Shown piece after piece: positions 1 to 64,000 of a stretch of DNA of 64,000 nucleotides. The DNA lies in contig NZ_JMCB01000017.1 in assembly GCF_000737315.1 (NCBI RefSeq), forward strand, positions 183,666 to 247,665, written 5' to 3'. Both the position numbers and the translations under genes were made by a program. Within the stretch, counting starts at the first letter, position 1; each line of letters opens with the position of its first letter. Under the pieces are notes generated by a model. It saw nothing but the letters and a program-made list of their open reading frames with translations. It was not told the DNA's origin and made no database searches. Source of the DNA: Hyalangium minutum. Its GTDB lineage: Bacteria > Myxococcota > Myxococcia > Myxococcales > Myxococcaceae.

Positions 1-2325
1 GTGCTTCTTGCCCATCTCCCGGACGGCCGTGACCTTGTCGGCCGGCATCAGCGGAGCGCGCGCCTCGTCGATGCCCACCTGAGCGGCGATCGCCTTGGCC
101 ACCCGGGCGTTGTCACCGGAGAGCATCACCGTCTGCGCGATGCCGATCTGCTTGAGGGTCTGGATGACGTGGTGCGCGCCGCTGCGAACGGTGTCCGCGA
201 CGCCAATCACCCCGAGGAACTGCCCGGCCCTGCGCACCACCATCGTGGTCTGCCCGGCCTCCTCGAGCTTCTGCACCTCCGCGTTGAGCTCCGCCGGGAA
301 CGTCTGGCCCTCGAACAGCGCCAGGTTGCCGACCTCGACGGCCTCCTCGCCGATCTTCGCGCGGATGCCCTTGCCGTGGATGGCCTCGCAGTCCTTACCC
401 GCGGGGGCCTGGACTTTGTGCTCGGTGGCGGCATCCACCACCGCGCGAGCCAGCGGGTGCGCGGAGAGAGACTCGACCGCCGCGGCGGTGCCGAGCAGCT
501 CATCGCGAGAGACACCGGCCACCGGAGCAATGGTCAGCACCTTGGGACGGCCCACCGTGAGCGTGCCCGTCTTGTCGAAAGCAATGGCCCGGATGCCGCC
601 GAGCAGCTCCAGGTAGATGCCGCCCTTGACGAGCACCCCGCCCCGGGCCGCCGCCGCGACCGCGGACAGCACCGCGGAGGGCGTGGAGATGGCCAGGGCG
701 CATGGAGACGCGGCGACGAGCAGCGACACTGCCCGCAGGATCGCCTCCTTGAACGGATAGCCGAGCACCACGAGCACCACCGGGAACACGATGGCCGCGA
801 TCATCACCAGCGGAGCGAAGGTCCGCTCCATGCGCTGAGCAAAGCGCTGGTTGGGACCCTTCTGGGCCTCGGCCTGAGCGACCATGTCCACCACGCGGGC
901 GAGCACGGACTCCGAGGACAGGTGCGTCACCTCGATCTCCAGCGCGGCCTCACTGTTGATGGTGCCAGAGAACACGTTGTCCCCCGGCTTCTTGGGCACC
1001 GGAATGGACTCACCGGTGATGGCGGCCTCTTCGAGCGAGCTCTTGCCCTCGCGGATGATGCCGTCGAGCGGGACGCGATCGCCGGGGCGCACGACGATCA
1101 TCTCGCCGCGCTGCACCTTGTCCACGGGGACCTCGACCACCTCGTTTCCACGACGGACCCGGGCCACCTCGGGACGCAGAGCGCCCAGCGCCTCGATGGA
1201 CCGGCGGGCGCGATCCATCGCGCGGTGCTCGAGCGCATGGCCAGCGCTGAAGAGGAAGAGCAGGAAGGCGCCCTCGAACCAGGCGCCGAGCACGGCCGCG
1301 CCAATGGCGGCCACGACCATCATGGTCTCGATGTCGATGCGCAGCTGAGCAATCGACTGGATGGAGCCGCGAATGGCGAAGAAACCACCGCTCGCCATGC
1401 TGAGGGCCCAGACGAGCGTCGGGACCAGGGCGGGCACGGAGGCATAGCGCTCCAGGAGCCAGCCCGCGACGAGCAGGGCGCCCGAAGCCACCACCAGCGG
1501 CAGCTCGAGCAAGGGGGCCAGACCACCACCGTGCGCGTGGTGCGAGCAGGCATGGCCTGCCATGGGCACTTCGAGCCCGTACCGGAGCGCCTTGACCTTC
1601 GCCTCGATATCCCCGAGCGAGATCTCCTCGCTGTCGTACTCGATGACAAGGCGCTCGCTGGCGTAAGCGACGCTCGCGGAGAGGACACCCTTCATGTGGC
1701 TGACGGCGTGCTCGATCACCGCCGCCGCGTCGGCCGAGTCCATGCCGCGCACGAACCACGTGAAGTGCTTGTAGCGCTTGGCGACGACTCCGCCGGTCTT
1801 CTTGGCCAGCTCGAGCAGCTGAGACGCGCTCACCAGCTCGGGCTGGTAGTGAATGCAAACCTCGGCGTAGCCGTTGTCGCGCCGAAGGTGGACATCCTGG
1901 ATGCCCTTCTGGGCCTCGAGGGCCTCCTCCAGCTTCTCGAAGCGGCCGACGTCATCCGTCTCGCCCGGCAGCGTGCCCTCCAGGTCGAGCTGGAGCGCGA
2001 CGCCTCCGCCCTCCGCAGGCCGATGCCCGGGAGGACGAATTCGCTTCGGCGGGTGGTGGTGATGACCATGGCCGTGACCATGATCGTGGTCATGGTTGCA
2101 GCTAGGACCATGAACATGCTCCTCGCCGTGGTCATGGCCGTGGTGGTCATGGCCATGGTGGTCATGGCCATGGTGGTCATGGCCGTGCGCATGACCATGG
2201 TCGTGATCATGGTCATGCTTACAGTCGGGGCCGTGCACGTGCTTCACGACAATCCCCTGGCCCGGCTTGGTGGCCGAGCCAGTGGAAAATCCCACCAGCT
2301 TCCCAAACTTCTTCGGCTCCGGCAT
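1..2325 (-). CDS. Heavy-metal-translocating P1B-type ATPase (SPC motif, P1B-4/CzcP-like), C-terminus cut off by window start
   Basis: Not in the ORF track; hand-translated from ATG at 2325: MPEPKKFGKLVGFSTGS..., His-rich tract, HMA-like domains, ITGESIPV (about 1000-1020), VAASPCALAISTP (SPC at 700-708), FDKTGTLT (about 556-579), MLSGDN near the window start. Confidence 0.93.
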   Translation of the reverse strand, partial: MPEPKKFGKLVGFSTGSATKPGQGIVVKHVHGPDCKHDHDHDHGHAHGHDHHGHDHHGHDHHGHDHGEEHVHGPSCNHDHDHGHGHGHHHHPPKRIRPPGHRPAEGGGVALQLDLEGTLPGETDDVGRFEKLEEALEAQKGIQDVHLRRDNGYAEVCIHYQPELVSASQLLELAKKTGGVVAKRYKHFTWFVRGMDSADAAAVIEHAVSHMKGVLSASVAYASERLVIEYDSEEISLGDIEAKVKALRYGLEVPMAGHACSHHAHGGGLAPLLELPLVVASGALLVAGWLLERYASVPALVPTLVWALSMASGGFFAIRGSIQSIAQLRIDIETMMVVAAIGAAVLGAWFEGAFLLFLFSAGHALEHRAMDRARRSIEALGALRPEVARVRRGNEVVEVPVDKVQRGEMIVVRPGDRVPLDGIIREGKSSLEEAAITGESIPVPKKPGDNVFSGTINSEAALEIEVTHLSSESVLARVVDMVAQAEAQKGPNQRFAQRMERTFAPLVMIAAIVFPVVLVVLGYPFKEAILRAVSLLVAASPCALAISTPSAVLSAVAAAARGGVLVKGGIYLELLGGIRAIAFDKTGTLTVGRPKVLTIAPVAGVSRDELLGTAAAVESLSAHPLARAVVDAATEHKVQAPAGKDCEAIHGKGIRAKIGEEAVEVGNLALFEGQTFPAELNAEVQKLEEAGQTTMVVRRAGQFLGVIGVADTVRSGAHHVIQTLKQIGIAQTVMLSGDNARVAKAIAAQVGIDEARAPLMPADKVTAVREMGKKH
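2053..2241 (-). repeat. His-rich low-complexity tract with 15-bp GHDHH repeats and two HVHGPxC motifs
   Basis: Translates as HVHGPDCKHDHDHDHGHAHGHDHHGHDHHGHDHHGHDHGEEHVHGPSCNHDHDHGHGHGHHHH. Confidence 0.9.
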
Positions 2326-2344
2326 GGCACTTCCTACTGGCTAG

Positions 2345-3325
2345 TTAGTGGCGATGACCGCCGTGCTTCCGAGCGGGAGGAGTCGCGGCAGCCACGGGCT
2401 CGGGCTCGTGGTGCTCCTCTTCCTCCTCGTCGTGGTGATCGTCGTCATGCTCCTCGGGGATAGGCTGGGTGAACTTCTGCCCCGCCACCTCGAGCGTGAA
2501 GGCCTTGCACTCGGCAGGCACGTCGAACTCGAGCACCGCCGGCAGGCGTCCCTCGTAGCTCTTGAGCACCTTGCCCTGCTCGTCCGTGACGGTGCCGCCA
2601 GCAGCGACGGTCATCGTCTCGTCCACGAGCACCGCCACCAGCTCGGCCATCTCCTCCATCCGATCCGCGATGCGGTGGCACCACAGGTGCCCCACTCCCG
2701 GGTACGTGACGTGGGAGACCTTCTCCATCTGCTCCTCGTCCACCTGGTCGCCCACGCCCACGAACACGAAGTTCATGCGCGGCAGGCGGCCCGCGGAGAT
2801 CTCCTTGGCCACCTGCGTGGCATAAGCCATCACGTCGTTGGGGTCGGAGATCTGCGAGTCGGTGATGATCACCGCCAGCCCGCGCTTGGCGCCCGCCCCC
2901 ACCTGCTGCTTGATGTGAGCGACGAAGTCGCGCAGCACCGGCAGCATGATGGTGGCCTTGCCGTAGAACTTCGGTCCCGGGAACCGGTAGCCCTTCGCCT
3001 GAGGTCCGGTGAGGTCACCCACCACCTCGAGCTGGGCACCGTCGCCCGTGGCCCAGTACGCCACGCGCACCGCGCCATCGCGGTCCTTGTTGGCCAGGTA
3101 CTCGAGCATCCACTGCATCTGGGGCTCGACCAGGTTCTTCACCGGCGCCAGCTTGGCGAGGATGCCGCGAGGGCCGTACTCGTCCTCCATGCTGGCCGAG
3201 CCGTCCATGTAGAGGGCCACATCGAGCCCTTCCACGGTCGGATCATGCAGCAGCGTGGCGACGACCGTGTTGCCCTTGCGGTGGACGTCGGAGAACGGTC
3301 GAACGATGACTTCGTGGCCAGCCAT
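2345..3325 (-). CDS. vWA-domain protein (TerF-type vWA-like), paralog 2, His/Glu-rich tail
   Basis: MIDAS YMDGSAS, IITD, FVGVG; tail EEHDDDHHDEEEEEHH...KHGGHRH. Confidence 0.8.
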   Translation of the reverse strand: MAGHEVIVRPFSDVHRKGNTVVATLLHDPTVEGLDVALYMDGSASMEDEYGPRGILAKLAPVKNLVEPQMQWMLEYLANKDRDGAVRVAYWATGDGAQLEVVGDLTGPQAKGYRFPGPKFYGKATIMLPVLRDFVAHIKQQVGAGAKRGLAVIITDSQISDPNDVMAYATQVAKEISAGRLPRMNFVFVGVGDQVDEEQMEKVSHVTYPGVGHLWCHRIADRMEEMAELVAVLVDETMTVAAGGTVTDEQGKVLKSYEGRLPAVLEFDVPAECKAFTLEVAGQKFTQPIPEEHDDDHHDEEEEEHHEPEPVAAATPPARKHGGHRH

Positions 3326-4266
3326 CAGTGGTGATCCTCGTCTTCGTCCTCGTCGTGGTGCTCTTCATCCGGCAGCGGCTGGGTGTAGCGCTGGCCGTTG
3401 ACCTCGAGCGTGAAGCTCTTGGCGCCCTCGGGCACGTCGAACTCGAGCACCGCGGGCAGGCGGCCCTCGTAGCTCTTCAGCACCTTGCCCTTGTCGTCGT
3501 AGATGGTGCCGCCCGCGGCCACCGTCATGTTCTCGTCCACGAGCACCGCGACCAGCTCGGCGACCTGGTTGATCTCCTTGGCGATGCGGTGGCACCACAG
3601 GTGGCCCACGCCCTTGTACTCGGTGTGGGCGATCTCCTCGAGCTGGTGCTCGTCCACGTCGTCACCGACGCCCACGAGCACGAAGTTGAGCCGAGGCAGG
3701 CGGCCGGCGGCGATCTCCTTGGCCACCTCGGCCGAGAAGATCTGCACTTCGTCCGCGTCGCTCAGGCGGCCATCCGTGACGACGACGGCGCAGCCGCGCT
3801 TGGCGCCTTCGGGGACCTGGGCCTTGAGGTAGCTCACGTAGTCCTTGAGCGCCGGCGTGAGGCACGTGTTGTTGCCGAGCTTCTTGGCGCCGGGGAACTT
3901 GTACTGCTTGACGTCCAAGCCCTTCAGCTCGCCGATCACCTCGATGTCCTTGCCGGTGGCGCCGCAGGCCCAGTAGGCCACGCGCAGCAAGCCGTTGCGA
4001 TCCTTGGTGGCCAGGTACTCGAGCATCCACTGCACCTGGGGCTCCACCTGGTTCGACGCCTCCTTCAGAGGCGCGCTGCGGAGCCACTCCAGAAAGCTGC
4101 GGGTGGGGCGCTTGTACTCGTACTCCTCGCGCATGCTGCCCGAAGCGTCCATGTAGATGGCCATGTCGAGGCCTTCCACGGTCGGATCGTGCAGGAGCAC
4201 CGCGCGGACCCGATCCCCCTCACGATGGAGATCCGAAAACGGCTCTACCGGCTTCTCGTGTCCCAT
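3325..4266 (-). CDS. vWA-domain protein (TerF-type vWA-like), paralog 1, His/Asp-rich tail
   Basis: MIDAS YMDASGS, VVTDG, LVGVG; tail DEEHHDEDEDEDHH; stop overlaps next start (TGATG at 3323-3327). Confidence 0.8.
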   Translation of the reverse strand: MGHEKPVEPFSDLHREGDRVRAVLLHDPTVEGLDMAIYMDASGSMREEYEYKRPTRSFLEWLRSAPLKEASNQVEPQVQWMLEYLATKDRNGLLRVAYWACGATGKDIEVIGELKGLDVKQYKFPGAKKLGNNTCLTPALKDYVSYLKAQVPEGAKRGCAVVVTDGRLSDADEVQIFSAEVAKEIAAGRLPRLNFVLVGVGDDVDEHQLEEIAHTEYKGVGHLWCHRIAKEINQVAELVAVLVDENMTVAAGGTIYDDKGKVLKSYEGRLPAVLEFDVPEGAKSFTLEVNGQRYTQPLPDEEHHDEDEDEDHH

Positions 4267-4329
4267 TGTTCCCCTTTCAGAAGTGGGCGAGACGGTAGCG
4301 CCCTCCAGCGGGGATCCGCAATGGGAGGC

Positions 4330-5685
4330 TCAGCTATCGAAGTCCTTCATCCAGTCCGGTTTTTGTTGCGGCTCCGGCTCAGGGGCCTTGGCCTTCTTCT
4401 CGCGCGGAGGAGCCTTCTTGGGCGCAGAGGCCGTGGGAGCGGCCGGAGCAGCGGGGGCCGAGCCAAAGTCAGCGAGCCACTCCGGCGGCTGGTTGGACTT
4501 CTTGGGAGGAAGCGCGGGGATATTGGGGCGCGACCGGGAGATCTTCGCCTTCTTCGTGCCACCCGGTGGCGTATGCGCGTCCAGGAAGTCCTTCATCCAG
4601 TCATTGGGCCGCGCGGGAGCCGGAGGCGGACGCGGCGGGATGGATTTCTGGACCACGGGCGTGGACGTGAGCGGGAGACTGGGGACGATGCCTGTCCGCA
4701 CCGGCGCGCTGTTGCCGGGACGGATCAGCGCACGGAGCGCGCTCTCCGCGTCATTGGGCCACCCGGGCAGGACTCCGAGGGCGCGGCGCGCCAGCTCGAC
4801 GAACTCGGCGGCCGTGGCCTCTTGAGGAACCTTCACCTTCTCTGCGGAGAGCAGGCCTGCCAGCTTCCCCACCAGCCCTCCGCGAGGCTTGCGCAGGATG
4901 GCCACGTCGCCATTCACCTCATAGCCGCGCGTCTCCAGATCCGCGATGGCCTGGATGCGGCTGGGCACGGGCAGCTCCATCAGCCGAAGCAGCTCCGGCC
5001 CCGAGTGCTCGCGGGCATTCTCCTGCAGCTGGGTGAGCACCGCGTAGAGGATGTCCGCCACGAGCCGATCATTGGCGGCGCTGCGCGTCTGCAGTTCCTC
5101 GGGCACGGCGGGATAAGCCAGGACCAGCCCGCGGCCCTCGGCGATGACCTCGGGGCGATCTCCCGGGAGCAACCCGTGGTAGCTGCGCTGCAGCGTCTTG
5201 ATCTCGGCGTCCGGGGCGTAGATGAAGGCATCCGCCGCGCCGTGCACCAGCCCCGCGAGCACCGCTCCACGGCTCACGGTGAGCTGGCCCGGGACGCGTT
5301 TCAGCTCCTCGCCCGGCCACGGGCCGATCAGGTTCCCATAGAGGTACACGGGATCATTCGCGCCCTCGGCCTCCTCCGGATGCTCGACGAGTTCCACCGT
5401 GAAGAAGAAAAGCTCGTGAGCGGCGATGCGGCGGGGCGAGCGGCCCGAGGTCACCTCATGGTGCGCGAGCTGGGCCTGGGCGCTGGCGGGCAACTGGGCG
5501 CGATCTCGGCCCGGCACAGCGAGGAGCTGACCCACCGCGTCGAGCCCGATGATCCACTCCTGCTCGCCGAGGTAGCGGACCTCCAGGCGGAACGTGTCCA
5601 CCACATTGACCAGGGCGGAGGCGTCCGGCCGGACGGGCTCGGCCGGAGTGGCTGCGTGTGGGACGAAGTAGCGGGGATGGCTCAC
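4330..5685 (-). CDS. Hypothetical protein with Pro-rich tail carrying three W-x-x-D-F motifs
   Basis: Long ORF co-oriented with the vWA genes; likely GTG start at 5685 (MSHPRYF...), track start TTG 5709; tail motifs PNDWMKDF, PPEWLADF, KPDWMKDF. Confidence 0.7.
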   Translation of the reverse strand: MSHPRYFVPHAATPAEPVRPDASALVNVVDTFRLEVRYLGEQEWIIGLDAVGQLLAVPGRDRAQLPASAQAQLAHHEVTSGRSPRRIAAHELFFFTVELVEHPEEAEGANDPVYLYGNLIGPWPGEELKRVPGQLTVSRGAVLAGLVHGAADAFIYAPDAEIKTLQRSYHGLLPGDRPEVIAEGRGLVLAYPAVPEELQTRSAANDRLVADILYAVLTQLQENAREHSGPELLRLMELPVPSRIQAIADLETRGYEVNGDVAILRKPRGGLVGKLAGLLSAEKVKVPQEATAAEFVELARRALGVLPGWPNDAESALRALIRPGNSAPVRTGIVPSLPLTSTPVVQKSIPPRPPPAPARPNDWMKDFLDAHTPPGGTKKAKISRSRPNIPALPPKKSNQPPEWLADFGSAPAAPAAPTASAPKKAPPREKKAKAPEPEPQQKPDWMKDFDS

Positions 5686-5740
5686 GGAGGAGCACCAAGG
5701 CTCGCCCAACCTGGACGGGAGCGCAAGCAGGCGCCCAGGA

Positions 5741-6448
5741 CTACGGAGCCGCCAGCGCCTTCAACAGCCCCTTGGCTCGGCGGGTGGAGCGGAGCATGAC
5801 GAGCTTCGCATCCGCCGAGTGCGGCGGCAGCGGCACCCACGACATGTACTGAATCTCCTGGCCCTCGCGCTTCCGCACGCCGCTCACGTACTGCGTGCCT
5901 CCCGTGTAGATGTCGATCCACGGCATGCACTCGTTGAGGTTGGCGTGCTTCGCGGTCTCGTCCTTCAGCTCCGTCACCGCCATGCAGGGGAACTCGGAGC
6001 AGTCCATGGAGACGAGCTCCATGGCGCCCATGGGGCACTCCTTCAGCGCGCGCTCGAGGTTCTTCTTGAAGCCCTCGGGGGTGTACGGCTCGGTGATGCC
6101 GGCCGGGAACGGGAGCGGCTGGAACTGATCCGCGCCGGGCTTGCTCGCACGGAAGGCGGGCGGCGGAGGTGGAGCGGGCGGCGGAGGCGGCGTGTCCTGC
6201 GGCGGCGTGCGCACCTCCAGCGGCTGGGAGAGCTCGGCGAGCTTGCGCTCCATCTCTCGCAGTTGTTCCGGGTTCACCGCCGGTGAGATCGGCGGCAGCG
6301 GAAGAGGCTGGGTGTGCGAGCTGAGGGCGAGCGCCGGAGGGAGGACGACCTGCGGCTTGCTGGTGAACGACAGGACGACCCGGAGCCCCGACACGATGAC
6401 GAAGAGCACCAGGAAGAGGGAGCCGCGCTTCTTGAGAGGGTTCTGCAC
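5741..6448 (-). CDS. Hypothetical single-pass membrane protein
   Basis: N-terminal hydrophobic segment, Pro-rich linker, Cys-containing C-terminal domain (ECP...DCSEFPC...EC). Confidence 0.65.
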   Translation of the reverse strand: MQNPLKKRGSLFLVLFVIVSGLRVVLSFTSKPQVVLPPALALSSHTQPLPLPPISPAVNPEQLREMERKLAELSQPLEVRTPPQDTPPPPPAPPPPPAFRASKPGADQFQPLPFPAGITEPYTPEGFKKNLERALKECPMGAMELVSMDCSEFPCMAVTELKDETAKHANLNECMPWIDIYTGGTQYVSGVRKREGQEIQYMSWVPLPPHSADAKLVMLRSTRRAKGLLKALAAP

Positions 6449-6573
6449 GAGAGACCTCGCTTCGGGTCCATCATGACACCCATTGGGGTGGGCAGGTTTT
6501 TCCTACATAATCCGGCCCAAGCTGGGGGAAACCACACACTGAGGCCGGACAGCCGTCTCACCAGGTCACGCCA

Positions 6574-7365
6574 ATGACTGCGCTCAAGAGAAACAACGTC
6601 CGGGTTTTGGGAAATGGGAAGCAACCCATCGTCTTCGCTCACGGCTACGGCTGTGATCAGGCCATGTGGCGCTTCATCACGCCCGCGTTCCGCGAGAACT
6701 ACCAGCTGATCCTCTTCGACCACGTGGGCGCGGGCCAGTCGGACCTCTCGGCCTACAGCCGCAGCAAGTACGGCAGCCTGCGAGGCTACGCGGAGGACGT
6801 GCTGGAGATCTGCCGCGAGCTGGACCTGAAGGACACCCTCTTCGTCGGGCACTCTGTGAGCAGCATGATCGGGGTGCTGGCCGGCATTGCCGAGCCGGCC
6901 CGATTCTCGAAGCTGGTCCTGATCGGCCCCTCGCCCTGCTACATCAACGATGGCGACTACGTAGGTGGGTTCAACCGGCCTGACATCGAGGGACTGCTGG
7001 AGTCGCTCGAGAGCAACTACCTGGGCTGGTCCAGCTCCATGGCGCCCGCCATCATGGGCAACCCGGATCGCCCGGAGCTGGGGGCGGAGCTCACCAACAG
7101 CTTCTGCCGCACCAACCCGGAGATCGCCAAGCACTTCGCCCGCGTCACCTTCCTGTCCGACAACCGGAATGATCTGCCGAAGCTGAAGGTCCCCTCGCTG
7201 ATCCTCCAGTGCAGCGACGACCTGATCGCTCCCGAAGCCGTGGGGCGCTACCTGCACCAACATCTGGGGGACAGTGAGCTCCGGGTGCTGAAAGCCACCG
7301 GGCACTGTCCCCATCTCAGCGCTCCAGAGGAGACGATCGAGGCCATGCGAGCCTATCTCTCCTGA
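6574..7365 (+). CDS. rsbQ: RsbQ/KAI2-D14-like alpha/beta hydrolase
   Basis: NNVRVLGNG, FAHGYGCDQAMW, GHSVS nucleophile, IGPSPCYIND, GHCPHLSAP. Confidence 0.9.
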   Translation: MTALKRNNVRVLGNGKQPIVFAHGYGCDQAMWRFITPAFRENYQLILFDHVGAGQSDLSAYSRSKYGSLRGYAEDVLEICRELDLKDTLFVGHSVSSMIGVLAGIAEPARFSKLVLIGPSPCYINDGDYVGGFNRPDIEGLLESLESNYLGWSSSMAPAIMGNPDRPELGAELTNSFCRTNPEIAKHFARVTFLSDNRNDLPKLKVPSLILQCSDDLIAPEAVGRYLHQHLGDSELRVLKATGHCPHLSAPEETIEAMRAYLS

Positions 7366-7382
7366 GCGAAGGCGGTGGGGTC

Positions 7383-9428
7383 TTGGCATCGCGCATCCCC
7401 TGGCCTCAAGGCCCCCCTGGGACAGCCCCCGAGGAGAGCGCCGAGGAGCTCTATGAGCAGGCACCCTGCGGCTACTTCTCCACGCTGCCCAACGGGATGC
7501 TCATCCGGGTCAACCAGACCTTCCTGGAGTGGACGGGCTACGAGCGGGACGAGCTGCTGGAGGGCAGGCGGTTCCAGGACCTGCTGACCGTCGGGGGGAA
7601 GATCTTCCACGAGACGCACTACGCGCCCCTGCTGCAGCTGCAGGGGCGCGTCCGGGAGATCAACTTCGAGCTGCTATGCAAGCACGGCGGCTCGCTGCCC
7701 GTGCTGATCAACACCGTGCAGAAGAAGGACGCCACGGGCAGGGTGGTGCTCCACCGCACCACCGCCTTCAGCATCACCGAGCGGAAGAACTACGAGCGGG
7801 AGCTGCTGCTGGCCCGGAAGCGGGCCGAGCAGGCCGAGCAAGTCGCCCGGGCCCGGACGGACTTCCTGTCCATCATCAGCCACGAGATCCGCACGCCGAT
7901 GAACGCCATCGTCGGGATCTCAGGACTGCTGCGGCAGACCCACCTGTCTCCGGAGCAGGAGAAGTACGTGGGCATCCTCCAGACCTCGTCGGAGAACCTG
8001 CTGGACCTGCTCGACAACATCCTGGACATCAGCAAGCTCGAGGGCGGCAAGCGGGTGTTGGAGGAGCGGCGCTTCAATGTCCGCCAGCTGCTCCACGGCA
8101 TCTTCTACGGCCTCACCGCCAAGGCCGAGGAGAAGAAGCTGGCCGTGCACGTGGTGGTGGATGAGGGGGTGCCGGGGTGGCTGCTAGGAGAGCCCGTCAA
8201 GCTCAGCCAGGTGCTCACCCACCTGCTGGCCAATGCCATCAAGTTCACCGATCGCGGAACCGTGACGCTCGCGGCGCACGTGCGGGAGTCCTCGCCGGAG
8301 TCCGTCTGCATCGACTTCCGGGTCACCGACACGGGCATCGGCATTCCCAAGCCCCTCCAGGCCACGGTCTTCGAGGAGCTCTCGCAGCCCAGCGACGAAG
8401 CCCCCCAGCGGTATGGCAGCGGCCTGAGCCTGGCCATCTGCCAGAAGCTGCTGGGCCTGTATGGCCGCACGCTGCGCCTGGAGAGTGTGCCGGGAGAGGG
8501 CTCCTCGTTCTTCTTCGATCTGACCCTGAAGGTGGCCGCGGATTCCGAGCCACCCGAGGTTCACGTCGCGAGGAACACGGCCACTTCCCAGGGCCTACGG
8601 GACATGCACCTGCTGGTGGCCGAGGACAACTCCGTCAATGTCTTCGTGCTCTCACAGTACCTGCGCAAGTGGGGTGCCCGATTCGACGTGGTGGAGAACG
8701 GGCACGAAGCCGTCGCGAAGATCCAGGAGGCGCATTACGACCTGGTGTTGATGGATCTGCAGATGCCGGAGCTGGACGGCTATGACGCCACCCGCGCCAT
8801 TCGGGCCCTGCCCGAGGAACAGTTCCGAAAGCTGCCCATCCTCGCCATGACGGCCTCGACGCGGGTCGGGCTGGAGGAGCGGCTCACCGCGGCGGGCTTC
8901 ACGGACTTCGTCTGCAAGCCCTTCAGGCCGGAGGAGCTCTTCTCGAAGATCTCCCAGCGCGGTGCCTCCTCGCTCTCGGCTCCCGAGGATTCTCGCACGG
9001 CGGACCTCCCCATCCAGGAAGGCGCAGAGGTGGAACCTTCCCCCGCCCGGCCCCGCTTCAGCTTGGACGAGTTCCGGCGCATGGCCGAGGGGGACGACGA
9101 GGCGCTGAGAGAGTTCATCACCATCACCCTCACCAGCGCCGAGCAGCACAAGCACGCCTTCCAGCAGGCGCTCGAGGCAGGCAACCTGGAGGCGTTCGAC
9201 TTCCAGGCCCATAAGATCAAGATGACCGTGGCGCTGCTTCAGGCGCATGTCCTTCAGGACGCGCTGCAGCAGGGACGAGCGCTCCTCGCCCAGCAAGAGC
9301 GCGCCCCCGCTCTGCTCCAGGCCTCGGTTCGCGCCATCCACACGGAGCTGAATGCCATCATCGCGGCCCTGCGCGAGGACCTGCGGCAGACCGCCGCGAG
9401 CGTGGAGGCGGGGACAAGCGAGGGCTGA
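7383..9428 (+). CDS. Hybrid sensor kinase PAS-HisKA-HATPase-REC-Hpt
   Basis: RsbP-type PAS (APCGYFST...FHETHYAPLL), H-box SHEIRTPM, NAIKFT, DTGIGI, REC LVAEDN...LMDLQMP...CKP, Hpt AHKIK. Start (TTG) uncertain. Confidence 0.9.
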   Translation: MASRIPWPQGPPGTAPEESAEELYEQAPCGYFSTLPNGMLIRVNQTFLEWTGYERDELLEGRRFQDLLTVGGKIFHETHYAPLLQLQGRVREINFELLCKHGGSLPVLINTVQKKDATGRVVLHRTTAFSITERKNYERELLLARKRAEQAEQVARARTDFLSIISHEIRTPMNAIVGISGLLRQTHLSPEQEKYVGILQTSSENLLDLLDNILDISKLEGGKRVLEERRFNVRQLLHGIFYGLTAKAEEKKLAVHVVVDEGVPGWLLGEPVKLSQVLTHLLANAIKFTDRGTVTLAAHVRESSPESVCIDFRVTDTGIGIPKPLQATVFEELSQPSDEAPQRYGSGLSLAICQKLLGLYGRTLRLESVPGEGSSFFFDLTLKVAADSEPPEVHVARNTATSQGLRDMHLLVAEDNSVNVFVLSQYLRKWGARFDVVENGHEAVAKIQEAHYDLVLMDLQMPELDGYDATRAIRALPEEQFRKLPILAMTASTRVGLEERLTAAGFTDFVCKPFRPEELFSKISQRGASSLSAPEDSRTADLPIQEGAEVEPSPARPRFSLDEFRRMAEGDDEALREFITITLTSAEQHKHAFQQALEAGNLEAFDFQAHKIKMTVALLQAHVLQDALQQGRALLAQQERAPALLQASVRAIHTELNAIIAALREDLRQTAASVEAGTSEG

Positions 9429-9450
9429 GTCGCTGTTGCCCGAAGTGCCG

Positions 9451-12342
9451 TCAAAGAGGCCGTGGTGCGGTGGGGAGCGTGAAGGAGAAGCAGCTCCCCA
9501 CCCCCAGGGTGCTCTGGACGCGGACCTGGCCTCCATGGGCCTCGACGAGCCCCTTCACGATGGACAATCCCAGGCCCGCGCCCTCCTTCCTGCCAGGGCG
9601 CGCCTGCCAGAAGGGCTCGAAGAGGTGCGGCACCTCCTCGGCGGGGATGCCCGGTCCCGTGTCGCTCACCGAGAAGCGCAGCAGGTTCCCCTCGGACTCG
9701 ACCCGCAGCGCCACCACGCCGCGCTCGGGCGTGAACTTGAGCGCATTGCCGAGCAGGTTCGACAGGATCTGCAGCACGCGGTTCCGGTCGGCCAGCAGCG
9801 CGGGGCAGTCCTCGGGCATGGAGAGCTCGATCTGGATGGACCTGGCCTCCGCGAGCGCCCGGTGCGCATGGAGGGACTCCTCGACCAGCGGCCGGGTGGG
9901 CTCGGCTTGGGGCACCACCGAGAGGCGGCCAGCCTCCAACTGGGCCACGTCCAGCAGATCCTGGATGAGCTGGTTGCCTCGTCCCACCGCCCGGAGGATG
10001 GCGTCCAGGCGCTTCCTGTCGTCGGCCCTCTCTGGAGACAGGCGCTCCTGAAGCATCCGCGCGCTCAAGTAGACAACATTCAGGGGCGCGCGCAGATCAT
10101 GGGCGACGATCCGGAGCACCTCGTCCCGGGCGCGAATCGCCCGCTCGGCCTGCGTGTGGAGCCGGGCGTTGTCGATGGCGAGCGCGGCCCGGCGGGCCAG
10201 CTCCTGGGCCAGTTCCAGGTCCCACTCCTGGTAACAGCCTGCCTCGGTCCGGGTGAGCAGCAGCATCCCCAGCACCCGCCCCCGCGTCTCCAGAGGAGCG
10301 CGGATGAGCGCTCCGAACTCCAGCCCACGGAGCAGTTCCCTGTGGTGCTCATCGTGGACAGCCTCCTCAAGAACCTTCACCGGGAACGACTCGATGAGCA
10401 GGGGCTTCATCCCGAGGACCGGTGGCTCGGCAGCGGCTCCCGGGAGGACAACGCCTTCGGGATAGCGGTCGATCAGCTCGCGCAGCAGCCGCTCCATGCG
10501 CGGGGAGGACGCGTGACCTTCCACCCAGCCCATCCGCTGGCGCTCATCGAGCAGGCAGATGACGCACCAGTCCGCCATCGTGGGCACCATCAGCCGTGCC
10601 ACGGCCTCCAACGTGGCCGGCAGGTCGAGCGTACCGGCGAGCCGGAGTCCCGCCTCCGCGAGCACGCTCAGGCTGCGCTCCAGGCGCTTGCGCTCGGAGA
10701 TGTCCTGGATATGGCCGATGAAGTAGCTCGGACGTCCCTGGGCGTCGCGGACCACGGCGATCGCCACCAGGACCGTGACGAGGTGGCCTTCCTTGTGGAC
10801 GTAGCGCTTCTCGAACTGGGAAGCACGTAGCCGGCGCTCCATCACTTGGCACATCTGCGCATGGCTCTTCTCCACGTCCTCCGGCAGCGTGATGTCTTGG
10901 ACCCGCCGAGAGAGCAGTTCCTCCGCGCTGTAGCCGACGATGGAGCAGAAGGCGGCGTTCACGTTCAGGAACGCGCCCTCCGGGGATACCATCACCATGC
11001 CAATGGGGGACTCTTCGAAGGAGGCCCGGAAGCGCTGCTCGACGGCGTTGAGTTCCTCCCGTACGCGCACGCGCTCGCTGATGTCGCGCAGGATGACGGT
11101 GAAGATGGGCCGCCCCTCCAGCTCCATCTTCGAGATGGTGGCCTCGGCCGGAAACTCCTCACCCTTGCGGCGCAGGCCGATGAGGGCCCGCCGCTCTCCC
11201 ATGAAACGGGCCCCCACCGCGCCAGCCGCGAAGCCGCGCATATACTCCCGGTGGATGGCTCGCAGCCGCTCGGGGAGGAGGATGTCCAGGGGCTGCCCCA
11301 GCAGCTCGTCCTCCGCGTAGCCGAAGATGTGCTCCGCACCCGTATTGAAGAGGCGGATGCGCTGCTCCGCATCCACGGAGATGATGGCATCCGCCGCGCT
11401 GCTGATGATACCGGCGAGGCGGGCCTCGGAGGATCGGAGCGCGTGCTGTGCCTGCTGCCGCGCTGCATCCAGCAGGGTGAGCTGCCGCGAATTCCACAGG
11501 ACCACGGATACAAGGACCATCGCCGTGACGAGCGCAAAGGCCGAGGTGCCAAAGGTCGTCCCATAAAGCTTCAGCCGCTCCCCGAGCAGCCGCAGTCCTG
11601 CCAGTGCCAGGGGAATGACGATCGCCGCCGGGAGGAGCCGGCGAGCCACGTGCCCGCCCACGTCTTCACGCCCGAACACCCCCAGGTCCAGCCGCGCCCA
11701 GAGCACCCCGACCGACAGCAGTAGCAGGGCTCCTGCCGTGTGGATCGCCATGGGGCTGAACAATGAGAAGCCCCTCACCAGCGGGCCGTGCGAGATCAGG
11801 CGCTCGTCCTGGTACAGGTAGCCGAGCAGCGACAGCGCGGCGAGGAACGTCACGCCCAGGGCCAGGACCTGGGAAGGGTGCCCCCCCCGGCGGGTCTTCT
11901 TCCCCAGGAACAGGAGCGCCGCACCCAAGAGGAACACCGCCAGCGCGGTCAGCGGCGTCGGCCGTCCCGGGAACAAGGGCACCAGGGCCTGGACTGTCTC
12001 ACGGAAGAGCAGGAGATCCACTCCGAGGGAGACCCCCAGGAGGTACTCCGCCAGGATCATCGCCCCCAGCAGCACGCACCCTCCCGCCAGCGCCCTCCCC
12101 AGCGCTCTTCGCCACGGGCCCACGTGTTCGGCGCGGAGCAGCGCCAGGGATGCACTGCCCAGGAGGAGCCCGATCGCGGTGTTGGGCATCATGATCCCCG
12201 CCCCCTGCCTGGGCACGACACGGATCAAGGTCCAGCTCCCGAGAGCCCAGCCCACCAGCCCCAGGCATGCGATCACGGCGGGGACCACGCTGGCCAGGGT
12301 GACCAGCCCGCTGCGAAACCTCTCCAGCTTCAAGGCATTCAT
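9451..12342 (-). CDS. Membrane multi-sensor histidine kinase (multi-TM, 2 PAS, GAF, HisKA, HATPase)
   Basis: Several TM helices, two PAS segments, GAF (ADWCVI), H-box AHDLRAPL, NALKFT, DTGPGI, GAGLGL. Confidence 0.92.
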   Translation of the reverse strand: MNALKLERFRSGLVTLASVVPAVIACLGLVGWALGSWTLIRVVPRQGAGIMMPNTAIGLLLGSASLALLRAEHVGPWRRALGRALAGGCVLLGAMILAEYLLGVSLGVDLLLFRETVQALVPLFPGRPTPLTALAVFLLGAALLFLGKKTRRGGHPSQVLALGVTFLAALSLLGYLYQDERLISHGPLVRGFSLFSPMAIHTAGALLLLSVGVLWARLDLGVFGREDVGGHVARRLLPAAIVIPLALAGLRLLGERLKLYGTTFGTSAFALVTAMVLVSVVLWNSRQLTLLDAARQQAQHALRSSEARLAGIISSAADAIISVDAEQRIRLFNTGAEHIFGYAEDELLGQPLDILLPERLRAIHREYMRGFAAGAVGARFMGERRALIGLRRKGEEFPAEATISKMELEGRPIFTVILRDISERVRVREELNAVEQRFRASFEESPIGMVMVSPEGAFLNVNAAFCSIVGYSAEELLSRRVQDITLPEDVEKSHAQMCQVMERRLRASQFEKRYVHKEGHLVTVLVAIAVVRDAQGRPSYFIGHIQDISERKRLERSLSVLAEAGLRLAGTLDLPATLEAVARLMVPTMADWCVICLLDERQRMGWVEGHASSPRMERLLRELIDRYPEGVVLPGAAAEPPVLGMKPLLIESFPVKVLEEAVHDEHHRELLRGLEFGALIRAPLETRGRVLGMLLLTRTEAGCYQEWDLELAQELARRAALAIDNARLHTQAERAIRARDEVLRIVAHDLRAPLNVVYLSARMLQERLSPERADDRKRLDAILRAVGRGNQLIQDLLDVAQLEAGRLSVVPQAEPTRPLVEESLHAHRALAEARSIQIELSMPEDCPALLADRNRVLQILSNLLGNALKFTPERGVVALRVESEGNLLRFSVSDTGPGIPAEEVPHLFEPFWQARPGRKEGAGLGLSIVKGLVEAHGGQVRVQSTLGVGSCFSFTLPTAPRPL

Positions 12343-13982
12343 TGCCGTGGCAGGCGCACAGCGAAAGTAGTGCCCGCCTCCTGGCTCGACGAAACCTCGA
12401 TGCTTCCCCCATGGCCGCGGACGATCTCCCGGACGATGAAGAGGCCCAGGCCGATGTTCCGGCTGAGGTTGCGAGCGGAGTGCGCTCCACGCATGAGCGG
12501 GTCGAAGAGGCGAGGAAGCAGCTCGGCGGGGATGGCGTTCCCCTGGTTGTGGACCTCGAGCAGGAACGTGCCGGGGGATGCCTCGCTCCTGACCACCACG
12601 GGCATGCCGGGTGCGCCGTAGGTGAGCGCGTTGTTCACCAGGTTGGTGACCACCTGGGCCAGGCGATCCGGATCACACAGCCCCTGCCCGTCCCCTCTCT
12701 GCTCCACGCTCACCCGCAGCCCCGGAGAGGTCTGCAGCACCTCGCTCACCACTTCGCGGATGACGTCGTGCAGGTCCACCCGCTGGAGCTTCAAGGCAAT
12801 GCCCTGGCCCAGGTGCGCCTGCGTGAAGTCCAAGAAGTCCTGGATCAGCCGTGTGGCGCGGTCACTCGAGGAGAGGATGCGGTGGACTGCCCTGCGCTGG
12901 CGCTCGTCCAGGCCGGGGGTGGCCTGGAGCAGCCCCGCCGCCATGACGATGGCTCCCAGCGGGGTGCGCAGATCATGAGAGACGATCCCGATGAGCTTCT
13001 GCTCGAACTCGAGCTGCTGCCGGAGGGCCTCTTGGGGGGGCTGCTCCCGCAGGGACCGGCTCTCCTCCAGGGACAGTGCCGCGATGGACGCGAACTCCTC
13101 CAGCAGCCGGAGATCCTCCGGAGAGAAGGGCCGCCCCGGGGTGTGTCGCACGGCATCGAGCGTGCCGAGGACGCGGCCGTGGGCCACCAGCGGGACGGCC
13201 ATCCAAGAGTGGATGGGGTAGCGCTCCAAGGTGGGGCGTTGCTCGGGCAGGGCTTGGGCGAGCAATTCCTCCAGGGAGACGACGGGCCAGAAGAAGGACT
13301 GGCCGGTGCTCGCCAGGCTCAAGTGCAGCTCGCTCGGGCGCTGGCTGGGGCCCGCCAGCCGCTGGAGCAGCTCCTCCTGGGCGCGGGAATTGACATGGCT
13401 CAGCGACACGCACTCCAGCAGCCGATCCGGTTCGGACCACAGCCGCAGGGTGCTGCTGTCGCCCATGTGGCGCACCACCTCGCGGGTGATGGCCTGCGCC
13501 AGGGAGGCCAGCTCCTGGCTCTCCCTTCGGAGCGCCTGCGAGGCCTCGGCCAGCATCTGGGGGCGCTGGCCCGCGGCACCGTCTCCCCGGGACAGGAAGA
13601 GCTCGATGAACGAGGACACCTTCCAGCGCAGCAGCTGGGCGGGGAAGGACTTGGGCAGGTAGTCCACGGCGCCGTGCGCGTACCCAGTCTTCACTTCCTC
13701 TTCTCCTTGGGCGCAGGAGGTCAGGAAGATGATGGGAATGGAGCGGGTGCGCTCGTCCTGCCGCAGGAGATCGGCTGTCTCATAGCCATTCAGGCCTGGC
13801 ATCCGCACGTCCAGGAGGATGAGCGCGAACGTGTTCCCGGTGGACAGCGTCTGGAGCGCCTGCTCCCCGGAGGTGGTCTTGACGAGCTCCGCGCCCAGAG
13901 GCTCCAGGAGGATCTCCAAGGCCGCAAGGCTGTCGGGGTCGTCATCCACCAGGAGCACGCGAGGCCGTGGAGCGGCCCCCAC
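12339..13982 (-). CDS. Hybrid kinase REC-GAF-HisKA-HATPase
   Basis: REC LLVDDD...LLDVRMP...LPK, GAF, H-box SHDLRTPL, NALTYG, IGLGLF; ATGA overlap with the downstream kinase. Confidence 0.9.
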   Translation of the reverse strand: MGAAPRPRVLLVDDDPDSLAALEILLEPLGAELVKTTSGEQALQTLSTGNTFALILLDVRMPGLNGYETADLLRQDERTRSIPIIFLTSCAQGEEEVKTGYAHGAVDYLPKSFPAQLLRWKVSSFIELFLSRGDGAAGQRPQMLAEASQALRRESQELASLAQAITREVVRHMGDSSTLRLWSEPDRLLECVSLSHVNSRAQEELLQRLAGPSQRPSELHLSLASTGQSFFWPVVSLEELLAQALPEQRPTLERYPIHSWMAVPLVAHGRVLGTLDAVRHTPGRPFSPEDLRLLEEFASIAALSLEESRSLREQPPQEALRQQLEFEQKLIGIVSHDLRTPLGAIVMAAGLLQATPGLDERQRRAVHRILSSSDRATRLIQDFLDFTQAHLGQGIALKLQRVDLHDVIREVVSEVLQTSPGLRVSVEQRGDGQGLCDPDRLAQVVTNLVNNALTYGAPGMPVVVRSEASPGTFLLEVHNQGNAIPAELLPRLFDPLMRGAHSARNLSRNIGLGLFIVREIVRGHGGSIEVSSSQEAGTTFAVRLPRQ

Positions 13983-14247
13983 AGAAAGCCTCTGCGAGGG
14001 CTCACTCGAGCCTTGGCGGCGTGTCTCTTCAATGGGCAGCGAAGTTGGCAGGGCCAGACAGTGCCTCCCCTGACCTCATGGATGCCGCTGCATGTTAATG
14101 ATCGAGATACACAGACAGTGCTGCCCCAAAGGACACACCGCTTGGGGCTCATGAAACATGTCTGTTATCGGGCTGTTGTCATGCGACCGGCGGACGAGGG
14201 CTCTGCCAGATACAGAACTCTCACCGCGGGGCTGCTGGCGCCCGGCC

Positions 14248-14892
14248 CTACGTGTCGAAGCGGAAGGGCGTCTCTTGGATGGAAGCGCGCTTCGCGAACT
14301 GCTGGCAGAACCGGGTCAGCTCCACGTAGGGAGCCGTCGGCAGAACCTCCCGGAACTCCAGGTGCGTCACGAGGCAGTAGAGCGTGACCTCCAGGAAGCT
14401 CAGGTCCCGCTGGGGCGGGAGCGCGGCGAGCACCGCCTGCGCGTTCTGCTCCAGCCACGCCATCATGTTGATCAACTGCGTTCGCATCTTGGTGTGGTGA
14501 GCGCTGCTGTCGCTGGCACCGCCCACCTTGGACATGACCAGCGTCACCTCCGTGGCCATGCTCTGAAGCACGAGCTCCTGCGCGTTGGCGAGGACCGGCA
14601 CGTCAAGGTCCTCGGGCCAGCTCACGCGAGGTCTGGAGCTCGACCGCCGCCAGAGTTCGCGGCAGATATTGAGGGCTCCGAACCAGCTCCCTTGGGGCGT
14701 CTTCAGGACTGGGATCCGGAGCGCGGGGTTGCCGCCGTAGTCCTCCGGGTTGGAGGACATCAGGTCTCGCACCACCTGGAAGGAATGGTCCACGCCCAGC
14801 TCCGCGGCGAAGATCCGCGCGATGCGTGTGAAGTGAGAGCTCGAACGGCCGATGAGGACAGGTCTCTCGAGTGCTTCGGGCGCAGCGGACAT
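14248..14892 (-). CDS. Glutathione S-transferase-like protein
   Basis: GRSSSHFTRIAR, NPALRIPVL (cis-Pro loop), helical C-domain with LSFLEVTLYC. Confidence 0.7.
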   Translation of the reverse strand: MSAAPEALERPVLIGRSSSHFTRIARIFAAELGVDHSFQVVRDLMSSNPEDYGGNPALRIPVLKTPQGSWFGALNICRELWRRSSSRPRVSWPEDLDVPVLANAQELVLQSMATEVTLVMSKVGGASDSSAHHTKMRTQLINMMAWLEQNAQAVLAALPPQRDLSFLEVTLYCLVTHLEFREVLPTAPYVELTRFCQQFAKRASIQETPFRFDT

Positions 14893-14916
14893 GTTGGCTC
14901 TTCTCCCAGGCTCGGC

Positions 14917-15894
14917 TCAGCCGCCCACGGCCCGGCGCGGCGCGGGCTGCACGGTGGCCATGTCTGGGGCCTCCGTCACGCCCGCCTCGTCGCGGGTGGC
15001 CAGGGCCAGGATGCGCTCGCACAGCTGCGAGAAGGTGATGCCCTTCTGCGCGGCGATCTTCGGCAGCAGGCTCATCGGCGTCAGCCCCGGCAGCGTGTTC
15101 ACCTCGAGGACGATGTCGTTGTCCTCGTCCGAGCAGATGAGGTCCACCCGGCCGTAGCCGCGGCAGCCCAGCGCCTCCCAGGCGGCGAGCGCCAGGTGCT
15201 CCACGTTGGCCAGCCGCGTGGGCGACAGCCGCGGCGGCAGGTGGTAGCGCGCCCCGCCCTTGTACTTGGCCTCGTAGTCGAAGCCCTCGCGGGGATAGGA
15301 GATCTCGCAGCTGCCGAGCACCTCACCGCCGAGGATGCCCACCGTCACCTCGCGGCCGCGCACGTAGCGCTCCACGAGCGCCTCGCCGCCGTAGCGGCAC
15401 GCCTCGGCCACCGCGGAGGTCAGCGTCTCGGCGTCGTTCACCAGGGCCAGCCCCACCGACGAGCCGCCGCAGGCCGGCTTCACCACGCAGGGGAAGCCCA
15501 GGTCGCCGTGGCGCTCCTGGAGTGTGGGCAGCTCGGCGCGGCCGATGCGGTAGCCCGGCGCCGTGGGCAGGTTGTGCAGCCGGAACAGCTTCTTGGCGAA
15601 GGGCTTGTTCATGGCCAGCGCGGAGGCCATCACGCCCGAGCCCGTGTAGGGCAGCTCGAGCAGCTCCAGCAGGCCCTGCACCTTGCCGTCCTCGCCCATG
15701 CGCCCGTGGAGCGCCAGGAAGGCCATGTCCATCTCGGCGGACCGCAGCACCCGATCCAGCCCCGGCCCCGCGAAGACGCGAGTCACCGTGTGGCCCTGCT
15801 CCTCGAGCGCGGCCACCACCGCCTCGCCGGTCTTCAGTGAAATCTCCCGCTCCTCGCCCCACCCGCCCATCAGCACTCCAACGCGCTTGCCCAT
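14917..15894 (-). CDS. ddl: D-alanine--D-alanine ligase
   Basis: Start MGKRVGVLMGG with SD; EREISL, LHGRMGEDG, YTGSG, GSSVG, YEAKY, LEVNTLPG. Confidence 0.95.
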   Translation of the reverse strand: MGKRVGVLMGGWGEEREISLKTGEAVVAALEEQGHTVTRVFAGPGLDRVLRSAEMDMAFLALHGRMGEDGKVQGLLELLELPYTGSGVMASALAMNKPFAKKLFRLHNLPTAPGYRIGRAELPTLQERHGDLGFPCVVKPACGGSSVGLALVNDAETLTSAVAEACRYGGEALVERYVRGREVTVGILGGEVLGSCEISYPREGFDYEAKYKGGARYHLPPRLSPTRLANVEHLALAAWEALGCRGYGRVDLICSDEDNDIVLEVNTLPGLTPMSLLPKIAAQKGITFSQLCERILALATRDEAGVTEAPDMATVQPAPRRAVGG

Positions 15895-16090
15895 GTTGAT
15901 GACTTCCTCCTGGGTCCAGTCCTCAGCACGCGGGATGCCAACACCACTCGTGCGGCACGTCACGAAAACTGCCAACACGAGTGGTGCTAACCCTTTGATT
16001 TCGCGGGGTTACAGATCTGTAGCGTGTGGCCTTCCAGACACGGCGCGGCAGCGGAGCCACGCAAAGGGAGGGCAGCCAGGCAGACGCGGC

Positions 16091-16348
16091 TCAGCGAAGC
16101 TCGGCTGGCTGCTCGGGGCAACCCGAGGGGTCCTCGCAGAGGCTGGAGCCGCCCGTGCCTCCATCGCCCGTGCCTCCATCGGGTCTGGCACCGGGCGAGG
16201 AGACACAGCCTCCGTCCACGCACACGTAGTCCTGGAGGCACTGGCTCCGAGCATCACAGGGCTGGCCCTCGGGATCGAAGTCGAGCAGCACGCTGCACGC
16301 GGGCAGCGCCAGAACCAACAGCAACCAGAGCAGAGAGTGAGAGCGCAT
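16091..16348 (-). CDS. Small Cys-rich lipoprotein
   Basis: Lipobox LPAC after hydrophobic signal; C-x5-C-x5-C-x4-C; starts 2 nt after the upstream stop. Confidence 0.7.
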   Translation of the reverse strand: MRSHSLLWLLLVLALPACSVLLDFDPEGQPCDARSQCLQDYVCVDGGCVSSPGARPDGGTGDGGTGGSSLCEDPSGCPEQPAELR

Positions 16349-16350
16349 GA

Positions 16351-18366
16351 CTAGTAGTTCCGGAGATCGTCCTCATCGAGTGCGGGCTTCTTCTTCTTCT
16401 TCTCTTCTTCCTCACGCTTGCGCCGCTCCTCCTCCTCGCGCTTGCGCTTGGCCTCCTCCTCCCGCTTTTTCTTCTCTTCTTCTTCGCGCTTCTTCCGCTC
16501 CTCTTCCTGCTTGCGCTTCTCCTCCTCCTCGCGCTTGAGCCGCTCCTCGCCCTTGCGCTTGTCCTCCTCAGCCTGCTTGCGCTTCGCCTCTTCCTCGCGC
16601 TTGAGCCGCTCTTCCTCCTCGCGCTTGAGCCGCTCCTCTTCCGCGCGCTTCTTCTCCTCCTCACGCTTGCGCTTCTCCTCCTCCGCGCGAGAGGCCGGGG
16701 TGGACTTGCCCTGAGGAGCCGCGGTCGCCGGCGTGGCCTTGTCCCCGGCAGGAGGGGCCGCTGCGGGCTTGTCCTCGGGCTTGCCGGCCGCCGGTGCGGT
16801 GGCGGGCTTGTCCTGGGTCTTGCCCGTGGCCGCAGGTGTGGCGGGCTTGTCCTCGGGCCGGGCCGCCGGAGCTGTCTCCGGACGAGGAGCAGGCGCAGGC
16901 GTCACGCGTCCCTTCTTCCCACCGGAGTCCGCTCCGTCTCCGCCTCCCAGGAAGGCCAGCCACGTTCCCGCTCCCGCGGAGGCGAGGCCCGCGATCACCC
17001 CCACGTCCGCGACGAGCGCGTACGTCTTGCCATCCGAGCGGAGCTTCTCCGCCCGGGGATCTCTCTGAGGCAGCTTCTTGAAGTCATCCGCCTTGGAGGA
17101 AGCCTCGAGGCCGAAGTAGATGCCTCCCGCCACGAGCGCCGCGCCCGTGGCCAGCAGCACGTACCCCGCCGTCTTGCGTCCCGCGCTTGGCCCCTGCGTG
17201 GGGTAGTGCGTCGTGGGCTTGCCGCCCTTCCCTCGCAGCGCGTCCGTCTGGAGCACGCTGGCCAGGAGCGCCTGGAGTGCCGTGTTCCCCGCGTCACCCG
17301 AGAGCGGCAGCGGCCCCACCGCGTAGCCCGCGTTGTGGCCATCGGACACCTCCACGCGGAGCGCAATGGCATCCTGGCCCGAGATGCTGGGGGTGCCACG
17401 CACCAGCAGCGCCATCACCTGCTGGGTCCCCGCGAAGGTGCCCAGCTCGCGAAGCGCCGCGTCCCGGTCCGCTCCCTCGGGAGCAGCGGCGATGCGGTCC
17501 ACCCACGCCTTCAGCTTGGACGCGGTGGGGAGCGGCTCGAGCTTGAGCGCCGCCTCGCCCCGGAACCGCCCCTGGGCCGAGGCGTACCCGGGCGCGATGG
17601 CGGTGACGAAGTGCTCGGAGGACGTCAGGCCCGAGAGCGTCATGGGGGAGATGCCCTGGAATTGGCCATCCATGAAGATCTGGGCGGGTACGTCGCCCGT
17701 CTTCACCTCCAGCGTCCGGGTGGCCTCGGCGAGGATGCCCCGGCGAACCTTCTCGACGACGGCCAGCTCGTCCGGCGGGAAGAAGTTGGAGGAGAACTCG
17801 GCGCGCGGGTTCCGGGCGAGCACCTCCTTCAGCTCACGCTGGAACGCCTTGTTGTCGCCGTTGGCGACGTACGCGGCGATCTTCATCACCCGCGCCCGGC
17901 TCATGTCCATGAAGTGGCGGGACAGGTCGCTCCCCTCGTACAGCTGCGCGGCCTGGTCGAACTGCTTGAGCGCCTGCTGGGTGTCCAGCTCGTCGTAGGC
18001 CTTCTGGCCCTCCTGGAGCGCGGCAGCGGCCGCCGCGGCCTTGGCATCGCGCTCCCGAGCCCCCTGGGCATCTAGCGCATCCGCCAAGCGCACCAGTTGG
18101 AAGCGCTCGGTGCCCGCCACGGCCTGCTCAGCCTGGTACGTCAGCTGGGGCAGCTGGGCCTGGGCTGCGGCATCCAGCGGCACCACGAGCACGGTGAGCG
18201 TCGGCGCCGCGGCGGACGGGAGAACGCGGGGCAACAGGCGCACCACGGGCTGCTGTGCCAGCGCGGGCCCCGAGGCAAGCAGACCCACCATCAGGCCGCT
18301 CAGAGCCGACTGAAGCACACGAATCCAGGATCGTCGCATCACTCTCTCGACCATGTCGCCGCGCAT
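16351..18366 (-). CDS. Secreted PEGA-domain protein with E/K/R-rich C-terminal helix
   Basis: Signal peptide (ALAQQ), TPR-like helices, PEGA-like segment (AQIFMDGQFQGISP...EHFV), hydrophobic hairpin, charged tail. Start may be 18357 or 18342. Confidence 0.75.
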   Translation of the reverse strand: MRGDMVERVMRRSWIRVLQSALSGLMVGLLASGPALAQQPVVRLLPRVLPSAAAPTLTVLVVPLDAAAQAQLPQLTYQAEQAVAGTERFQLVRLADALDAQGARERDAKAAAAAAALQEGQKAYDELDTQQALKQFDQAAQLYEGSDLSRHFMDMSRARVMKIAAYVANGDNKAFQRELKEVLARNPRAEFSSNFFPPDELAVVEKVRRGILAEATRTLEVKTGDVPAQIFMDGQFQGISPMTLSGLTSSEHFVTAIAPGYASAQGRFRGEAALKLEPLPTASKLKAWVDRIAAAPEGADRDAALRELGTFAGTQQVMALLVRGTPSISGQDAIALRVEVSDGHNAGYAVGPLPLSGDAGNTALQALLASVLQTDALRGKGGKPTTHYPTQGPSAGRKTAGYVLLATGAALVAGGIYFGLEASSKADDFKKLPQRDPRAEKLRSDGKTYALVADVGVIAGLASAGAGTWLAFLGGGDGADSGGKKGRVTPAPAPRPETAPAARPEDKPATPAATGKTQDKPATAPAAGKPEDKPAAAPPAGDKATPATAAPQGKSTPASRAEEEKRKREEEKKRAEEERLKREEEERLKREEEAKRKQAEEDKRKGEERLKREEEEKRKQEEERKKREEEEKKKREEEAKRKREEEERRKREEEEKKKKKPALDEDDLRNY
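16385..16683 (-). repeat. Charged EEEKRKR-type low-complexity repeat
   Basis: About 100 codons of alternating E and K/R blocks. Confidence 0.85.
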
Positions 18367-18405
18367 TAAATGGTCTGCGCGGTGAAAAGCCAGCGAGGAA
18401 CGCGG

Positions 18406-19734
18406 CTACCGCTCAGTAGTGCCCGCTCGGGGCGCGGAGCCCGCCTCTCCTCCAGCCATGGAGTGGAGGTACTCCAGCGCCACCTTGAGGGGCGGATCCT
18501 TCAGCTTCGCGGCGACGTCCCAGGGCTTGAGGTTGGCCGGCAGCGTGCGGGGGCTCGGGGACTGCTCGGGAGCAGAAACGACGGGCTCCGCCTTGAAGTG
18601 GCGCTCCAGATCCTTCTCGCGCGTCTCGCGGCCCGGCTTGCCGCCCGGCTCCTCGTGGACGGAGAAGTCCGGGGTGATGCCGCGCTCCTGGATGCTGCGG
18701 CCGCTGGGCGTGTAGTAGCGAGCGATGGTGAGCTTCAGCCCGGAGCCGTCCTCCAGCTCGATGACGGTCTGCACGCTGCCCTTGCCGAAGGTCTGCGTGC
18801 CCATGATGACGGCGCGTCCGTGGTCCTGCAGCGCCCCCGCGACGATCTCCGAGGCCGAGGCGCTGCCCGCGTTCACGAGGACCACCAGAGGATAATTGGC
18901 CTCCGTGTCGCGGTCCTTGCTGCGCTCATCGGTAGCGTTGGCGCCGTTGCGGCCCTTGGTGGAGACAATGGTCAGGTTGCCCGGCAGGAAGCGATCGCTG
19001 ATCGCCACCGCCTGATCCAGCAGCCCGCCGGGGTTATTGCGCAGGTCCAGCACCAGCCCGCGCAGCTCTTTGCCGCCGTTGAGCCCGCGAAGCCGGTCCA
19101 GCTCCTTGCGCAGGTACAGGTCCGTGCGGTCCTGGAAGTTCTTCACCTTCACATAGCCGATGCCGCCGTAGAGCGAGCCCTCCACGGAGACAATGCGGAT
19201 GTGGTCGCGAATGATGGCGATCTCGCGCGGCGCGCTGAAGCCGTCGCGCATGATGGTGAGCAGCACCCGCTTGCCCGCGGGGCCGCGCATCTTCTGGAGC
19301 GCCCAGGGGAGGTCCCTGCCCTGCGTGGACTCGTCGTCGATGCGAAGAATCTCATCCCCCGGGCGCAGGCCGGCGCGCGCGGCGGGCGTGTCGTCGATGG
19401 CGGCCACCACCACGAGCCGATCCACCTTCCGGGCAATCTCCACGCCCAGGCCTCCGAACTCGCCGGAGGTGTCGATCTTCATCTCCTTGAAGACCTCGGG
19501 GGGCATGAAGAGGGTGTGGGGATCCAGCGTCTCGAGCATGCCCTTGATGGCGCCGTGCATGAGCCTGCGCTGATCCACCGGCTCCACGTAGTTGTTCTCC
19601 ACGTAGGAGAGCACCCGCGCGAACACCTCGAGGTTCTTGTAGGTGGTGTCTTCGCGATCCGCGCGCGCGGTGGGCACGGCGAGCAGCAGGCCCGCTGCGA
19701 GCGCCACACGCCACGAGTGGAGCAGGCGGTTCAC
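18406..19734 (-). CDS. ctpA: Carboxy-terminal processing protease, S41 family
   Basis: LDPH, PDZ (GGLGVEI), DLRNNPGG, SASASEIV, TFGKGSVQ. Confidence 0.93.
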   Translation of the reverse strand: MNRLLHSWRVALAAGLLLAVPTARADREDTTYKNLEVFARVLSYVENNYVEPVDQRRLMHGAIKGMLETLDPHTLFMPPEVFKEMKIDTSGEFGGLGVEIARKVDRLVVVAAIDDTPAARAGLRPGDEILRIDDESTQGRDLPWALQKMRGPAGKRVLLTIMRDGFSAPREIAIIRDHIRIVSVEGSLYGGIGYVKVKNFQDRTDLYLRKELDRLRGLNGGKELRGLVLDLRNNPGGLLDQAVAISDRFLPGNLTIVSTKGRNGANATDERSKDRDTEANYPLVVLVNAGSASASEIVAGALQDHGRAVIMGTQTFGKGSVQTVIELEDGSGLKLTIARYYTPSGRSIQERGITPDFSVHEEPGGKPGRETREKDLERHFKAEPVVSAPEQSPSPRTLPANLKPWDVAAKLKDPPLKVALEYLHSMAGGEAGSAPRAGTTER

Positions 19735-19778
19735 GAGGTGCGTCCTTTCCCCATTGACGACCCCAGTCTACACCGCCC

Positions 19779-20639
19779 CTACAGCCCTGCCTCGTCCGCG
19801 AAGCGCACCAACTGCGAGGCGAGCTCTTCGGGCCGCTCCACCTGGGGGATGTGACCGAAGCCCTCCACCACACGCACCTGGGCATGGGACGGCAGGTGGG
19901 AGCGGTAGTAGTCCAGCGTCTCGGCAGGGAGCAGGCGCTCGCTCCCTCCCCAGACGAGCAGCACGGGCATCTTCAGGCTCTTGAGCACCTCGGGCGCGAG
20001 GCTCTCGCGGGTGGCGCGGGCCTCGGCCGCCAGCGCCTGTACCGTGGCGGTGCCGTAGAACTTCCGAAGCTCCCCGGCAAACAACATCACCGGCAGCGGC
20101 GGCTTGTGGAACAGGCGGCCCATGAGCAGGCGCGCCTCGGCAGCCGTCTTGATGTCGAAGGAGGACAGGAGCGCATCCAGAGCCTCGGGCGCCAGCGCAG
20201 CGCCCGCCGGAGCCACCAATCCCAGCGCCTTGACGAGCTCGGGATGATCCCCCGCGAGCTTCACGGACATGGCGCCGCCCAGCGAGTTGCCCACCACGAA
20301 AGCCGGCTCGCGCACCACCTGCTCACACCAGAGGCGGAGCACATCGAACTGGCCGCGCACGCAGACGGGCCCACCGCAATACTCGGCGGAGAAGCCATGC
20401 CCGGGCAGATCCACCGCCAGTACTCGCGAGAAGCGCTTGGCCAACCCGAAGAACAGCTTGGCGAAGCCGTTGGCGGAACCTCCCAGGCCGTGCACGAGCA
20501 CCACCGGTGGCCCCTTGCCCTGCCCCTTGAGCTCGTACATGTGGACGGACTGGCCGGCCACGGAGACGACCTTGGACTCCACACCGCGCGCCACGAGCAT
20601 GTGGCGCATCACCTTCTGCACACCGCCTAACAGATCCAC
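19779..20639 (-). CDS. Alpha/beta hydrolase
   Basis: HGLGG, DLPGHG, GNSLGG, GHIPQVE. Confidence 0.88.
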   Translation of the reverse strand: MDLLGGVQKVMRHMLVARGVESKVVSVAGQSVHMYELKGQGKGPPVVLVHGLGGSANGFAKLFFGLAKRFSRVLAVDLPGHGFSAEYCGGPVCVRGQFDVLRLWCEQVVREPAFVVGNSLGGAMSVKLAGDHPELVKALGLVAPAGAALAPEALDALLSSFDIKTAAEARLLMGRLFHKPPLPVMLFAGELRKFYGTATVQALAAEARATRESLAPEVLKSLKMPVLLVWGGSERLLPAETLDYYRSHLPSHAQVRVVEGFGHIPQVERPEELASQLVRFADEAGL

Positions 20640-20707
20640 CGGGCTTGCTCGCTCCTGAGAAGGGTCCAGTCCCTACACTAATGGCTGCCAGGCCTTTATG
20701 CAGCGCG

Positions 20708-21823
20708 TCAAGGGCTGCGAGCGAACCAGGGTGCTGGATCCACGGCCACCCCGCCCTTGCGAATCTCGAAATAGAGGTAGGCCCCCTTGAGCGAGCCGGT
20801 GTCTCCCACGGTGCCGACATCGTCGCCCGCCTGGACCTCGGCGCCCACCGCGGGCCCCACCGTCGCCAGGTGGGCCATGAGCGAGTGGTAGCCGTTGCCA
20901 TGGTCCAGGATGAGCAGGTTGCCGTAGCCCCGGAGGGTCCCGGCGAAGACGACGGTGCCCGGGGCCACGGAGTACACGGGAGCGCCCTCGGGAGCGCGCA
21001 GGTCCACGCCCTTCTGCACGGTGACGGTGTTGAAGCGGGGGTTGATCACCTTGCCGAAGCCCACCTCGATGATGCCCACGGTGGGCATGGGCAATTTGCC
21101 CTTGAGCGCGCGGAAGCCGGTGGCCGTGGTGCCCTCCTTCATGTCCTCGAGCATGCGCGTGAGCTCGCCGTCCGCCTGCTCCAGCTCGCGCACCACGCGC
21201 TTCACCAGATCCACCTCGCCGGTGAGCGTGGCCACGACGTCCTTCAGCGCCGCCTGCTGCTGCTGGGCGAAGGCCACCTGCTCCTTGAGGAACGCCTGGC
21301 GCGCGGTGAGCGAGGACTGCAGGCGCCGCAGCTCCAACACGGTCTGATGTTCCAGCCGCGCCACGTGCTGTACGGCGCGCAGCAGCTCCAGGTCGCTCTT
21401 CATGGTGGCCTCGAGCGTCCGCGCGCGCCACACGAGCGAGGAGAAGTCCTCCGAGGTGAGCAGCGCCTCGATGGGCTGGCGGCGCGTCAACCGGTACAGG
21501 GCCCGCAACCGGGGCGTGAGCCGCTGCAGCTGCTGCTGGAGCACCCGGCGTGCAATGGCCTCCTCGCGCTCGGCGACGGCCACGCGCTTGCGGAAGGCGG
21601 CCAGATCCTTCTCCACGACTTGCACGCGCTTGCGAGCCAGGCCTGCCATCTGCTCCAGGAGCTCCACGGCCTCCAGCACCGAGACCTTCTTGGACTCGAT
21701 GAGGGCGATGGCGGCGCGCTGGGTGGCGAGCTGCTCGCGCACGTTGGCCCGCTCGGCCGCCTCGTCTTGTGCGAGCGCGGCGGTGGCTCCCAGCAGCAGC
21801 ATGAGGAGAACCGTCCGGCTCAT
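20708..21823 (-). CDS. envC: EnvC-like murein hydrolase activator (coiled coil plus degenerate M23)
   Basis: ATG at 21823 overlaps ftsX stop; signal peptide, long coiled coil; M23 lacks Zn ligands (QKGVD instead of HxxxD; YLYFE instead of HLHFE). Confidence 0.85.
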   Translation of the reverse strand: MSRTVLLMLLLGATAALAQDEAAERANVREQLATQRAAIALIESKKVSVLEAVELLEQMAGLARKRVQVVEKDLAAFRKRVAVAEREEAIARRVLQQQLQRLTPRLRALYRLTRRQPIEALLTSEDFSSLVWRARTLEATMKSDLELLRAVQHVARLEHQTVLELRRLQSSLTARQAFLKEQVAFAQQQQAALKDVVATLTGEVDLVKRVVRELEQADGELTRMLEDMKEGTTATGFRALKGKLPMPTVGIIEVGFGKVINPRFNTVTVQKGVDLRAPEGAPVYSVAPGTVVFAGTLRGYGNLLILDHGNGYHSLMAHLATVGPAVGAEVQAGDDVGTVGDTGSLKGAYLYFEIRKGGVAVDPAPWFARSP

Positions 21824-22722
21824 ACCCGCGAGAACCGCCCCACGGCGATGAAGCTGCCCACGAGCCCCAGCAGGCCACCCGCCACCCCCAGCTCCATCGC
21901 AAGAACTGGACGCACCAGCGCCTCGGAGGACGTGGGCCCCAGGAGGAAGGAGAACAGCGACGTCAGCGTAGGCCCCACCGCCCGGTCGAAGGCCCACAGT
22001 CCCATCAGCGCCACCGCCGCCCCCAATAGCCCCTGGAGAAACCCCTCGATGAGGAAGGGCGCCTTGACGAAGCGATCCGTGGCGCCCACGAGCTTCTGGA
22101 TCTCGATCTCCTCGCGCCGCGCGTAGATGGCGAGCTGGAGCGTCGCGGAGACGATGATGATGGTGGCGAAGAGCACCACCGCGAAGGCCACGAGCCCGCC
22201 AAAGCGCAGGGCCCGGGCAATCGCCGTGAGCCGCTCCACCGCCTCGCGGCCGTAGTCCACGCCTGTGACGCCGGGTAGCACGCGGATCTGCGTGGCGAGC
22301 GCCTCCAGCAGCTCCGGGGTCCGCCGCTCGGGGGCCACGCTCAGCTCCAGCGAGGGCGGCAGCGGATTCTCGGGCAGCTGCGCCAGCGCGTCGCCGAGGT
22401 CTCCCAGCTCGCGAGCCAGCCGCTTCAAGGCCTCGTCCGGCTTCACGAGCACGGCCTTGCCGCCACTGGCCGCCTCCAGCTTGGTGCGCAGGGAATCCAC
22501 CTGCTCCAGAGCCAGCTCCGGCGCCAGGTACACCGTCACCTCCACCTCGCCGCCGAGCGAGGCCAGCAGCCCATCCAGCGCCCGGCCCGTGGTGCGCGCC
22601 AGCCCCGCGGCAAACAGCGCGATGGCGATGGTGGTAATCGCGATGAAGTGCACGAACGGCGAGTGCCGCAGGCCCCCGGCCGCCGAGCGCCAGAAGTAGG
22701 AGACCTTGGCCAGCGCGCTCAT
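21820..22722 (-). CDS. ftsX: Cell division permease FtsX
   Basis: NPLPPSLE, REEIEIQKLVGATDRFVKAPFLIEG; follows ftsE. Confidence 0.92.
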   Translation of the reverse strand: MSALAKVSYFWRSAAGGLRHSPFVHFIAITTIAIALFAAGLARTTGRALDGLLASLGGEVEVTVYLAPELALEQVDSLRTKLEAASGGKAVLVKPDEALKRLARELGDLGDALAQLPENPLPPSLELSVAPERRTPELLEALATQIRVLPGVTGVDYGREAVERLTAIARALRFGGLVAFAVVLFATIIIVSATLQLAIYARREEIEIQKLVGATDRFVKAPFLIEGFLQGLLGAAVALMGLWAFDRAVGPTLTSLFSFLLGPTSSEALVRPVLAMELGVAGGLLGLVGSFIAVGRFSRV

Positions 22723-23414
22723 ACCGCCATCATCCGCCGCGCGGCCTTCACGCCATCCTCATCGGAGACGATGAAGCCGCGCTCCAGCCGCACCGTGCGT
22801 TTCTGATAGCGCGCCAGCAGCGTGCTGTCGTGGGTGGCCACCATCACCGTGGTGCCACGGATGTTGACCTGGTTGAGCAGGTCCATGATCTCCACGGTGA
22901 GCGCCGGGTCCAGGTTACCCGTGGGCTCGTCCGCCAGGAGGATGGTGGGATCATTCACCAGCGCCCGGGCAATCACCACGCGCTGCTGCTCTCCACCCGA
23001 GAGGCGCAGCGGGTATGAGCCCGCCTTGTGCTCCAGCCCCACCAGCTTGAGCATGCGGTGGACCTTCTCGCGGGCCTCGGCCCGGGGCACCCCGAGCACG
23101 TCCAGCGTGAAGGCCACGTTGTCCTCCACCGTGCGCTGGGGCAGCAGCTTGAAGTCCTGGAACACCACGCCGATGTTGCGCCGCAGGTAAGGGACGGCGG
23201 ACTCGCGGATGCGCGCGATGTTGCGGCCGCCCACGAGGATCTGCCCTTTGGTGGCCTTCTCCCCGCAGAACAGCAGCTTCAAGAGCGTCGTCTTCCCCGC
23301 GCCCGAAGGCCCGGTGAGGAAGACGAACTCCCCCTTCTCGACATGCAGGTTGATGTCCGAGAGCACCGGCGGATCGCCGGGGTAGGCCTTGTAGACATGG
23401 AACATCTGGATCAT
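22719..23414 (-). CDS. ftsE: Cell division ATP-binding protein FtsE
   Basis: Start [11 protein letters not shown]; [37 protein letters not shown]. Confidence 0.95.
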
Positions 23415-23523
23415 CGGCAGGGCGATTGTGGACCCAAGTGGGCCCTCGCTCCACTCCGTGACCCTCGCTTGCCTGCTTCCTGGGCTGCCGAGGCGCACCC
23501 AGGCGCACACCCGGAGGCGGCGC

Positions 23524-24075
23524 CTAGGACTGCTCGCCCTCGCCCGCGAGGTAGCTGAGGATGACTTCGTCGAGGCTCTTCTCGGAGATCAGGTCCTCGC
23601 CAAAGAGGGTCTCCACGCCCACCTCATTGATCTTGGGCTGGACCTTCATGGCGCGAGCGGCGGCCACCTCGGGAGGCAGCTGCACGGCGGCAGGCGGCAC
23701 GGGCTTGCTGACTGGAGCTACGGGAGCCTGCACCTTCGCCTGGGGCGCATCCGCTTCCGGGGCGAGCTGGCCGGGCTGATAGTGCCGCGTGGCGACAGAC
23801 TCGTAGTTGTCGTACACGCCGTTGATGAGGTTGCGCAGCATCTCCTTGTGCTGCTCCTCCATCAGCTCACGGACAACCTCGGCCAGGTTCTCGGCGTTGA
23901 GGATGTCGGCGTACGACGTCTTCTTCGAGGCGAGGATGTTCCCCCCCACGAACAGGTGGGTGATGATGTGGGGGTTGTTGACACCCGAGTCCTCGGTCTG
24001 GACGTGGTAGACCTTCCCCTTGTGCTTGATGTTGTGGTTGAAGCCGGTAACGGCTTTCTCGAAGGTTTTCGCCAT
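23524..24075 (-). CDS. romY: RomY-like polarity protein (MglB co-GAP)
   Basis: 183 aa; conserved N-terminus GFNHNIKHKGKVYHVQTEDSG, C-terminus SLDEVILSYL; lies between ftsE and carF as recalled for M. xanthus MXAN_5749. Confidence 0.75.
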   Translation of the reverse strand: MAKTFEKAVTGFNHNIKHKGKVYHVQTEDSGVNNPHIITHLFVGGNILASKKTSYADILNAENLAEVVRELMEEQHKEMLRNLINGVYDNYESVATRHYQPGQLAPEADAPQAKVQAPVAPVSKPVPPAAVQLPPEVAAARAMKVQPKINEVGVETLFGEDLISEKSLDEVILSYLAGEGEQS

Positions 24076-24306
24076 GCCAGAGGCGCCGGACGCTAGCAGT
24101 GGGTCAGGACCGGCACAAGGCAAGCCTACCGCTGTTCTCGGCCGCCGTCGCCTATCTGGCCGAATTCCTGCGTCCCCGCCTGGAACGGAGCCTGGCCGCT
24201 CTCCGTTCGGGTATAGGCGGGGTTCGTTGAAAACCGAAATCCAGCTAGGCTACGTACGTTCTTCCGTGAACGTCTGCCTCCCCGGCGATCCCTAACCAGG
24301 TGTGAG

Positions 24307-25155
24307 ATGAAGAACAACGTCACCAACAAGGTCCGTCAGCAGGACGCCAAGGTCCTGGCCCAGGGCTACACGCGCGCCATCCGCTTGATGGACATCGCCA
24401 GCATCGTCACCTTCCTCGCGCTGGAGGGGACGCTGGTGTACCAGCTGTGGGGTAACCCCCATGTGGGGCCCTGGCTGGTGCTGAGCGTGGTGCTCCTGGG
24501 CTACCTGATGGCGGACTTCGTGTCCGGCTTCGTGCACTGGATGGCGGACACGTGGGGCTCGGCCAACATGCCGGCCATCGGCAAGGCCTTCGTGCGGCCC
24601 TTCCGCGAGCACCACGTGGACGAGAAGGCCATCACCCGCCACGACTTCATCGAGACCAACGGCAACAACTGCCTGATCTCCATCCCCGTGGCCATCATGT
24701 GCGTGGCCATGCCGCACACCAGCACCGCGTGGGTGTTCCTGGCCGGTTCGCTCGGGTCGATGATCTTCTGGGTGATGGCGACCAACCAGTTCCACAAGTG
24801 GTCGCACCTGGACAACCCGCCCGCGCTCATCTCCTTCTTCCAGCGGGTGCACCTCATCCTTCCGCCGGCGCACCACCAGATCCACCACACGGCGCCCTAC
24901 AACAAGTACTACTGCATCACCGTGGGCTGGCTGAACAAGCCGCTGGCGATGATCGCCTTCTTCCCCACGATGGAGCGGATCGTCACCTGGGCCACAGGCC
25001 TGTTGCCGCGCCAGGATGACATCGGCACCGAGGCGGCTACGGCCCTGCTCGCGTCCGAGGTGGGCGGAGAGGCCCCGGTGGTGCAGGCCGCCAAGGCCCT
25101 GCTGGAGCGCACCGAGGAGCCCGAGTCCATCTCCTCCGCACGCCCCTCCGCCTGA
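24307..25155 (+). CDS. carF: Plasmanylethanolamine desaturase CarF (TMEM189/PEDS1 homolog)
   Basis: His boxes VHWMADTWG, FREHH, RHDFIETN, FHKWSH, HHQIHH, YCITVGW; synteny next to murI. Confidence 0.9.
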   Translation: MKNNVTNKVRQQDAKVLAQGYTRAIRLMDIASIVTFLALEGTLVYQLWGNPHVGPWLVLSVVLLGYLMADFVSGFVHWMADTWGSANMPAIGKAFVRPFREHHVDEKAITRHDFIETNGNNCLISIPVAIMCVAMPHTSTAWVFLAGSLGSMIFWVMATNQFHKWSHLDNPPALISFFQRVHLILPPAHHQIHHTAPYNKYYCITVGWLNKPLAMIAFFPTMERIVTWATGLLPRQDDIGTEAATALLASEVGGEAPVVQAAKALLERTEEPESISSARPSA

Positions 25156-25171
25156 GTCCCGGTAGCCGCGG

Positions 25172-25984
25172 TTAGAAGCTCAGGTCGACCTGCTCTGCCG
25201 AGGGGATGGGGCGCCCCAGGAAGCGCGCCCCCACCTCCACGAAGCGCTCCGGCACGTCCGTGACGTAGTAACCGTGAGTCGTCGGGGCCCCCTCGGGCGC
25301 GAGCATCTCTCGCAGGGCCAGCAGCTCGGCCGTGGCCTCCGCCGTGGCCTCCGCCGAGTCCACCAGTGCCACGTGGGGCCCCACCACCTCGGCGATGGCG
25401 CCCTTGAGCAGCGGGTAGTGGGTGCAGCCCAGCACCAGCGTGTCCACGCCCTCGCGGGCGAAGTCCGCCAGGTACTCGCGCGCCACGAGGTGCGGCACCT
25501 CGCCCGTCATCCACCCCTCCTCCGCCAACGGGACGAAGAGCGGACAGGCCCTCGCTTTCACCTTCACATGCGGGTCCGCCGCCTGGAGCTCGCGCTGGTA
25601 TGCCCCGGAGCGGACGGTGCCCGGCGTCCCGATGACGCCCACCCCGCCGCCCCGCGTGCGCTTCAGGGCCGCACGGGCGCCGGGGGCGATCACCCCGATC
25701 ACCGGCACTGGCAGGGCCGCCGACAGCGCCGGCAGCGCCACGGCGGAGGCCGTGTTGCAGGCCACCACCAGCAGCTTGATGCCGCGCTCGAGGAGGAACT
25801 GCGCGTTCTTGAGCGAGTAGCGCGTCACCACCTCGCCGGACTTGGTGCCGTAGGGAACGCGCGCCGTGTCGCCCAGATAGAGGGTGCTCTCGTGAGGGAG
25901 TCTCTCCATGAGCGACTTGAGGACGGTGAGCCCTCCGACACCCGAGTCGAACACCCCAATGGGACCGTGGCTGGTTTGCCGCAT
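25172..25984 (-). CDS. murI: Glutamate racemase
   Basis: GVFDSGVGG, PYGTKS, VACNTAS, LGCTHYP. Confidence 0.96.
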   Translation of the reverse strand: MRQTSHGPIGVFDSGVGGLTVLKSLMERLPHESTLYLGDTARVPYGTKSGEVVTRYSLKNAQFLLERGIKLLVVACNTASAVALPALSAALPVPVIGVIAPGARAALKRTRGGGVGVIGTPGTVRSGAYQRELQAADPHVKVKARACPLFVPLAEEGWMTGEVPHLVAREYLADFAREGVDTLVLGCTHYPLLKGAIAEVVGPHVALVDSAEATAEATAELLALREMLAPEGAPTTHGYYVTDVPERFVEVGARFLGRPIPSAEQVDLSF

Positions 25985-26057
25985 GCCCCTGCTCCCTATC
26001 ACGTTTGATGCCAACGCCCACGCAGTGGGCGGGAGGACACAGGCCCCCGCAGCGCAA

Positions 26058-26087
26058 AGAGGGCCGGGATGGAATCCCCGGCCCTCT
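26058..26087 (-). terminator. Probable intrinsic terminator of the lipoprotein gene
   Basis: 11-bp stem AGAGGGCCGGG/CCCGGCCCTCT, 8-nt loop, 28 nt after the stop; only a short U run. Confidence 0.5.
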
Positions 26088-26115
26088 CGCTTCCCCTACA
26101 ACCTGCCGTCCTGGG

Positions 26116-27120
26116 TTACTGCCGGTACATCGTCACTTCGAGGGCGCTGTTCGGGCCCGGGAAGTTGTGGGCCTGCACCAGGATGGGGGCGATGTTCGGG
26201 TTGGAGCGGTACTCGGTGCCGCTGTTCGTCTTGGCGTACAGGGAGACCTTGTACGTGCCGGGCTTCAGGTAGCTGTAGACGATGGGCTTGTCGATGCAGT
26301 TGTGCCAGTCACCCAGCGCCCCGTACACCCACTGGCCCGTCGTGGTGTCCTGGAAGTTGAGGCCGATCTGCAGGGACGGAGACAGCGAGTTGCAGTCGAA
26401 CGTCACCGAGCCATCCGAGAACTTCCAGGAGATGGAGGCCCCGCCCACCGCGTACAGGTCATACAGCACGGCCACCGGGTTGTACGCCTGCGTCACGAGC
26501 TCACCGTTGAAGTAGTAGAGCGGCTGACCCGAGGGAGCGCGAGCGATGAACTCGATGAAGTGCGAGCCCGGATCCAGGTTCGGCGTCTGCAGGCCCTGAG
26601 CCGACTGACCCACCGTACAGTCGAAGTTGCGCGGCGCCATGTCATCCAGGGTGATGTCCACCGTGGCCACACCCGCCTGCCCGCAGCCCATGTTCCCCGG
26701 GAACCTCCAGTTCAGCAGGGCGTAGGACGTCGGGTTGCCCACGGGCGCCAGGTCCACCATCGCCGTCTTGTTGCCGTTGATGACGAAGGTGCCGCTGGCC
26801 TCGAAGATGATCTGGTTCTGGAAGTTCACTGCCTGCAGGGTGAAGTTGTACGAGCCGGGCGCGAAGTCATGCAGGGTGATGCCGTCCGAGCCCGCGGTGT
26901 TGCACGCGTACTTGCCGTCGTTCAGCAGCGACTCGCCGGGGATGATGACGTTGACCCCGTACACATCGCGCGCCTGGTCGCAGCGCAGCCCGTTGAACGT
27001 CCACAGGAACGTCACGTCGCCGGGGACCGACGGAGCAGGCCGGTGGTCGTCATCGACAACGATGCATCCCGTGGAGACTGAGGCAAGACAGAGGAATGCG
27101 AAGAGCAGCCGCGAGTTCAT
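26116..27120 (-). CDS. Lipoprotein with three repeated Cys-paired beta-rich domains
   Basis: Lipobox STGC; three units of W-x-F...C...C...PG[ST][YH]. Confidence 0.8.
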   Translation of the reverse strand: MNSRLLFAFLCLASVSTGCIVVDDDHRPAPSVPGDVTFLWTFNGLRCDQARDVYGVNVIIPGESLLNDGKYACNTAGSDGITLHDFAPGSYNFTLQAVNFQNQIIFEASGTFVINGNKTAMVDLAPVGNPTSYALLNWRFPGNMGCGQAGVATVDITLDDMAPRNFDCTVGQSAQGLQTPNLDPGSHFIEFIARAPSGQPLYYFNGELVTQAYNPVAVLYDLYAVGGASISWKFSDGSVTFDCNSLSPSLQIGLNFQDTTTGQWVYGALGDWHNCIDKPIVYSYLKPGTYKVSLYAKTNSGTEYRSNPNIAPILVQAHNFPGPNSALEVTMYRQ

Positions 27121-27289
27121 GGAAGCATCCAGTTCGTTGTGGGGACAGGCCGGGTAACCAAGCCGTTGTGCCCTTTAGGACGGGGACCTTCGGGAATTAT
27201 TCATGAACTCCAACCCCTCTGCCTGCTCGCCTCCCTGCCTCCTCTGCTTTGTTTGACCACCCTGGATCGGAGTGCTACGGCCTGTGTCC

Positions 27290-28009
27290 ATGATGTCGCA
27301 CCTGATGTCGCACCTGCCCCTGGCGCTCGGCGCCATGAACTACCTGGAGATCATCCGCGGCGCCTCGCTCATCGAGCTGTCCGTGCTCGGGCTGCTCATG
27401 GGCGTCTCCGTGGCCTCCTGGGCCCTCATCGTCATGAAGCACAACCAGCTGTCCCGGGCTCGCGCACAGTCGCTCACCTTTCTGGACACGTTCTGGAAGG
27501 GAACGCGGCTGGAGGGCATCTACCAGACGGCGCAGAAGCTGGAGGGCTCGCCTCTGTCGAAGGTGTTCTGCGCTGGGTACGAGGAGCTGTCCAAGCTGGC
27601 CCAGGTCAAGGAAGGCGCGGACGGAGCCATGAGTGAGCGTCTGGGCGGCATCGAGAACGTGGAGCGGGCGCTGAACCGCGCGGCCACGGCGCAGATCATG
27701 GAGCTGGAGTCGCGGGTGCCGTTCCTGGGGACGGTGGGCGCGGCGGCGCCGTTCGTGGGGCTGTTCGGCACGGTGATTGGCATCCTGAACGCGTTCAACG
27801 AGATCGCCGACAAGGGCAACGCCACGCTGTCCACGGTGGCCGCACCGGTGGGCAACGCGCTGTTCGCCACGGCGGCGGGCCTGTTCGCCGCGATTCCGGC
27901 GGTGGTGGCGTACAACTCGTTCGTCAGCCGCATCAAGATCTTCGACACGGAGATGGCCAACTTCTCCGCGGACTTCCTCAACATCGTCAAGCGGCACTTC
28001 TTCAAGTAG
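27290..28009 (+). CDS. tolQ: TolQ (MotA/TolQ/ExbB family; AglX-like)
   Basis: FLGTVGAAAPFVGLFGTV, ALFATAAGL, AIPAV; start among ATGs 27290-27305. Confidence 0.92.
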   Translation: MMSHLMSHLPLALGAMNYLEIIRGASLIELSVLGLLMGVSVASWALIVMKHNQLSRARAQSLTFLDTFWKGTRLEGIYQTAQKLEGSPLSKVFCAGYEELSKLAQVKEGADGAMSERLGGIENVERALNRAATAQIMELESRVPFLGTVGAAAPFVGLFGTVIGILNAFNEIADKGNATLSTVAAPVGNALFATAAGLFAAIPAVVAYNSFVSRIKIFDTEMANFSADFLNIVKRHFFK

Positions 28010-28020
28010 GAGCGCGCGCC

Positions 28021-28503
28021 ATGGGTATGAGCGGAGGCAACCGCGGCCAGGGCCGCGTCACCATGAGCGAGATCAACGTCACGCCCATGGTGGACGTGAT
28101 GCTGGTGCTGCTCATCATCTTCATGGTGACGGCGCCCCTCATTCAGCAGGGCGTCAAGGTGAACCTCCCGGAGGCCAAGGCCACGCCCGTGGAGGCCGCA
28201 GACAAGAAGCTGGTGCTCTCCATCGATACCGCGCACCGCGTCTTCATCGGGGACGCCGAGGTGGCGCTGAACGAGCTGGAGACGAAGCTGGCCGCCAACG
28301 CCAAGGCCCAGGCCGACAAGGAGTTGTACCTCCATGCGGACCGGGACGTGCCCTACGGCATTGTGGTCGAGGTCATGGCGGCGGCCCAGCGCGCGGGCAT
28401 CACCAACGTGGGGATGATCACGGACCCAGCGGCGGGTGCGGCGGCGTCCAAGGGAGGCAGCAACACCTCCAAGGGAAGCCCCAAGAAAGAGGCAAAGCGC
28501 TAG
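28021..28503 (+). CDS. tolR: TolR (ExbD/TolR family; AglV-like)
   Basis: EINVTPMVDVMLVLLIIFMVTAP, ADRDVPYG. Confidence 0.94.
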   Translation: MGMSGGNRGQGRVTMSEINVTPMVDVMLVLLIIFMVTAPLIQQGVKVNLPEAKATPVEAADKKLVLSIDTAHRVFIGDAEVALNELETKLAANAKAQADKELYLHADRDVPYGIVVEVMAAAQRAGITNVGMITDPAAGAAASKGGSNTSKGSPKKEAKR

Positions 28504-28506
28504 CCC

Positions 28507-29280
28507 ATGTCGCTCCACCCCGCTGTCGCCCAGAGCATGCTCGTGGCCCGGCCCTCGCGGCTGAGCCTGTTCGTCGGCGTGTCCGTCGCCGGGCATGGGC
28601 TGCTGCTCGTCATCGGGCTGGTGTACTCGGCCCTGACAGCGGGGCCGAAGGTGGACCCGAAAATCCCCGTCATCAAGGCCTCGCTCGTGCGCCAGGGAAA
28701 GCCGCGCGACGAGAAGCTGCTGCCGCGCAAGGAGCAGCCTCCGCCTCCGCCCAAGGAGGTGAAGGCGCCTCCCGCTCCGCCCTCCGAAGCCGCCAAGCCC
28801 CCAGACAAGTCCGTGGTCCCCGTGCCCGTGGCCAAGCCACAGCCTGCCCCTGCTCCGCAGAAGGGTGACACCTCGGGCGAGGACCGGCGCAAGCGGCTGT
28901 TCGGTGCCTTCGACAAGACGGCGAAGCAGGCCCCGCCCGAAGAGCTCGAGGGCGCCGAGGACGGCGATCCGGACGGCGACTCCGCCACCGCCGAGGGCGA
29001 GCGCTACTTCGCGCTGCTGTCCACCCAGGTCCGCCGCAACTACGACGTCGCCGACACCATCCCCGATGCCGAGCGGATGTACCTCAAGGCGCAGGTGCAG
29101 GTGCGCCTGGGCCGGGCTGGCGAGGTGCTCGAGACGCGCCTGGCCACCGGCAGCGGGAACGATCTGTTCGATACCGCCGTGCTGTCCGCGGTGAAGAAAG
29201 CCGCTCCCTTCTCCCCTCCCCCTGATCATCTGCGTGACTCGCTCCAGAAGCAGGGGGTCGTCCTGGAGTTCCGCCCGTGA
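28507..29280 (+). CDS. tolA: TolA/TonB-family energy transducer
   Basis: N-terminal TM with H (VAGHGLL), Pro-rich linker, TonB-C-like end (SGNDLFD...AAPF). Confidence 0.78.
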   Translation: MSLHPAVAQSMLVARPSRLSLFVGVSVAGHGLLLVIGLVYSALTAGPKVDPKIPVIKASLVRQGKPRDEKLLPRKEQPPPPPKEVKAPPAPPSEAAKPPDKSVVPVPVAKPQPAPAPQKGDTSGEDRRKRLFGAFDKTAKQAPPEELEGAEDGDPDGDSATAEGERYFALLSTQVRRNYDVADTIPDAERMYLKAQVQVRLGRAGEVLETRLATGSGNDLFDTAVLSAVKKAAPFSPPPDHLRDSLQKQGVVLEFRP

Positions 29281-30557
29281 AAGCCCTCCTCCTCTCGCTT
29301 CTGCTCCTTCCGATCGCGGCTCTCGCCCAGGCTCCGGTCATCCAGATCTCCGGGGCCAACTTCCGCCCCATGCCCCTCGCCGTCCCCGCGCCCCTGAGCG
29401 TGGACGAGGGCGGCAAACGGCTCGCCAATGACTTCGACGAGGCCTTCCTGTTCGACCTGCGCGCCTCCGGCATCTTCCAGGTGCTGGACCGCGCCAGCTT
29501 CACCGCCGACCCCAAGGAGGGGATGACGGCAGGCAGCATCAACTTCGCGCGCTGGTCGGACGTGGGCGCCGAGTCGCTCGTAAAGGTGCAGCTGGGCGCC
29601 GAGGGCAACACCCTGCGCGGCGAGCTGCGCCTGTTCAACGTCGGCACCGGCCGCGAGGACTTCAAGGCCAGCCACGACGTGCCCAGCACCGAGCCTCGCC
29701 AGTTGGCGCACCTGCTCGCGGACGCGCTCTACCGCCACCTCACCCGCGAGGCCAGCCCGTTCCTCTCGCGCATCGTCTTCGTGCGCAAGGCGGGCTCCAA
29801 CCGGGACGTGGTCGTGTCCGACTGGGACGGCAACAATGCCCGCGCCCTCACCAATGGCGGCATCAACCTGCTGCCCGCCCTGGGTCCCGGTGGCGCCGTG
29901 GGCTTCACCTCCTACCGGAAGGGCAAGCCGGACCTCTACATCCAGAAGCCCGGCGAGGAGCCCAAGCAGGTGGAGCAAAGCGGGCAGATGGCCACCGGCA
30001 TCGCCTTCTCTCCGGATGGCAAGCGCATCGCCTACGCGCTCGCCGAGGGCGAGAGCACCCAGCTCTATGTGGCCAACGCGGATGGCAGCTCGCCCAAGAA
30101 GATCACCGACACGCCCTACGGCATCAACTCCAGCCCCGCCTGGTCACCGGACGGCAAGCGCATCGCCTTCGTGTCCAACCGGGGCGGCTCGCCGCAGCTC
30201 TACGTGATGAGCGCGGACGGCTCGAGCCCGCGCCGACTCACCTTCCAGGGCAACTACAACCAGACGCCGGACTGGTCGCCTCGCGGGGACCTCATTGCCT
30301 TCACCGCCCGCGATGAGCGCAACGCGTTCGACCTGTTCACGGTGAACGTGGACACCGGGAAGATCACCCGCCTCACCCAGGACCAGGGCAACAACGAGGA
30401 GCCCACCTTCTCGCCCAATGGCCGCCTCATCCTCTTCACCTCCACCCGAGACGGCACACCCCGGCTCTACGTGATGACGGCGGATGGCAACAACCAGCTC
30501 GCCCTGCCCATGGACAAGGCCGGGGGCCTCACGCCCGACTGGGCCCCGGCGCAATGA
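29277..30557 (+). CDS. tolB: TolB beta-propeller (AglW-like)
   Basis: Signal peptide, PD40 repeats (FSPDGKRI, WSPDGKRIAF, WSPRG, FSPNG). Confidence 0.92.
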   Translation: MKALLLSLLLLPIAALAQAPVIQISGANFRPMPLAVPAPLSVDEGGKRLANDFDEAFLFDLRASGIFQVLDRASFTADPKEGMTAGSINFARWSDVGAESLVKVQLGAEGNTLRGELRLFNVGTGREDFKASHDVPSTEPRQLAHLLADALYRHLTREASPFLSRIVFVRKAGSNRDVVVSDWDGNNARALTNGGINLLPALGPGGAVGFTSYRKGKPDLYIQKPGEEPKQVEQSGQMATGIAFSPDGKRIAYALAEGESTQLYVANADGSSPKKITDTPYGINSSPAWSPDGKRIAFVSNRGGSPQLYVMSADGSSPRRLTFQGNYNQTPDWSPRGDLIAFTARDERNAFDLFTVNVDTGKITRLTQDQGNNEEPTFSPNGRLILFTSTRDGTPRLYVMTADGNNQLALPMDKAGGLTPDWAPAQ

Positions 30558-31741
30558 GCGGTTCGCCGCTGCGCTCGCGCTGGTCGCTGGATCCGGAGAT
30601 CACCTTCCTCAACCACGGCTCGTTCGGCGCCTGCCCCACCGAGGTGCTTCAGGCCCAGACCGAGCTGCGCGCGCGACTGGAGGCCGAGCCCGTCCGCTTC
30701 TTCGCGCGGGAGCTCGAGCCGCTACTCGATGAAGCTCGCGGCGCACTGGGTGCCTTCCTCGACGCGGATCCGGACGACCTGGCCTTCGTGTCCAACGCCA
30801 CCGCGGGCGTCAACACGGTGCTGCGCTCGCTGCAGCTCTCTCCCGGCGACGAGCTGATCACCACCAACCACGAGTACAACGCCTCGCGCAACGCGCTGGA
30901 CTGGGCCGCCGGCCGCATGGGCGTGAAAGTGGTGGTGGCCCGGCTGCCCTGGCCCTCTCCCACGCCTCAGGCCGTGGTGAACGCCGTCATGGAGCAGGTG
31001 ACTCCCCGCACCAAGCTGCTGCTCATCGACCACATCAGCAGCCAGACGGCGCTCGTTCTCCCCCTCCACGAGATCCTCCATCGCATGCGGGAGCAGGGCG
31101 TGGAGACGCTCGTGGATGGCGCACACGGCCCCGGCCAGGTGCCCTTGTCCCTTCGCACGCTCGGCGTCGGCTACTACACCGGCAACTGTCACAAGTGGCT
31201 CTGCGCTCCCAAGAGCGCGGCCTTCCTCTACGTGCGCAGAGACTTGCAGGCCGGGCTCAAGCCTCTGTCCGTCAGCCATGGCCACAACTCGCCGCGCCGG
31301 GACCGCTCCCGCTTCCGGCTGGATTTCGACTGGACGGGCACCCATGACCCCTCCGCGGTGCTCTGTGTCCCTCTGGCCCTGCGCGTCATGGGCGGACTGC
31401 TGCCCGGAGGCTGGCCCGCGCTGATGGCAGACAACCGTGCCAAGGCCCTGGCCGCTCGCAAGCTCCTCTGTGAGCGCCTCGGCGTTGCCCCCCATTGCCC
31501 CGACGAGATGGTGGGCGCCATGGCCACCGTGGGCCTCCCGGACGGCTACCCCTTGGAGCCCTCGCCTCCGCACTACCTGGACCCGCTCCAGGACCGGCTC
31601 TTCTTCGACTACAAGATCGAAGTGCCCATCACCGCCTGGCCCAAGGCGCCCCAGCGTCACCTCCGGCTGTCCGCTCAGGCCTACAACTCGCACACGGAGT
31701 ACCAGCGGCTGGGTGATGCTTTGGAAGCGCTCCTGCGTTGA
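30554..31741 (+). CDS. PLP-dependent aminotransferase class V (isopenicillin-N epimerase/Egt2-like lyase)
   Basis: FLNHGSFG, VDGAHG, GNCHKWLCAPK. Confidence 0.85.
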   Translation: MSGSPLRSRWSLDPEITFLNHGSFGACPTEVLQAQTELRARLEAEPVRFFARELEPLLDEARGALGAFLDADPDDLAFVSNATAGVNTVLRSLQLSPGDELITTNHEYNASRNALDWAAGRMGVKVVVARLPWPSPTPQAVVNAVMEQVTPRTKLLLIDHISSQTALVLPLHEILHRMREQGVETLVDGAHGPGQVPLSLRTLGVGYYTGNCHKWLCAPKSAAFLYVRRDLQAGLKPLSVSHGHNSPRRDRSRFRLDFDWTGTHDPSAVLCVPLALRVMGGLLPGGWPALMADNRAKALAARKLLCERLGVAPHCPDEMVGAMATVGLPDGYPLEPSPPHYLDPLQDRLFFDYKIEVPITAWPKAPQRHLRLSAQAYNSHTEYQRLGDALEALLR

Positions 31742-31755
31742 GTAGGCTCGCTGGA

Positions 31756-32685
31756 ATGCCTCGCTTTGCCACCATCGACGTGGGCACCAACTCGGTCCTC
31801 CTGCTCGTCGCGGACCGAACTCCCGAAGGTCAGTTCCAAGCCATCCTCGAGAAGGCCGAGATCACCCGGCTGGGCCGAGGCGTGGACAAGAGCCGCCGCC
31901 TCTCTCCCGAGGGCATGAGCGCCACACTCGAGGTGCTGACGGCCTTCGCCAACGAGGCCCGTGAGCTGGGCGCCGAGGGCATCGCCGTGTCCGCCACCAG
32001 CGCGGCCCGGGACGCCCAGAACGGCGCGGAGTTCCTCCAGGCCGCCCAGAAGCAGGCCGGTGTCACCGTGGAGATCATCTCCGGCGAGCTGGAGGCCCAG
32101 CTGTCCTTCGCCTCGGCCTACATGGACTTCGGCAGCGAGGCGGCCGGGCCGCTGCTCGTCATCGACATTGGCGGCGGCTCCACCGAGTTCATCTACGGCA
32201 ACAGCGCCGGCCGGGTGGACTTCCGCCACAGCTTTGACGTGGGCTCGGTGCGCCTCACCGAGCGTTTCATCCACTCCGATCCCGTCCCTCCCGCGGAGCG
32301 CGAGCGCGTCACCGCCCACCTTCGGGAGACCTTCTCCTCGCTGCCGCCTCCGCCGCCTGCCTCCGAGCTGGTAGGCGTGGCCGGGACGGTGACGACGCTC
32401 TACGCGCTCCAGCACCGGATCGATCCCTACGACTCCACGCGCGTGCACGGTGGAACCCTCACGGCCCTGCAGCTCGGACAGCTGGTGGATCAGCTCTGCT
32501 CGCTGCCGCTGGCCGACCGCCGCACCCTGCCCGGCCTCCAGCCCAAGCGCGCCGATGTCATCCCCGCCGGTGCGCTCATCCTGCACGAGGCCCTGCGCGC
32601 CCTCGGGCTCGACGAGTGCCGCGTGAGTGATCGCGGTCTGCGCTGGGGGCTGATGGCGCACCGCTTCGGGGCCTCCCGCTCATGA
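31756..32685 (+). CDS. Ppx/GppA phosphatase family protein
   Basis: IDVGTNS, EAQLSF, DIGGGSTE, GVAGT, GLRWG. Confidence 0.9.
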   Translation: MPRFATIDVGTNSVLLLVADRTPEGQFQAILEKAEITRLGRGVDKSRRLSPEGMSATLEVLTAFANEARELGAEGIAVSATSAARDAQNGAEFLQAAQKQAGVTVEIISGELEAQLSFASAYMDFGSEAAGPLLVIDIGGGSTEFIYGNSAGRVDFRHSFDVGSVRLTERFIHSDPVPPAERERVTAHLRETFSSLPPPPPASELVGVAGTVTTLYALQHRIDPYDSTRVHGGTLTALQLGQLVDQLCSLPLADRRTLPGLQPKRADVIPAGALILHEALRALGLDECRVSDRGLRWGLMAHRFGASRS

Positions 32686-33944
32686 GCTCACTGCCAGCGG
32701 TGGCCGCGCCCGCGCCCGCGCGGGACTACTCGCGCGCGCACTACGCCCTCTTCATCCTCACGCAGATCAACCTGGTCAACTACCTCGACCGGTACATCGT
32801 CGCGAGCGCCCTGCCCAGCATCCAGAACGACCTGGGCATCAACAACACGCAGGCGGGCCTGCTCAGCACCGTCTTCATCGTGGTGTTCATGCTGGCCTCG
32901 CCGCTCGGCGGCTACCTTGGGGACAGGATCCCCCGGAAGTACCTCGTGGCGGGCGGGGTGCTCCTCTGGAGCCTCGCAACGGGGGCCTCGGGTCTGGCGG
33001 GCACCTTCGTGACGCTGCTGCTCGCGCGAGCTGTCATCGGCATCGGCGAGGCGGGCTATGGCGCGGTGGCGCCCTCCATCATCTCGGACCTCTACCCGCG
33101 CGAGCTGCGCACGCGGATGCTCGCGTTCTTCTACATCGCCATCCCCGTGGGCGCCGCGGCGGGCTACGGCCTGGGTGGCTTTCTGACCAGCACGTACTCG
33201 TGGCACGCGGCCTTCTTCGCGGGCGGAGTACCGGGGCTCCTCCTGGGGACGCTGGCCTGCTTCATGCCCGAGCCTCAGCGCGGCGCCATGGACGGGCCGG
33301 ACGCGCAGACGAAGCTGCCCTTCCGCGTGGGGCTCAAGGGGCTGGCGGGCAACAAGGCCTTCTGGGCCACCACGGCGGGCTACACGCTGATGACGTTCTC
33401 CATCGGCGGGCTGGGGCAGTGGATGCCCACATATATGGTGAGGGTTCGCGGGATGGCGGAGGGCCAGGCGGGCCTCCTCTTCGGCGGCGTGACGGCCGTG
33501 GCGGGCCTGCTGGGCACGGTGGCGGGCGGGTGGCTCGGGGACAAGATGGACCGGCGCCGCGAGGGCGGTGGCCTGCTCCTGTCCGGCGTGGGCCTGCTGC
33601 TGGCTTCTCCGTTCATGTACCTCGCGCTGCACCTGGAGTCCGAGGTGGCCACGTTCGCCGTCATTGGCGTGGCGCAGTTCCTCATCTTCCTCAACAGCGG
33701 CCCCATCAACGCGGCGATCGTCAACTGCGTGCAGCCCTCCTTCCGCGCCTTCGCCATGGGGCTGAACGTGCTGTGCATCCACATGCTGGGAGACGCCATC
33801 TCGCCCACGCTCATTGGCGCCATCGCCGACGCGTCCACCCTCACCCGAGCCATCGAGGTGAACGCCGTGCCCGTGCTCTTCGGCGGTATGGCGCTGCTCA
33901 TGGGCGCGAAGCTGTACCACGAGGCCGTCCCCCGCCCACGCTGA
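32682..33944 (+). CDS. MFS transporter (spinster-like)
   Basis: NYLDRY, GYLGDR, GIGEAGY, about 12 TM. Confidence 0.88.
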   Translation: MSSLPAVAAPAPARDYSRAHYALFILTQINLVNYLDRYIVASALPSIQNDLGINNTQAGLLSTVFIVVFMLASPLGGYLGDRIPRKYLVAGGVLLWSLATGASGLAGTFVTLLLARAVIGIGEAGYGAVAPSIISDLYPRELRTRMLAFFYIAIPVGAAAGYGLGGFLTSTYSWHAAFFAGGVPGLLLGTLACFMPEPQRGAMDGPDAQTKLPFRVGLKGLAGNKAFWATTAGYTLMTFSIGGLGQWMPTYMVRVRGMAEGQAGLLFGGVTAVAGLLGTVAGGWLGDKMDRRREGGGLLLSGVGLLLASPFMYLALHLESEVATFAVIGVAQFLIFLNSGPINAAIVNCVQPSFRAFAMGLNVLCIHMLGDAISPTLIGAIADASTLTRAIEVNAVPVLFGGMALLMGAKLYHEAVPRPR

Positions 33945-34138
33945 GCAGGGGACAGCCGGTGAGGCGCTGGGTTCACGCGCCCCACGGTGGCTCGCCCATC
34001 AGCGAGAGTAGGAACTCTGGGCCGGGAGCGATGGAGGGGCTTGCTGGACTGGCTGCCTCCTGCTCGATGGCCTGTGTGGCTAGTTTCTCCATACGAGGGT
34101 TCGCTCCGAGGAGGGGCTGCCCTGAAGAGGAGACAGCC

Positions 34139-35575
34139 ATGCCCACCTCCATCGCAACCCAAGCTGGAGGGCAACCGACAATTCGCCCCCAGGTCTCCGT
34201 GTCGCGCACCATCCTCATGTCCACGGTGGCCGCGCTGGGAGGGTTCCTCTTCGGCTTCGACACCGCGGTCATCAACGGCACCATCAGCGCCGTGCAGGCC
34301 ACTTTCCAGGCGAGCGAGTGGGTCCTGGGACTGACGGTGTCCGCGGCGCTCGTGGGCTCGGCCGTCGGAGCCTTCTCCTCGGGCCACCTCGCGGACCGCC
34401 TGGGCCGGCCTCGCACCATGGTCATGGCCTCGGTGCTGTTCCTCATCAGCGCGCTCGGGTCGGGGCTCGCGGGCTCGCTCTGGAGCCTGGGGCTGTGGCG
34501 GCTCGTCGGCGGCGCGGCCATCGGCATGGCCAGTGTCATCGCTCCGGCCTACATCGCGGAGATCTCCCCGGCGCACCTGCGGGGACGGCTCGGCTCGCTG
34601 CAGCAGATGGCCATCGTCATCGGCATCTTCGCGGCCCTCATGAGCGACTACGCCCTGGCCACCCAAGCGGGCTCGGCCAACTCCGTGCACTGGCTGGGCT
34701 TAGCAGCCTGGCGGTGGATGTTCTTCTCCGCGGTGCCGCCCGCGCTCCTCTACGGCGTTGGAGCGCTCCTCATCCCCGAGTCCCCGCGACACCTCGTCGC
34801 GCGCGGGCGCGAGACAGAGGCCCTGAAGGTGCTCCAAACCATCGTCGGGGACCTCGCGCCCTCCAAGCTGGTGGAGATCCGCGGCACGATCCACACCACG
34901 AACGCCGCCCGGCTGAGGGACTTGCGCGGGCCTCGGTTCGGGCTGCTGCCCGTGGTCTGGGTGGGCATCGTCCTGGCGATGCTCCAGCAGTTCGTGGGCA
35001 TCAACGTCATCTTCTACTACTCGAGCGTGCTGTGGCAGGCGGTGGGCTTCTCCGAGCAGAGCTCGCTGGCCATCACGGTCATCACCAGCATCACCAACAT
35101 CGTGACGACGGTGCTCGCCATCCTGTGCGTGGATCGATTCGGGCGGAAGCCATTGCTGATCGTGGGCTCGGTGGGCATGGCGCTCACGCTCGGGGTGCTG
35201 GCCTACCTGTTCGGCACCGCGGGGCTCGATGTGCATGGCAACCCCGTGCTGCACGGCAGCAGCAGCGTGCTGGCGCTGATCTGCGCCAACCTGTACGTGT
35301 TCTGCTTCGGGTTCTCATGGGGCCCTGTGGTGTGGGTCATGCTGGGGGAGATGTTCCCCAACCGCATCCGGGCGGTAGCCCTGGCGCTTGCGGCGGCAGC
35401 GCAGTGGGTGGCCAACTTCGCGGTGTCCGCCACGTTCCCCACGCTCCAGAGCGCGGGCCTCGGGCTGGCCTACGGGCTCTACACAGCGGCGGCGGTGCTC
35501 TCGCTCCTGTTCACCGTGAAGTACATCCGCGAGACGAAGGGCAAGGAGCTGGAGCACATCGAGCACGAGACCTGA
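34139..35575 (+). CDS. Sugar porter family MFS transporter (GlcP/XylE-like)
   Basis: ATG with GAGGAG SD; FGFDTAVING, DRLGR, YIAEISP, PESPR, QQFVGINVIFYY, DRFGRK, EMFP, ETKG. Confidence 0.93.
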   Translation: MPTSIATQAGGQPTIRPQVSVSRTILMSTVAALGGFLFGFDTAVINGTISAVQATFQASEWVLGLTVSAALVGSAVGAFSSGHLADRLGRPRTMVMASVLFLISALGSGLAGSLWSLGLWRLVGGAAIGMASVIAPAYIAEISPAHLRGRLGSLQQMAIVIGIFAALMSDYALATQAGSANSVHWLGLAAWRWMFFSAVPPALLYGVGALLIPESPRHLVARGRETEALKVLQTIVGDLAPSKLVEIRGTIHTTNAARLRDLRGPRFGLLPVVWVGIVLAMLQQFVGINVIFYYSSVLWQAVGFSEQSSLAITVITSITNIVTTVLAILCVDRFGRKPLLIVGSVGMALTLGVLAYLFGTAGLDVHGNPVLHGSSSVLALICANLYVFCFGFSWGPVVWVMLGEMFPNRIRAVALALAAAAQWVANFAVSATFPTLQSAGLGLAYGLYTAAAVLSLLFTVKYIRETKGKELEHIEHET

Positions 35576-35607
35576 GCGAAGGCGGTCAGGCCCTCCAGCG
35601 TGGCTCC

Positions 35608-36945
35608 TTAGGAACGGCTCTCGGCGGGGACAGCCTGCTCGACGCGAGGGCGGTACTCCCCGGCCAGAGTGTCCACCTCGGCGGCCAGCCGCTCTCCGTC
35701 CTGGAGCAACAAGGCCTTGAGCCGCGCGCGGCTACCGAGCGTGAAGAACACGCTGATGTCTCGCCAGATGCCCGCCCAGCGCTCCAGGAAGTAGAGGGTG
35801 AAGAGGGCCAGCGGCGGCACCCCCACCAGCGCCACGACGCCCCACCCCCAGCCGCCCCACAGCCACGCAGCCACCGTGAGGCCCGGCCACCAGAGCAGTG
35901 ACATGAGGAGCGCGCCCAGGAACTTCACCGTGGCCTGCGTGTCCAGCTCGCTGTTGCGCGAGGCCAGCCGGGGCACCTGGTATGGCAGGCCAAACAGCAC
36001 CACGCCCAGGATGAACAGCGGGAGGCCCAGGCACAGGGCCAGCAGGTTCTTCACCACGAACGTGGCCACCTGCCCGGACTGGTACACGAGCGTCAGATCC
36101 TTCGGATCCGCGTGGACCAGTTCCAACCGGCGCCGGAAGGACATGAGGGACGAGCGCACCTGCTCGAAGCGCTCGGGCTGCTCGGAGCGGAAGAGCTGCA
36201 GGCCCCGAGCCCAGTGTTTCAGGCGCTCGCGGTCGGTCTTCTCGCCTTGGCGGAACGCATAGAGCTGCTCGGCGGTCTGGATGAGCGGCAGGTCCTCCCA
36301 GTGCGACATGTTGAGGGTGACGGCCTTGAGGCCCTCGGCGATGCGCTCCGTGAGCTGCCGGGCCGCTTCCTTCTCCGCTCCATCTCCGGCGTCGGGGCGC
36401 GGCAGGAACGGCAGCACCTCGATGGCGGACCCCACCTCGATGAGGACCTCGCTGCGGAAGAGGTTCTTCTCTCCGTAGGTGAAACCGACGGGGATGATGC
36501 GAACCGGAGCTCCCTCGCGCGCGGCTCCGAGGGCAATGCGGGCCGCGCCCGTCTTCAGCTCCGCGAGCATGGGCTCCGAGTGGCTCCTGCCCTCGGGGAA
36601 GATGGTGATGGCGCGGCCCTGCACGAGGGCGGCGCGGGCGGCGTCGAGGGTGCCCTCGTTCTTGACCGTCTGCCCGGGGTTGTCCTGCTTGCGGTAGACG
36701 GGCAGCGCGTGGAGCCCCTTGAGGATCCACCCGATGACGGGCATCCGGAACAGCGGCTCCTTGGCCAGGAAGGTAACCTGGCGGTGGGTGATGACGAAGA
36801 CGAGCGCCGGATCGATGAGGGCGTTGGGGTGGTTACCCACGAAGATGATGGGGCCCTCGGGCTTGGCAGCCGGGGCATTCACCTTCAGCCGGTAGAAGAG
36901 CCGCAGCGCCAGGGACACCAGACCACGGATGAACGCGTAGAACAC
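35608..36945 (-). CDS. Lysophospholipid/glycerol acyltransferase (PlsC-like) with C-terminal TMs
   Basis: NHPNALID, FLAK, IFPEG, IIPVG. Confidence 0.88.
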   Translation of the reverse strand: MFYAFIRGLVSLALRLFYRLKVNAPAAKPEGPIIFVGNHPNALIDPALVFVITHRQVTFLAKEPLFRMPVIGWILKGLHALPVYRKQDNPGQTVKNEGTLDAARAALVQGRAITIFPEGRSHSEPMLAELKTGAARIALGAAREGAPVRIIPVGFTYGEKNLFRSEVLIEVGSAIEVLPFLPRPDAGDGAEKEAARQLTERIAEGLKAVTLNMSHWEDLPLIQTAEQLYAFRQGEKTDRERLKHWARGLQLFRSEQPERFEQVRSSLMSFRRRLELVHADPKDLTLVYQSGQVATFVVKNLLALCLGLPLFILGVVLFGLPYQVPRLASRNSELDTQATVKFLGALLMSLLWWPGLTVAAWLWGGWGWGVVALVGVPPLALFTLYFLERWAGIWRDISVFFTLGSRARLKALLLQDGERLAAEVDTLAGEYRPRVEQAVPAESRS

Positions 36946-36994
36946 GGCGGAACTCTACACCGAGCCTGGGACGCGGGGGCGGCTGGGAGAGCAC

Positions 36995-37378
36995 TCACCG
37001 CTTGGTGCGAGACTTGGGGGACTTCGTGCTGCGGCCCTGCTTGCTGGCTTTACGGCCGGCGGGCTTGGGCGCAGGCCCGGGAGTGAAAAGCTCCTGGACG
37101 GAGTCCACGGTGACCGCCTTGCGGAGCCAGAGCTTGAGCTGAGACAGGTCCGTGCAGGCCCTCAGACGCTCCCGGGTTGAGTCATCCACCTCAAGTCCCC
37201 GGGCATCGAGCACCTCGAACAGGGCGGTGAGCTCCCCATCGTGGAGCCCCTGCTGCAGCCCCTGCTGCAAGCCCTCCTGCAAGCCCTCCTGCAACCCCTC
37301 CTGCAGCCCCTCCTGCCTCCCCTTGGCGATCCATTGGCCAACGAACTCAGTCTGATACTCGTAGCTGCCACTCTTCAT
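36995..37378 (-). CDS. Candidate intragenic small Rpn (RpnS-like) ORF, in frame with the Rpn gene
   Basis: In-frame ATG at 37378 preceded by GGAGG with 5-nt spacer; 127 aa. Confidence 0.45.
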   Translation of the reverse strand: MKSGSYEYQTEFVGQWIAKGRQEGLQEGLQEGLQEGLQQGLQQGLHDGELTALFEVLDARGLEVDDSTRERLRACTDLSQLKLWLRKAVTVDSVQELFTPGPAPKPAGRKASKQGRSTKSPKSRTKR

Positions 37379-38008
37379 CAGCGCCTCCAAGGCTCTGCGG
37401 GCGGCCTCGCTGAGCGAGGACACAGCCAGGTCAACGTAGAAGCTGGAACGATCCGCATCAAGGCCCCGAGACGCCCCAATAACAGCCTGAGCAATGGCAG
37501 CCCCCACCTCCTCCCGCTGTCCATGTGCCATCGCCGACAGAACCGCCAACTCAGGATCTTGCTCGGCTGCCTGCTTGTCCACGACTACGGGGATGGAATC
37601 CGGCCCAGCCACCAGCGGCTGGAGTGTGAAACCGGGATGTCCCAGCTCGATGGGCTGAGCACACCACTTGGCAATGGCTGCATCCGGAGCAACCACCAGC
37701 AGTGCGGTCGGACACCCCACCCGAGAGCGCAAGCTCGTGAGGTACAGCGGCCAGCTCTTGCGCTTGTCCTCATCCCTCGACAGCTGAACCTCCACCACAA
37801 TGGCGAAGATGGGCTGACCGTTCGACAGCAGGATCACCAGATCCGCCCGGTACTCGGTGGGCACGACCTGAGTGAACTCCGCGGACTCCACTCGAGCCTC
37901 GGACCAGACCGGCAACGTCAATCCCAGCGCATCCTGCAAAAGCTCGGGCGCCAGCCTGGGGCGATTGCGGAACAGGACCAGGAGGCCCTCATGAAGCATC
38001 GAAGCCAT
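36995..38008 (-). CDS. Rpn-family (YhgA-like) PD-(D/E)xK nuclease-fold protein
   Basis: RADLVI...IVVEVQ...WPLY core, EGLQ repeats, L..WL..A C-terminal segment. Confidence 0.75.
   Translation of the reverse strand: MASMLHEGLLVLFRNRPRLAPELLQDALGLTLPVWSEARVESAEFTQVVPTEYRADLVILLSNGQPIFAIVVEVQLSRDEDKRKSWPLYLTSLRSRVGCPTALLVVAPDAAIAKWCAQPIELGHPGFTLQPLVAGPDSIPVVVDKQAAEQDPELAVLSAMAHGQREEVGAAIAQAVIGASRGLDADRSSFYVDLAVSSLSEAARRALEALMKSGSYEYQTEFVGQWIAKGRQEGLQEGLQEGLQEGLQQGLQQGLHDGELTALFEVLDARGLEVDDSTRERLRACTDLSQLKLWLRKAVTVDSVQELFTPGPAPKPAGRKASKQGRSTKSPKSRTKR
37238..37321 (-). repeat. Seven 12-nt tandem units (G-L-Q-E type)
   Basis: GRQE GLQE GLQE GLQE GLQQ GLQQ GLHD. Confidence 0.9.
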
Positions 38009-38096
38009 GGCGCGACACCCTAGGAGGTGGGTCTGACGCGTCCCAACCTCCCAGGTTCACCGCCCGCTTCACTCGCACCCATCCCCCAGGCCCGCG

Positions 38097-38633
38097 TCAG
38101 GGGAACGCGTCCACCACTTGGATGATGCCCTTCGAGTCCTGGACCACCGCCGTCCCTCGCTCCGGGCCCGGGTAGGCGATGATCCCCTCCCCGTCCTTGT
38201 CCCACCGGGGATCCACGAGCACCCCGCAGAAGGGGACCTCGTAGAAGTCTCGCAGCTTGCCGCCCTCGTAGTAGCGCACGTATGCCCGGTCGTACCGGCC
38301 GAACACCCGGTGGTTCGCCACGTACAGGTACCCGGCGATGCTCATGTCCTTCAGCTCGCCCTCCTCCACCTTGGGCAGCGACATCACGAACCGGCTCTTG
38401 TAGTGCGCCGAGCCCGGCCGGTTCTGCGTCTCGTCCACCACCACTGGGATGCGGTCGCCGACCTTCAGCCCCATGCGCTGCATCTGATCGACGGCGTCCG
38501 GCGGACACACCATCACCGGAGGCATCCACTTCGGGCGCTTGGACGTCACCACGGGCGCCGGAGCGCTCACACACCCGGCCCCCAGGCCCACCGCGAGCCC
38601 AGCGGCCAACACTCCCCGGAGGCTCTGAGCCAT
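38097..38633 (-). CDS. Hypothetical lipoprotein
   Basis: AGGAGG SD, lipobox LGAGC; CPP...GRY...PFC...PG motifs reminiscent of myxobacterial Ser/Thr-kinase C-terminal domains. Confidence 0.65.
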   Translation of the reverse strand: MAQSLRGVLAAGLAVGLGAGCVSAPAPVVTSKRPKWMPPVMVCPPDAVDQMQRMGLKVGDRIPVVVDETQNRPGSAHYKSRFVMSLPKVEEGELKDMSIAGYLYVANHRVFGRYDRAYVRYYEGGKLRDFYEVPFCGVLVDPRWDKDGEGIIAYPGPERGTAVVQDSKGIIQVVDAFP

Positions 38634-38648
38634 CGCCACACGCACCTC

Positions 38649-41600
38649 CTAGAAGACCCCGATGCTGAAGTGGAACTGAGAGGCCGGCTCGTTGAAGTCC
38701 TCGTCCGGGTCCAGGTTGAAGCCCAGATCGAAGGCCAGCGGCCCCACCGGCGTCACGTACCGCAGCCCTACGCCCGCCGTGTAGCGCAGGATCGTCGGAT
38801 CGAAGTTCGTCCGGTCTCCCCACAGGTTGCCGGCCTCGAGGAAGAAGCCCAGATCCAACGAGCGGAAGGCCGGCAGCCGCAGCTCCGCCTTGCCCAGAGT
38901 GAACAGCTCGCCACCCTGGCTCAGCGGCGCCTGCCCCGCCAGCACCGCCACCAGCTCCGCGGGGCACCCCTGCGGAGTAATGACGGCGCGGCAGTCGAGC
39001 AGCTGCCGGCGCACCTCGGCGCGCTGGTCCTCGGGCAGCAACCCATCCTCGCGGAAGCCGCGCAGGCTCGAGGAGCCCCCCAGGTAGAACAGCTTCGAGC
39101 CGATGGACTGCGCGTTCGGGGACAGCGGCACGATGGTACCGGCCCGGGCGGACAGCGCCAGGCTGGCACGGCGGCCCAGCGGCGCATAGACGCTCACGCT
39201 GCCAGACAGCTTCAGCTCGTGGATGGGGAAATCCGCGACCCTGTTGCCCAGCGCATCCGTGGGCGCCACGCTGAGGTCCCGGGTGAACTCGGCGCTGCCG
39301 GAGACCAGCAGACCCTTGCGCGGATTGGTGGGCTCATCCCGGAAGTCGAGCGTGGAGGTTCCCCGGAGCGAGTACAGGGTGAAGATGCCGTACGGGAAGC
39401 GCAGCCGCTCCTGGTCTGCCCGGCTCAGCACGTTCAGCACGCCGCTGCGCGAGCGCAGCCGGTTGTGCTCGAGCTCGCCTTGGATTCCCAGGCTGAGCCA
39501 GCGCGCCGCAGGCCAGTCCAGACCGCCCACCGCCGCGAACCGGGTGGAGAGATACGAGGGCCGGTGAACGCGCTCACCGATGAGATCCACCCGCGCGCCC
39601 GTGTCCCTCGGCAGCAGGAAGAAGTTGAGGCGCGGCTGGGTGAGGGCCACGTTGCCACGCCCGCCCAGCCCTTCCCAGCCTCGGATGGAGTCGTCCTGGA
39701 CGCCCCCATACCGGCCCGAGAAAGCCTCCTGGCTCCAGCCCACGTAGTTCACCTTGGCGCGCGCCAGCAGGTTGAGCCCGCGCCCGTCCACGTTCGGGAA
39801 CGCCGTGTCCAGCGTGACGCGTGGACCGTCCACCAGGAAGTAGCCGCCGGACACCTCGCCGTCGATGCGCGGCCGCTCCTGCACCGTCACCAAGATGTCC
39901 TTGATCTCCTCGCGACGGTTCGGCTCGCGCAGCTGCACCTCCACCTGGCGGAAGATGTTGAGCCGCGCCAGCCGGCGGCGCCCCTCCGCCAGCTTCTCCA
40001 GATCCAGCGGCTTGCCCACCTCCAACGCGAGCAGCGCGCGCACAGTCCGCTCGTCCGAGCGGGTCAGCCCCTGGAAGATGATGCGGCCCACGCGCACCTG
40101 AGGCCCCGGCTCCACGCGCAGGAAGACCTTCACGTAGCGAGGATCCTCCGTGTTGGGCTCCGTCTTCACCTCCACCCGGGCGAACAGGTACCCCTGCCGC
40201 GCCACCTCCTGCTCCAAGTTCTGGCGCGCCCGCTCCACCGCCTCCTCGCTCAGCGAATCCCCAGACGCCAAACCCACGCTCTCGGTGCCCGTGCCCTGCG
40301 GCAGCCCATCGACGACCACCTCGTCGACGCGCACCTCCGAGCCCTCCTCCACCTCGAACTCCGCCACCGCCGTGCGCGCACTCACATCCACGTCCAGCCG
40401 GCTGAAGTGCACTTGGGCCTGGGGGAAGCCGCGCTCGCGGTAGGCCTCCGTCAGCACCTCCGCCGCGCCCAGGTACGCTTCCTCCACGAACACCCGGTGC
40501 GGATCCGGCGCGAGCGGCACGGAGCGGGGCCCTTGCCCACTCCGCCCATCCACCTCCAGCGGATCATCCCTCAGCGGCAGCGTCAGCTCGGGCACCGGAT
40601 CGCGGGTGCGGATGATCTCCGCGAGCACCTCTCGCAGCACGCCGCTCGGCAGCGCCCGGTTCCCCCGGAAGCGCACCTCCGTCACCGTGAGCGGCCGTCC
40701 CTCTTCGATCTCGAAGGCGAGCACGGCCTCGGCATGGTCCGGCCGGCGCACCTCGCGCGGGGTGACGCGCACGTCGTTGAAGCCCCGGTAGCGATAGAAG
40801 ACCTCCAGCCGCCGGGCCAGGGTCCACACCACCCCGGGATCCAGTACCTCGGTGCCGTCATAGGCCAGGACGCGCTCCAGGACCACGCCCGGGAACTGGT
40901 GGTTGCCATGAAAGTGGAGCGTGTAGCGAGGCCCGGCGGAGACCGGCAGCGCCACCGTGGCAAGCCCCTGTTCCAGCGTCACCGTGGGAGCCCCGACCCG
41001 TGCGCGGTAGTAACGCTGTTGGCGCAACACGGTCCGCAGCTTCTCCAGCCCCGCGTCCACCCGCGCCTGATCGAGCACCACTCCAGGCTCCAGCCCGAGC
41101 GCTTCCAGCAGCGAGGACAGCGGCAGCCCGGGACTTCCGGTGAGCGTGACGCGGCCCACCCGGGTGGGCTGGCCCTCGTCCATCGTGAACACCAGCACCA
41201 CGCCCCCGGGAGAGGGCTCCTCGGAGACTCTCAGGTAGGCCTGGTCATAGCCCTTGCGGTGGTAGGCCTGCTCGACGGCGGCACGGGCCCGATCCACGCT
41301 GTCCGGATCCAGCGGCGCATACTCCGGCAAGCCGCTGGCCTCGCGAATCTCATCATCAGACAGAGCGACGTTGCCCTCGATGACGAGCCGCACGAGCTGC
41401 TGCACCGGGGTGAGCTGGAACACCAGCCGCACCCCGCCCCTTACATCCACCGTGCGGGCCTCGACGTTGGTGAAGCGGCCGGTGTTCCACAGCGCCTCCA
41501 CGCTCCGGCGCACCGCCAGCGTCGAGAGCACCTGCCCACGTCGAATGGTGACCAGGTCCGCCAGCCCGCGAGTGTCCGAGCCCGGCGGCAACCGGAGCTC

Positions 41601-41801
41601 CACCTCTTTCACCTCCTGAGGCTCCTGCTCCTGAGGCTCGGCGCGCGCCTCGGCCGCCGACGGTGGCTCCTGGGGAGCCATCCCCGCCAGCGCCAGGCCG
41701 GCCCACAGCAGACACACGGCGAGCGCTACTCGACCTCCCAGCTCAGCTTGAGCTCGAGTCCAAGGTTGCCGAACGAGGCTTCGCTGTTCTCGTTGTCCCA
41801 C
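38649..41801 (-). CDS. Omp85-family outer membrane protein (TamA/BamA-like, POTRA repeats)
   Basis: POTRA-like repeats, LRGF motif, GPLAFD, terminal FHFSIGVF; exact start uncertain (near 41720-41801). Confidence 0.88.
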   Translation of the reverse strand: MGQREQRSLVRQPWTRAQAELGGRVALAVCLLWAGLALAGMAPQEPPSAAEARAEPQEQEPQEVKEVELRLPPGSDTRGLADLVTIRRGQVLSTLAVRRSVEALWNTGRFTNVEARTVDVRGGVRLVFQLTPVQQLVRLVIEGNVALSDDEIREASGLPEYAPLDPDSVDRARAAVEQAYHRKGYDQAYLRVSEEPSPGGVVLVFTMDEGQPTRVGRVTLTGSPGLPLSSLLEALGLEPGVVLDQARVDAGLEKLRTVLRQQRYYRARVGAPTVTLEQGLATVALPVSAGPRYTLHFHGNHQFPGVVLERVLAYDGTEVLDPGVVWTLARRLEVFYRYRGFNDVRVTPREVRRPDHAEAVLAFEIEEGRPLTVTEVRFRGNRALPSGVLREVLAEIIRTRDPVPELTLPLRDDPLEVDGRSGQGPRSVPLAPDPHRVFVEEAYLGAAEVLTEAYRERGFPQAQVHFSRLDVDVSARTAVAEFEVEEGSEVRVDEVVVDGLPQGTGTESVGLASGDSLSEEAVERARQNLEQEVARQGYLFARVEVKTEPNTEDPRYVKVFLRVEPGPQVRVGRIIFQGLTRSDERTVRALLALEVGKPLDLEKLAEGRRRLARLNIFRQVEVQLREPNRREEIKDILVTVQERPRIDGEVSGGYFLVDGPRVTLDTAFPNVDGRGLNLLARAKVNYVGWSQEAFSGRYGGVQDDSIRGWEGLGGRGNVALTQPRLNFFLLPRDTGARVDLIGERVHRPSYLSTRFAAVGGLDWPAARWLSLGIQGELEHNRLRSRSGVLNVLSRADQERLRFPYGIFTLYSLRGTSTLDFRDEPTNPRKGLLVSGSAEFTRDLSVAPTDALGNRVADFPIHELKLSGSVSVYAPLGRRASLALSARAGTIVPLSPNAQSIGSKLFYLGGSSSLRGFREDGLLPEDQRAEVRRQLLDCRAVITPQGCPAELVAVLAGQAPLSQGGELFTLGKAELRLPAFRSLDLGFFLEAGNLWGDRTNFDPTILRYTAGVGLRYVTPVGPLAFDLGFNLDPDEDFNEPASQFHFSIGVF

Positions 41802-44800
41802 TGGGCCTGCGCGGAGAGGCGGTTGTCGAAGCGATACTCGGCCCGGGCGCGAGTTCCACGCCCGCTGACTGGCTGCGTCATGCCGATCTTAAGCTGATCG
41901 CTCAGGATCTTCGACTCCAGTTGTGCGGTCGGCTCCGCTTGCCTGGTCGCATCGTTGTACGTGGTGGAGATCTGAAAGGACAGGTCTCTCAGCACCGGGT
42001 TGCTGGGCAGGAAGCGCTTCACCTGCTTGTCCAGGCCGGACACATTGAAGAGCGCCTCGGCGGCCAGGCCCGCGCTGGCCGAGGCCGCCGTGTCCTTGTC
42101 CGTGCTCGTCACGCCCAGGGTGAGGAGGGAGACCACATCGCCTTCGGCCAGGGAGGGCTCGGAGGAGAAGAGCACCTGCGGGTCCGCGGGCCGACCGAAG
42201 GCGTGCACCTTCAGGGTGTACTCGCGCACCTGCGTCTGCCCGCGCACGTCGAACACGAGATCGATGCCATAGCGGTCCCGGAGCTCGACCTCGGCTTGGG
42301 TAATGGTGAACTGGTTGTTGCGGAAGAAGGCCTGACTGCCCTCCTCCGCCTCCACTCGGCCGAGCACGCCTGGGCGCACGTTGGTGCCCGTCAGCCGCAA
42401 ATCACCCAACAACCGGGCGCGGGCCAGGTTGTTGTCGACCCGCACGTCCTTGAGGTGAACGCGCACGTCATACGTGAGGAACTCGGGAGCCTTGTCCGCC
42501 GTGGTGGGGAGCACCGACGCGGTGCGCCGCCCGAGGTTCTTGAGCATGGAGTCCAGCTCCAGGCCCTTCTGGTAGCGCAGCCGGAGCAGGTCCACGTCGC
42601 CCGCGAGCAGCAGTGCGTCCGGGGTCCCCGTGAGCTGCAGCCCGCCCGAAGCGGTGATGGGCAGGTCGTCCGAGTACCGGTACGTCACGTCCTCCAGCTC
42701 CGCGGCCAAAGAGATCTTGTCCGGCGAGAAGTTCTTGAGGGTGATCTCACCGCTGGCAGTGGCACGCCCCTCGTTGAGCAGGCCTCGGAAGCCCTTGAGC
42801 AGCACGCCCTGCTCGGTGAAGGTGGCCAGGCCCGACACGGCGCGCAGCGTGACGGGGCGGCCCCTCGCGGAGACCCGGAGATCGGAGACAGAGGCCTCGC
42901 CGACCAACGAGGGCTTGTCCAGGTTGCCGGAGGCCTGGCCCTGGAACTCCACCCGGCCACCGGTGCGCTCCACCTCGGGCAGCAGCGACTCCGCCACCCG
43001 CAGGTCCATGCCACCGCGCACGTTCAGGTCCAGAGCACGAGGCCCCATCCAGCCCGCACCGGACACCTCCAGGTCCGGCCCGCGAAAGGTGAAAGGCTCC
43101 ACGTTCAGCCGGCCGCCCATGTAGCTCAGTGAGATGGGCCCTTCGTTCTGGCCCCGGAAGATGCCTCGCGCCAGGGACAGTTGGTCCACGAACGCCGTCA
43201 CCTGCACGGCCTCATAGTTGCGGATGTTGCCCTGCGCGCTGAGGGTCCCCTTCAATGAGCCGGACATGCCCTGGGTCACCGCGTTCGCGGGCAGCAGCGG
43301 GCGGATCTCCGGCAACTCCAACGCCACGGACAGCTCGTAGGGGAACGGCTCACGTACCTTCATCGTCAGGAATCCGTTGGCGTCCTTGAAGAGCTGGCCA
43401 GAGACCTCGAAGTCCCGGCCCGTCATCTTGCCCACCAGGTGCATCGCGCCCAGGTCGCGGTCCGCGAAGGTGACGCGCGGGCCCTTCAGCGTCCCTTCGA
43501 CGATGGGCAGCGTGGAGTTGCCGCTGACCGTGCCCTCCAGCGTGAGCGTGCCCTCCATGCCCATGCGCGTTGCGAGCTCCGGCCCGATCGCCTCCGCCAG
43601 GGAGAGGTTCTCGCCACCGAAGCGGTAGTCCAGCCCACCCGCGAAGGTAAAGGTGCCCTCCACCCAGCTCTTGCCGAGCGGCCCCTCGAGCGTGGTGCGC
43701 TCCAGCACCATCTCCTTGCCATCCACGAAGCGCAGCCGCGAGGAGCCATCGCCCATCCGGCGCCCGTAGTAAGTGGTGTTCTTGAAGTCGAACGCCACCA
43801 GCCCCTCGAAGCGGTCCACTGGGCTGTCGATCTCCACGCGCCCCGAGGCCAGACCGGCGATGGTCCCTTGCATCACGGCGATGTTGGGGTGGAGCCCGGC
43901 GATGACATCGATCAGGTCCTCGGTGCGGCCCTGCGGCACGTTCACCTCGGCCTTGGCGTGCAGCGACTTGCCGAAGGTGAGCGCGGCCTTGCCGAAGTAC
44001 TGGGTGCGGCCCTTCTGCCCGGTGATCGTCGGGAAGCTCAGGACCAGATCCTCGTACGTCGCCTTGCCCTGCACCACCCCCATCCCTAAGCCCCAGAAGG
44101 TGAAGTCCCGGAAAGAGACGTTCGAATCCACCTTCACGTCCACGTACGGCCCCGCCACGGTGAGGTTCGCCGTGCCACGGCCCGCCCAGGGCAGCCCGGC
44201 CACGGCCCCGAAGTCGGAGAGCTCCAGGTCGCCATCCGCGCGCACGTCCAGCCCGCGCGCCGGGTCATAGAAGAGCGTGACGTCCGTGTTCATCCGCGAG
44301 CGGCCCGACTCCACCTGCCCGTCGATCGTCACCCGGTCCGAGAGGATCTTCAGGGTGGCCTGCACCCGGCCGCGGTCGAACTCCAGCAGCGTGAGCCCCT
44401 TCTGCTCGGGCGCGTCGTAGGCGCGCGTGGCCAGTACGAAGTGGCCGGTGCGCAAGTCCGCCTCTCCCGAGAGCTGTGGCCGAGGCAGGATCGTCCCGGT
44501 GAGGCGCCCTGTGACGGTCGCCGGAAAGTCCACCCAGGAGCCCTTCACCCCCGACTGCGCGAGGATCCGGCCGAAGGACGCGTCATACGTCTTCACGTCC
44601 AGTTCCACCGGGAGGCCCGGAGCCAACCGGACCGTGCCGCTCACCTCGGCACGCCCGTTCCCCACGGGCACCGTCAGCTTCTCCACTTTCACGCGCTCGC
44701 CCTGGTAGTGCAGCTGCGCCGTGAGGGAAGTGGGCCCGTAGCGGTCATAAGCCAGGTTGTTCGCGGACACCTCCACGGACACGCTGGGCGCAAGAGGCCG

Positions 44801-45640
44801 GCCCGTTACCGTGAGGCGCGTCCACACATGCCCCGACGCGGGCCGCTCCAGCAGCCCCGCCTCCTTCAGCGTCCGCAGCGGGAGGAACACCTGCGCATCC
44901 AGCGCGAGCACCGGCTGGCACAGGGACTCCACACGGCCCGAAGCGCTCACCGTCGCATCGTCCAGCGCCACCTCAGCGCGGTTGAGCTGCAGCAGCTGCT
45001 CGTCCACGTCCAAGCCGCCGCTGAGCACCAGCCGCCCCAGCAGCAGCTCACCACCGCTGGGCCCCAGCACCACCACACCGCGACGGGCCTCCACGTCGAA
45101 CTCGGAGACGCCCCAGCGCTCCTTCCACCCCACGTCCAGATCCGACACTTCGATGCGCCGTCCGTTGGGCAGAGCCACTCGCACCTGCGCGCCGGTGAGC
45201 GCCAGCCGGGAGATCTTCAGCCGCTCCAGTGGCTTCAGCGGGCACGGAGCCGGCTCGCCTGGCTTGGCGTTCGCGGACGGCTGGGACAGATCCAGCGCCA
45301 CACGAGGCCGCTGCACGCGCAGCAGATCCAGCGCCACCTTGCCGGAGAAGGGCCGCGTCAGCCCGAGTTGGACCTCGGCGAGATCCGCGGCCAGCAGCGG
45401 CGTGTCCGTGCCAGGCGCGAACAGCGAGAGTCCTCGGATGATGACCTTCTGCCCCAGCGGATCCAGCTCACACTGGCCGATGCCCACATCCAGGCCGATG
45501 AGGTCCGGCAGGTTGCGCCGCGCGAGCGTGCAAGCCGTCTCCCAGGCCACGGACGTACGAAGGGCGAAGATCGCCCCCACGATGAGGAGAGCAATCACCA
45601 GCAGCGCCCAACGCGCGCCCTGACGGCTGTTCGTGGCCAA
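41726..45640 (-). CDS. tamB: TamB-like translocation/assembly protein
   Basis: N-terminal anchor, long beta-rich body, DUF490-like end (FSSEPSL...SLL...LSWEVE); adjacent to an Omp85 gene. Confidence 0.82.
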   Translation of the reverse strand: MATNSRQGARWALLVIALLIVGAIFALRTSVAWETACTLARRNLPDLIGLDVGIGQCELDPLGQKVIIRGLSLFAPGTDTPLLAADLAEVQLGLTRPFSGKVALDLLRVQRPRVALDLSQPSANAKPGEPAPCPLKPLERLKISRLALTGAQVRVALPNGRRIEVSDLDVGWKERWGVSEFDVEARRGVVVLGPSGGELLLGRLVLSGGLDVDEQLLQLNRAEVALDDATVSASGRVESLCQPVLALDAQVFLPLRTLKEAGLLERPASGHVWTRLTVTGRPLAPSVSVEVSANNLAYDRYGPTSLTAQLHYQGERVKVEKLTVPVGNGRAEVSGTVRLAPGLPVELDVKTYDASFGRILAQSGVKGSWVDFPATVTGRLTGTILPRPQLSGEADLRTGHFVLATRAYDAPEQKGLTLLEFDRGRVQATLKILSDRVTIDGQVESGRSRMNTDVTLFYDPARGLDVRADGDLELSDFGAVAGLPWAGRGTANLTVAGPYVDVKVDSNVSFRDFTFWGLGMGVVQGKATYEDLVLSFPTITGQKGRTQYFGKAALTFGKSLHAKAEVNVPQGRTEDLIDVIAGLHPNIAVMQGTIAGLASGRVEIDSPVDRFEGLVAFDFKNTTYYGRRMGDGSSRLRFVDGKEMVLERTTLEGPLGKSWVEGTFTFAGGLDYRFGGENLSLAEAIGPELATRMGMEGTLTLEGTVSGNSTLPIVEGTLKGPRVTFADRDLGAMHLVGKMTGRDFEVSGQLFKDANGFLTMKVREPFPYELSVALELPEIRPLLPANAVTQGMSGSLKGTLSAQGNIRNYEAVQVTAFVDQLSLARGIFRGQNEGPISLSYMGGRLNVEPFTFRGPDLEVSGAGWMGPRALDLNVRGGMDLRVAESLLPEVERTGGRVEFQGQASGNLDKPSLVGEASVSDLRVSARGRPVTLRAVSGLATFTEQGVLLKGFRGLLNEGRATASGEITLKNFSPDKISLAAELEDVTYRYSDDLPITASGGLQLTGTPDALLLAGDVDLLRLRYQKGLELDSMLKNLGRRTASVLPTTADKAPEFLTYDVRVHLKDVRVDNNLARARLLGDLRLTGTNVRPGVLGRVEAEEGSQAFFRNNQFTITQAEVELRDRYGIDLVFDVRGQTQVREYTLKVHAFGRPADPQVLFSSEPSLAEGDVVSLLTLGVTSTDKDTAASASAGLAAEALFNVSGLDKQVKRFLPSNPVLRDLSFQISTTYNDATRQAEPTAQLESKILSDQLKIGMTQPVSGRGTRARAEYRFDNRLSAQAQWDNENSEASFGNLGLELKLSWEVE

Positions 45641-45645
45641 TGCCG

Positions 45646-46587
45646 CTACAGCTTACCGAGCCCTTCGAGGTAGCGGTCGATCTCCGCCAAGTCGATCTTC
45701 GAGCCGGCTGGCCGGCTGCTGGGCGAGGGAGCAGGCTGGGTCGGTGCGCCCGCCTCGGGGGGCAACGCCGAGCCCACCAGGCCCAGGTTGTCCGCCACGC
45801 GACGGATGAGTTCCTCGCCGATGGACTCGTGGCGGGACAGAAACGCCTCGAAGAGGGCGTTGTCGCACAGGGTGTTGATGACGCGCGGGGTACCGCCCGA
45901 GGCCTTGTGGATGGCCAGCAGCGCCTCGGACGTGAACGGCAGCCGGGGCGAGCCCGCCAGCCGCAGGCGGTGCTTCACGTAGGCCTCGGTGGACTCGGCG
46001 GTGAAGGGTTCGAGCTTGTACCGGAAGGCCACGCGCTGGGCGAGCGGCGGGTCCAGCTTGAGGTTCTTCTCGATCTCCGGCAGCCCGAAGAACACGAAGG
46101 AGATGAGCTTGCGCTCCGGGACCTCCAAGTTCAGCAGGCCGCGGAACTCCTCCATCAGCTCGCGCGTCTCCAGCATCTGGGCCTCGTCGATGAGGACGAC
46201 GGCCTTCTTACCGGACTCATAAATCTGAAGGAGCCGCTGGTAGAGCTGGGACAGCAGGGCCAGCTTCTCCTGGGCCGGGTTCTCCACGCCCAGCTGCAGG
46301 GCGATGCGGCGCAGCAGCCAGTTGGCGGTAATACCCGAGTGGATGATGACGAGCAGGGCCGCCTCGTACTCGGACTCGGGCAGCGAATCGAGCATGCGCC
46401 GGGCCAGCGTCGTCTTCCCCGCGCCAATGTCGCCCACGAGGATGGACAGGCCCTTCATGTACCCCACGGCGTGCATCAGCCGCGTCAGCGCCTGCGAATG
46501 CTGCGTGGAGTTGTAATAAAACCGGCTGACTGGAGCGTTGGAGAAAGGCTCCGTGGTGAGCTCGAAAAAGTCGAGATAGGTCGTCAT
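45646..46587 (-). CDS. ExeA/GspA-like AAA ATPase
   Basis: FELTTEPFS, GDIGAGKTT, LIDEAQ, GTPRVINTLCDNAL. Confidence 0.9.
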   Translation of the reverse strand: MTTYLDFFELTTEPFSNAPVSRFYYNSTQHSQALTRLMHAVGYMKGLSILVGDIGAGKTTLARRMLDSLPESEYEAALLVIIHSGITANWLLRRIALQLGVENPAQEKLALLSQLYQRLLQIYESGKKAVVLIDEAQMLETRELMEEFRGLLNLEVPERKLISFVFFGLPEIEKNLKLDPPLAQRVAFRYKLEPFTAESTEAYVKHRLRLAGSPRLPFTSEALLAIHKASGGTPRVINTLCDNALFEAFLSRHESIGEELIRRVADNLGLVGSALPPEAGAPTQPAPSPSSRPAGSKIDLAEIDRYLEGLGKL

Positions 46588-46605
46588 GGGCTCGCCGGAC
46601 GTGGA

Positions 46606-49600
46606 CTAGACGTAGCCTACCTTGCGGGCCTTCGGAGCGCCCGCGTTAGCTGCGGCCGCAGGAGGAGTTCCTCCGCCCCCGGGAGGCTTGCCCTTCGGGC
46701 CCGCCGTGGCGATGGGGTCGTCCTCGGGGGAAACCTCGGCGGACAGCCGCGCCACCTGGGAGGAGACGTCCCGGTACTTGGGGTCGAGCTTGGCCACCCG
46801 CTGGTAGTGGTAGAGCGCCTTGCCGTTCTCGCCCATGCCCTCGTAGGCCGCCGCCAGCTCGAACCCCAGCGCCTTGGCCACCTCGTCCTTGGCATGCTCG
46901 CTGGCCAGGCCCTCCTTGAAGACCTTGACGGCCTCGGCGTGCTCGCCGCGCATGCCATGGAGCATGCCTGTCATGGTGATGCAGTCCAGCTCGCGCTTGG
47001 TGCCCATGCACCCCTTGCGCGCCACGGCGAACTCGCCCAGCGCGTCGTCGGTGAGGCCCATCTCCTTGTAGGCGATGCCCAGGTCGTAGTGCGTGTCCAC
47101 GTCCTCGGGCTTGACGACCTTTTCAAGGCCCTTCTTGAACTCGGCGAAGACCTCCTCCACCGAGTACTGGAAGTCGTCCTCGCCCGAGGAGGGAGCCGGA
47201 GAGGAGTCCGCCAGCCCATCGAGATCCCCGGCCAGCTCCGCCGCGAGGTCGAACGCATCGCGCTCGGCGGGAGCATCCATCGGATCCACGGCGGGCACCT
47301 GCATCGTCGAGGTGTCGGTCTCCTCCGTGGTGGGCGCGGCGTCGCCTCCGGACTCCATCTGCTCCAGGCGCGCCATCAGCTCGGCGGCGCGCTGGTGGCC
47401 CGGGAAGGCGATCATCACGGTCTCGAGGATCTCGCGCGCTTCCTCGGTCAGGCCCTGGTCGAGGAAGAAGCTGGCCTCGTCGCACTCCTCGGAGGCGGGC
47501 TCCTCTTCCGCGGCGGCCGGCGTCTCTTCGGTCTGAGAGGCGGCCTCGGGCTCAGAGTACTCCGAGGCCATGGGCTCGTCCGCGGGAGGCTCCACGGCCA
47601 GCACGGCGCCGACCATGGTGGCGTCCTCGGCCTCGTAAGCCGGGTGGCCCGCGGAGGTGGTCTCCGTCTCGAAGGTCTCCTCGACGGGGCTCCTGCCCAC
47701 GCGCGTGGGCACCCCCTCGTCGTCGCCCAGCGCGGTCCCCGCCTCCATCGAGTCGTCCTGCTGGAGCAGGTGCGCCGCGGGCATCCCCGGGCGCGTGGGC
47801 GGCGCATCGTCATCCCCGAGCGCCATGCTCTCATCGCCATCGGCGATGGGCTCGTCCCCGACGGTAACGCCGGGCTCGTCCACCATGTACTCGGCGGACT
47901 GCGCCTCGAAGGACATTTCCTCATCGCCCGACCCGGCGACGAGCGGCTCGTCCAGGATGTTGGTGGACGTCGTCTCGTCGGCGGCCACCAGGGCCTCGTC
48001 GCCCCCGACGTCCAACGAAGTCCCATCGTCCGCGCCAAAGGCATCGCTCTCGCCGGAGACAATCGTCTCGCCGACCAGCGCCTCGTCGCTGATCACCGAC
48101 TCCGAGGGGCCGTCATCGACGATCTCGTCGGAGTCCTGCGAGCCGATCGCGGCCAGCGCCAGATCATCCCCGGTTGGCTGAGCGAGCGCGTCCTCGGGCG
48201 CCTCGGCGACGACGATCTCCTCGTCATTGGACTCGACGAGGATGGCATCCTCCTCCAGCGACTCCACCTGGGCGGCCGCAGGGGCGGCCTGCTCCACGCG
48301 CAGCACGGCAAGGAACGCGGGAACCTCGGGGTGGTTGGGGTTCTGCTGGAGGATGGCGGCCAGGTACGGCTGGGCGCGAGCCGCGTCCGAGCGACGGGTG
48401 CACAGCCGGAGCACGTTGAGCAACTGCTCGCTGGCCTGCACCGTGTTCCCGGCGGAGACGTAGATGTTGTAGGCCTTCTCGTGCGCGTCGAGGTTCTCCG
48501 GATCGACGGCGAAGATCTTCCGCAGGTGCTCCAGCGCTTTGTCGTGGAGGCCGTACTTGACGTAGACGTCTGTCTCCGTGAGCAGCTTGGAGAGCTGCTC
48601 GCGCGTGAGCGGCCCCACCGGCAGCGGCGTCATGACCGCCGGACGAGTAGCGGGAGCCGGCGCTGGGGCAGGAGCCGGTGCGGGAGCGGGCCGCGTGGGC
48701 GCAGGAGCGGTACGAACGGGAGCCGGAGCGGGCTCGGGAGCCGGAGCAGGCCGAGCGGGCGCGGCGCGAGCCGGCGCAGGCGCGGGTTCTGGAGCCGGAG
48801 CCGGGCGAGTGGGCGCGGGGCGAGCCGGAGCACGGGCCGGAGCGGCGGAAGCCTTGCGCGCGAGCAGATCCTCGTCTGTCGGATCCACCTCGGCGATCTT
48901 GTCCCAGACGCCGTTGGCCTCGTGGGTGCGGCCGGAGTCCTGGTAGACCTTGGCGAGCTCCTTGTAGACGGAGACAGTCTTCGCGGTCTGCCCCAGCCCC
49001 TGGAACGCCTGGGCCAGCATGCTCAGCGTCTCGACGTCCCGGCCATCGGCCTTGAAGGCCACCTGGAGCCGGGCCAGGGCGCGCTTCTGATCGCCCTTCT
49101 CCAGGTACATCTTGGCCAGCTCCTTGGCCAAGCCAATGTTCTCAGGCTCGAGCGCGGACAGGCGCTCGGCCACACGCACGTAGTCATCCGTGCGGGCGTT
49201 CTTCTTGAGGTAATCGGCAGCGCGCTTGAACTCGGCGACGGCCTCCTTGGTGAGGCCCTCCTTCGCGTACAGCTCGCCCAGCTTGATCTTCGACGCCACG
49301 TTCTCGGGGTCGAGGTCGACCATCCGCTTGAGCGTGTCGAGCAGCCGCCGGGTATCGCCCGCCTTGTCGTAGTGGTTGGCGACGATCTGGAAGTACGCCA
49401 TCGCCTCGGACATCAGCCCGAGCTGCTGGTGGAGCTCCGCCAGCTTCAGGTTCACGTCCAGCAGCTCCGGGTTGAGCTTGAGGACCTGCTTGTAGAGCGC
49501 GACGGCCTTCAGGAAGAAGCCGTCCGAGGAGTAGCTCTCAGCGACCTTGGTGAAGTAGTGGGCGGCCTGGCCGTTGTCGTTCTTCTTGACGTACAGCTCG

Positions 49601-49731
49601 CCCATCTTCTGGAGGACGCGAATGTCCTTGGCGTCCACCTCGAGGACCTTCTGGTACTCCTTGATGGCCTTGTCGTAGGCGCCCTTCGCGACGAGCTTCG
49701 CGGCGGCTTCGATGATCTTGTTCTTGTCCAT
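46606..49731 (-). CDS. sgmX: SgmX-like TPR protein (MglA effector for type IV pili)
   Basis: N-terminal TPR array (MDKNKIIEAAAKL...), acidic linker, C-terminal TPRs (DTHYDLGIAYKEMGL); synteny with tamAB, exeA, accBC. Confidence 0.82.
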   Translation of the reverse strand: MDKNKIIEAAAKLVAKGAYDKAIKEYQKVLEVDAKDIRVLQKMGELYVKKNDNGQAAHYFTKVAESYSSDGFFLKAVALYKQVLKLNPELLDVNLKLAELHQQLGLMSEAMAYFQIVANHYDKAGDTRRLLDTLKRMVDLDPENVASKIKLGELYAKEGLTKEAVAEFKRAADYLKKNARTDDYVRVAERLSALEPENIGLAKELAKMYLEKGDQKRALARLQVAFKADGRDVETLSMLAQAFQGLGQTAKTVSVYKELAKVYQDSGRTHEANGVWDKIAEVDPTDEDLLARKASAAPARAPARPAPTRPAPAPEPAPAPARAAPARPAPAPEPAPAPVRTAPAPTRPAPAPAPAPAPAPATRPAVMTPLPVGPLTREQLSKLLTETDVYVKYGLHDKALEHLRKIFAVDPENLDAHEKAYNIYVSAGNTVQASEQLLNVLRLCTRRSDAARAQPYLAAILQQNPNHPEVPAFLAVLRVEQAAPAAAQVESLEEDAILVESNDEEIVVAEAPEDALAQPTGDDLALAAIGSQDSDEIVDDGPSESVISDEALVGETIVSGESDAFGADDGTSLDVGGDEALVAADETTSTNILDEPLVAGSGDEEMSFEAQSAEYMVDEPGVTVGDEPIADGDESMALGDDDAPPTRPGMPAAHLLQQDDSMEAGTALGDDEGVPTRVGRSPVEETFETETTSAGHPAYEAEDATMVGAVLAVEPPADEPMASEYSEPEAASQTEETPAAAEEEPASEECDEASFFLDQGLTEEAREILETVMIAFPGHQRAAELMARLEQMESGGDAAPTTEETDTSTMQVPAVDPMDAPAERDAFDLAAELAGDLDGLADSSPAPSSGEDDFQYSVEEVFAEFKKGLEKVVKPEDVDTHYDLGIAYKEMGLTDDALGEFAVARKGCMGTKRELDCITMTGMLHGMRGEHAEAVKVFKEGLASEHAKDEVAKALGFELAAAYEGMGENGKALYHYQRVAKLDPKYRDVSSQVARLSAEVSPEDDPIATAGPKGKPPGGGGTPPAAAANAGAPKARKVGYV
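48640..48845 (-). repeat. Pro/Ala PAPAR-type linker repeats in SgmX
   Basis: PARPAPTRPAPAPEPAPAPARAAPARPAPAPEPAPAP... Confidence 0.85.
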
Positions 49732-49856
49732 CGAGCAGGGCTTCCGGCCGGTCTAACCCCTCGGAACTTCTTGGGGTTTCCTGCGTCCTTTGGCAACGGC
49801 GAGGGAAACCCGAGGCTATCGGAAGAGGCTCTCGCGGGTCAAGAAATCGCCGGGTC

Positions 49857-49878
49857 CCCCCTGAGGCGGATCAGGGGG
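49857..49878 (-). terminator. Hairpin after accC (possible terminator/processing site)
   Basis: 8-bp stem CCCCCTGA/TCAGGGGG, 6-nt loop; no U tract on the minus strand. Confidence 0.3.
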
Positions 49879-49907
49879 TTGCGTGAACAGTCAGCAAGCA
49901 ACCAGGC

Positions 49908-51293
<1,386 letters not shown>

Positions 51294-51345
51294 GCCCAGC
51301 CTCCTCGCGCCGCCGGGGCCGGCACGAGGCCGGCCCACACGCGGA

Positions 51346-51939
51346 CTATGCCGGCTCGATGCGGAAGAGCGCCTGGCCGAACTCCACCGGCTGCCCGTTC
51401 TCCACCAGGATCTCGGTCACACGCCCTGCCATCTCGGCCTCGATCTCGTTCATCAGCTTCATGGCCTCGACGATGCAGAGCACCTGACCCTTCTTCACCA
51501 CCGAGCCCACCTCCGCGAAGGGAGGCTGGTCCGGGGCGGGCGTCCGGTAGAACGTCCCCACGAACGGGCTCGTCATCAGCTGGCCGGGCTTCTCCGCCGG
51601 CTTGGCCGGAGCGGCGGCCGCGGGGGCCGAAACCGGAGCCGACGGCCGAGCCGGAGCCGGGGCCGCGTACTCCATCGGCAGCGGAGCCACTGGGCTCACC
51701 GACGGAGTCACTGGCGCCGCGTGGTGAACAATGGTGGGCGCGGGGCCATGGCCGCGGCGGATGTAGAGCCGCTCATCGCCCTTCTGCCACACCAGCCGCG
51801 TCACATCCGACGCCTCGAGCATCTCCACGATCTGCCGGAGCGCGTCCACGTCCAAGGAAGTCGCCCCGGGTGCGCGGTCACTGCCACTGGCCGGCGTGGG
51901 CTCGGTCTCGCCCCGCGTTGCTTTGCGCTTCGTCGCCAT
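51346..51939 (-). CDS. accB: Biotin carboxyl carrier protein
   Basis: [18 protein letters not shown]. Confidence 0.96.
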
Positions 51940-51969
51940 CTGTCCCCTCCGCCCAGGCTTGGGCCTGGA

Positions 51970-52548
51970 CTAGCCCCCGGTGGCCACGCGCGTGAGATAC
52001 TTGCCGTCGCGCGTATCGATCTTCAGCACATCCCCCTCGTTGATGAAGAGCGGGACGTTGACGGTGTAGCCGGTCTCCATCGTCGCGGGCTTCATCGCGC
52101 CGGACACGGTGTCGCCACGCACGCCCGGATCGCACTTGGTGACCTTGAGGTCCACCGAGTTGGGCAGCGTCACGCCAATGGCCTTGCCGTTGTAGAAGAG
52201 CACCGAAACGTTGATGTTCTCCTTGAGGAAGTTCTTGGCCTCTCCGAGCACCTTCTCACCAAGGAAGGTCTGCTCGTAGTTCTTCGTGTCCATGAAGTAA
52301 TAGTCGCCGCCCTGGAGATACAAGAACTGCATGTCCTTGTCCTCGATGTCAGGCCTGCCCACCTTCTCGCCCGACTTGAACGTGGGCTCGAGGTTGCGGC
52401 CGGTGATCAAGCTGCGGATGGTGGTCCGCGTGAACGCGGAGCCCTTGCCGGGCTTCACGTGCTGGAACTCGAGGATCTCGAACGGCTCCCCGTCGATCTC
52501 GATCTTGAGTCCCTTGCGGAAATCGGAGGTATCAATGACACCGGCCAT
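51970..52548 (-). CDS. efp: Elongation factor P
   Basis: HVKPGKGSAF, PGVRGDT, VPLFI, DTRDG. Confidence 0.97.
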   Translation of the reverse strand: MAGVIDTSDFRKGLKIEIDGEPFEILEFQHVKPGKGSAFTRTTIRSLITGRNLEPTFKSGEKVGRPDIEDKDMQFLYLQGGDYYFMDTKNYEQTFLGEKVLGEAKNFLKENINVSVLFYNGKAIGVTLPNSVDLKVTKCDPGVRGDTVSGAMKPATMETGYTVNVPLFINEGDVLKIDTRDGKYLTRVATGG

Positions 52549-52654
52549 GGAAACAGCTCCTTCGGACTGCTGAAAAAGTCCGAGGTGTCTAGCCGATGCG
52601 CCCCCCTCTGGAAAGGGGAAAGCGGTGGGGCGGCGCGTCGACTGCCAGCCTGCC

Positions 52655-53017
52655 CTACAGTTCAGCGCGGACCTTCGGCGCGGTGACCCGCAGCACGTAC
52701 CGGCCCTTGCCGTAGTTGCCCTCAGCCCTCAGGGCGAGGACGAGGAAGTACTCCGGGGACACCATGCGGATGATGGTCAACACCTTCTCGCTGTTGACAC
52801 TCAGCTCCTGCACGGCGCCCGTCTTCAGGACATCCGCAGCGTTCTTCAGCTGGGTGAGCAGGTTGGCATACTCGACCCAGGCGCCGTTGAGCTCGAGCTC
52901 CCCTGCCTCGTCCTTCTGAAAAGTTTCCACGGAGATGCCGTCGAAGCCCATCACGCTGCAGGCGAGGGCTCCGTCGACCTGATTGACCACCGACTCCAGG
53001 TGTGCGCGGAAGGACAT
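52655..53017 (-). CDS. mglC: MglC-like roadblock/LC7 protein
   Basis: 120 aa roadblock fold (VMGFDGISV, GNYGKGRY); located between efp and the pil cluster as recalled for MXAN_5770. Confidence 0.82.
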   Translation of the reverse strand: MSFRAHLESVVNQVDGALACSVMGFDGISVETFQKDEAGELELNGAWVEYANLLTQLKNAADVLKTGAVQELSVNSEKVLTIIRMVSPEYFLVLALRAEGNYGKGRYVLRVTAPKVRAEL

Positions 53018-53026
53018 GGCGGGGTG

Positions 53027-53055
53027 CGCTTAAGCAAAGACGCGGGGTCCGTCAA
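53027..53055 (-). promoter_or_regulatory. Possible sigma70-type promoter for mglC
   Basis: TTGACG-N17-TAAGCG ending 9 nt before the ATG; weak -10. Confidence 0.25.
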
Positions 53056-53696
53056 CCCCCAGCAGGGACACAGTTGAAGGTATTAAAGAAGAGGTCCTGT
53101 CCCGGATAGCCGCAGGGAGCGCCCTCCGGGTCAGCCTGGACGGGGACGGAGCCTGCCTCACACCCGCGGTCGCGTGTAATGTCGATGGGATAGGTGACCT
53201 CATTGGTCTCCACCTGCTTGCCCGAGGGCAGCTTGCCCTTGAGCTTCACGGTGGCCAGCACCGTCATGAAATCCGGGGCGGTGGGCACGGCGGTATCCAG
53301 CTTCTTGCGCGCCTCGGAGCCGATCAGGTTCACCTGGATGTAGGACTCCGACGCATCCGCGCCCGCCGGTACCGCGAAGTAGATCGGCGTGCTCTCGTCA
53401 GAGAGGGAGACCTTCGGGTTCTTCGTCTCGTAGCTGAGGAGAACCTCCTCGGCGTAGAAGCCGACGGGGTTCGCGGTGCCACCGGTCGCCGTCTCCAGCG
53501 GGGAGAAGAGCGTGAAGGCCATCCGGTACGAGGTGCCCGCGTTGAAGTTCAGCGTCCCCTTGATGAGGGACACGCTCCCCAGGTCGCAGTTCTCCGGCGA
53601 GAGGGGGATGGCGCTGACCAGCTGGACCGGGTTGTTGCCCTCGACGCAGGCCGTCACACTGGCCGCGAGGATCGCGGCGAACCACAAGCGCTTCAT
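53052..53696 (-). CDS. Lipoprotein downstream of pilQ
   Basis: MKRLWFAAILAASVTAC lipobox; alternative starts at 53729/53732 overlap the pilQ stop. Confidence 0.75.
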   Translation of the reverse strand: MKRLWFAAILAASVTACVEGNNPVQLVSAIPLSPENCDLGSVSLIKGTLNFNAGTSYRMAFTLFSPLETATGGTANPVGFYAEEVLLSYETKNPKVSLSDESTPIYFAVPAGADASESYIQVNLIGSEARKKLDTAVPTAPDFMTVLATVKLKGKLPSGKQVETNEVTYPIDITRDRGCEAGSVPVQADPEGAPCGYPGQDLFFNTFNCVPAGG

Positions 53697-53728
53697 GAGC
53701 TTGGACTCCATTCCAGACAGGCCCTGCA

Positions 53729-56605
53729 TCACAGGGTCTGCGCAATCGTCTGACGGTTGAGGATACGAGGCGTGATGAAGATCAGCAGCTCCTGCCGATC
53801 ATCGCGCTCGGTGTTCTGGCGGAAGAAGTAGCCCAGCACCGGGATCTTCCCGAGGAACGGGACCGACGCGGTGTTGGTGCTGCCGCGGCGCACGTAGATG
53901 CCGCCGATGACAGTGGTGTCGCCGTCCTTCACGAGCACCTGCGTCTGGGCCTCCTTGCGCTGGATGGCGGGCTGGCCGTTGGCGCCCGTGTTCGCGGGGT
54001 CCGGCTGGTTGTTCTGCGCCGTGATGGACATCAGGATGCTGCCGTCCTGGGTGATGTGCGGCGTCACCTCGAGCGACAGGCGGGCCTCGACGAAGATGGT
54101 GTTCGTGCCCTGGGCGGACGTCTGGCTGAACGGAATCGACACGCCCTGGCTGATGCGCGCGGTGTTGTTGTCCAGCGTGGTGACCTTGGGCGCGGAGATG
54201 GTCTTCACGTAGCCCTCGTTCTCCGCGGCGGACAGACGCAGCTGCAGTCCCAGCGCGCCGCCAGCCGAGCCGAACGTCATACCGATGGCACCACCCTGTC
54301 CGGCGCCCGTGGCGGCCGCCAGGTTGACGGCGAAGGGCGGCGCGTCATTGAAGCCTGCGGGAGCCTGGCCACCGGCGGAGCCGAAGATGTTCACCGCGTT
54401 CGGGAAGATGAGGCCCGTGCTGTTGCCCGTGGCCGCCGAGGCCGTGCCACTGCCGCCCCACTGCACGCCAAGCTGGCGGGAGAAGGACGTCGTCGCCTCG
54501 ACGATGCGGCTCTCGATGAGCACCTGCGGCGTCTGCGTATCCAGGTTGCGCACCAGCGCGCGCACCTTCTCGATGTGGGAGCGGATGTCCTTCACGATGA
54601 GGACGTTGGTGCGGGTATCCACCGTCACCGAGCCGCGCTCCGACAGGATGTCCTTCACGCGCTGGGACATGTCCTGCGCCACCGCGTAGTTCACTGGGAT
54701 GAGGTTGACGAGCAGGTCCTCCTGCTTGCGCAGCGAGGCGATGCGCTCGTTGCGCAGCCGCGCCTCCTCCTCCAGCGTCTTCAGCGGGGCGATGCGGATG
54801 ATGTTGCCCACCTCCTCCTTGCCCAGGTTCTTGGTGCGCAGGATGAGGTCCAGCGCCTGGTCCCAGGGCACGTTGCGCAGCCGGATCGTCACCTTGCCCG
54901 ACACGTCGTCGGCGACCACGATGTTCTTCTTCGAGATCTCCGCGATGACGCGCAGCAGGTTCTGGATGTCGATGTCCTTGAACTCGAAGGACACGCGCTT
55001 GCCCTTGTAGCGGGACTGCTTCGGCGCGCCCTCGGAGGCGTACGTCGGGGCCTCGGCGGTGAAGCCGGCGGTGCGCTGCGTAACAGCCACCTGCTCCGTC
55101 TTCACGCCCTGCACGGACAGGTGCCAGCTCAGCGAGCCTCCACCCTGCGTGACGGACTCCTCGATGGCGCCGTCGGCGGCCACCACCACGCGCACGCGGT
55201 TGCCCTCACCGGGCACCGTGAAGGCGCTGATCATCTTCACCGGCGTGTCGAGCGCGCTGGTGTCCAGGCTGCGCTCCAGCTTGCGCGGCAGCTTGGCGTT
55301 GTCCAGCGTCAGCACCGCGCTGCGCGGATCCGGGCGATCCACCTTCCAGGTCGCCGGGCCGGACAGCTTCAGCTGCACGCGGCCGCCCGCCTCACCCTCG
55401 TCGAAGGAGAGGTCCTTGACCTCCACCAGGGACGAAGAAGAGGCCTGGGCCACCTCGGCCGGAGCGGGAGCCGGGCGCAGCGGAGCGCTCTCGGCCACCA
55501 TCTCGCGGGACTCGTCCGCCTTGGGCGGAGCCTTCCGAGCCACCGCGCCACCCAGCAGGATCTCCAGACCGGAGTTCGCGCGGTCCACGCGGTAGGCCGG
55601 CATGCCGCCCGGAACATCGAGCACCAGCCGCACCTTCTCCGCGTGAGCGCCCACGCGCAGGCCCTTCAGCGTCTTGCTGCCGCGGACGCGCGGGGCCTTG
55701 GCCGACAGGTCCACGCCGTAGACGTCCACCGCGAGGCGCGGCGGATCCGCCAGCTCGAGCACCTCGTAGCGGGCGACCTCGCCATCCGTGCGGACAGCCA
55801 GCGTGTCCTTCTTGAAAGTAATCGCGGTGATGCGCTGAGCCGGGTGCGCCACCTCGCGCTCGTCCGCCTCGGCCGCCACGACATTCTCGGGCAGGGCCTG
55901 GGCGGGAGCGTCCTGGGGCTCACCCGCCTCGATCACCACCGGAGCCGCCTGAGGCGGCGCCGACTGCGCCACCACCGGCGCGGGCGTCGCGGGCTCGGAG
56001 GCCTTCACCGGCGCGGGCTCGGGAGCCTTCGCGACGGTGGGCGCCTGCACGGGAGCAGGAGCCTTCTCGGCCACCGGCGCCTTCTCCACGGCGGGAGCCT
56101 GGGCGACGGCCGGAGCCGGCTCCACCGCGGGTTTGCTCGCCTCGGCGGGCTTGCTCGCCTCGAGCGGAGCGGCCGCGGCGGTGCTCACCTGAGCCTCCGC
56201 GCCGTCCACCGAGATGATCACCCGGTTGCCGTCGGCGCGGACGTCATACTGAGACGCCTTGTCGAGGGCCACCAGCACCCGGCCGACGCTCGCGCGTTCG
56301 TCCGAGAACTGAGAGGCGACGATGCCCGTGACGGGACCGGTGCCTCCATGATGGCCTTTGATGGCCGTGGCATCCGCTGACGAGAGGTCCACCACCAACC
56401 GCTCCGGCCCACTGAGCCGAAACACGGTGAAGGTCGGCGGGCGAGTGCCCGAGACCACCACCTGGGTGCCAGACCCTGTCGGGACCACCTGCAGGTCCCG
56501 CAGCGTATTGAGTTCAGCGCCGTCTGCCCTGGCGCCCGCAAAGGCGACCGACAGCACGGCCGCGACCACCCACTTGCCCCTCGTCACATCGCTCTTCCCG
56601 AGCAT
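53729..56605 (-). CDS. pilQ: Type IV pilus secretin PilQ with AMIN domains
   Basis: AMIN repeats (PERLVVD, PPRLAVD), FEFKDIDI, VPWDQAL, QVLIESRIVE, ELLIFITPRI. Confidence 0.96.
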   Translation of the reverse strand: MLGKSDVTRGKWVVAAVLSVAFAGARADGAELNTLRDLQVVPTGSGTQVVVSGTRPPTFTVFRLSGPERLVVDLSSADATAIKGHHGGTGPVTGIVASQFSDERASVGRVLVALDKASQYDVRADGNRVIISVDGAEAQVSTAAAAPLEASKPAEASKPAVEPAPAVAQAPAVEKAPVAEKAPAPVQAPTVAKAPEPAPVKASEPATPAPVVAQSAPPQAAPVVIEAGEPQDAPAQALPENVVAAEADEREVAHPAQRITAITFKKDTLAVRTDGEVARYEVLELADPPRLAVDVYGVDLSAKAPRVRGSKTLKGLRVGAHAEKVRLVLDVPGGMPAYRVDRANSGLEILLGGAVARKAPPKADESREMVAESAPLRPAPAPAEVAQASSSSLVEVKDLSFDEGEAGGRVQLKLSGPATWKVDRPDPRSAVLTLDNAKLPRKLERSLDTSALDTPVKMISAFTVPGEGNRVRVVVAADGAIEESVTQGGGSLSWHLSVQGVKTEQVAVTQRTAGFTAEAPTYASEGAPKQSRYKGKRVSFEFKDIDIQNLLRVIAEISKKNIVVADDVSGKVTIRLRNVPWDQALDLILRTKNLGKEEVGNIIRIAPLKTLEEEARLRNERIASLRKQEDLLVNLIPVNYAVAQDMSQRVKDILSERGSVTVDTRTNVLIVKDIRSHIEKVRALVRNLDTQTPQVLIESRIVEATTSFSRQLGVQWGGSGTASAATGNSTGLIFPNAVNIFGSAGGQAPAGFNDAPPFAVNLAAATGAGQGGAIGMTFGSAGGALGLQLRLSAAENEGYVKTISAPKVTTLDNNTARISQGVSIPFSQTSAQGTNTIFVEARLSLEVTPHITQDGSILMSITAQNNQPDPANTGANGQPAIQRKEAQTQVLVKDGDTTVIGGIYVRRGSTNTASVPFLGKIPVLGYFFRQNTERDDRQELLIFITPRILNRQTIAQTL

Positions 56606-56655
56606 GCTACCCCTCTACAAGTTGGTATCGGGCGCGAGCTGCCGGCCCGACAGCG

Positions 56656-57225
56656 CTACTCCCAGTTCTTGCCCGTGGACAAGTCGTACAGCGAATCCCG
56701 CTTGGCATCCGGCTTCAGCTGGATGTTCACCGGATTGGCAATCACTTTGCCTTCCGACGGGATGTACTCGGTCACCGTCACCGAATCCCGCAGGATCTGA
56801 GTCACCCGGCCACCCTGGCGGCCCATGCGGGCGTTGCGGCGCACCACGTGCCCGCGGCCCATCGGGTCCTCCACCATGGCGATGGGGTTGGCGTCGCCAG
56901 TGACCACCGCCACCAGCTTGAGCTGATCCAGGTCCCACTGGCACAGCGGCTGATCGCACGTCGTCGCCACCGTGTTGTTGGTCGTCCGCTGCAACTCCTC
57001 GAGAGGAGAGCGGAACGGATCACGCTTGCCCACCGGGTTGTACGAATAATTCACGGAGGATTCGACCGCCGCGGCCGGCTTCGGCGCGGCAGCTGCGGCC
57101 GGCTTGGCGGCAACCGGCTTGGAAGGAGCCGCAGGCTGCGGGCTCCCTCCACAAGCGGCCACCGACAGGGCCAGCGCAACCGTGGTCATCTTGAACTTGA
57201 GCGTCTTCATCCTCTTGATCCTCAT
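56656..57225 (-). CDS. pilP: PilP lipoprotein
   Basis: Lipobox VAAC, YNPVGKRDPF, LKLVAV; true start may be 57210. Confidence 0.92.
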   Translation of the reverse strand: MRIKRMKTLKFKMTTVALALSVAACGGSPQPAAPSKPVAAKPAAAAAPKPAAAVESSVNYSYNPVGKRDPFRSPLEELQRTTNNTVATTCDQPLCQWDLDQLKLVAVVTGDANPIAMVEDPMGRGHVVRRNARMGRQGGRVTQILRDSVTVTEYIPSEGKVIANPVNIQLKPDAKRDSLYDLSTGKNWE

Positions 57226-57231
57226 CTGACC

Positions 57232-57861
57232 CTATTTCTTGTGCGGATCAACTTTATTGCCCGACTTCGCATCCTTTGCAGCCGCCGCCTGGTCGACGAA
57301 CCGGAAGGTCGTCGCCACGAAGGTGCTGGAAAGAATGACCTTCTCGTTCTTCACCGTCGGCCTGCCCAGGTCGATGCCGTTCACATTCACGATGCGGCGC
57401 ATGTTCGCGATCTCCTGCATGAACATGGCGATCTCGTGGTAGTTGCCGCTGACCGTCATCTTGATGGGGATGCGGGCGAAGAACTCACCGCCAGACACCG
57501 ACTCCTTGCCCGGCTCCACGCGAGCGATCTCCAGGCCCGACTTCTTGCCCACGTCGTTGATCTGCGCGAGCAGCTCGTCGATTTCCTTCTTCTCGGGCAG
57601 CTCCGTCAGCGCCTCGGCGAGCTTCTGCTCCAGCACGTCCATCTCGCGCCGGCGCTCGTTGAGGTTCTGGGCGATCTCGCTCTTCTCCGCGAGGTCGATG
57701 TCCAGCTTGCGGCGCTGCTCCACCTGCGCCTTGATCTGATCCTCGGTGGGCTGAACCATGAGGAAGAAGTTGGCGGCGGTCAGCAAGATGACCGCGGCCG
57801 CGAGACCGCCGTACTTCGCGCCAGCCGGGGCCTTTGCAATCTTGTCCAGGTACTGTTCCAT
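57232..57861 (-). CDS. pilO: PilO
   Basis: Start MEQYLDKI; TM, LPEKKEIDELL, GNYHEIAMF. Confidence 0.92.
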   Translation of the reverse strand: MEQYLDKIAKAPAGAKYGGLAAAVILLTAANFFLMVQPTEDQIKAQVEQRRKLDIDLAEKSEIAQNLNERRREMDVLEQKLAEALTELPEKKEIDELLAQINDVGKKSGLEIARVEPGKESVSGGEFFARIPIKMTVSGNYHEIAMFMQEIANMRRIVNVNGIDLGRPTVKNEKVILSSTFVATTFRFVDQAAAAKDAKSGNKVDPHKK

Positions 57862-57878
57862 GGCGTGAAAAGGTCCTC

Positions 57879-58559
57879 TTAGATGGCGTAGTTCGACGAC
57901 AGGTTGAGGTTGAACTCCACGATGGGGAAGCCGTTCGGGTCGTTGCCCGAGGGCGGCTTCTGGATCGCGTCCCTCAACTCGATGTTGGTGAAGAAAGACT
58001 TGATGGCGGACACCGGGAACTCCTCGATGGCCGCGTCCGTGAGCAACTCCACGCGCGAGGTGGGCGAGTCCTTGCGGGACTCCACCAGGCGGCCCATGCC
58101 CTTCGGCGTCCACACCATGTGGCTCAGGTTGCTCATGAACTCGGCCACTTCGTCATGGCTGATGGCCGAGCCGGAGATCTTCATGGCGCCCTTGTCCTCG
58201 ACGAAGCCCTTGAGCCAGAGCTTCTTCGGAACGGCCAGGGCCATGGCGTCCATCATCTTCACCGGACCGCTGCGGCCCTTGCGCAGGTTGTCCAGCACGC
58301 CGAGCTTCTTCTCCACCTCGGCCTTGCGGTCATTGATCTTGTCCACCTCGCCAATGACCTTCTTGAGCTCTTCGATCTTGGTCTGGACCTGGCGGATGCC
58401 GCTGGCGTTCTGGTCGAACTCGGCCTTGCGGTCCGCGTACCACATGTAGTTGCCGACCACGGCGCCCACCAGGACGATGGCGAAGAGGACAAGGATCTGC
58501 TTGCCCATCTCCTTCTTCTTCGCCGCCCGGACGGGCAGGAGGTTGATGCGGATCATCAT
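57879..58559 (-). CDS. pilN: PilN
   Basis: MIRINLLP motif, TM, coiled coil. Confidence 0.93.
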   Translation of the reverse strand: MMIRINLLPVRAAKKKEMGKQILVLFAIVLVGAVVGNYMWYADRKAEFDQNASGIRQVQTKIEELKKVIGEVDKINDRKAEVEKKLGVLDNLRKGRSGPVKMMDAMALAVPKKLWLKGFVEDKGAMKISGSAISHDEVAEFMSNLSHMVWTPKGMGRLVESRKDSPTSRVELLTDAAIEEFPVSAIKSFFTNIELRDAIQKPPSGNDPNGFPIVEFNLNLSSNYAI

Positions 58560-58592
58560 ATGCGTCTGTTCCTTGAAGAATGAGGAGAAGGG

Positions 58593-59675
58593 TTAGTTCA
58601 GCTTGTCACCGGGCCGGCGGAGCGCGAGTCCCACCGCCACCGCCGCCATGGGCGCCACGTCCATGATGAAGGCCGGGTCGAACTTGCGGTTGTCCACTTC
58701 GATCTTCCGGAAGGGATTGAGGATCTCCACCGGCACGCCCACGCGCGTCTCAATGGTCTTGAACAGCGCGGGGATCTTCGCGGTACCACCGGAGAGGTAA
58801 ACCTTGCTGAAGTTGGCGTCCGCGGCGGTGCCCGCGTAGAAGTCCAGCGAGCGCTGGATTTCACCGGCCACCTGCTCGGCCACGCTGGTGAGCACCCGCT
58901 CCACATCCTGAGGCACCACGGCGTCGGCGTCCTGGCTGTTGCCGCCGATCTTCATCACCTCGGCCTGCTCGTAGGAGACGTTGAGCTGCTTCTGGATCTC
59001 CTCGGTGAACTGGTTGCCGCCGATCGTCACGTCGCGCGTGAAGACGGTGATGCCGTTGGAGATGATGTTGATGTTCACCACCGAGGCGCCCGCGTTGATG
59101 AGCACCACGGTCTCCTTCTCCGGCAAGTCGTAGTTGGCGGAGAACATGTTCTGGACGGCGAACGCGTCCACGTCCACCACCACCGGCGCGAGCCCCGCCT
59201 CGGAGACCACGGTGGTGTAGTCGTTGATCATGTCCTTCTTGGCGGCCACCAACAGCACATCCATCTGCCCGGTGGCGTCATTGGCGCCCGCGTCGAGGAT
59301 CTGCGTGTCGATGTTCACGTCCTTCACGTCGAAGGGGATGTACTGCTCCGCCTCCCACTGGATGCTCTCCTCGAGCTCTTCCTGGCTCATGCGAGGCATC
59401 TGGATCTTCTTGATGATGACCGAGTGACCGGAGACGCCGATGGCGACCTCCTTGCTCTTGATCTTCAGCTCGTTCATCAGCTCCTGCACCGCCTGGACGA
59501 TCGCGGTGGAGTTCATCAGCGCGCCGTCGACGATGGCCTCAGGAGGCAGCGGCTTCATTCCGAAGCTCTGCAGCGCGTAGCCGACCTCGCCACGCTTGCG
59601 CTGCTCCTTGAGGAGGATCATCTTCACAGAGGTCGATCCGATATCCAGACCGAGTGCCAGTTTGCCCTTCGCCAT
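58593..59675 (-). CDS. pilM: PilM actin-like ATPase
   Basis: GLDIGSTSVK, YIPFD, LINAGA, LSGG, AVGLALR. Confidence 0.95.
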   Translation of the reverse strand: MAKGKLALGLDIGSTSVKMILLKEQRKRGEVGYALQSFGMKPLPPEAIVDGALMNSTAIVQAVQELMNELKIKSKEVAIGVSGHSVIIKKIQMPRMSQEELEESIQWEAEQYIPFDVKDVNIDTQILDAGANDATGQMDVLLVAAKKDMINDYTTVVSEAGLAPVVVDVDAFAVQNMFSANYDLPEKETVVLINAGASVVNINIISNGITVFTRDVTIGGNQFTEEIQKQLNVSYEQAEVMKIGGNSQDADAVVPQDVERVLTSVAEQVAGEIQRSLDFYAGTAADANFSKVYLSGGTAKIPALFKTIETRVGVPVEILNPFRKIEVDNRKFDPAFIMDVAPMAAVAVGLALRRPGDKLN

Positions 59676-59882
59676 GCGATTCTCCCGTGGAGAGGGCGCC
59701 AGCGTAGCACCAGCGCGCAACCCCGCCTAAAAGTTGACCGGCGCTCGCTCGCTCCGCGTCCGGCCAGCCATGGCCTGCAACAGCCCTGAGCCAGCCGCCG
59801 CGCCCCTCGTAACGCCGCAGGGGCCGATTTTCTGGCGCTCGGAGCGCGCCGTCAAATCCCCACAGTGTGCTCACCTGGACGC

Positions 59883-61289
59883 CTAGCTGCCCTTTTCGGC
59901 CTCTGCGTCGGGATCGATTCCGTACTCTTTGATTTTGTACAGAAGCGCGCGATGGCTGATGTCCAGAACTTCGGCAGCGCGGGTGCGGTTGCCCTTGGTC
60001 CGGCGCAGGGCTGCGCGGATGTATGTCTCCTCCAGCTCGCGCATGGCGCGCTTGAGGGACAGGTCGCTACCGGCATGTTGCACGGGAGCCGAGCCAGCGG
60101 GCGGCGGGGGCGCCGTCCAGAGCCGCTCGGGCAGGTTCGAGGGCAGGACGTGGGGGCCGTCCGTCAGGAGCACGGCGCGCTCCATGGCGTTTTCCAGCTC
60201 TCGCACGTTACCGGGCCAGCCATAGGAGGACATGAGCGCCTCGGCCTCGGGGCTGAGGCGCTCCACCGGCGGCTCGCGGTTGAGTTGCCGGTTGAAGCGC
60301 TGAATGAAGGCCCGGGCCAAAAGTGGAATGTCCTCGCGGCGCTCACGCAGCGGAGGCATCCGCAGGTTCACCACGTTGAGGCGGTAGTAGAGGTCCTCTC
60401 GGAACTCCCCGCGCTCCACCAGCTTGCCCAGATCGCGCAGCGTCGCGGCGATGACGCGCACGTCCACACGCTCGGCGCGGCTCTCGCCCACGGGGCGGAT
60501 TTCGCCCTCCTGGAGCACGCGCAGCAACTTCACCTGGGCGGGCAGCGGCAGCTCGCCCACCTCGTCCAGGAAGAGCGTGCCGCCGTCAGCCTCGCTGAAG
60601 AGGCCCCGCTTGGCGGTGCGCGCGTCGGTGAAGGCACCCTTGGCGTGGCCAAACAGCTCGCTCTCGATGAGGCCCGCAGGGATGGCGCCGCAGTTGACCG
60701 CGACGAAAGGTTGCGTGACCCGGGGCGAGCGCTCGTGCAGGGCGCGAGCGATGAGCTCCTTGCCCGTGCCGCTCTCACCCGTAATCAAGATGGTGGTGTT
60801 CACCGGCGCGAGCCGATCTACCTGGCGCAGCACGGCCTTGAGGCCCTCGCTCTCGCCGAGGATGCGCTCGGGAGGAGGCGCCGAAGCCGTGCGCAGGCGC
60901 CGGTTCTCTCGGACCAGCCGCTCGCGCTCCTCGGCCTTGCGGAGGACGAAGACAATCTCCTCGGGCTTGAAGGGCTTCTGAACGTAGTCGTACGCGCCCG
61001 CCCCTACCGCCTCGAGCGCCTGCTCCTGGGAGCCATAGGCGCTCATGACGAGCACGGTGAGGCCGGGGTGCTCGGCGATGGCCTGGCGCAGCACGGAGAG
61101 GCCGTCGCGCTTGGGCATGCGCACGTCACACAGCAGCACGTCGTAGCTGCGCGCAGACAGCTCGCGCACGGCCTCCTCGCCGTCAGCGACGGCGCGGACC
61201 TCATACCCATGCTCGGTGAGCACCAGGGTGAGGACGTGGCGAATCGAAGGTTCGTCGTCAGCGACGAGGATGGAGCGGAAGGTGGGCAT
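59883..61289 (-). CDS. pilR2: Sigma54-dependent response regulator (PilR2-like)
   Basis: REC, GESGTGKE, ESELFGH, GAFTDA, FLDE, WPGNVREL, HTH; synteny. Confidence 0.8.
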   Translation of the reverse strand: MPTFRSILVADDEPSIRHVLTLVLTEHGYEVRAVADGEEAVRELSARSYDVLLCDVRMPKRDGLSVLRQAIAEHPGLTVLVMSAYGSQEQALEAVGAGAYDYVQKPFKPEEIVFVLRKAEERERLVRENRRLRTASAPPPERILGESEGLKAVLRQVDRLAPVNTTILITGESGTGKELIARALHERSPRVTQPFVAVNCGAIPAGLIESELFGHAKGAFTDARTAKRGLFSEADGGTLFLDEVGELPLPAQVKLLRVLQEGEIRPVGESRAERVDVRVIAATLRDLGKLVERGEFREDLYYRLNVVNLRMPPLRERREDIPLLARAFIQRFNRQLNREPPVERLSPEAEALMSSYGWPGNVRELENAMERAVLLTDGPHVLPSNLPERLWTAPPPPAGSAPVQHAGSDLSLKRAMRELEETYIRAALRRTKGNRTRAAEVLDISHRALLYKIKEYGIDPDAEAEKGS

Positions 61290-61342
61290 GGACGCTCAGG
61301 ACCCCATCATCCCCTAGCGCCCTGACGAAGGGGAGTTCCGTT

Positions 61343-62461
<1,119 letters not shown>

Positions 62462-62480
62462 CTCGCCCGGGCCTCACGCG

Positions 62481-63542
62481 TCACCGCGCGGCTCCCACGA
62501 GCAGCGCGAACGGGCCCGGCAGGACCTGCGCCAACCACGGCCCGAGCAGCATGATCTCCAACCCCGCCAAAGCCAGCCAGGGTCCAAAGGGGATGTTGGT
62601 CGTGCCGGGAACCCAGTCGATCTCGTCGCCCTCTTCGTCCATGGGCTCGTCTGGGATGGGCTGGAACAGCAGACACCAGGGCACCAGCAGCAGCCGCTTC
62701 CACAGCGGAATGCCCGGCTTCGTGAACTCCCACGTCATGGTCAGCTCGGGCTCGGGTGCCTGCCCCTCGGACGAGCCCTCGGCGCCGGGCGCCTGCTCAC
62801 CGGGCGAGCCCTCCGACTCTGGCTCGGACGCCACCTCTACGCGCGGCCCTGCCCTGCCGGTGAGTGCAATCATCAGCATCCCCACCACTGCACCCTGGAG
62901 CGAGGACAGAAAGAGGATGCCCAGCAGCGCCTTCCACGAGAGGAACGCGCCCAGCAGCGCCACCAGGAACTTGTCCCCGCCGCCCAGCGCCTCCTTATTG
63001 AAGATCTTCCAGCCGATGTACTCCATCAGGCGGAACGTCACGAAGCCCACCCCGGCGCCCAGCACCGCCCCCTGGAGGCTGTACATCCCCCTGGGTATGG
63101 CCAGCACCACCCCCGCGACGATGCCGGGGATGGTGAGGGAGAAGGGCAAGATCCAATGATCCAGATCAATAAAGGTGAGCGGCACCAACAGGGAGACGAG
63201 CACCAGCCCTGAGAGCAGCTCCCAGCTGAAGCCGAAGCGCCGCACGCACGCCAGGAACAGCAGCCCTACGAGCAGCTCCACCAACGGGTAGCGGATGGAG
63301 ATGGGCGCCTTGCAGCCCTTGCAGCGGCCCCTCAACGCCAGCCACGAGAGCAGAGGAATGTTCTCGTACCAGGCAAGCGAGTGCCCACACTTGGGGCACC
63401 GGGAGCGCGGGCGAACGATGCTTTCCCCCTGCGGAACGCGGGCAATGACGACATTCAAGAAACTACCGACGCACAGGCCCAGGACGAAGAGCCAGACGGT
63501 CAGCAGCGTTTCGAAGTACGGCGGCCACTCCAATTCGTCCAT
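62481..63542 (-). CDS. pilD: Prepilin peptidase PilD
   Basis: GSFLNVVIAR, CPKC...CKGC, IDLD, GGGD, IPFGP. Confidence 0.95.
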   Translation of the reverse strand: MDELEWPPYFETLLTVWLFVLGLCVGSFLNVVIARVPQGESIVRPRSRCPKCGHSLAWYENIPLLSWLALRGRCKGCKAPISIRYPLVELLVGLLFLACVRRFGFSWELLSGLVLVSLLVPLTFIDLDHWILPFSLTIPGIVAGVVLAIPRGMYSLQGAVLGAGVGFVTFRLMEYIGWKIFNKEALGGGDKFLVALLGAFLSWKALLGILFLSSLQGAVVGMLMIALTGRAGPRVEVASEPESEGSPGEQAPGAEGSSEGQAPEPELTMTWEFTKPGIPLWKRLLLVPWCLLFQPIPDEPMDEEGDEIDWVPGTTNIPFGPWLALAGLEIMLLGPWLAQVLPGPFALLVGAAR

Positions 63543-63605
63543 CGGGCTCCGAGGCTACCAGCGCCCTTGCTGGCTGCCCGAAAAAGTCGCGGGTGACCCG
63601 ATCCG

Positions 63606-63642
63606 GGTGCCCAATTTCGTCGGAAGGTGCCAAAAATTGTCG
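63606..63642 (+). promoter_or_regulatory. Tandem direct repeat, candidate enhancer-binding-protein UAS
   Basis: GGTGCC-N7-GTCG at 63606-63622 and 63626-63642 (20-bp period). Confidence 0.5.
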
Positions 63643-63717
63643 ATCCTCGGGGGGCCTGATCTACAACGGGCTCCCCCTGAGGCCAGAGGATCAGGCCACT
63701 TAGCGGATCTGGCGCGG

Positions 63718-63734
63718 CTGGCCTTTTCCTTGCT
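63718..63734 (+). promoter_or_regulatory. Sigma54 (-24/-12) promoter motif for the pilin gene
   Basis: CTGGCCTTTTCCTTGCT: GG-N10-GC with TGGC and TTGCT, 56 nt before the ATG. Confidence 0.65.
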
Positions 63735-63790
63735 ATGACAGGACCCGTCGTTCACCCCCAGTCCTCGCCGACTGTAAGGAGCAGCAGACC

Positions 63791-64000
63791 ATGACGAAGA
63801 CCCGTAAGCACGCAGGCTTTACCCTCATCGAGCTCATGATCGTGGTGGCGATCATCGGCATCCTCGCGGCCATCGCGATCCCGAACTTCATCCGCTTCCA
63901 GGCTCGCGCCCGTCAGTCCGAGGTCCACGGCAACCTGAAGTCGCTCTTCACGGGTCTGCGCACCCAGCAGCGCAAGCCGCCGCTCACCATCCGCGCGACC
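63791..64000 (+). CDS. Type IVa pilin (PilA-like), 3' end cut off by window end
   Basis: Not in the ORF track; MTKTRKHAG|[46 protein letters not shown]...; G-1/F+1/E+5 class III signal. Confidence 0.93.

What the first reader, a model, noticed from the sequence alone, without database searches (positions are those of the whole stretch)
1..6448. Candidate undescribed metal-stress operon: membrane protein, motif-tail protein, two vWA paralogs, His-rich P1B ATPase
Seen: five co-oriented minus-strand genes with short gaps (about 55, 63, -1 and 19 nt); the last three each carry His-rich extensions. Established: SPC-type P1B ATPases export Co/Zn/Cd/Fe; vWA MIDAS sites bind divalent cations; TerF/TerY-type vWA proteins occur in Ter stress-response neighbourhoods. 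Inference: a dedicated module in which soluble vWA proteins sense, buffer or deliver metal to the pump. I know of no described system of this architecture.
Basis: partly seen in the sequence, partly recalled or inferred. Interest (0 to 1): 0.75.

Follow-up and report, generated by a model that had tools for sequence, protein, structure and literature searches.

The report
Conserved vWA-pair / P1B-4 metal-pump cassette
A metal-exporting pump is always found next to three uncharacterised soluble proteins, in soil bacteria of at least four phyla, so these are probably the first partner proteins known for this class of pump; what they do is untested.

Summary
Five co-oriented minus-strand genes lie at 1-6448, with gaps of 55, 63, -1 and 19 nt. 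The last three carry acidic/His-rich extensions.

The functional unit is four genes, not five:
- an unknown-fold protein with three invariant W-[MLIV]-x-D-F tail motifs ("tail459");
- two vWA paralogues, 62% identical, with intact MIDAS sites;
- a P1B-4 ATPase with SPC in M4, HEGST in M6 in orthologues, and sCoaT as best solved-structure match.

This order and strand are kept in Myxococcota, Acidobacteriota, Obscuribacterales and Vulcanimicrobiota. Starting from the vWA gene, the ATPase follows in 62 of 67 loci. Starting from the pump's N-terminal module, a vWA gene sits directly upstream in 44 of 46 informative loci. No other gene is conserved across phyla, and the membrane protein is lineage-specific.

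The vWA proteins are not TerF/TerY or Copine members by profile score. Tail459 has no family or fold match. No paper describes the cassette.

The best reading is inferred, not shown: a cytosolic accessory complex docks on the pump's conserved N-terminal module and regulates or loads it. The closest analogues are copine BON1 with the ACA8 Ca-ATPase and PacL with Ctp pumps.

"Metal-stress operon" is unproven: no conserved metal regulator or riboswitch was found. I rate it a new variant of a known kind, of moderately high interest.

The parts
1..2325 (-). P1B-4 heavy-metal P-type ATPase, N-terminal 775 aa. The C-terminal part, about 115-155 aa including M5/M6, lies beyond the window edge.
   Evidence: Pfam E1-E2_ATPase 2e-50, Hydrolase 3e-26, HMA 5e-11. 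TIGR01525 above its cutoff. SPC at residues 540-542 and DKTGT at 584-588. Best solved-structure sequence match is sCoaT 7qbz at 2e-124, against ZntA 4umv at 5e-97. Orthologues carry AASPCAL in 60 of 60 and HEGST in 58 of 60.
2053..2241 (-). His/Asp-rich N-terminal stretch of the pump (residues 29-91: 30 His, 10 Asp, 2 Cys in 63 residues). It includes a 15-nt tandem repeat at 2128-2184.
   Evidence: Its length and composition vary widely between orthologues, from roughly 40-60 to over 250 residues, and it is Cys-rich outside Myxococcaceae.
1507..2022 (-). Conserved 172-aa N-terminal module of the pump (residues 102-273). It comprises an HMA-like domain without CxxC, a second HMA domain (GMDSADAA in place of CxxC), and the invariant motif GH-x-C-x2-H-x4-GLAP just before helix MA.
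   Evidence: Alignment A3 has no indels across phyla and 37 invariant columns. Pfam HMA covers residues 191-249. A metagenome scan seeded with this module returns the same cassette.
2345..3325 (-). vWA2 (326 aa): cytosolic vWA domain plus a C-terminal beta domain. Its tail runs acidic/His, then a P/A linker, then KHGGHRH at the C-terminus.
   Evidence: 62% identical to vWA1. DGSAS at residue 41 and GHLWCH at residue 212. Orthologues are 70-80% identical in other phyla, and the tail type is conserved. Its start overlaps the vWA1 stop by 1 nt.
3325..4266 (-). vWA1 (313 aa): cytosolic vWA domain with MIDAS residues D40, S42, S44, T134 and D165, a C-terminal beta domain, and a tail ending (D/E)n-DHH at the C-terminus.
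   Evidence: AF2 model with pLDDT 78. Foldseek matches ITIH1, integrin beta, BON1 copine, TRAP and vWF-A3 at probability 1.0. MIDAS residues are invariant in alignment A1. Pfam VWA scores only 18.6 bits against a cutoff of 23.8. The family has only 282 representatives among 1.84 billion proteins.
4330..5685 (-). tail459: a cytosolic protein of unknown fold (folded domain at about residues 10-330) followed by a disordered P/A/K-rich tail. The start is probably GTG 5685; the alternative is TTG 5709.
   Evidence: No Pfam, NCBIfam or PADLOC hit. In the AF2 model, most of residues 10-330 has pLDDT above 90. No Foldseek PDB match (best E 0.23) and no profile match to PDB sequences. It sits upstream of vWA1 in 64 of 68 loci.
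4585..4599 (-). Tail motif 1, WMKDF (residues 371-375).
   Evidence: W, D and F are invariant in 22 sequences from several phyla (alignment A2). Predicted as a short helix within the disordered tail.
4465..4479 (-). Tail motif 2, WLADF (residues 411-415).
4339..4353 (-). Tail motif 3, WMKDF (residues 453-457), two residues from the C-terminus.
   Evidence: It lies at the extreme C-terminus in all aligned homologues.
5741..6448 (-). mem235: a neighbouring gene with an N-terminal hydrophobic anchor, a Pro-rich linker and a Cys-containing C-terminal domain. It may be co-transcribed here but is NOT part of the conserved cassette.
   Evidence: GC3 of 0.92 shows it is a real gene. No family hits. 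It is detected only in L001 and L085 among 138 related loci.

Best explanation
The unit is a four-gene cassette, tail459 -> vWA1 -> vWA2 -> P1B-4 ATPase. It encodes a divalent transition-metal exporter (Co/Zn/Cd/Ni/Fe class) together with a dedicated cytosolic accessory complex.

Proposed mechanism, with shown and inferred steps separated:
1. Shown: the pump has the P1B-4 transport-site motifs. It also has an unusually long N-terminus, made of a variable His/Asp(/Cys) metal-binding stretch and a strictly conserved 172-aa double-HMA-like module.
2. Shown: the two vWA paralogues are ancient. Each is closer to its orthologues in other phyla (66-80% identical) than to its partner (62%). Both keep complete MIDAS sites and characteristic C-terminal tails, (D/E)n-DHH and HGGHRH.
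3. Inferred: vWA1 and vWA2 form a hetero-oligomer.
4. Inferred: tail459 recruits or bridges them through its three W-x-x-D-F helices, with the invariant Asp as a candidate MIDAS ligand.
5. Inferred: the complex docks on the pump's N-terminal module. It either relieves autoinhibition in a cation-dependent way or hands metal from the His/acidic tails to the pump's entry site (GHxCxxH motif).

Functionally this would resemble copine BON1 activating the ACA8 Ca2+-ATPase through its N-terminal regulatory domain. It would also resemble PacL proteins, which bind the metal-binding domain of mycobacterial Ctp pumps.
For: Linkage:
- Order and strand are conserved in 62 of 67 loci (ATPase), 72 of 77 (vWA2) and 64 of 68 (tail459) when starting from vWA1 in species-representative genomes. 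These span Myxococcota, Acidobacteriota, Obscuribacterales and Vulcanimicrobiota.
- In 44 of 46 informative metagenome loci seeded from the pump's N-terminal module, a vWA gene lies directly upstream.
- No other gene is conserved across phyla, so the cassette is self-contained.
- Gaps are short and a 1-nt start/stop overlap joins vWA1 and vWA2.

Pump class: SPC, HEGST and the sCoaT best match. The indel-free N-terminal module is conserved in all cassette pumps examined.

vWA proteins: vWA fold at Foldseek probability 1.0, with BON1 copine giving the best rmsd (5.5-5.7 A) and the highest TMq (0.45). MIDAS residues are invariant. Tail types are conserved across phyla.

tail459: three invariant motifs, each predicted as a helix in a disordered tail.

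Precedents:
- The BON1 vWA cation site is required to activate ACA8, and BON1 binds the pump's N-terminus (PMC12167975).
- PacL proteins are encoded upstream of P1B pumps and bind the pump's metal-binding domain. PacL1 carries a C-terminal DLHDHDH motif (PMC13460109).
- The sCoaT paper states that no chaperones are known for P1B-4 pumps (10.1101/2021.09.01.458532).
Against: - There is no experimental or expression evidence of any kind, and no interaction prediction could be run.
- MIDAS sites usually hold Mg2+ or Mn2+ and mediate protein contacts rather than sense transition metals.
- The vWA proteins are more conserved between phyla (66-80%) than the pump (48-62%) or tail459 (27-39%). That is unusual for a simple accessory chaperone and may point to a more constrained role.
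- Exceptions exist. Two pumps with the N-terminal module lack an upstream vWA gene (L120, L133). L050 has tail459 and vWA1 without vWA2 or a pump. Some genomes hold a lone third vWA paralogue elsewhere.
- No conserved metal-responsive regulator or riboswitch accompanies the cassette.
- No M. xanthus protein appeared among the listed homologues, so the model organism may lack the cassette; this was not checked directly.
Confidence: 0.45

Rival explanations
1. Scaffold or stabiliser only, as with PacL. The vWA/tail459 complex is needed for folding, stability, membrane clustering or localisation of the pump. It neither senses nor transfers metal, and the His/acidic tails are dispensable or only fine-tune the system.
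For: PacL1/2 are strictly required for CtpC/CtpG accumulation, whereas the PacL1 His motif is not required for basal resistance (PMC13460109). vWA domains are classic protein-protein adhesion modules, as the Foldseek partners show. tail459 has three repeated short linear motifs in a disordered tail, which is typical of a multivalent scaffold.
Against: The terminal His pairs (DHH and HRH at the C-terminus) are conserved across phyla. So are the His/Cys residues inside the vWA domain (H14, H26, H214, H222, C225, H226). This argues that metal ligands are under selection. None of the accessory proteins has a membrane anchor.
Confidence: 0.2
2. Metallation or supply rather than detoxification. The pump exports a specific metal (for example Co2+, Fe2+ or Ni2+) to load periplasmic or secreted metalloproteins, or to balance a metal quota constitutively. 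The vWA/tail459 complex selects and channels that metal. The cassette would then be housekeeping, not a stress operon.
For: No metal-responsive regulator or riboswitch is conserved with the cassette. It is chromosomal and never found on plasmids in PLSDB. Sequence conservation is very high, which fits a core function. From my own knowledge, some P1B pumps are proposed to serve metalloprotein loading; this was not checked here.
Against: The distribution is patchy: only some lineages within a few phyla carry it, and no M. xanthus protein was among the listed homologues. That fits an accessory, horizontally spread trait better than housekeeping. The His-rich N-termini expand through recent tandem repeats, as expected for adaptive metal buffering.
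Confidence: 0.15
3. The vWA/tail459 proteins belong to a non-metal signalling or conflict-type system in which the P-type ATPase is the effector or membrane anchor. The MIDAS ligand would be a protein or small molecule unrelated to the transported metal.
For: Distant members of the same vWA family are fused to TIR, STAND-type AAA, TPR or OmpA domains. These architectures are typical of conflict or signalling systems. Weak PF10138 (TerF-like) similarity appears in those distant relatives. The host lineages are mostly large-genome soil bacteria.
Against: The cassette proteins have none of these fusions. PADLOC gives no hit. There are no Ter, kinase, phosphatase or NTPase genes conserved nearby. 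All three soluble-protein and pump termini are His/acidic and so have metal-type chemistry.
Confidence: 0.1
4. Linkage without direct cooperation. The genes travel together as a horizontally transferred block but act independently.
For: The patchy phyletic distribution with high inter-phylum identity suggests horizontal spread as a block.
Against: Order, strand and tight spacing are preserved while all flanking genes differ. Linkage holds from both sides at about 93-96%. The vWA1/vWA2 stop and start codons overlap. Such persistence over this divergence (tail459 down to 27% identity) is not expected without functional coupling.
Confidence: 0.05

Closest known systems
P1B-4 ATPases (sCoaT of Sulfitobacter, CzcP, CtpD/CtpJ, PfeT; plant HMA1)
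   Same: SPC in M4, HEGxT in M6, DKTGT, and MA/MB-type N-terminal helices. sCoaT (7qbz) is the best solved-structure sequence match. From my own knowledge, plant HMA1 also has a His-rich N-terminus.
   Different: Characterised bacterial members, including sCoaT, lack a classical metal-binding domain and have no known partner proteins. This clade has a long His/Asp(/Cys) stretch, a conserved 172-aa double-HMA-like module with CxxC lost or reduced, and three dedicated upstream genes.
PacL1-3 with CtpC/G/V 'effluxosomes' of Mycobacterium tuberculosis
   Same: Accessory proteins are encoded immediately upstream of a P1B pump. They have a disordered region and a C-terminal His/Asp motif (DLHDHDH in PacL1), and they bind the pump's N-terminal metal-binding domain (PMC13460109).
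   Different: PacL proteins are small single-pass membrane proteins (DUF1490) with Glu/Ala repeats. Here the partners are soluble: two roughly 320-aa vWA proteins and a roughly 450-aa protein of unknown fold. There is no sequence or fold relation, the pump subclass differs, and the phyla differ.
Copine BON1 with ACA8/ACA10 (plant P2B Ca2+-ATPase) regulation
   Same: [quoted passage not shown] The BON1 vWA domain is the structural hit with the best rmsd for vWA1. vWA2 gives a weak Pfam Copine hit.
   Different: There are no C2 domains. The system is prokaryotic, the pump is P1B rather than P2B, and the metal is a transition metal rather than Ca2+. Two paralogues and a third protein are involved. 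The Copine profile score is below its threshold.
CopZ/Atx1-type metallochaperones with CopA (P1B-1)
   Same: A soluble cytosolic protein is co-encoded with a P1B pump and interacts with the pump's N-terminal metal-binding domains or entry platform.
   Different: CopZ is a roughly 70-aa ferredoxin-fold protein with CxxC that handles Cu(I). The proteins here are vWA or unknown fold with His/carboxylate chemistry.
TerY / TerF-type vWA proteins of ter stress clusters
   Same: Cytosolic bacterial vWA proteins with a MIDAS site. Distant relatives of this family give weak PF10138 hits.
   Different: The window proteins give no PF10138 hit. No TerD/TerZ/TerC, kinase or phosphatase neighbours are present.

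Membership tests
P1B-4 heavy-metal P-type ATPase | P-type catalytic core with the DKTGT phosphorylation motif. | tested here: met
   FDKTGTLT at residues 583-590. Pfam E1-E2_ATPase and Hydrolase hits. TIGR01525 scores 450.7 bits against a cutoff of 346.
P1B-4 heavy-metal P-type ATPase | SPC motif in M4. | tested here: met
   AASPCAL at residues 538-544 in the window, and in 60 of 60 orthologues.
P1B-4 heavy-metal P-type ATPase | HEGxT motif in M6. | tested here: inconclusive
   M6 lies beyond the window edge. HEGST is present in 58 of 60 full-length orthologues, including ones 80-82% identical to the window protein.
P1B-4 heavy-metal P-type ATPase | Closer to a solved P1B-4 pump than to P1B-1 or P1B-2 pumps. 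| tested here: met
   sCoaT 7qbz at 2e-124, ZntA 4umv at 5e-97, CopA at 3e-78.
P1B-4 heavy-metal P-type ATPase | Transports Co2+, Zn2+, Cd2+, Ni2+ or Fe2+ out of the cytosol. | not testable with these tools
   Needs transport or ATPase assays and mutant phenotypes.
vWA (von Willebrand A) domain with MIDAS | Rossmann-like vWA fold. | tested here: met
   AF2 model with pLDDT 78. There are 41 PDB matches at E<=1e-3; those listed are vWA-domain proteins or complexes at probability 0.97-1.0.
vWA (von Willebrand A) domain with MIDAS | DxSxS...T...D metal-ion-dependent adhesion site. | tested here: met
   D40, S42, S44, T134 and D165 are invariant in both paralogues across phyla. The spacing matches integrin I domains (own knowledge).
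vWA (von Willebrand A) domain with MIDAS | Pfam PF00092 or PF13519 score above the gathering threshold. | tested here: not met
   vWA1 scores 18.6 bits against 23.8. vWA2 gives no VWA hit. This is a divergent subfamily of 282 representatives.
TerF/TerY-type vWA (PF10138) / Ter stress system | Match to the vWA-TerF-like profile. | tested here: not met
   No hit at E<=0.1 for either paralogue. Only sub-threshold hits (20.8-23.7 bits against 29.4) appear in distant multidomain relatives.
TerF/TerY-type vWA (PF10138) / Ter stress system | Neighbourhood with TerD/TerZ/TerC, or with the TerY-associated kinase and phosphatase. | tested here: not met
   Across phyla the only conserved neighbours are tail459 and the ATPase.
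Copine | Two N-terminal C2 domains followed by a copine-type A domain. | tested here: not met
   No C2 domains. Pfam Copine scores 15.9 bits against 27, for vWA2 only. The structural similarity to the BON1 A domain is a resemblance, not membership.
PacL (DUF1490) P-ATPase-associated chaperone-like proteins | A single transmembrane segment, Glu/Ala repeats and the DUF1490 domain. | tested here: not met
   No Pfam hit. No hydrophobic segment was seen on reading the vWA1, vWA2 or tail459 sequences; no transmembrane predictor was run.
CopZ/Atx1-like metallochaperone | A free-standing ferredoxin-fold protein of about 70 aa with CxxC. | tested here: not met
   None of the three soluble proteins has an HMA hit. 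HMA-type domains occur only inside the pump, and there CxxC is replaced (SADA or SAQC).

The most novel reading that the evidence does not exclude
vWA1, vWA2 and tail459 form a new class of cytosolic partner complex for P1B-4 pumps, the first known for this subclass. A MIDAS-bearing vWA heteromer would read cytosolic divalent metal and switch the pump on through its N-terminal double-HMA-like module. tail459 would be a new-fold scaffold whose three W-x-x-D-F helices are MIDAS ligands. This would be a prokaryotic counterpart of copine regulation of Ca2+-ATPases, and would suggest that vWA control of P-type pumps is an ancient principle.
Probability: 0.3. Interest if true: 0.8.

Novelty: new variant of a known kind. 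Interest (0 to 1): 0.62.

Why it matters
P1B-4 pumps have the broadest metal range of the heavy-metal ATPases and matter in pathogens and plants. No chaperone or regulator is known for them, and the role of their N-termini is openly debated.

This cassette is near-obligately linked and spans several phyla. It offers three concrete candidate partners and a defined docking module, so that question becomes directly testable.

It also adds two uncharacterised protein families. One is a vWA subfamily that is 66-80% identical across phyla. The other is a confidently modelled domain with no structural match, joined to a clean triple short-linear-motif tail. If the analogy with copine and ACA8 holds, it would link bacterial and eukaryotic ways of controlling P-type pumps.

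Tried and rejected
The ATPase is confirmed. The vWA proteins do not hit PF10138, so TerF/TerY membership is rejected.
- **Defence-system reading.** PADLOC gives no hits.
- **Sequence matches to solved structures.** None for vWA1 as a single sequence or as a profile, and none for the tail459 profile.
- **Fold match for tail459.** None (best E 0.23), despite a confident model.
- **Riboswitch or other RNA element.** Only spurious miRNA-model hits on the His-codon repeat. A batch scan of eight loci exceeded the size limit and was not repeated.
- **Promoter and terminator scan.** Uninformative in this GC-rich DNA. There is no terminator in the intergenic gaps.
- **Plasmid carriage.** No tblastn hit in PLSDB.
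- **Extra conserved neighbours such as a regulator, AAA+ partner or Ter genes.** All-against-all ORF clustering of 80 loci found only antisense shadow ORFs beyond the four genes.
- **Membrane protein as a module member.** Rejected.
- **Literature.** Searches by architecture, by product names and by locus tags found no description. The CorE2 Cd/Zn regulon of M. xanthus concerns other genes.
- **Domain fusions in distant vWA relatives.** OmpA, TIR, STAND and TPR fusions were found but say nothing specific about the cassette.

Full report
**1. What is in the sequence**

The region has about 63-70% GC. On the minus strand it holds five ORFs with GC3 of 0.84-0.93.
- mem235 lies at 5741-6448.
- tail459 lies at 4330-5709. 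Homologues begin at the GTG at 5685.
- vWA1 lies at 3325-4266 and vWA2 at 2345-3325.
- A P-type ATPase begins at 2325 and runs off the window edge, with 775 aa visible.

The gaps are 55, 63, -1 and 19 nt, exactly as reported. The vWA1 stop and vWA2 start overlap (TGATG). Shine-Dalgarno-like sequences precede vWA1 and the ATPase. No terminator-like site lies in the gaps.

The long plus-strand ORFs listed over the same DNA (1-2463, 3328-5799) overlap the minus-strand genes on the antisense strand. Matching antisense ORFs recur over the same genes in related loci. I therefore treat them as GC-rich shadow ORFs.

**2. The pump**

Pfam and NCBIfam place it in the heavy-metal P1B ATPases. It has DKTGT, and SPC in M4. 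Its best solved-structure sequence match is the P1B-4 pump sCoaT (7qbz, 2e-124), ahead of ZntA (5e-97).

M6 is outside the window. Of 60 full-length orthologues from related loci, 58 carry HEGST and all 60 carry AASPCAL. These are the two motifs said to form the P1B-4 high-affinity site.

The N-terminus is unusual for this subclass.
- Residues 29-91 hold 30 His and 10 Asp in 63 residues. Part of this stretch is encoded by a 15-nt tandem repeat.
- In other lineages the stretch ranges from roughly 40-60 to over 250 residues and is Cys-rich.
- A 172-residue module follows, with no indels across phyla and 37 invariant columns. It consists of an HMA-like domain without CxxC, a Pfam-detectable HMA domain whose CxxC is SADA (Myxococcaceae) or SAQC/SSTC (elsewhere), and an invariant GH-x-C-x2-H-x4-GLAP motif just before the first membrane helix.

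**3. The vWA pair**

The two proteins are 62% identical. Profile searches barely see them: VWA scores 18.6 bits against a cutoff of 23.8, Copine scores 15.9 against 27, and there is no PF10138, NCBIfam or PADLOC hit.

An AF2 model (pLDDT 78) is a vWA fold. Its Foldseek matches include ITIH1, integrin beta subunits, the copine BON1, TRAP and vWF-A3, all at probability 1.0. BON1 gives the lowest rmsd and the highest query TM-score.

N-terminal strands (residues 10-24) and a C-terminal beta domain (250-297) flank the vWA core. Several top Foldseek matches (ITIH1, integrin beta) align over 315-373 columns, longer than a vWA domain alone. I infer, from my own knowledge of those proteins, that the flanking strands may form a hybrid-domain-like unit with the vWA domain inserted, as in integrin beta.

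All five MIDAS residues (D40, S42, S44, T134, D165) are invariant in both paralogues across phyla. So are several His and Cys residues (H14, H26, H214, H222, C225, H226).

The family is small and sharply bounded. It has 282 representatives at E<=1e-3 among 1.84 billion cluster representatives.

The tails are conserved in kind.
- vWA1 ends in an acidic run closed by DHH at the C-terminus.
- vWA2 has an acidic/His run, a Pro/Ala linker and a basic HGGHRH-type C-terminus.

Neither protein has a signal peptide or hydrophobic segment on inspection of the sequences. I take them to be cytosolic; no transmembrane or signal-peptide predictor was run.

**4. tail459**

It gives no family hit in any library. 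It has 258 homologues, every one named "hypothetical" where a name exists.

The AF2 model is confident over most of residues 10-330 (pLDDT above 90). It has no structural match in the PDB (best E 0.23) and no profile match to PDB sequences.

The last 130 residues are disordered. They contain three W-[MLIV]-x-D-F motifs, with W, D and F invariant in 22 sequences from several phyla. Each motif is predicted as a short helix, and the last lies at the extreme C-terminus.

**5. Is the association real?**

A scan of one genome per species seeded with the vWA family returned 80 loci. They come from Myxococcota (Myxococcaceae, Archangiaceae, Polyangiales, Sandaracinaceae), Acidobacteriota (Blastocatellia), Obscuribacterales/Melainabacteria and Vulcanimicrobiota, plus some unclassified MAGs.

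Wherever the contig leaves room, the order tail459 -> vWA1 -> vWA2 -> ATPase on one strand holds:
- vWA2 in 72 of 77 loci;
- the ATPase in 62 of 67;
- tail459 in 64 of 68.

The exceptions are the same five loci.
- Three (L058, L069, L077) are lone vWA1-like copies in MAGs that also carry the vWA pair or the full cassette on another contig. In L058 and L077 the copy lies next to an EF-G-like gene.
- L054 is a similar lone copy next to an EF-G-like gene. No second locus from that genome was recovered.
- L050 has tail459 and vWA1 only.

I then ran the reverse test. A metagenome scan seeded with the pump's 172-aa N-terminal module returned 58 loci. Of the 46 with informative upstream sequence, 44 have a vWA gene directly upstream. 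The two exceptions are L120, with a LuxR-type gene upstream, and L133, with an unrelated 402-aa protein upstream.

All-against-all clustering of the ORFs in the 80 genome loci found no other gene conserved across phyla. mem235 is detectable only in L001 and L085.

Each vWA paralogue is closer to its orthologues in other phyla than to its partner in the same genome. vWA1 orthologues are 66-76% identical, vWA2 orthologues 70-80%, and the two partners 62%. The duplication therefore predates the spread of the cassette.

Between phyla the pump is 48-62% identical and tail459 is 27-39% identical. No copy is on a PLSDB plasmid. There is no Rfam element upstream.

**6. Mechanism**

What is shown: a self-contained, tightly spaced four-gene cassette. 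It joins a P1B-4 exporter bearing a specialised N-terminal module to three soluble proteins. Their conserved features are a pair of intact MIDAS sites, conserved His/carboxylate termini, and a triple Asp-containing helical motif.

What I infer:
- vWA1 and vWA2 form a hetero-oligomer.
- tail459 binds them multivalently through the W-x-x-D-F helices. In known MIDAS complexes an acidic ligand residue completes the metal's coordination (my own knowledge of integrin, CMG2 and Mdn1).
- The complex docks on the pump's N-terminal module to activate it or load it with metal.

Two experimentally studied systems make this plausible.
- BON1's vWA cation site is required to activate the ACA8 Ca2+-ATPase, and BON1 binds that pump's N-terminal autoinhibitory domain (PMC12167975).
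- PacL proteins are encoded upstream of mycobacterial P1B pumps and bind the pump's metal-binding domain. PacL1 carries a C-terminal DLHDHDH motif that matters at high zinc (PMC13460109).

The transported metal cannot be called from sequence beyond the P1B-4 range (Co, Zn, Cd, Ni, Fe).

I put functional coupling of the four genes at about 0.9. I put the specific regulator/loader model at about 0.45. The main rivals are a pure stabiliser or scaffold, a supply or metallation role rather than detoxification, and a non-metal signalling role.

**7. Comparison with known systems and novelty**

The pump is a member of P1B-4. The one defining motif that lies outside the window is verified in orthologues.

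The accessory proteins are vWA-fold proteins. By the tests run they are not members of the TerF/TerY, Copine, PacL or CopZ families.

No paper in the searchable library describes the cassette or names its genes. The sCoaT structure paper states that no Zn/Cd chaperones are known for P1B-4 pumps and that the role of their N-termini is open.

No M. xanthus protein appears among the 120 listed homologues, although other Myxococcus species do. The model species may therefore lack the cassette, which could help explain the silence in the literature; I did not check this directly.

I classify the finding as a new variant of a known kind: a P1B pump with dedicated cytosolic partner proteins, where the partners are of new types.

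**8. Limits**

Everything about function is inferred from sequence, synteny and predicted structure. No complex prediction, expression data or phenotype was available. The ATPase is truncated by the window edge. The start codon of tail459 is assigned by homology.

Noticed in passing
window 6574-7365 (+) and 7383-9428 (+): An RsbQ/KAI2/D14-family alpha/beta hydrolase (6e-101 to B. subtilis RsbQ, 1wom) lies divergent from mem235. A PAS-HisKA-HATPase-REC hybrid kinase follows it after 17 nt. This looks like an RsbQ-type hydrolase paired with a PAS signalling protein, as in RsbQ-RsbP.
   Followed up: partly
window 2128-2184 (-), within the ATPase His-rich coding stretch: A 15-nt tandem repeat (3.8 copies, 97% matches) encodes HGHDH units. 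It suggests recent slippage-type expansion of the pump's His-rich N-terminus, whose length varies greatly between lineages. It also causes spurious miRNA-model hits in Rfam.
   Followed up: partly
vWA1 residues 79-85 (window about 4012-4032) versus tail459 motifs at 4585-4599, 4465-4479 and 4339-4353: The nearly invariant vWA helix Q-W-M-L-E-Y-L has the same pattern (W-M-x-[DE]-[FY]-L) as tail459 motif 1 (D-W-M-K-D-F-L). This could be chance or mimicry of an interface helix.
   Followed up: no
L054, L058, L069, L077 (about 10001-10930 in L054/L058; 5615-6637 in L069; 3011-4063 in L077): A lone third vWA paralogue (about 68-70% identical to vWA1, N-terminus MSKHERPTGIFSDIH). In L058, L069 and L077 the same MAG also carries the vWA pair or the full cassette on another contig (L068, L072, L063). 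In L054, L058 and L077 the lone copy lies next to an EF-G-like gene.
   Followed up: partly
L133 1-1975 and L120 1-1000: Two metagenome pumps carry the cassette-type N-terminal module without an upstream vWA gene. In L133 the upstream gene encodes an unrelated 402-aa protein that itself ends in an acidic/His tail (EEEHEEGHVSDPSRH). In L120 a LuxR-type gene lies upstream.
   Followed up: partly
P0221, P0162, P0154/P0161/P0178 (distant vWA-family representatives): Distant relatives of this vWA family are fused to TIR, to STAND-type AAA plus a second vWA domain, or to OmpA domains. Two give sub-threshold PF10138 hits.
   Followed up: no
window 1-2463 (+) and 3328-5799 (+): Very long antisense ORFs (820 and 823 aa) overlie the real minus-strand genes. 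Matching antisense ORFs recur over the same genes in related loci, so I treat them as GC-rich shadow ORFs, not genes.
   Followed up: yes
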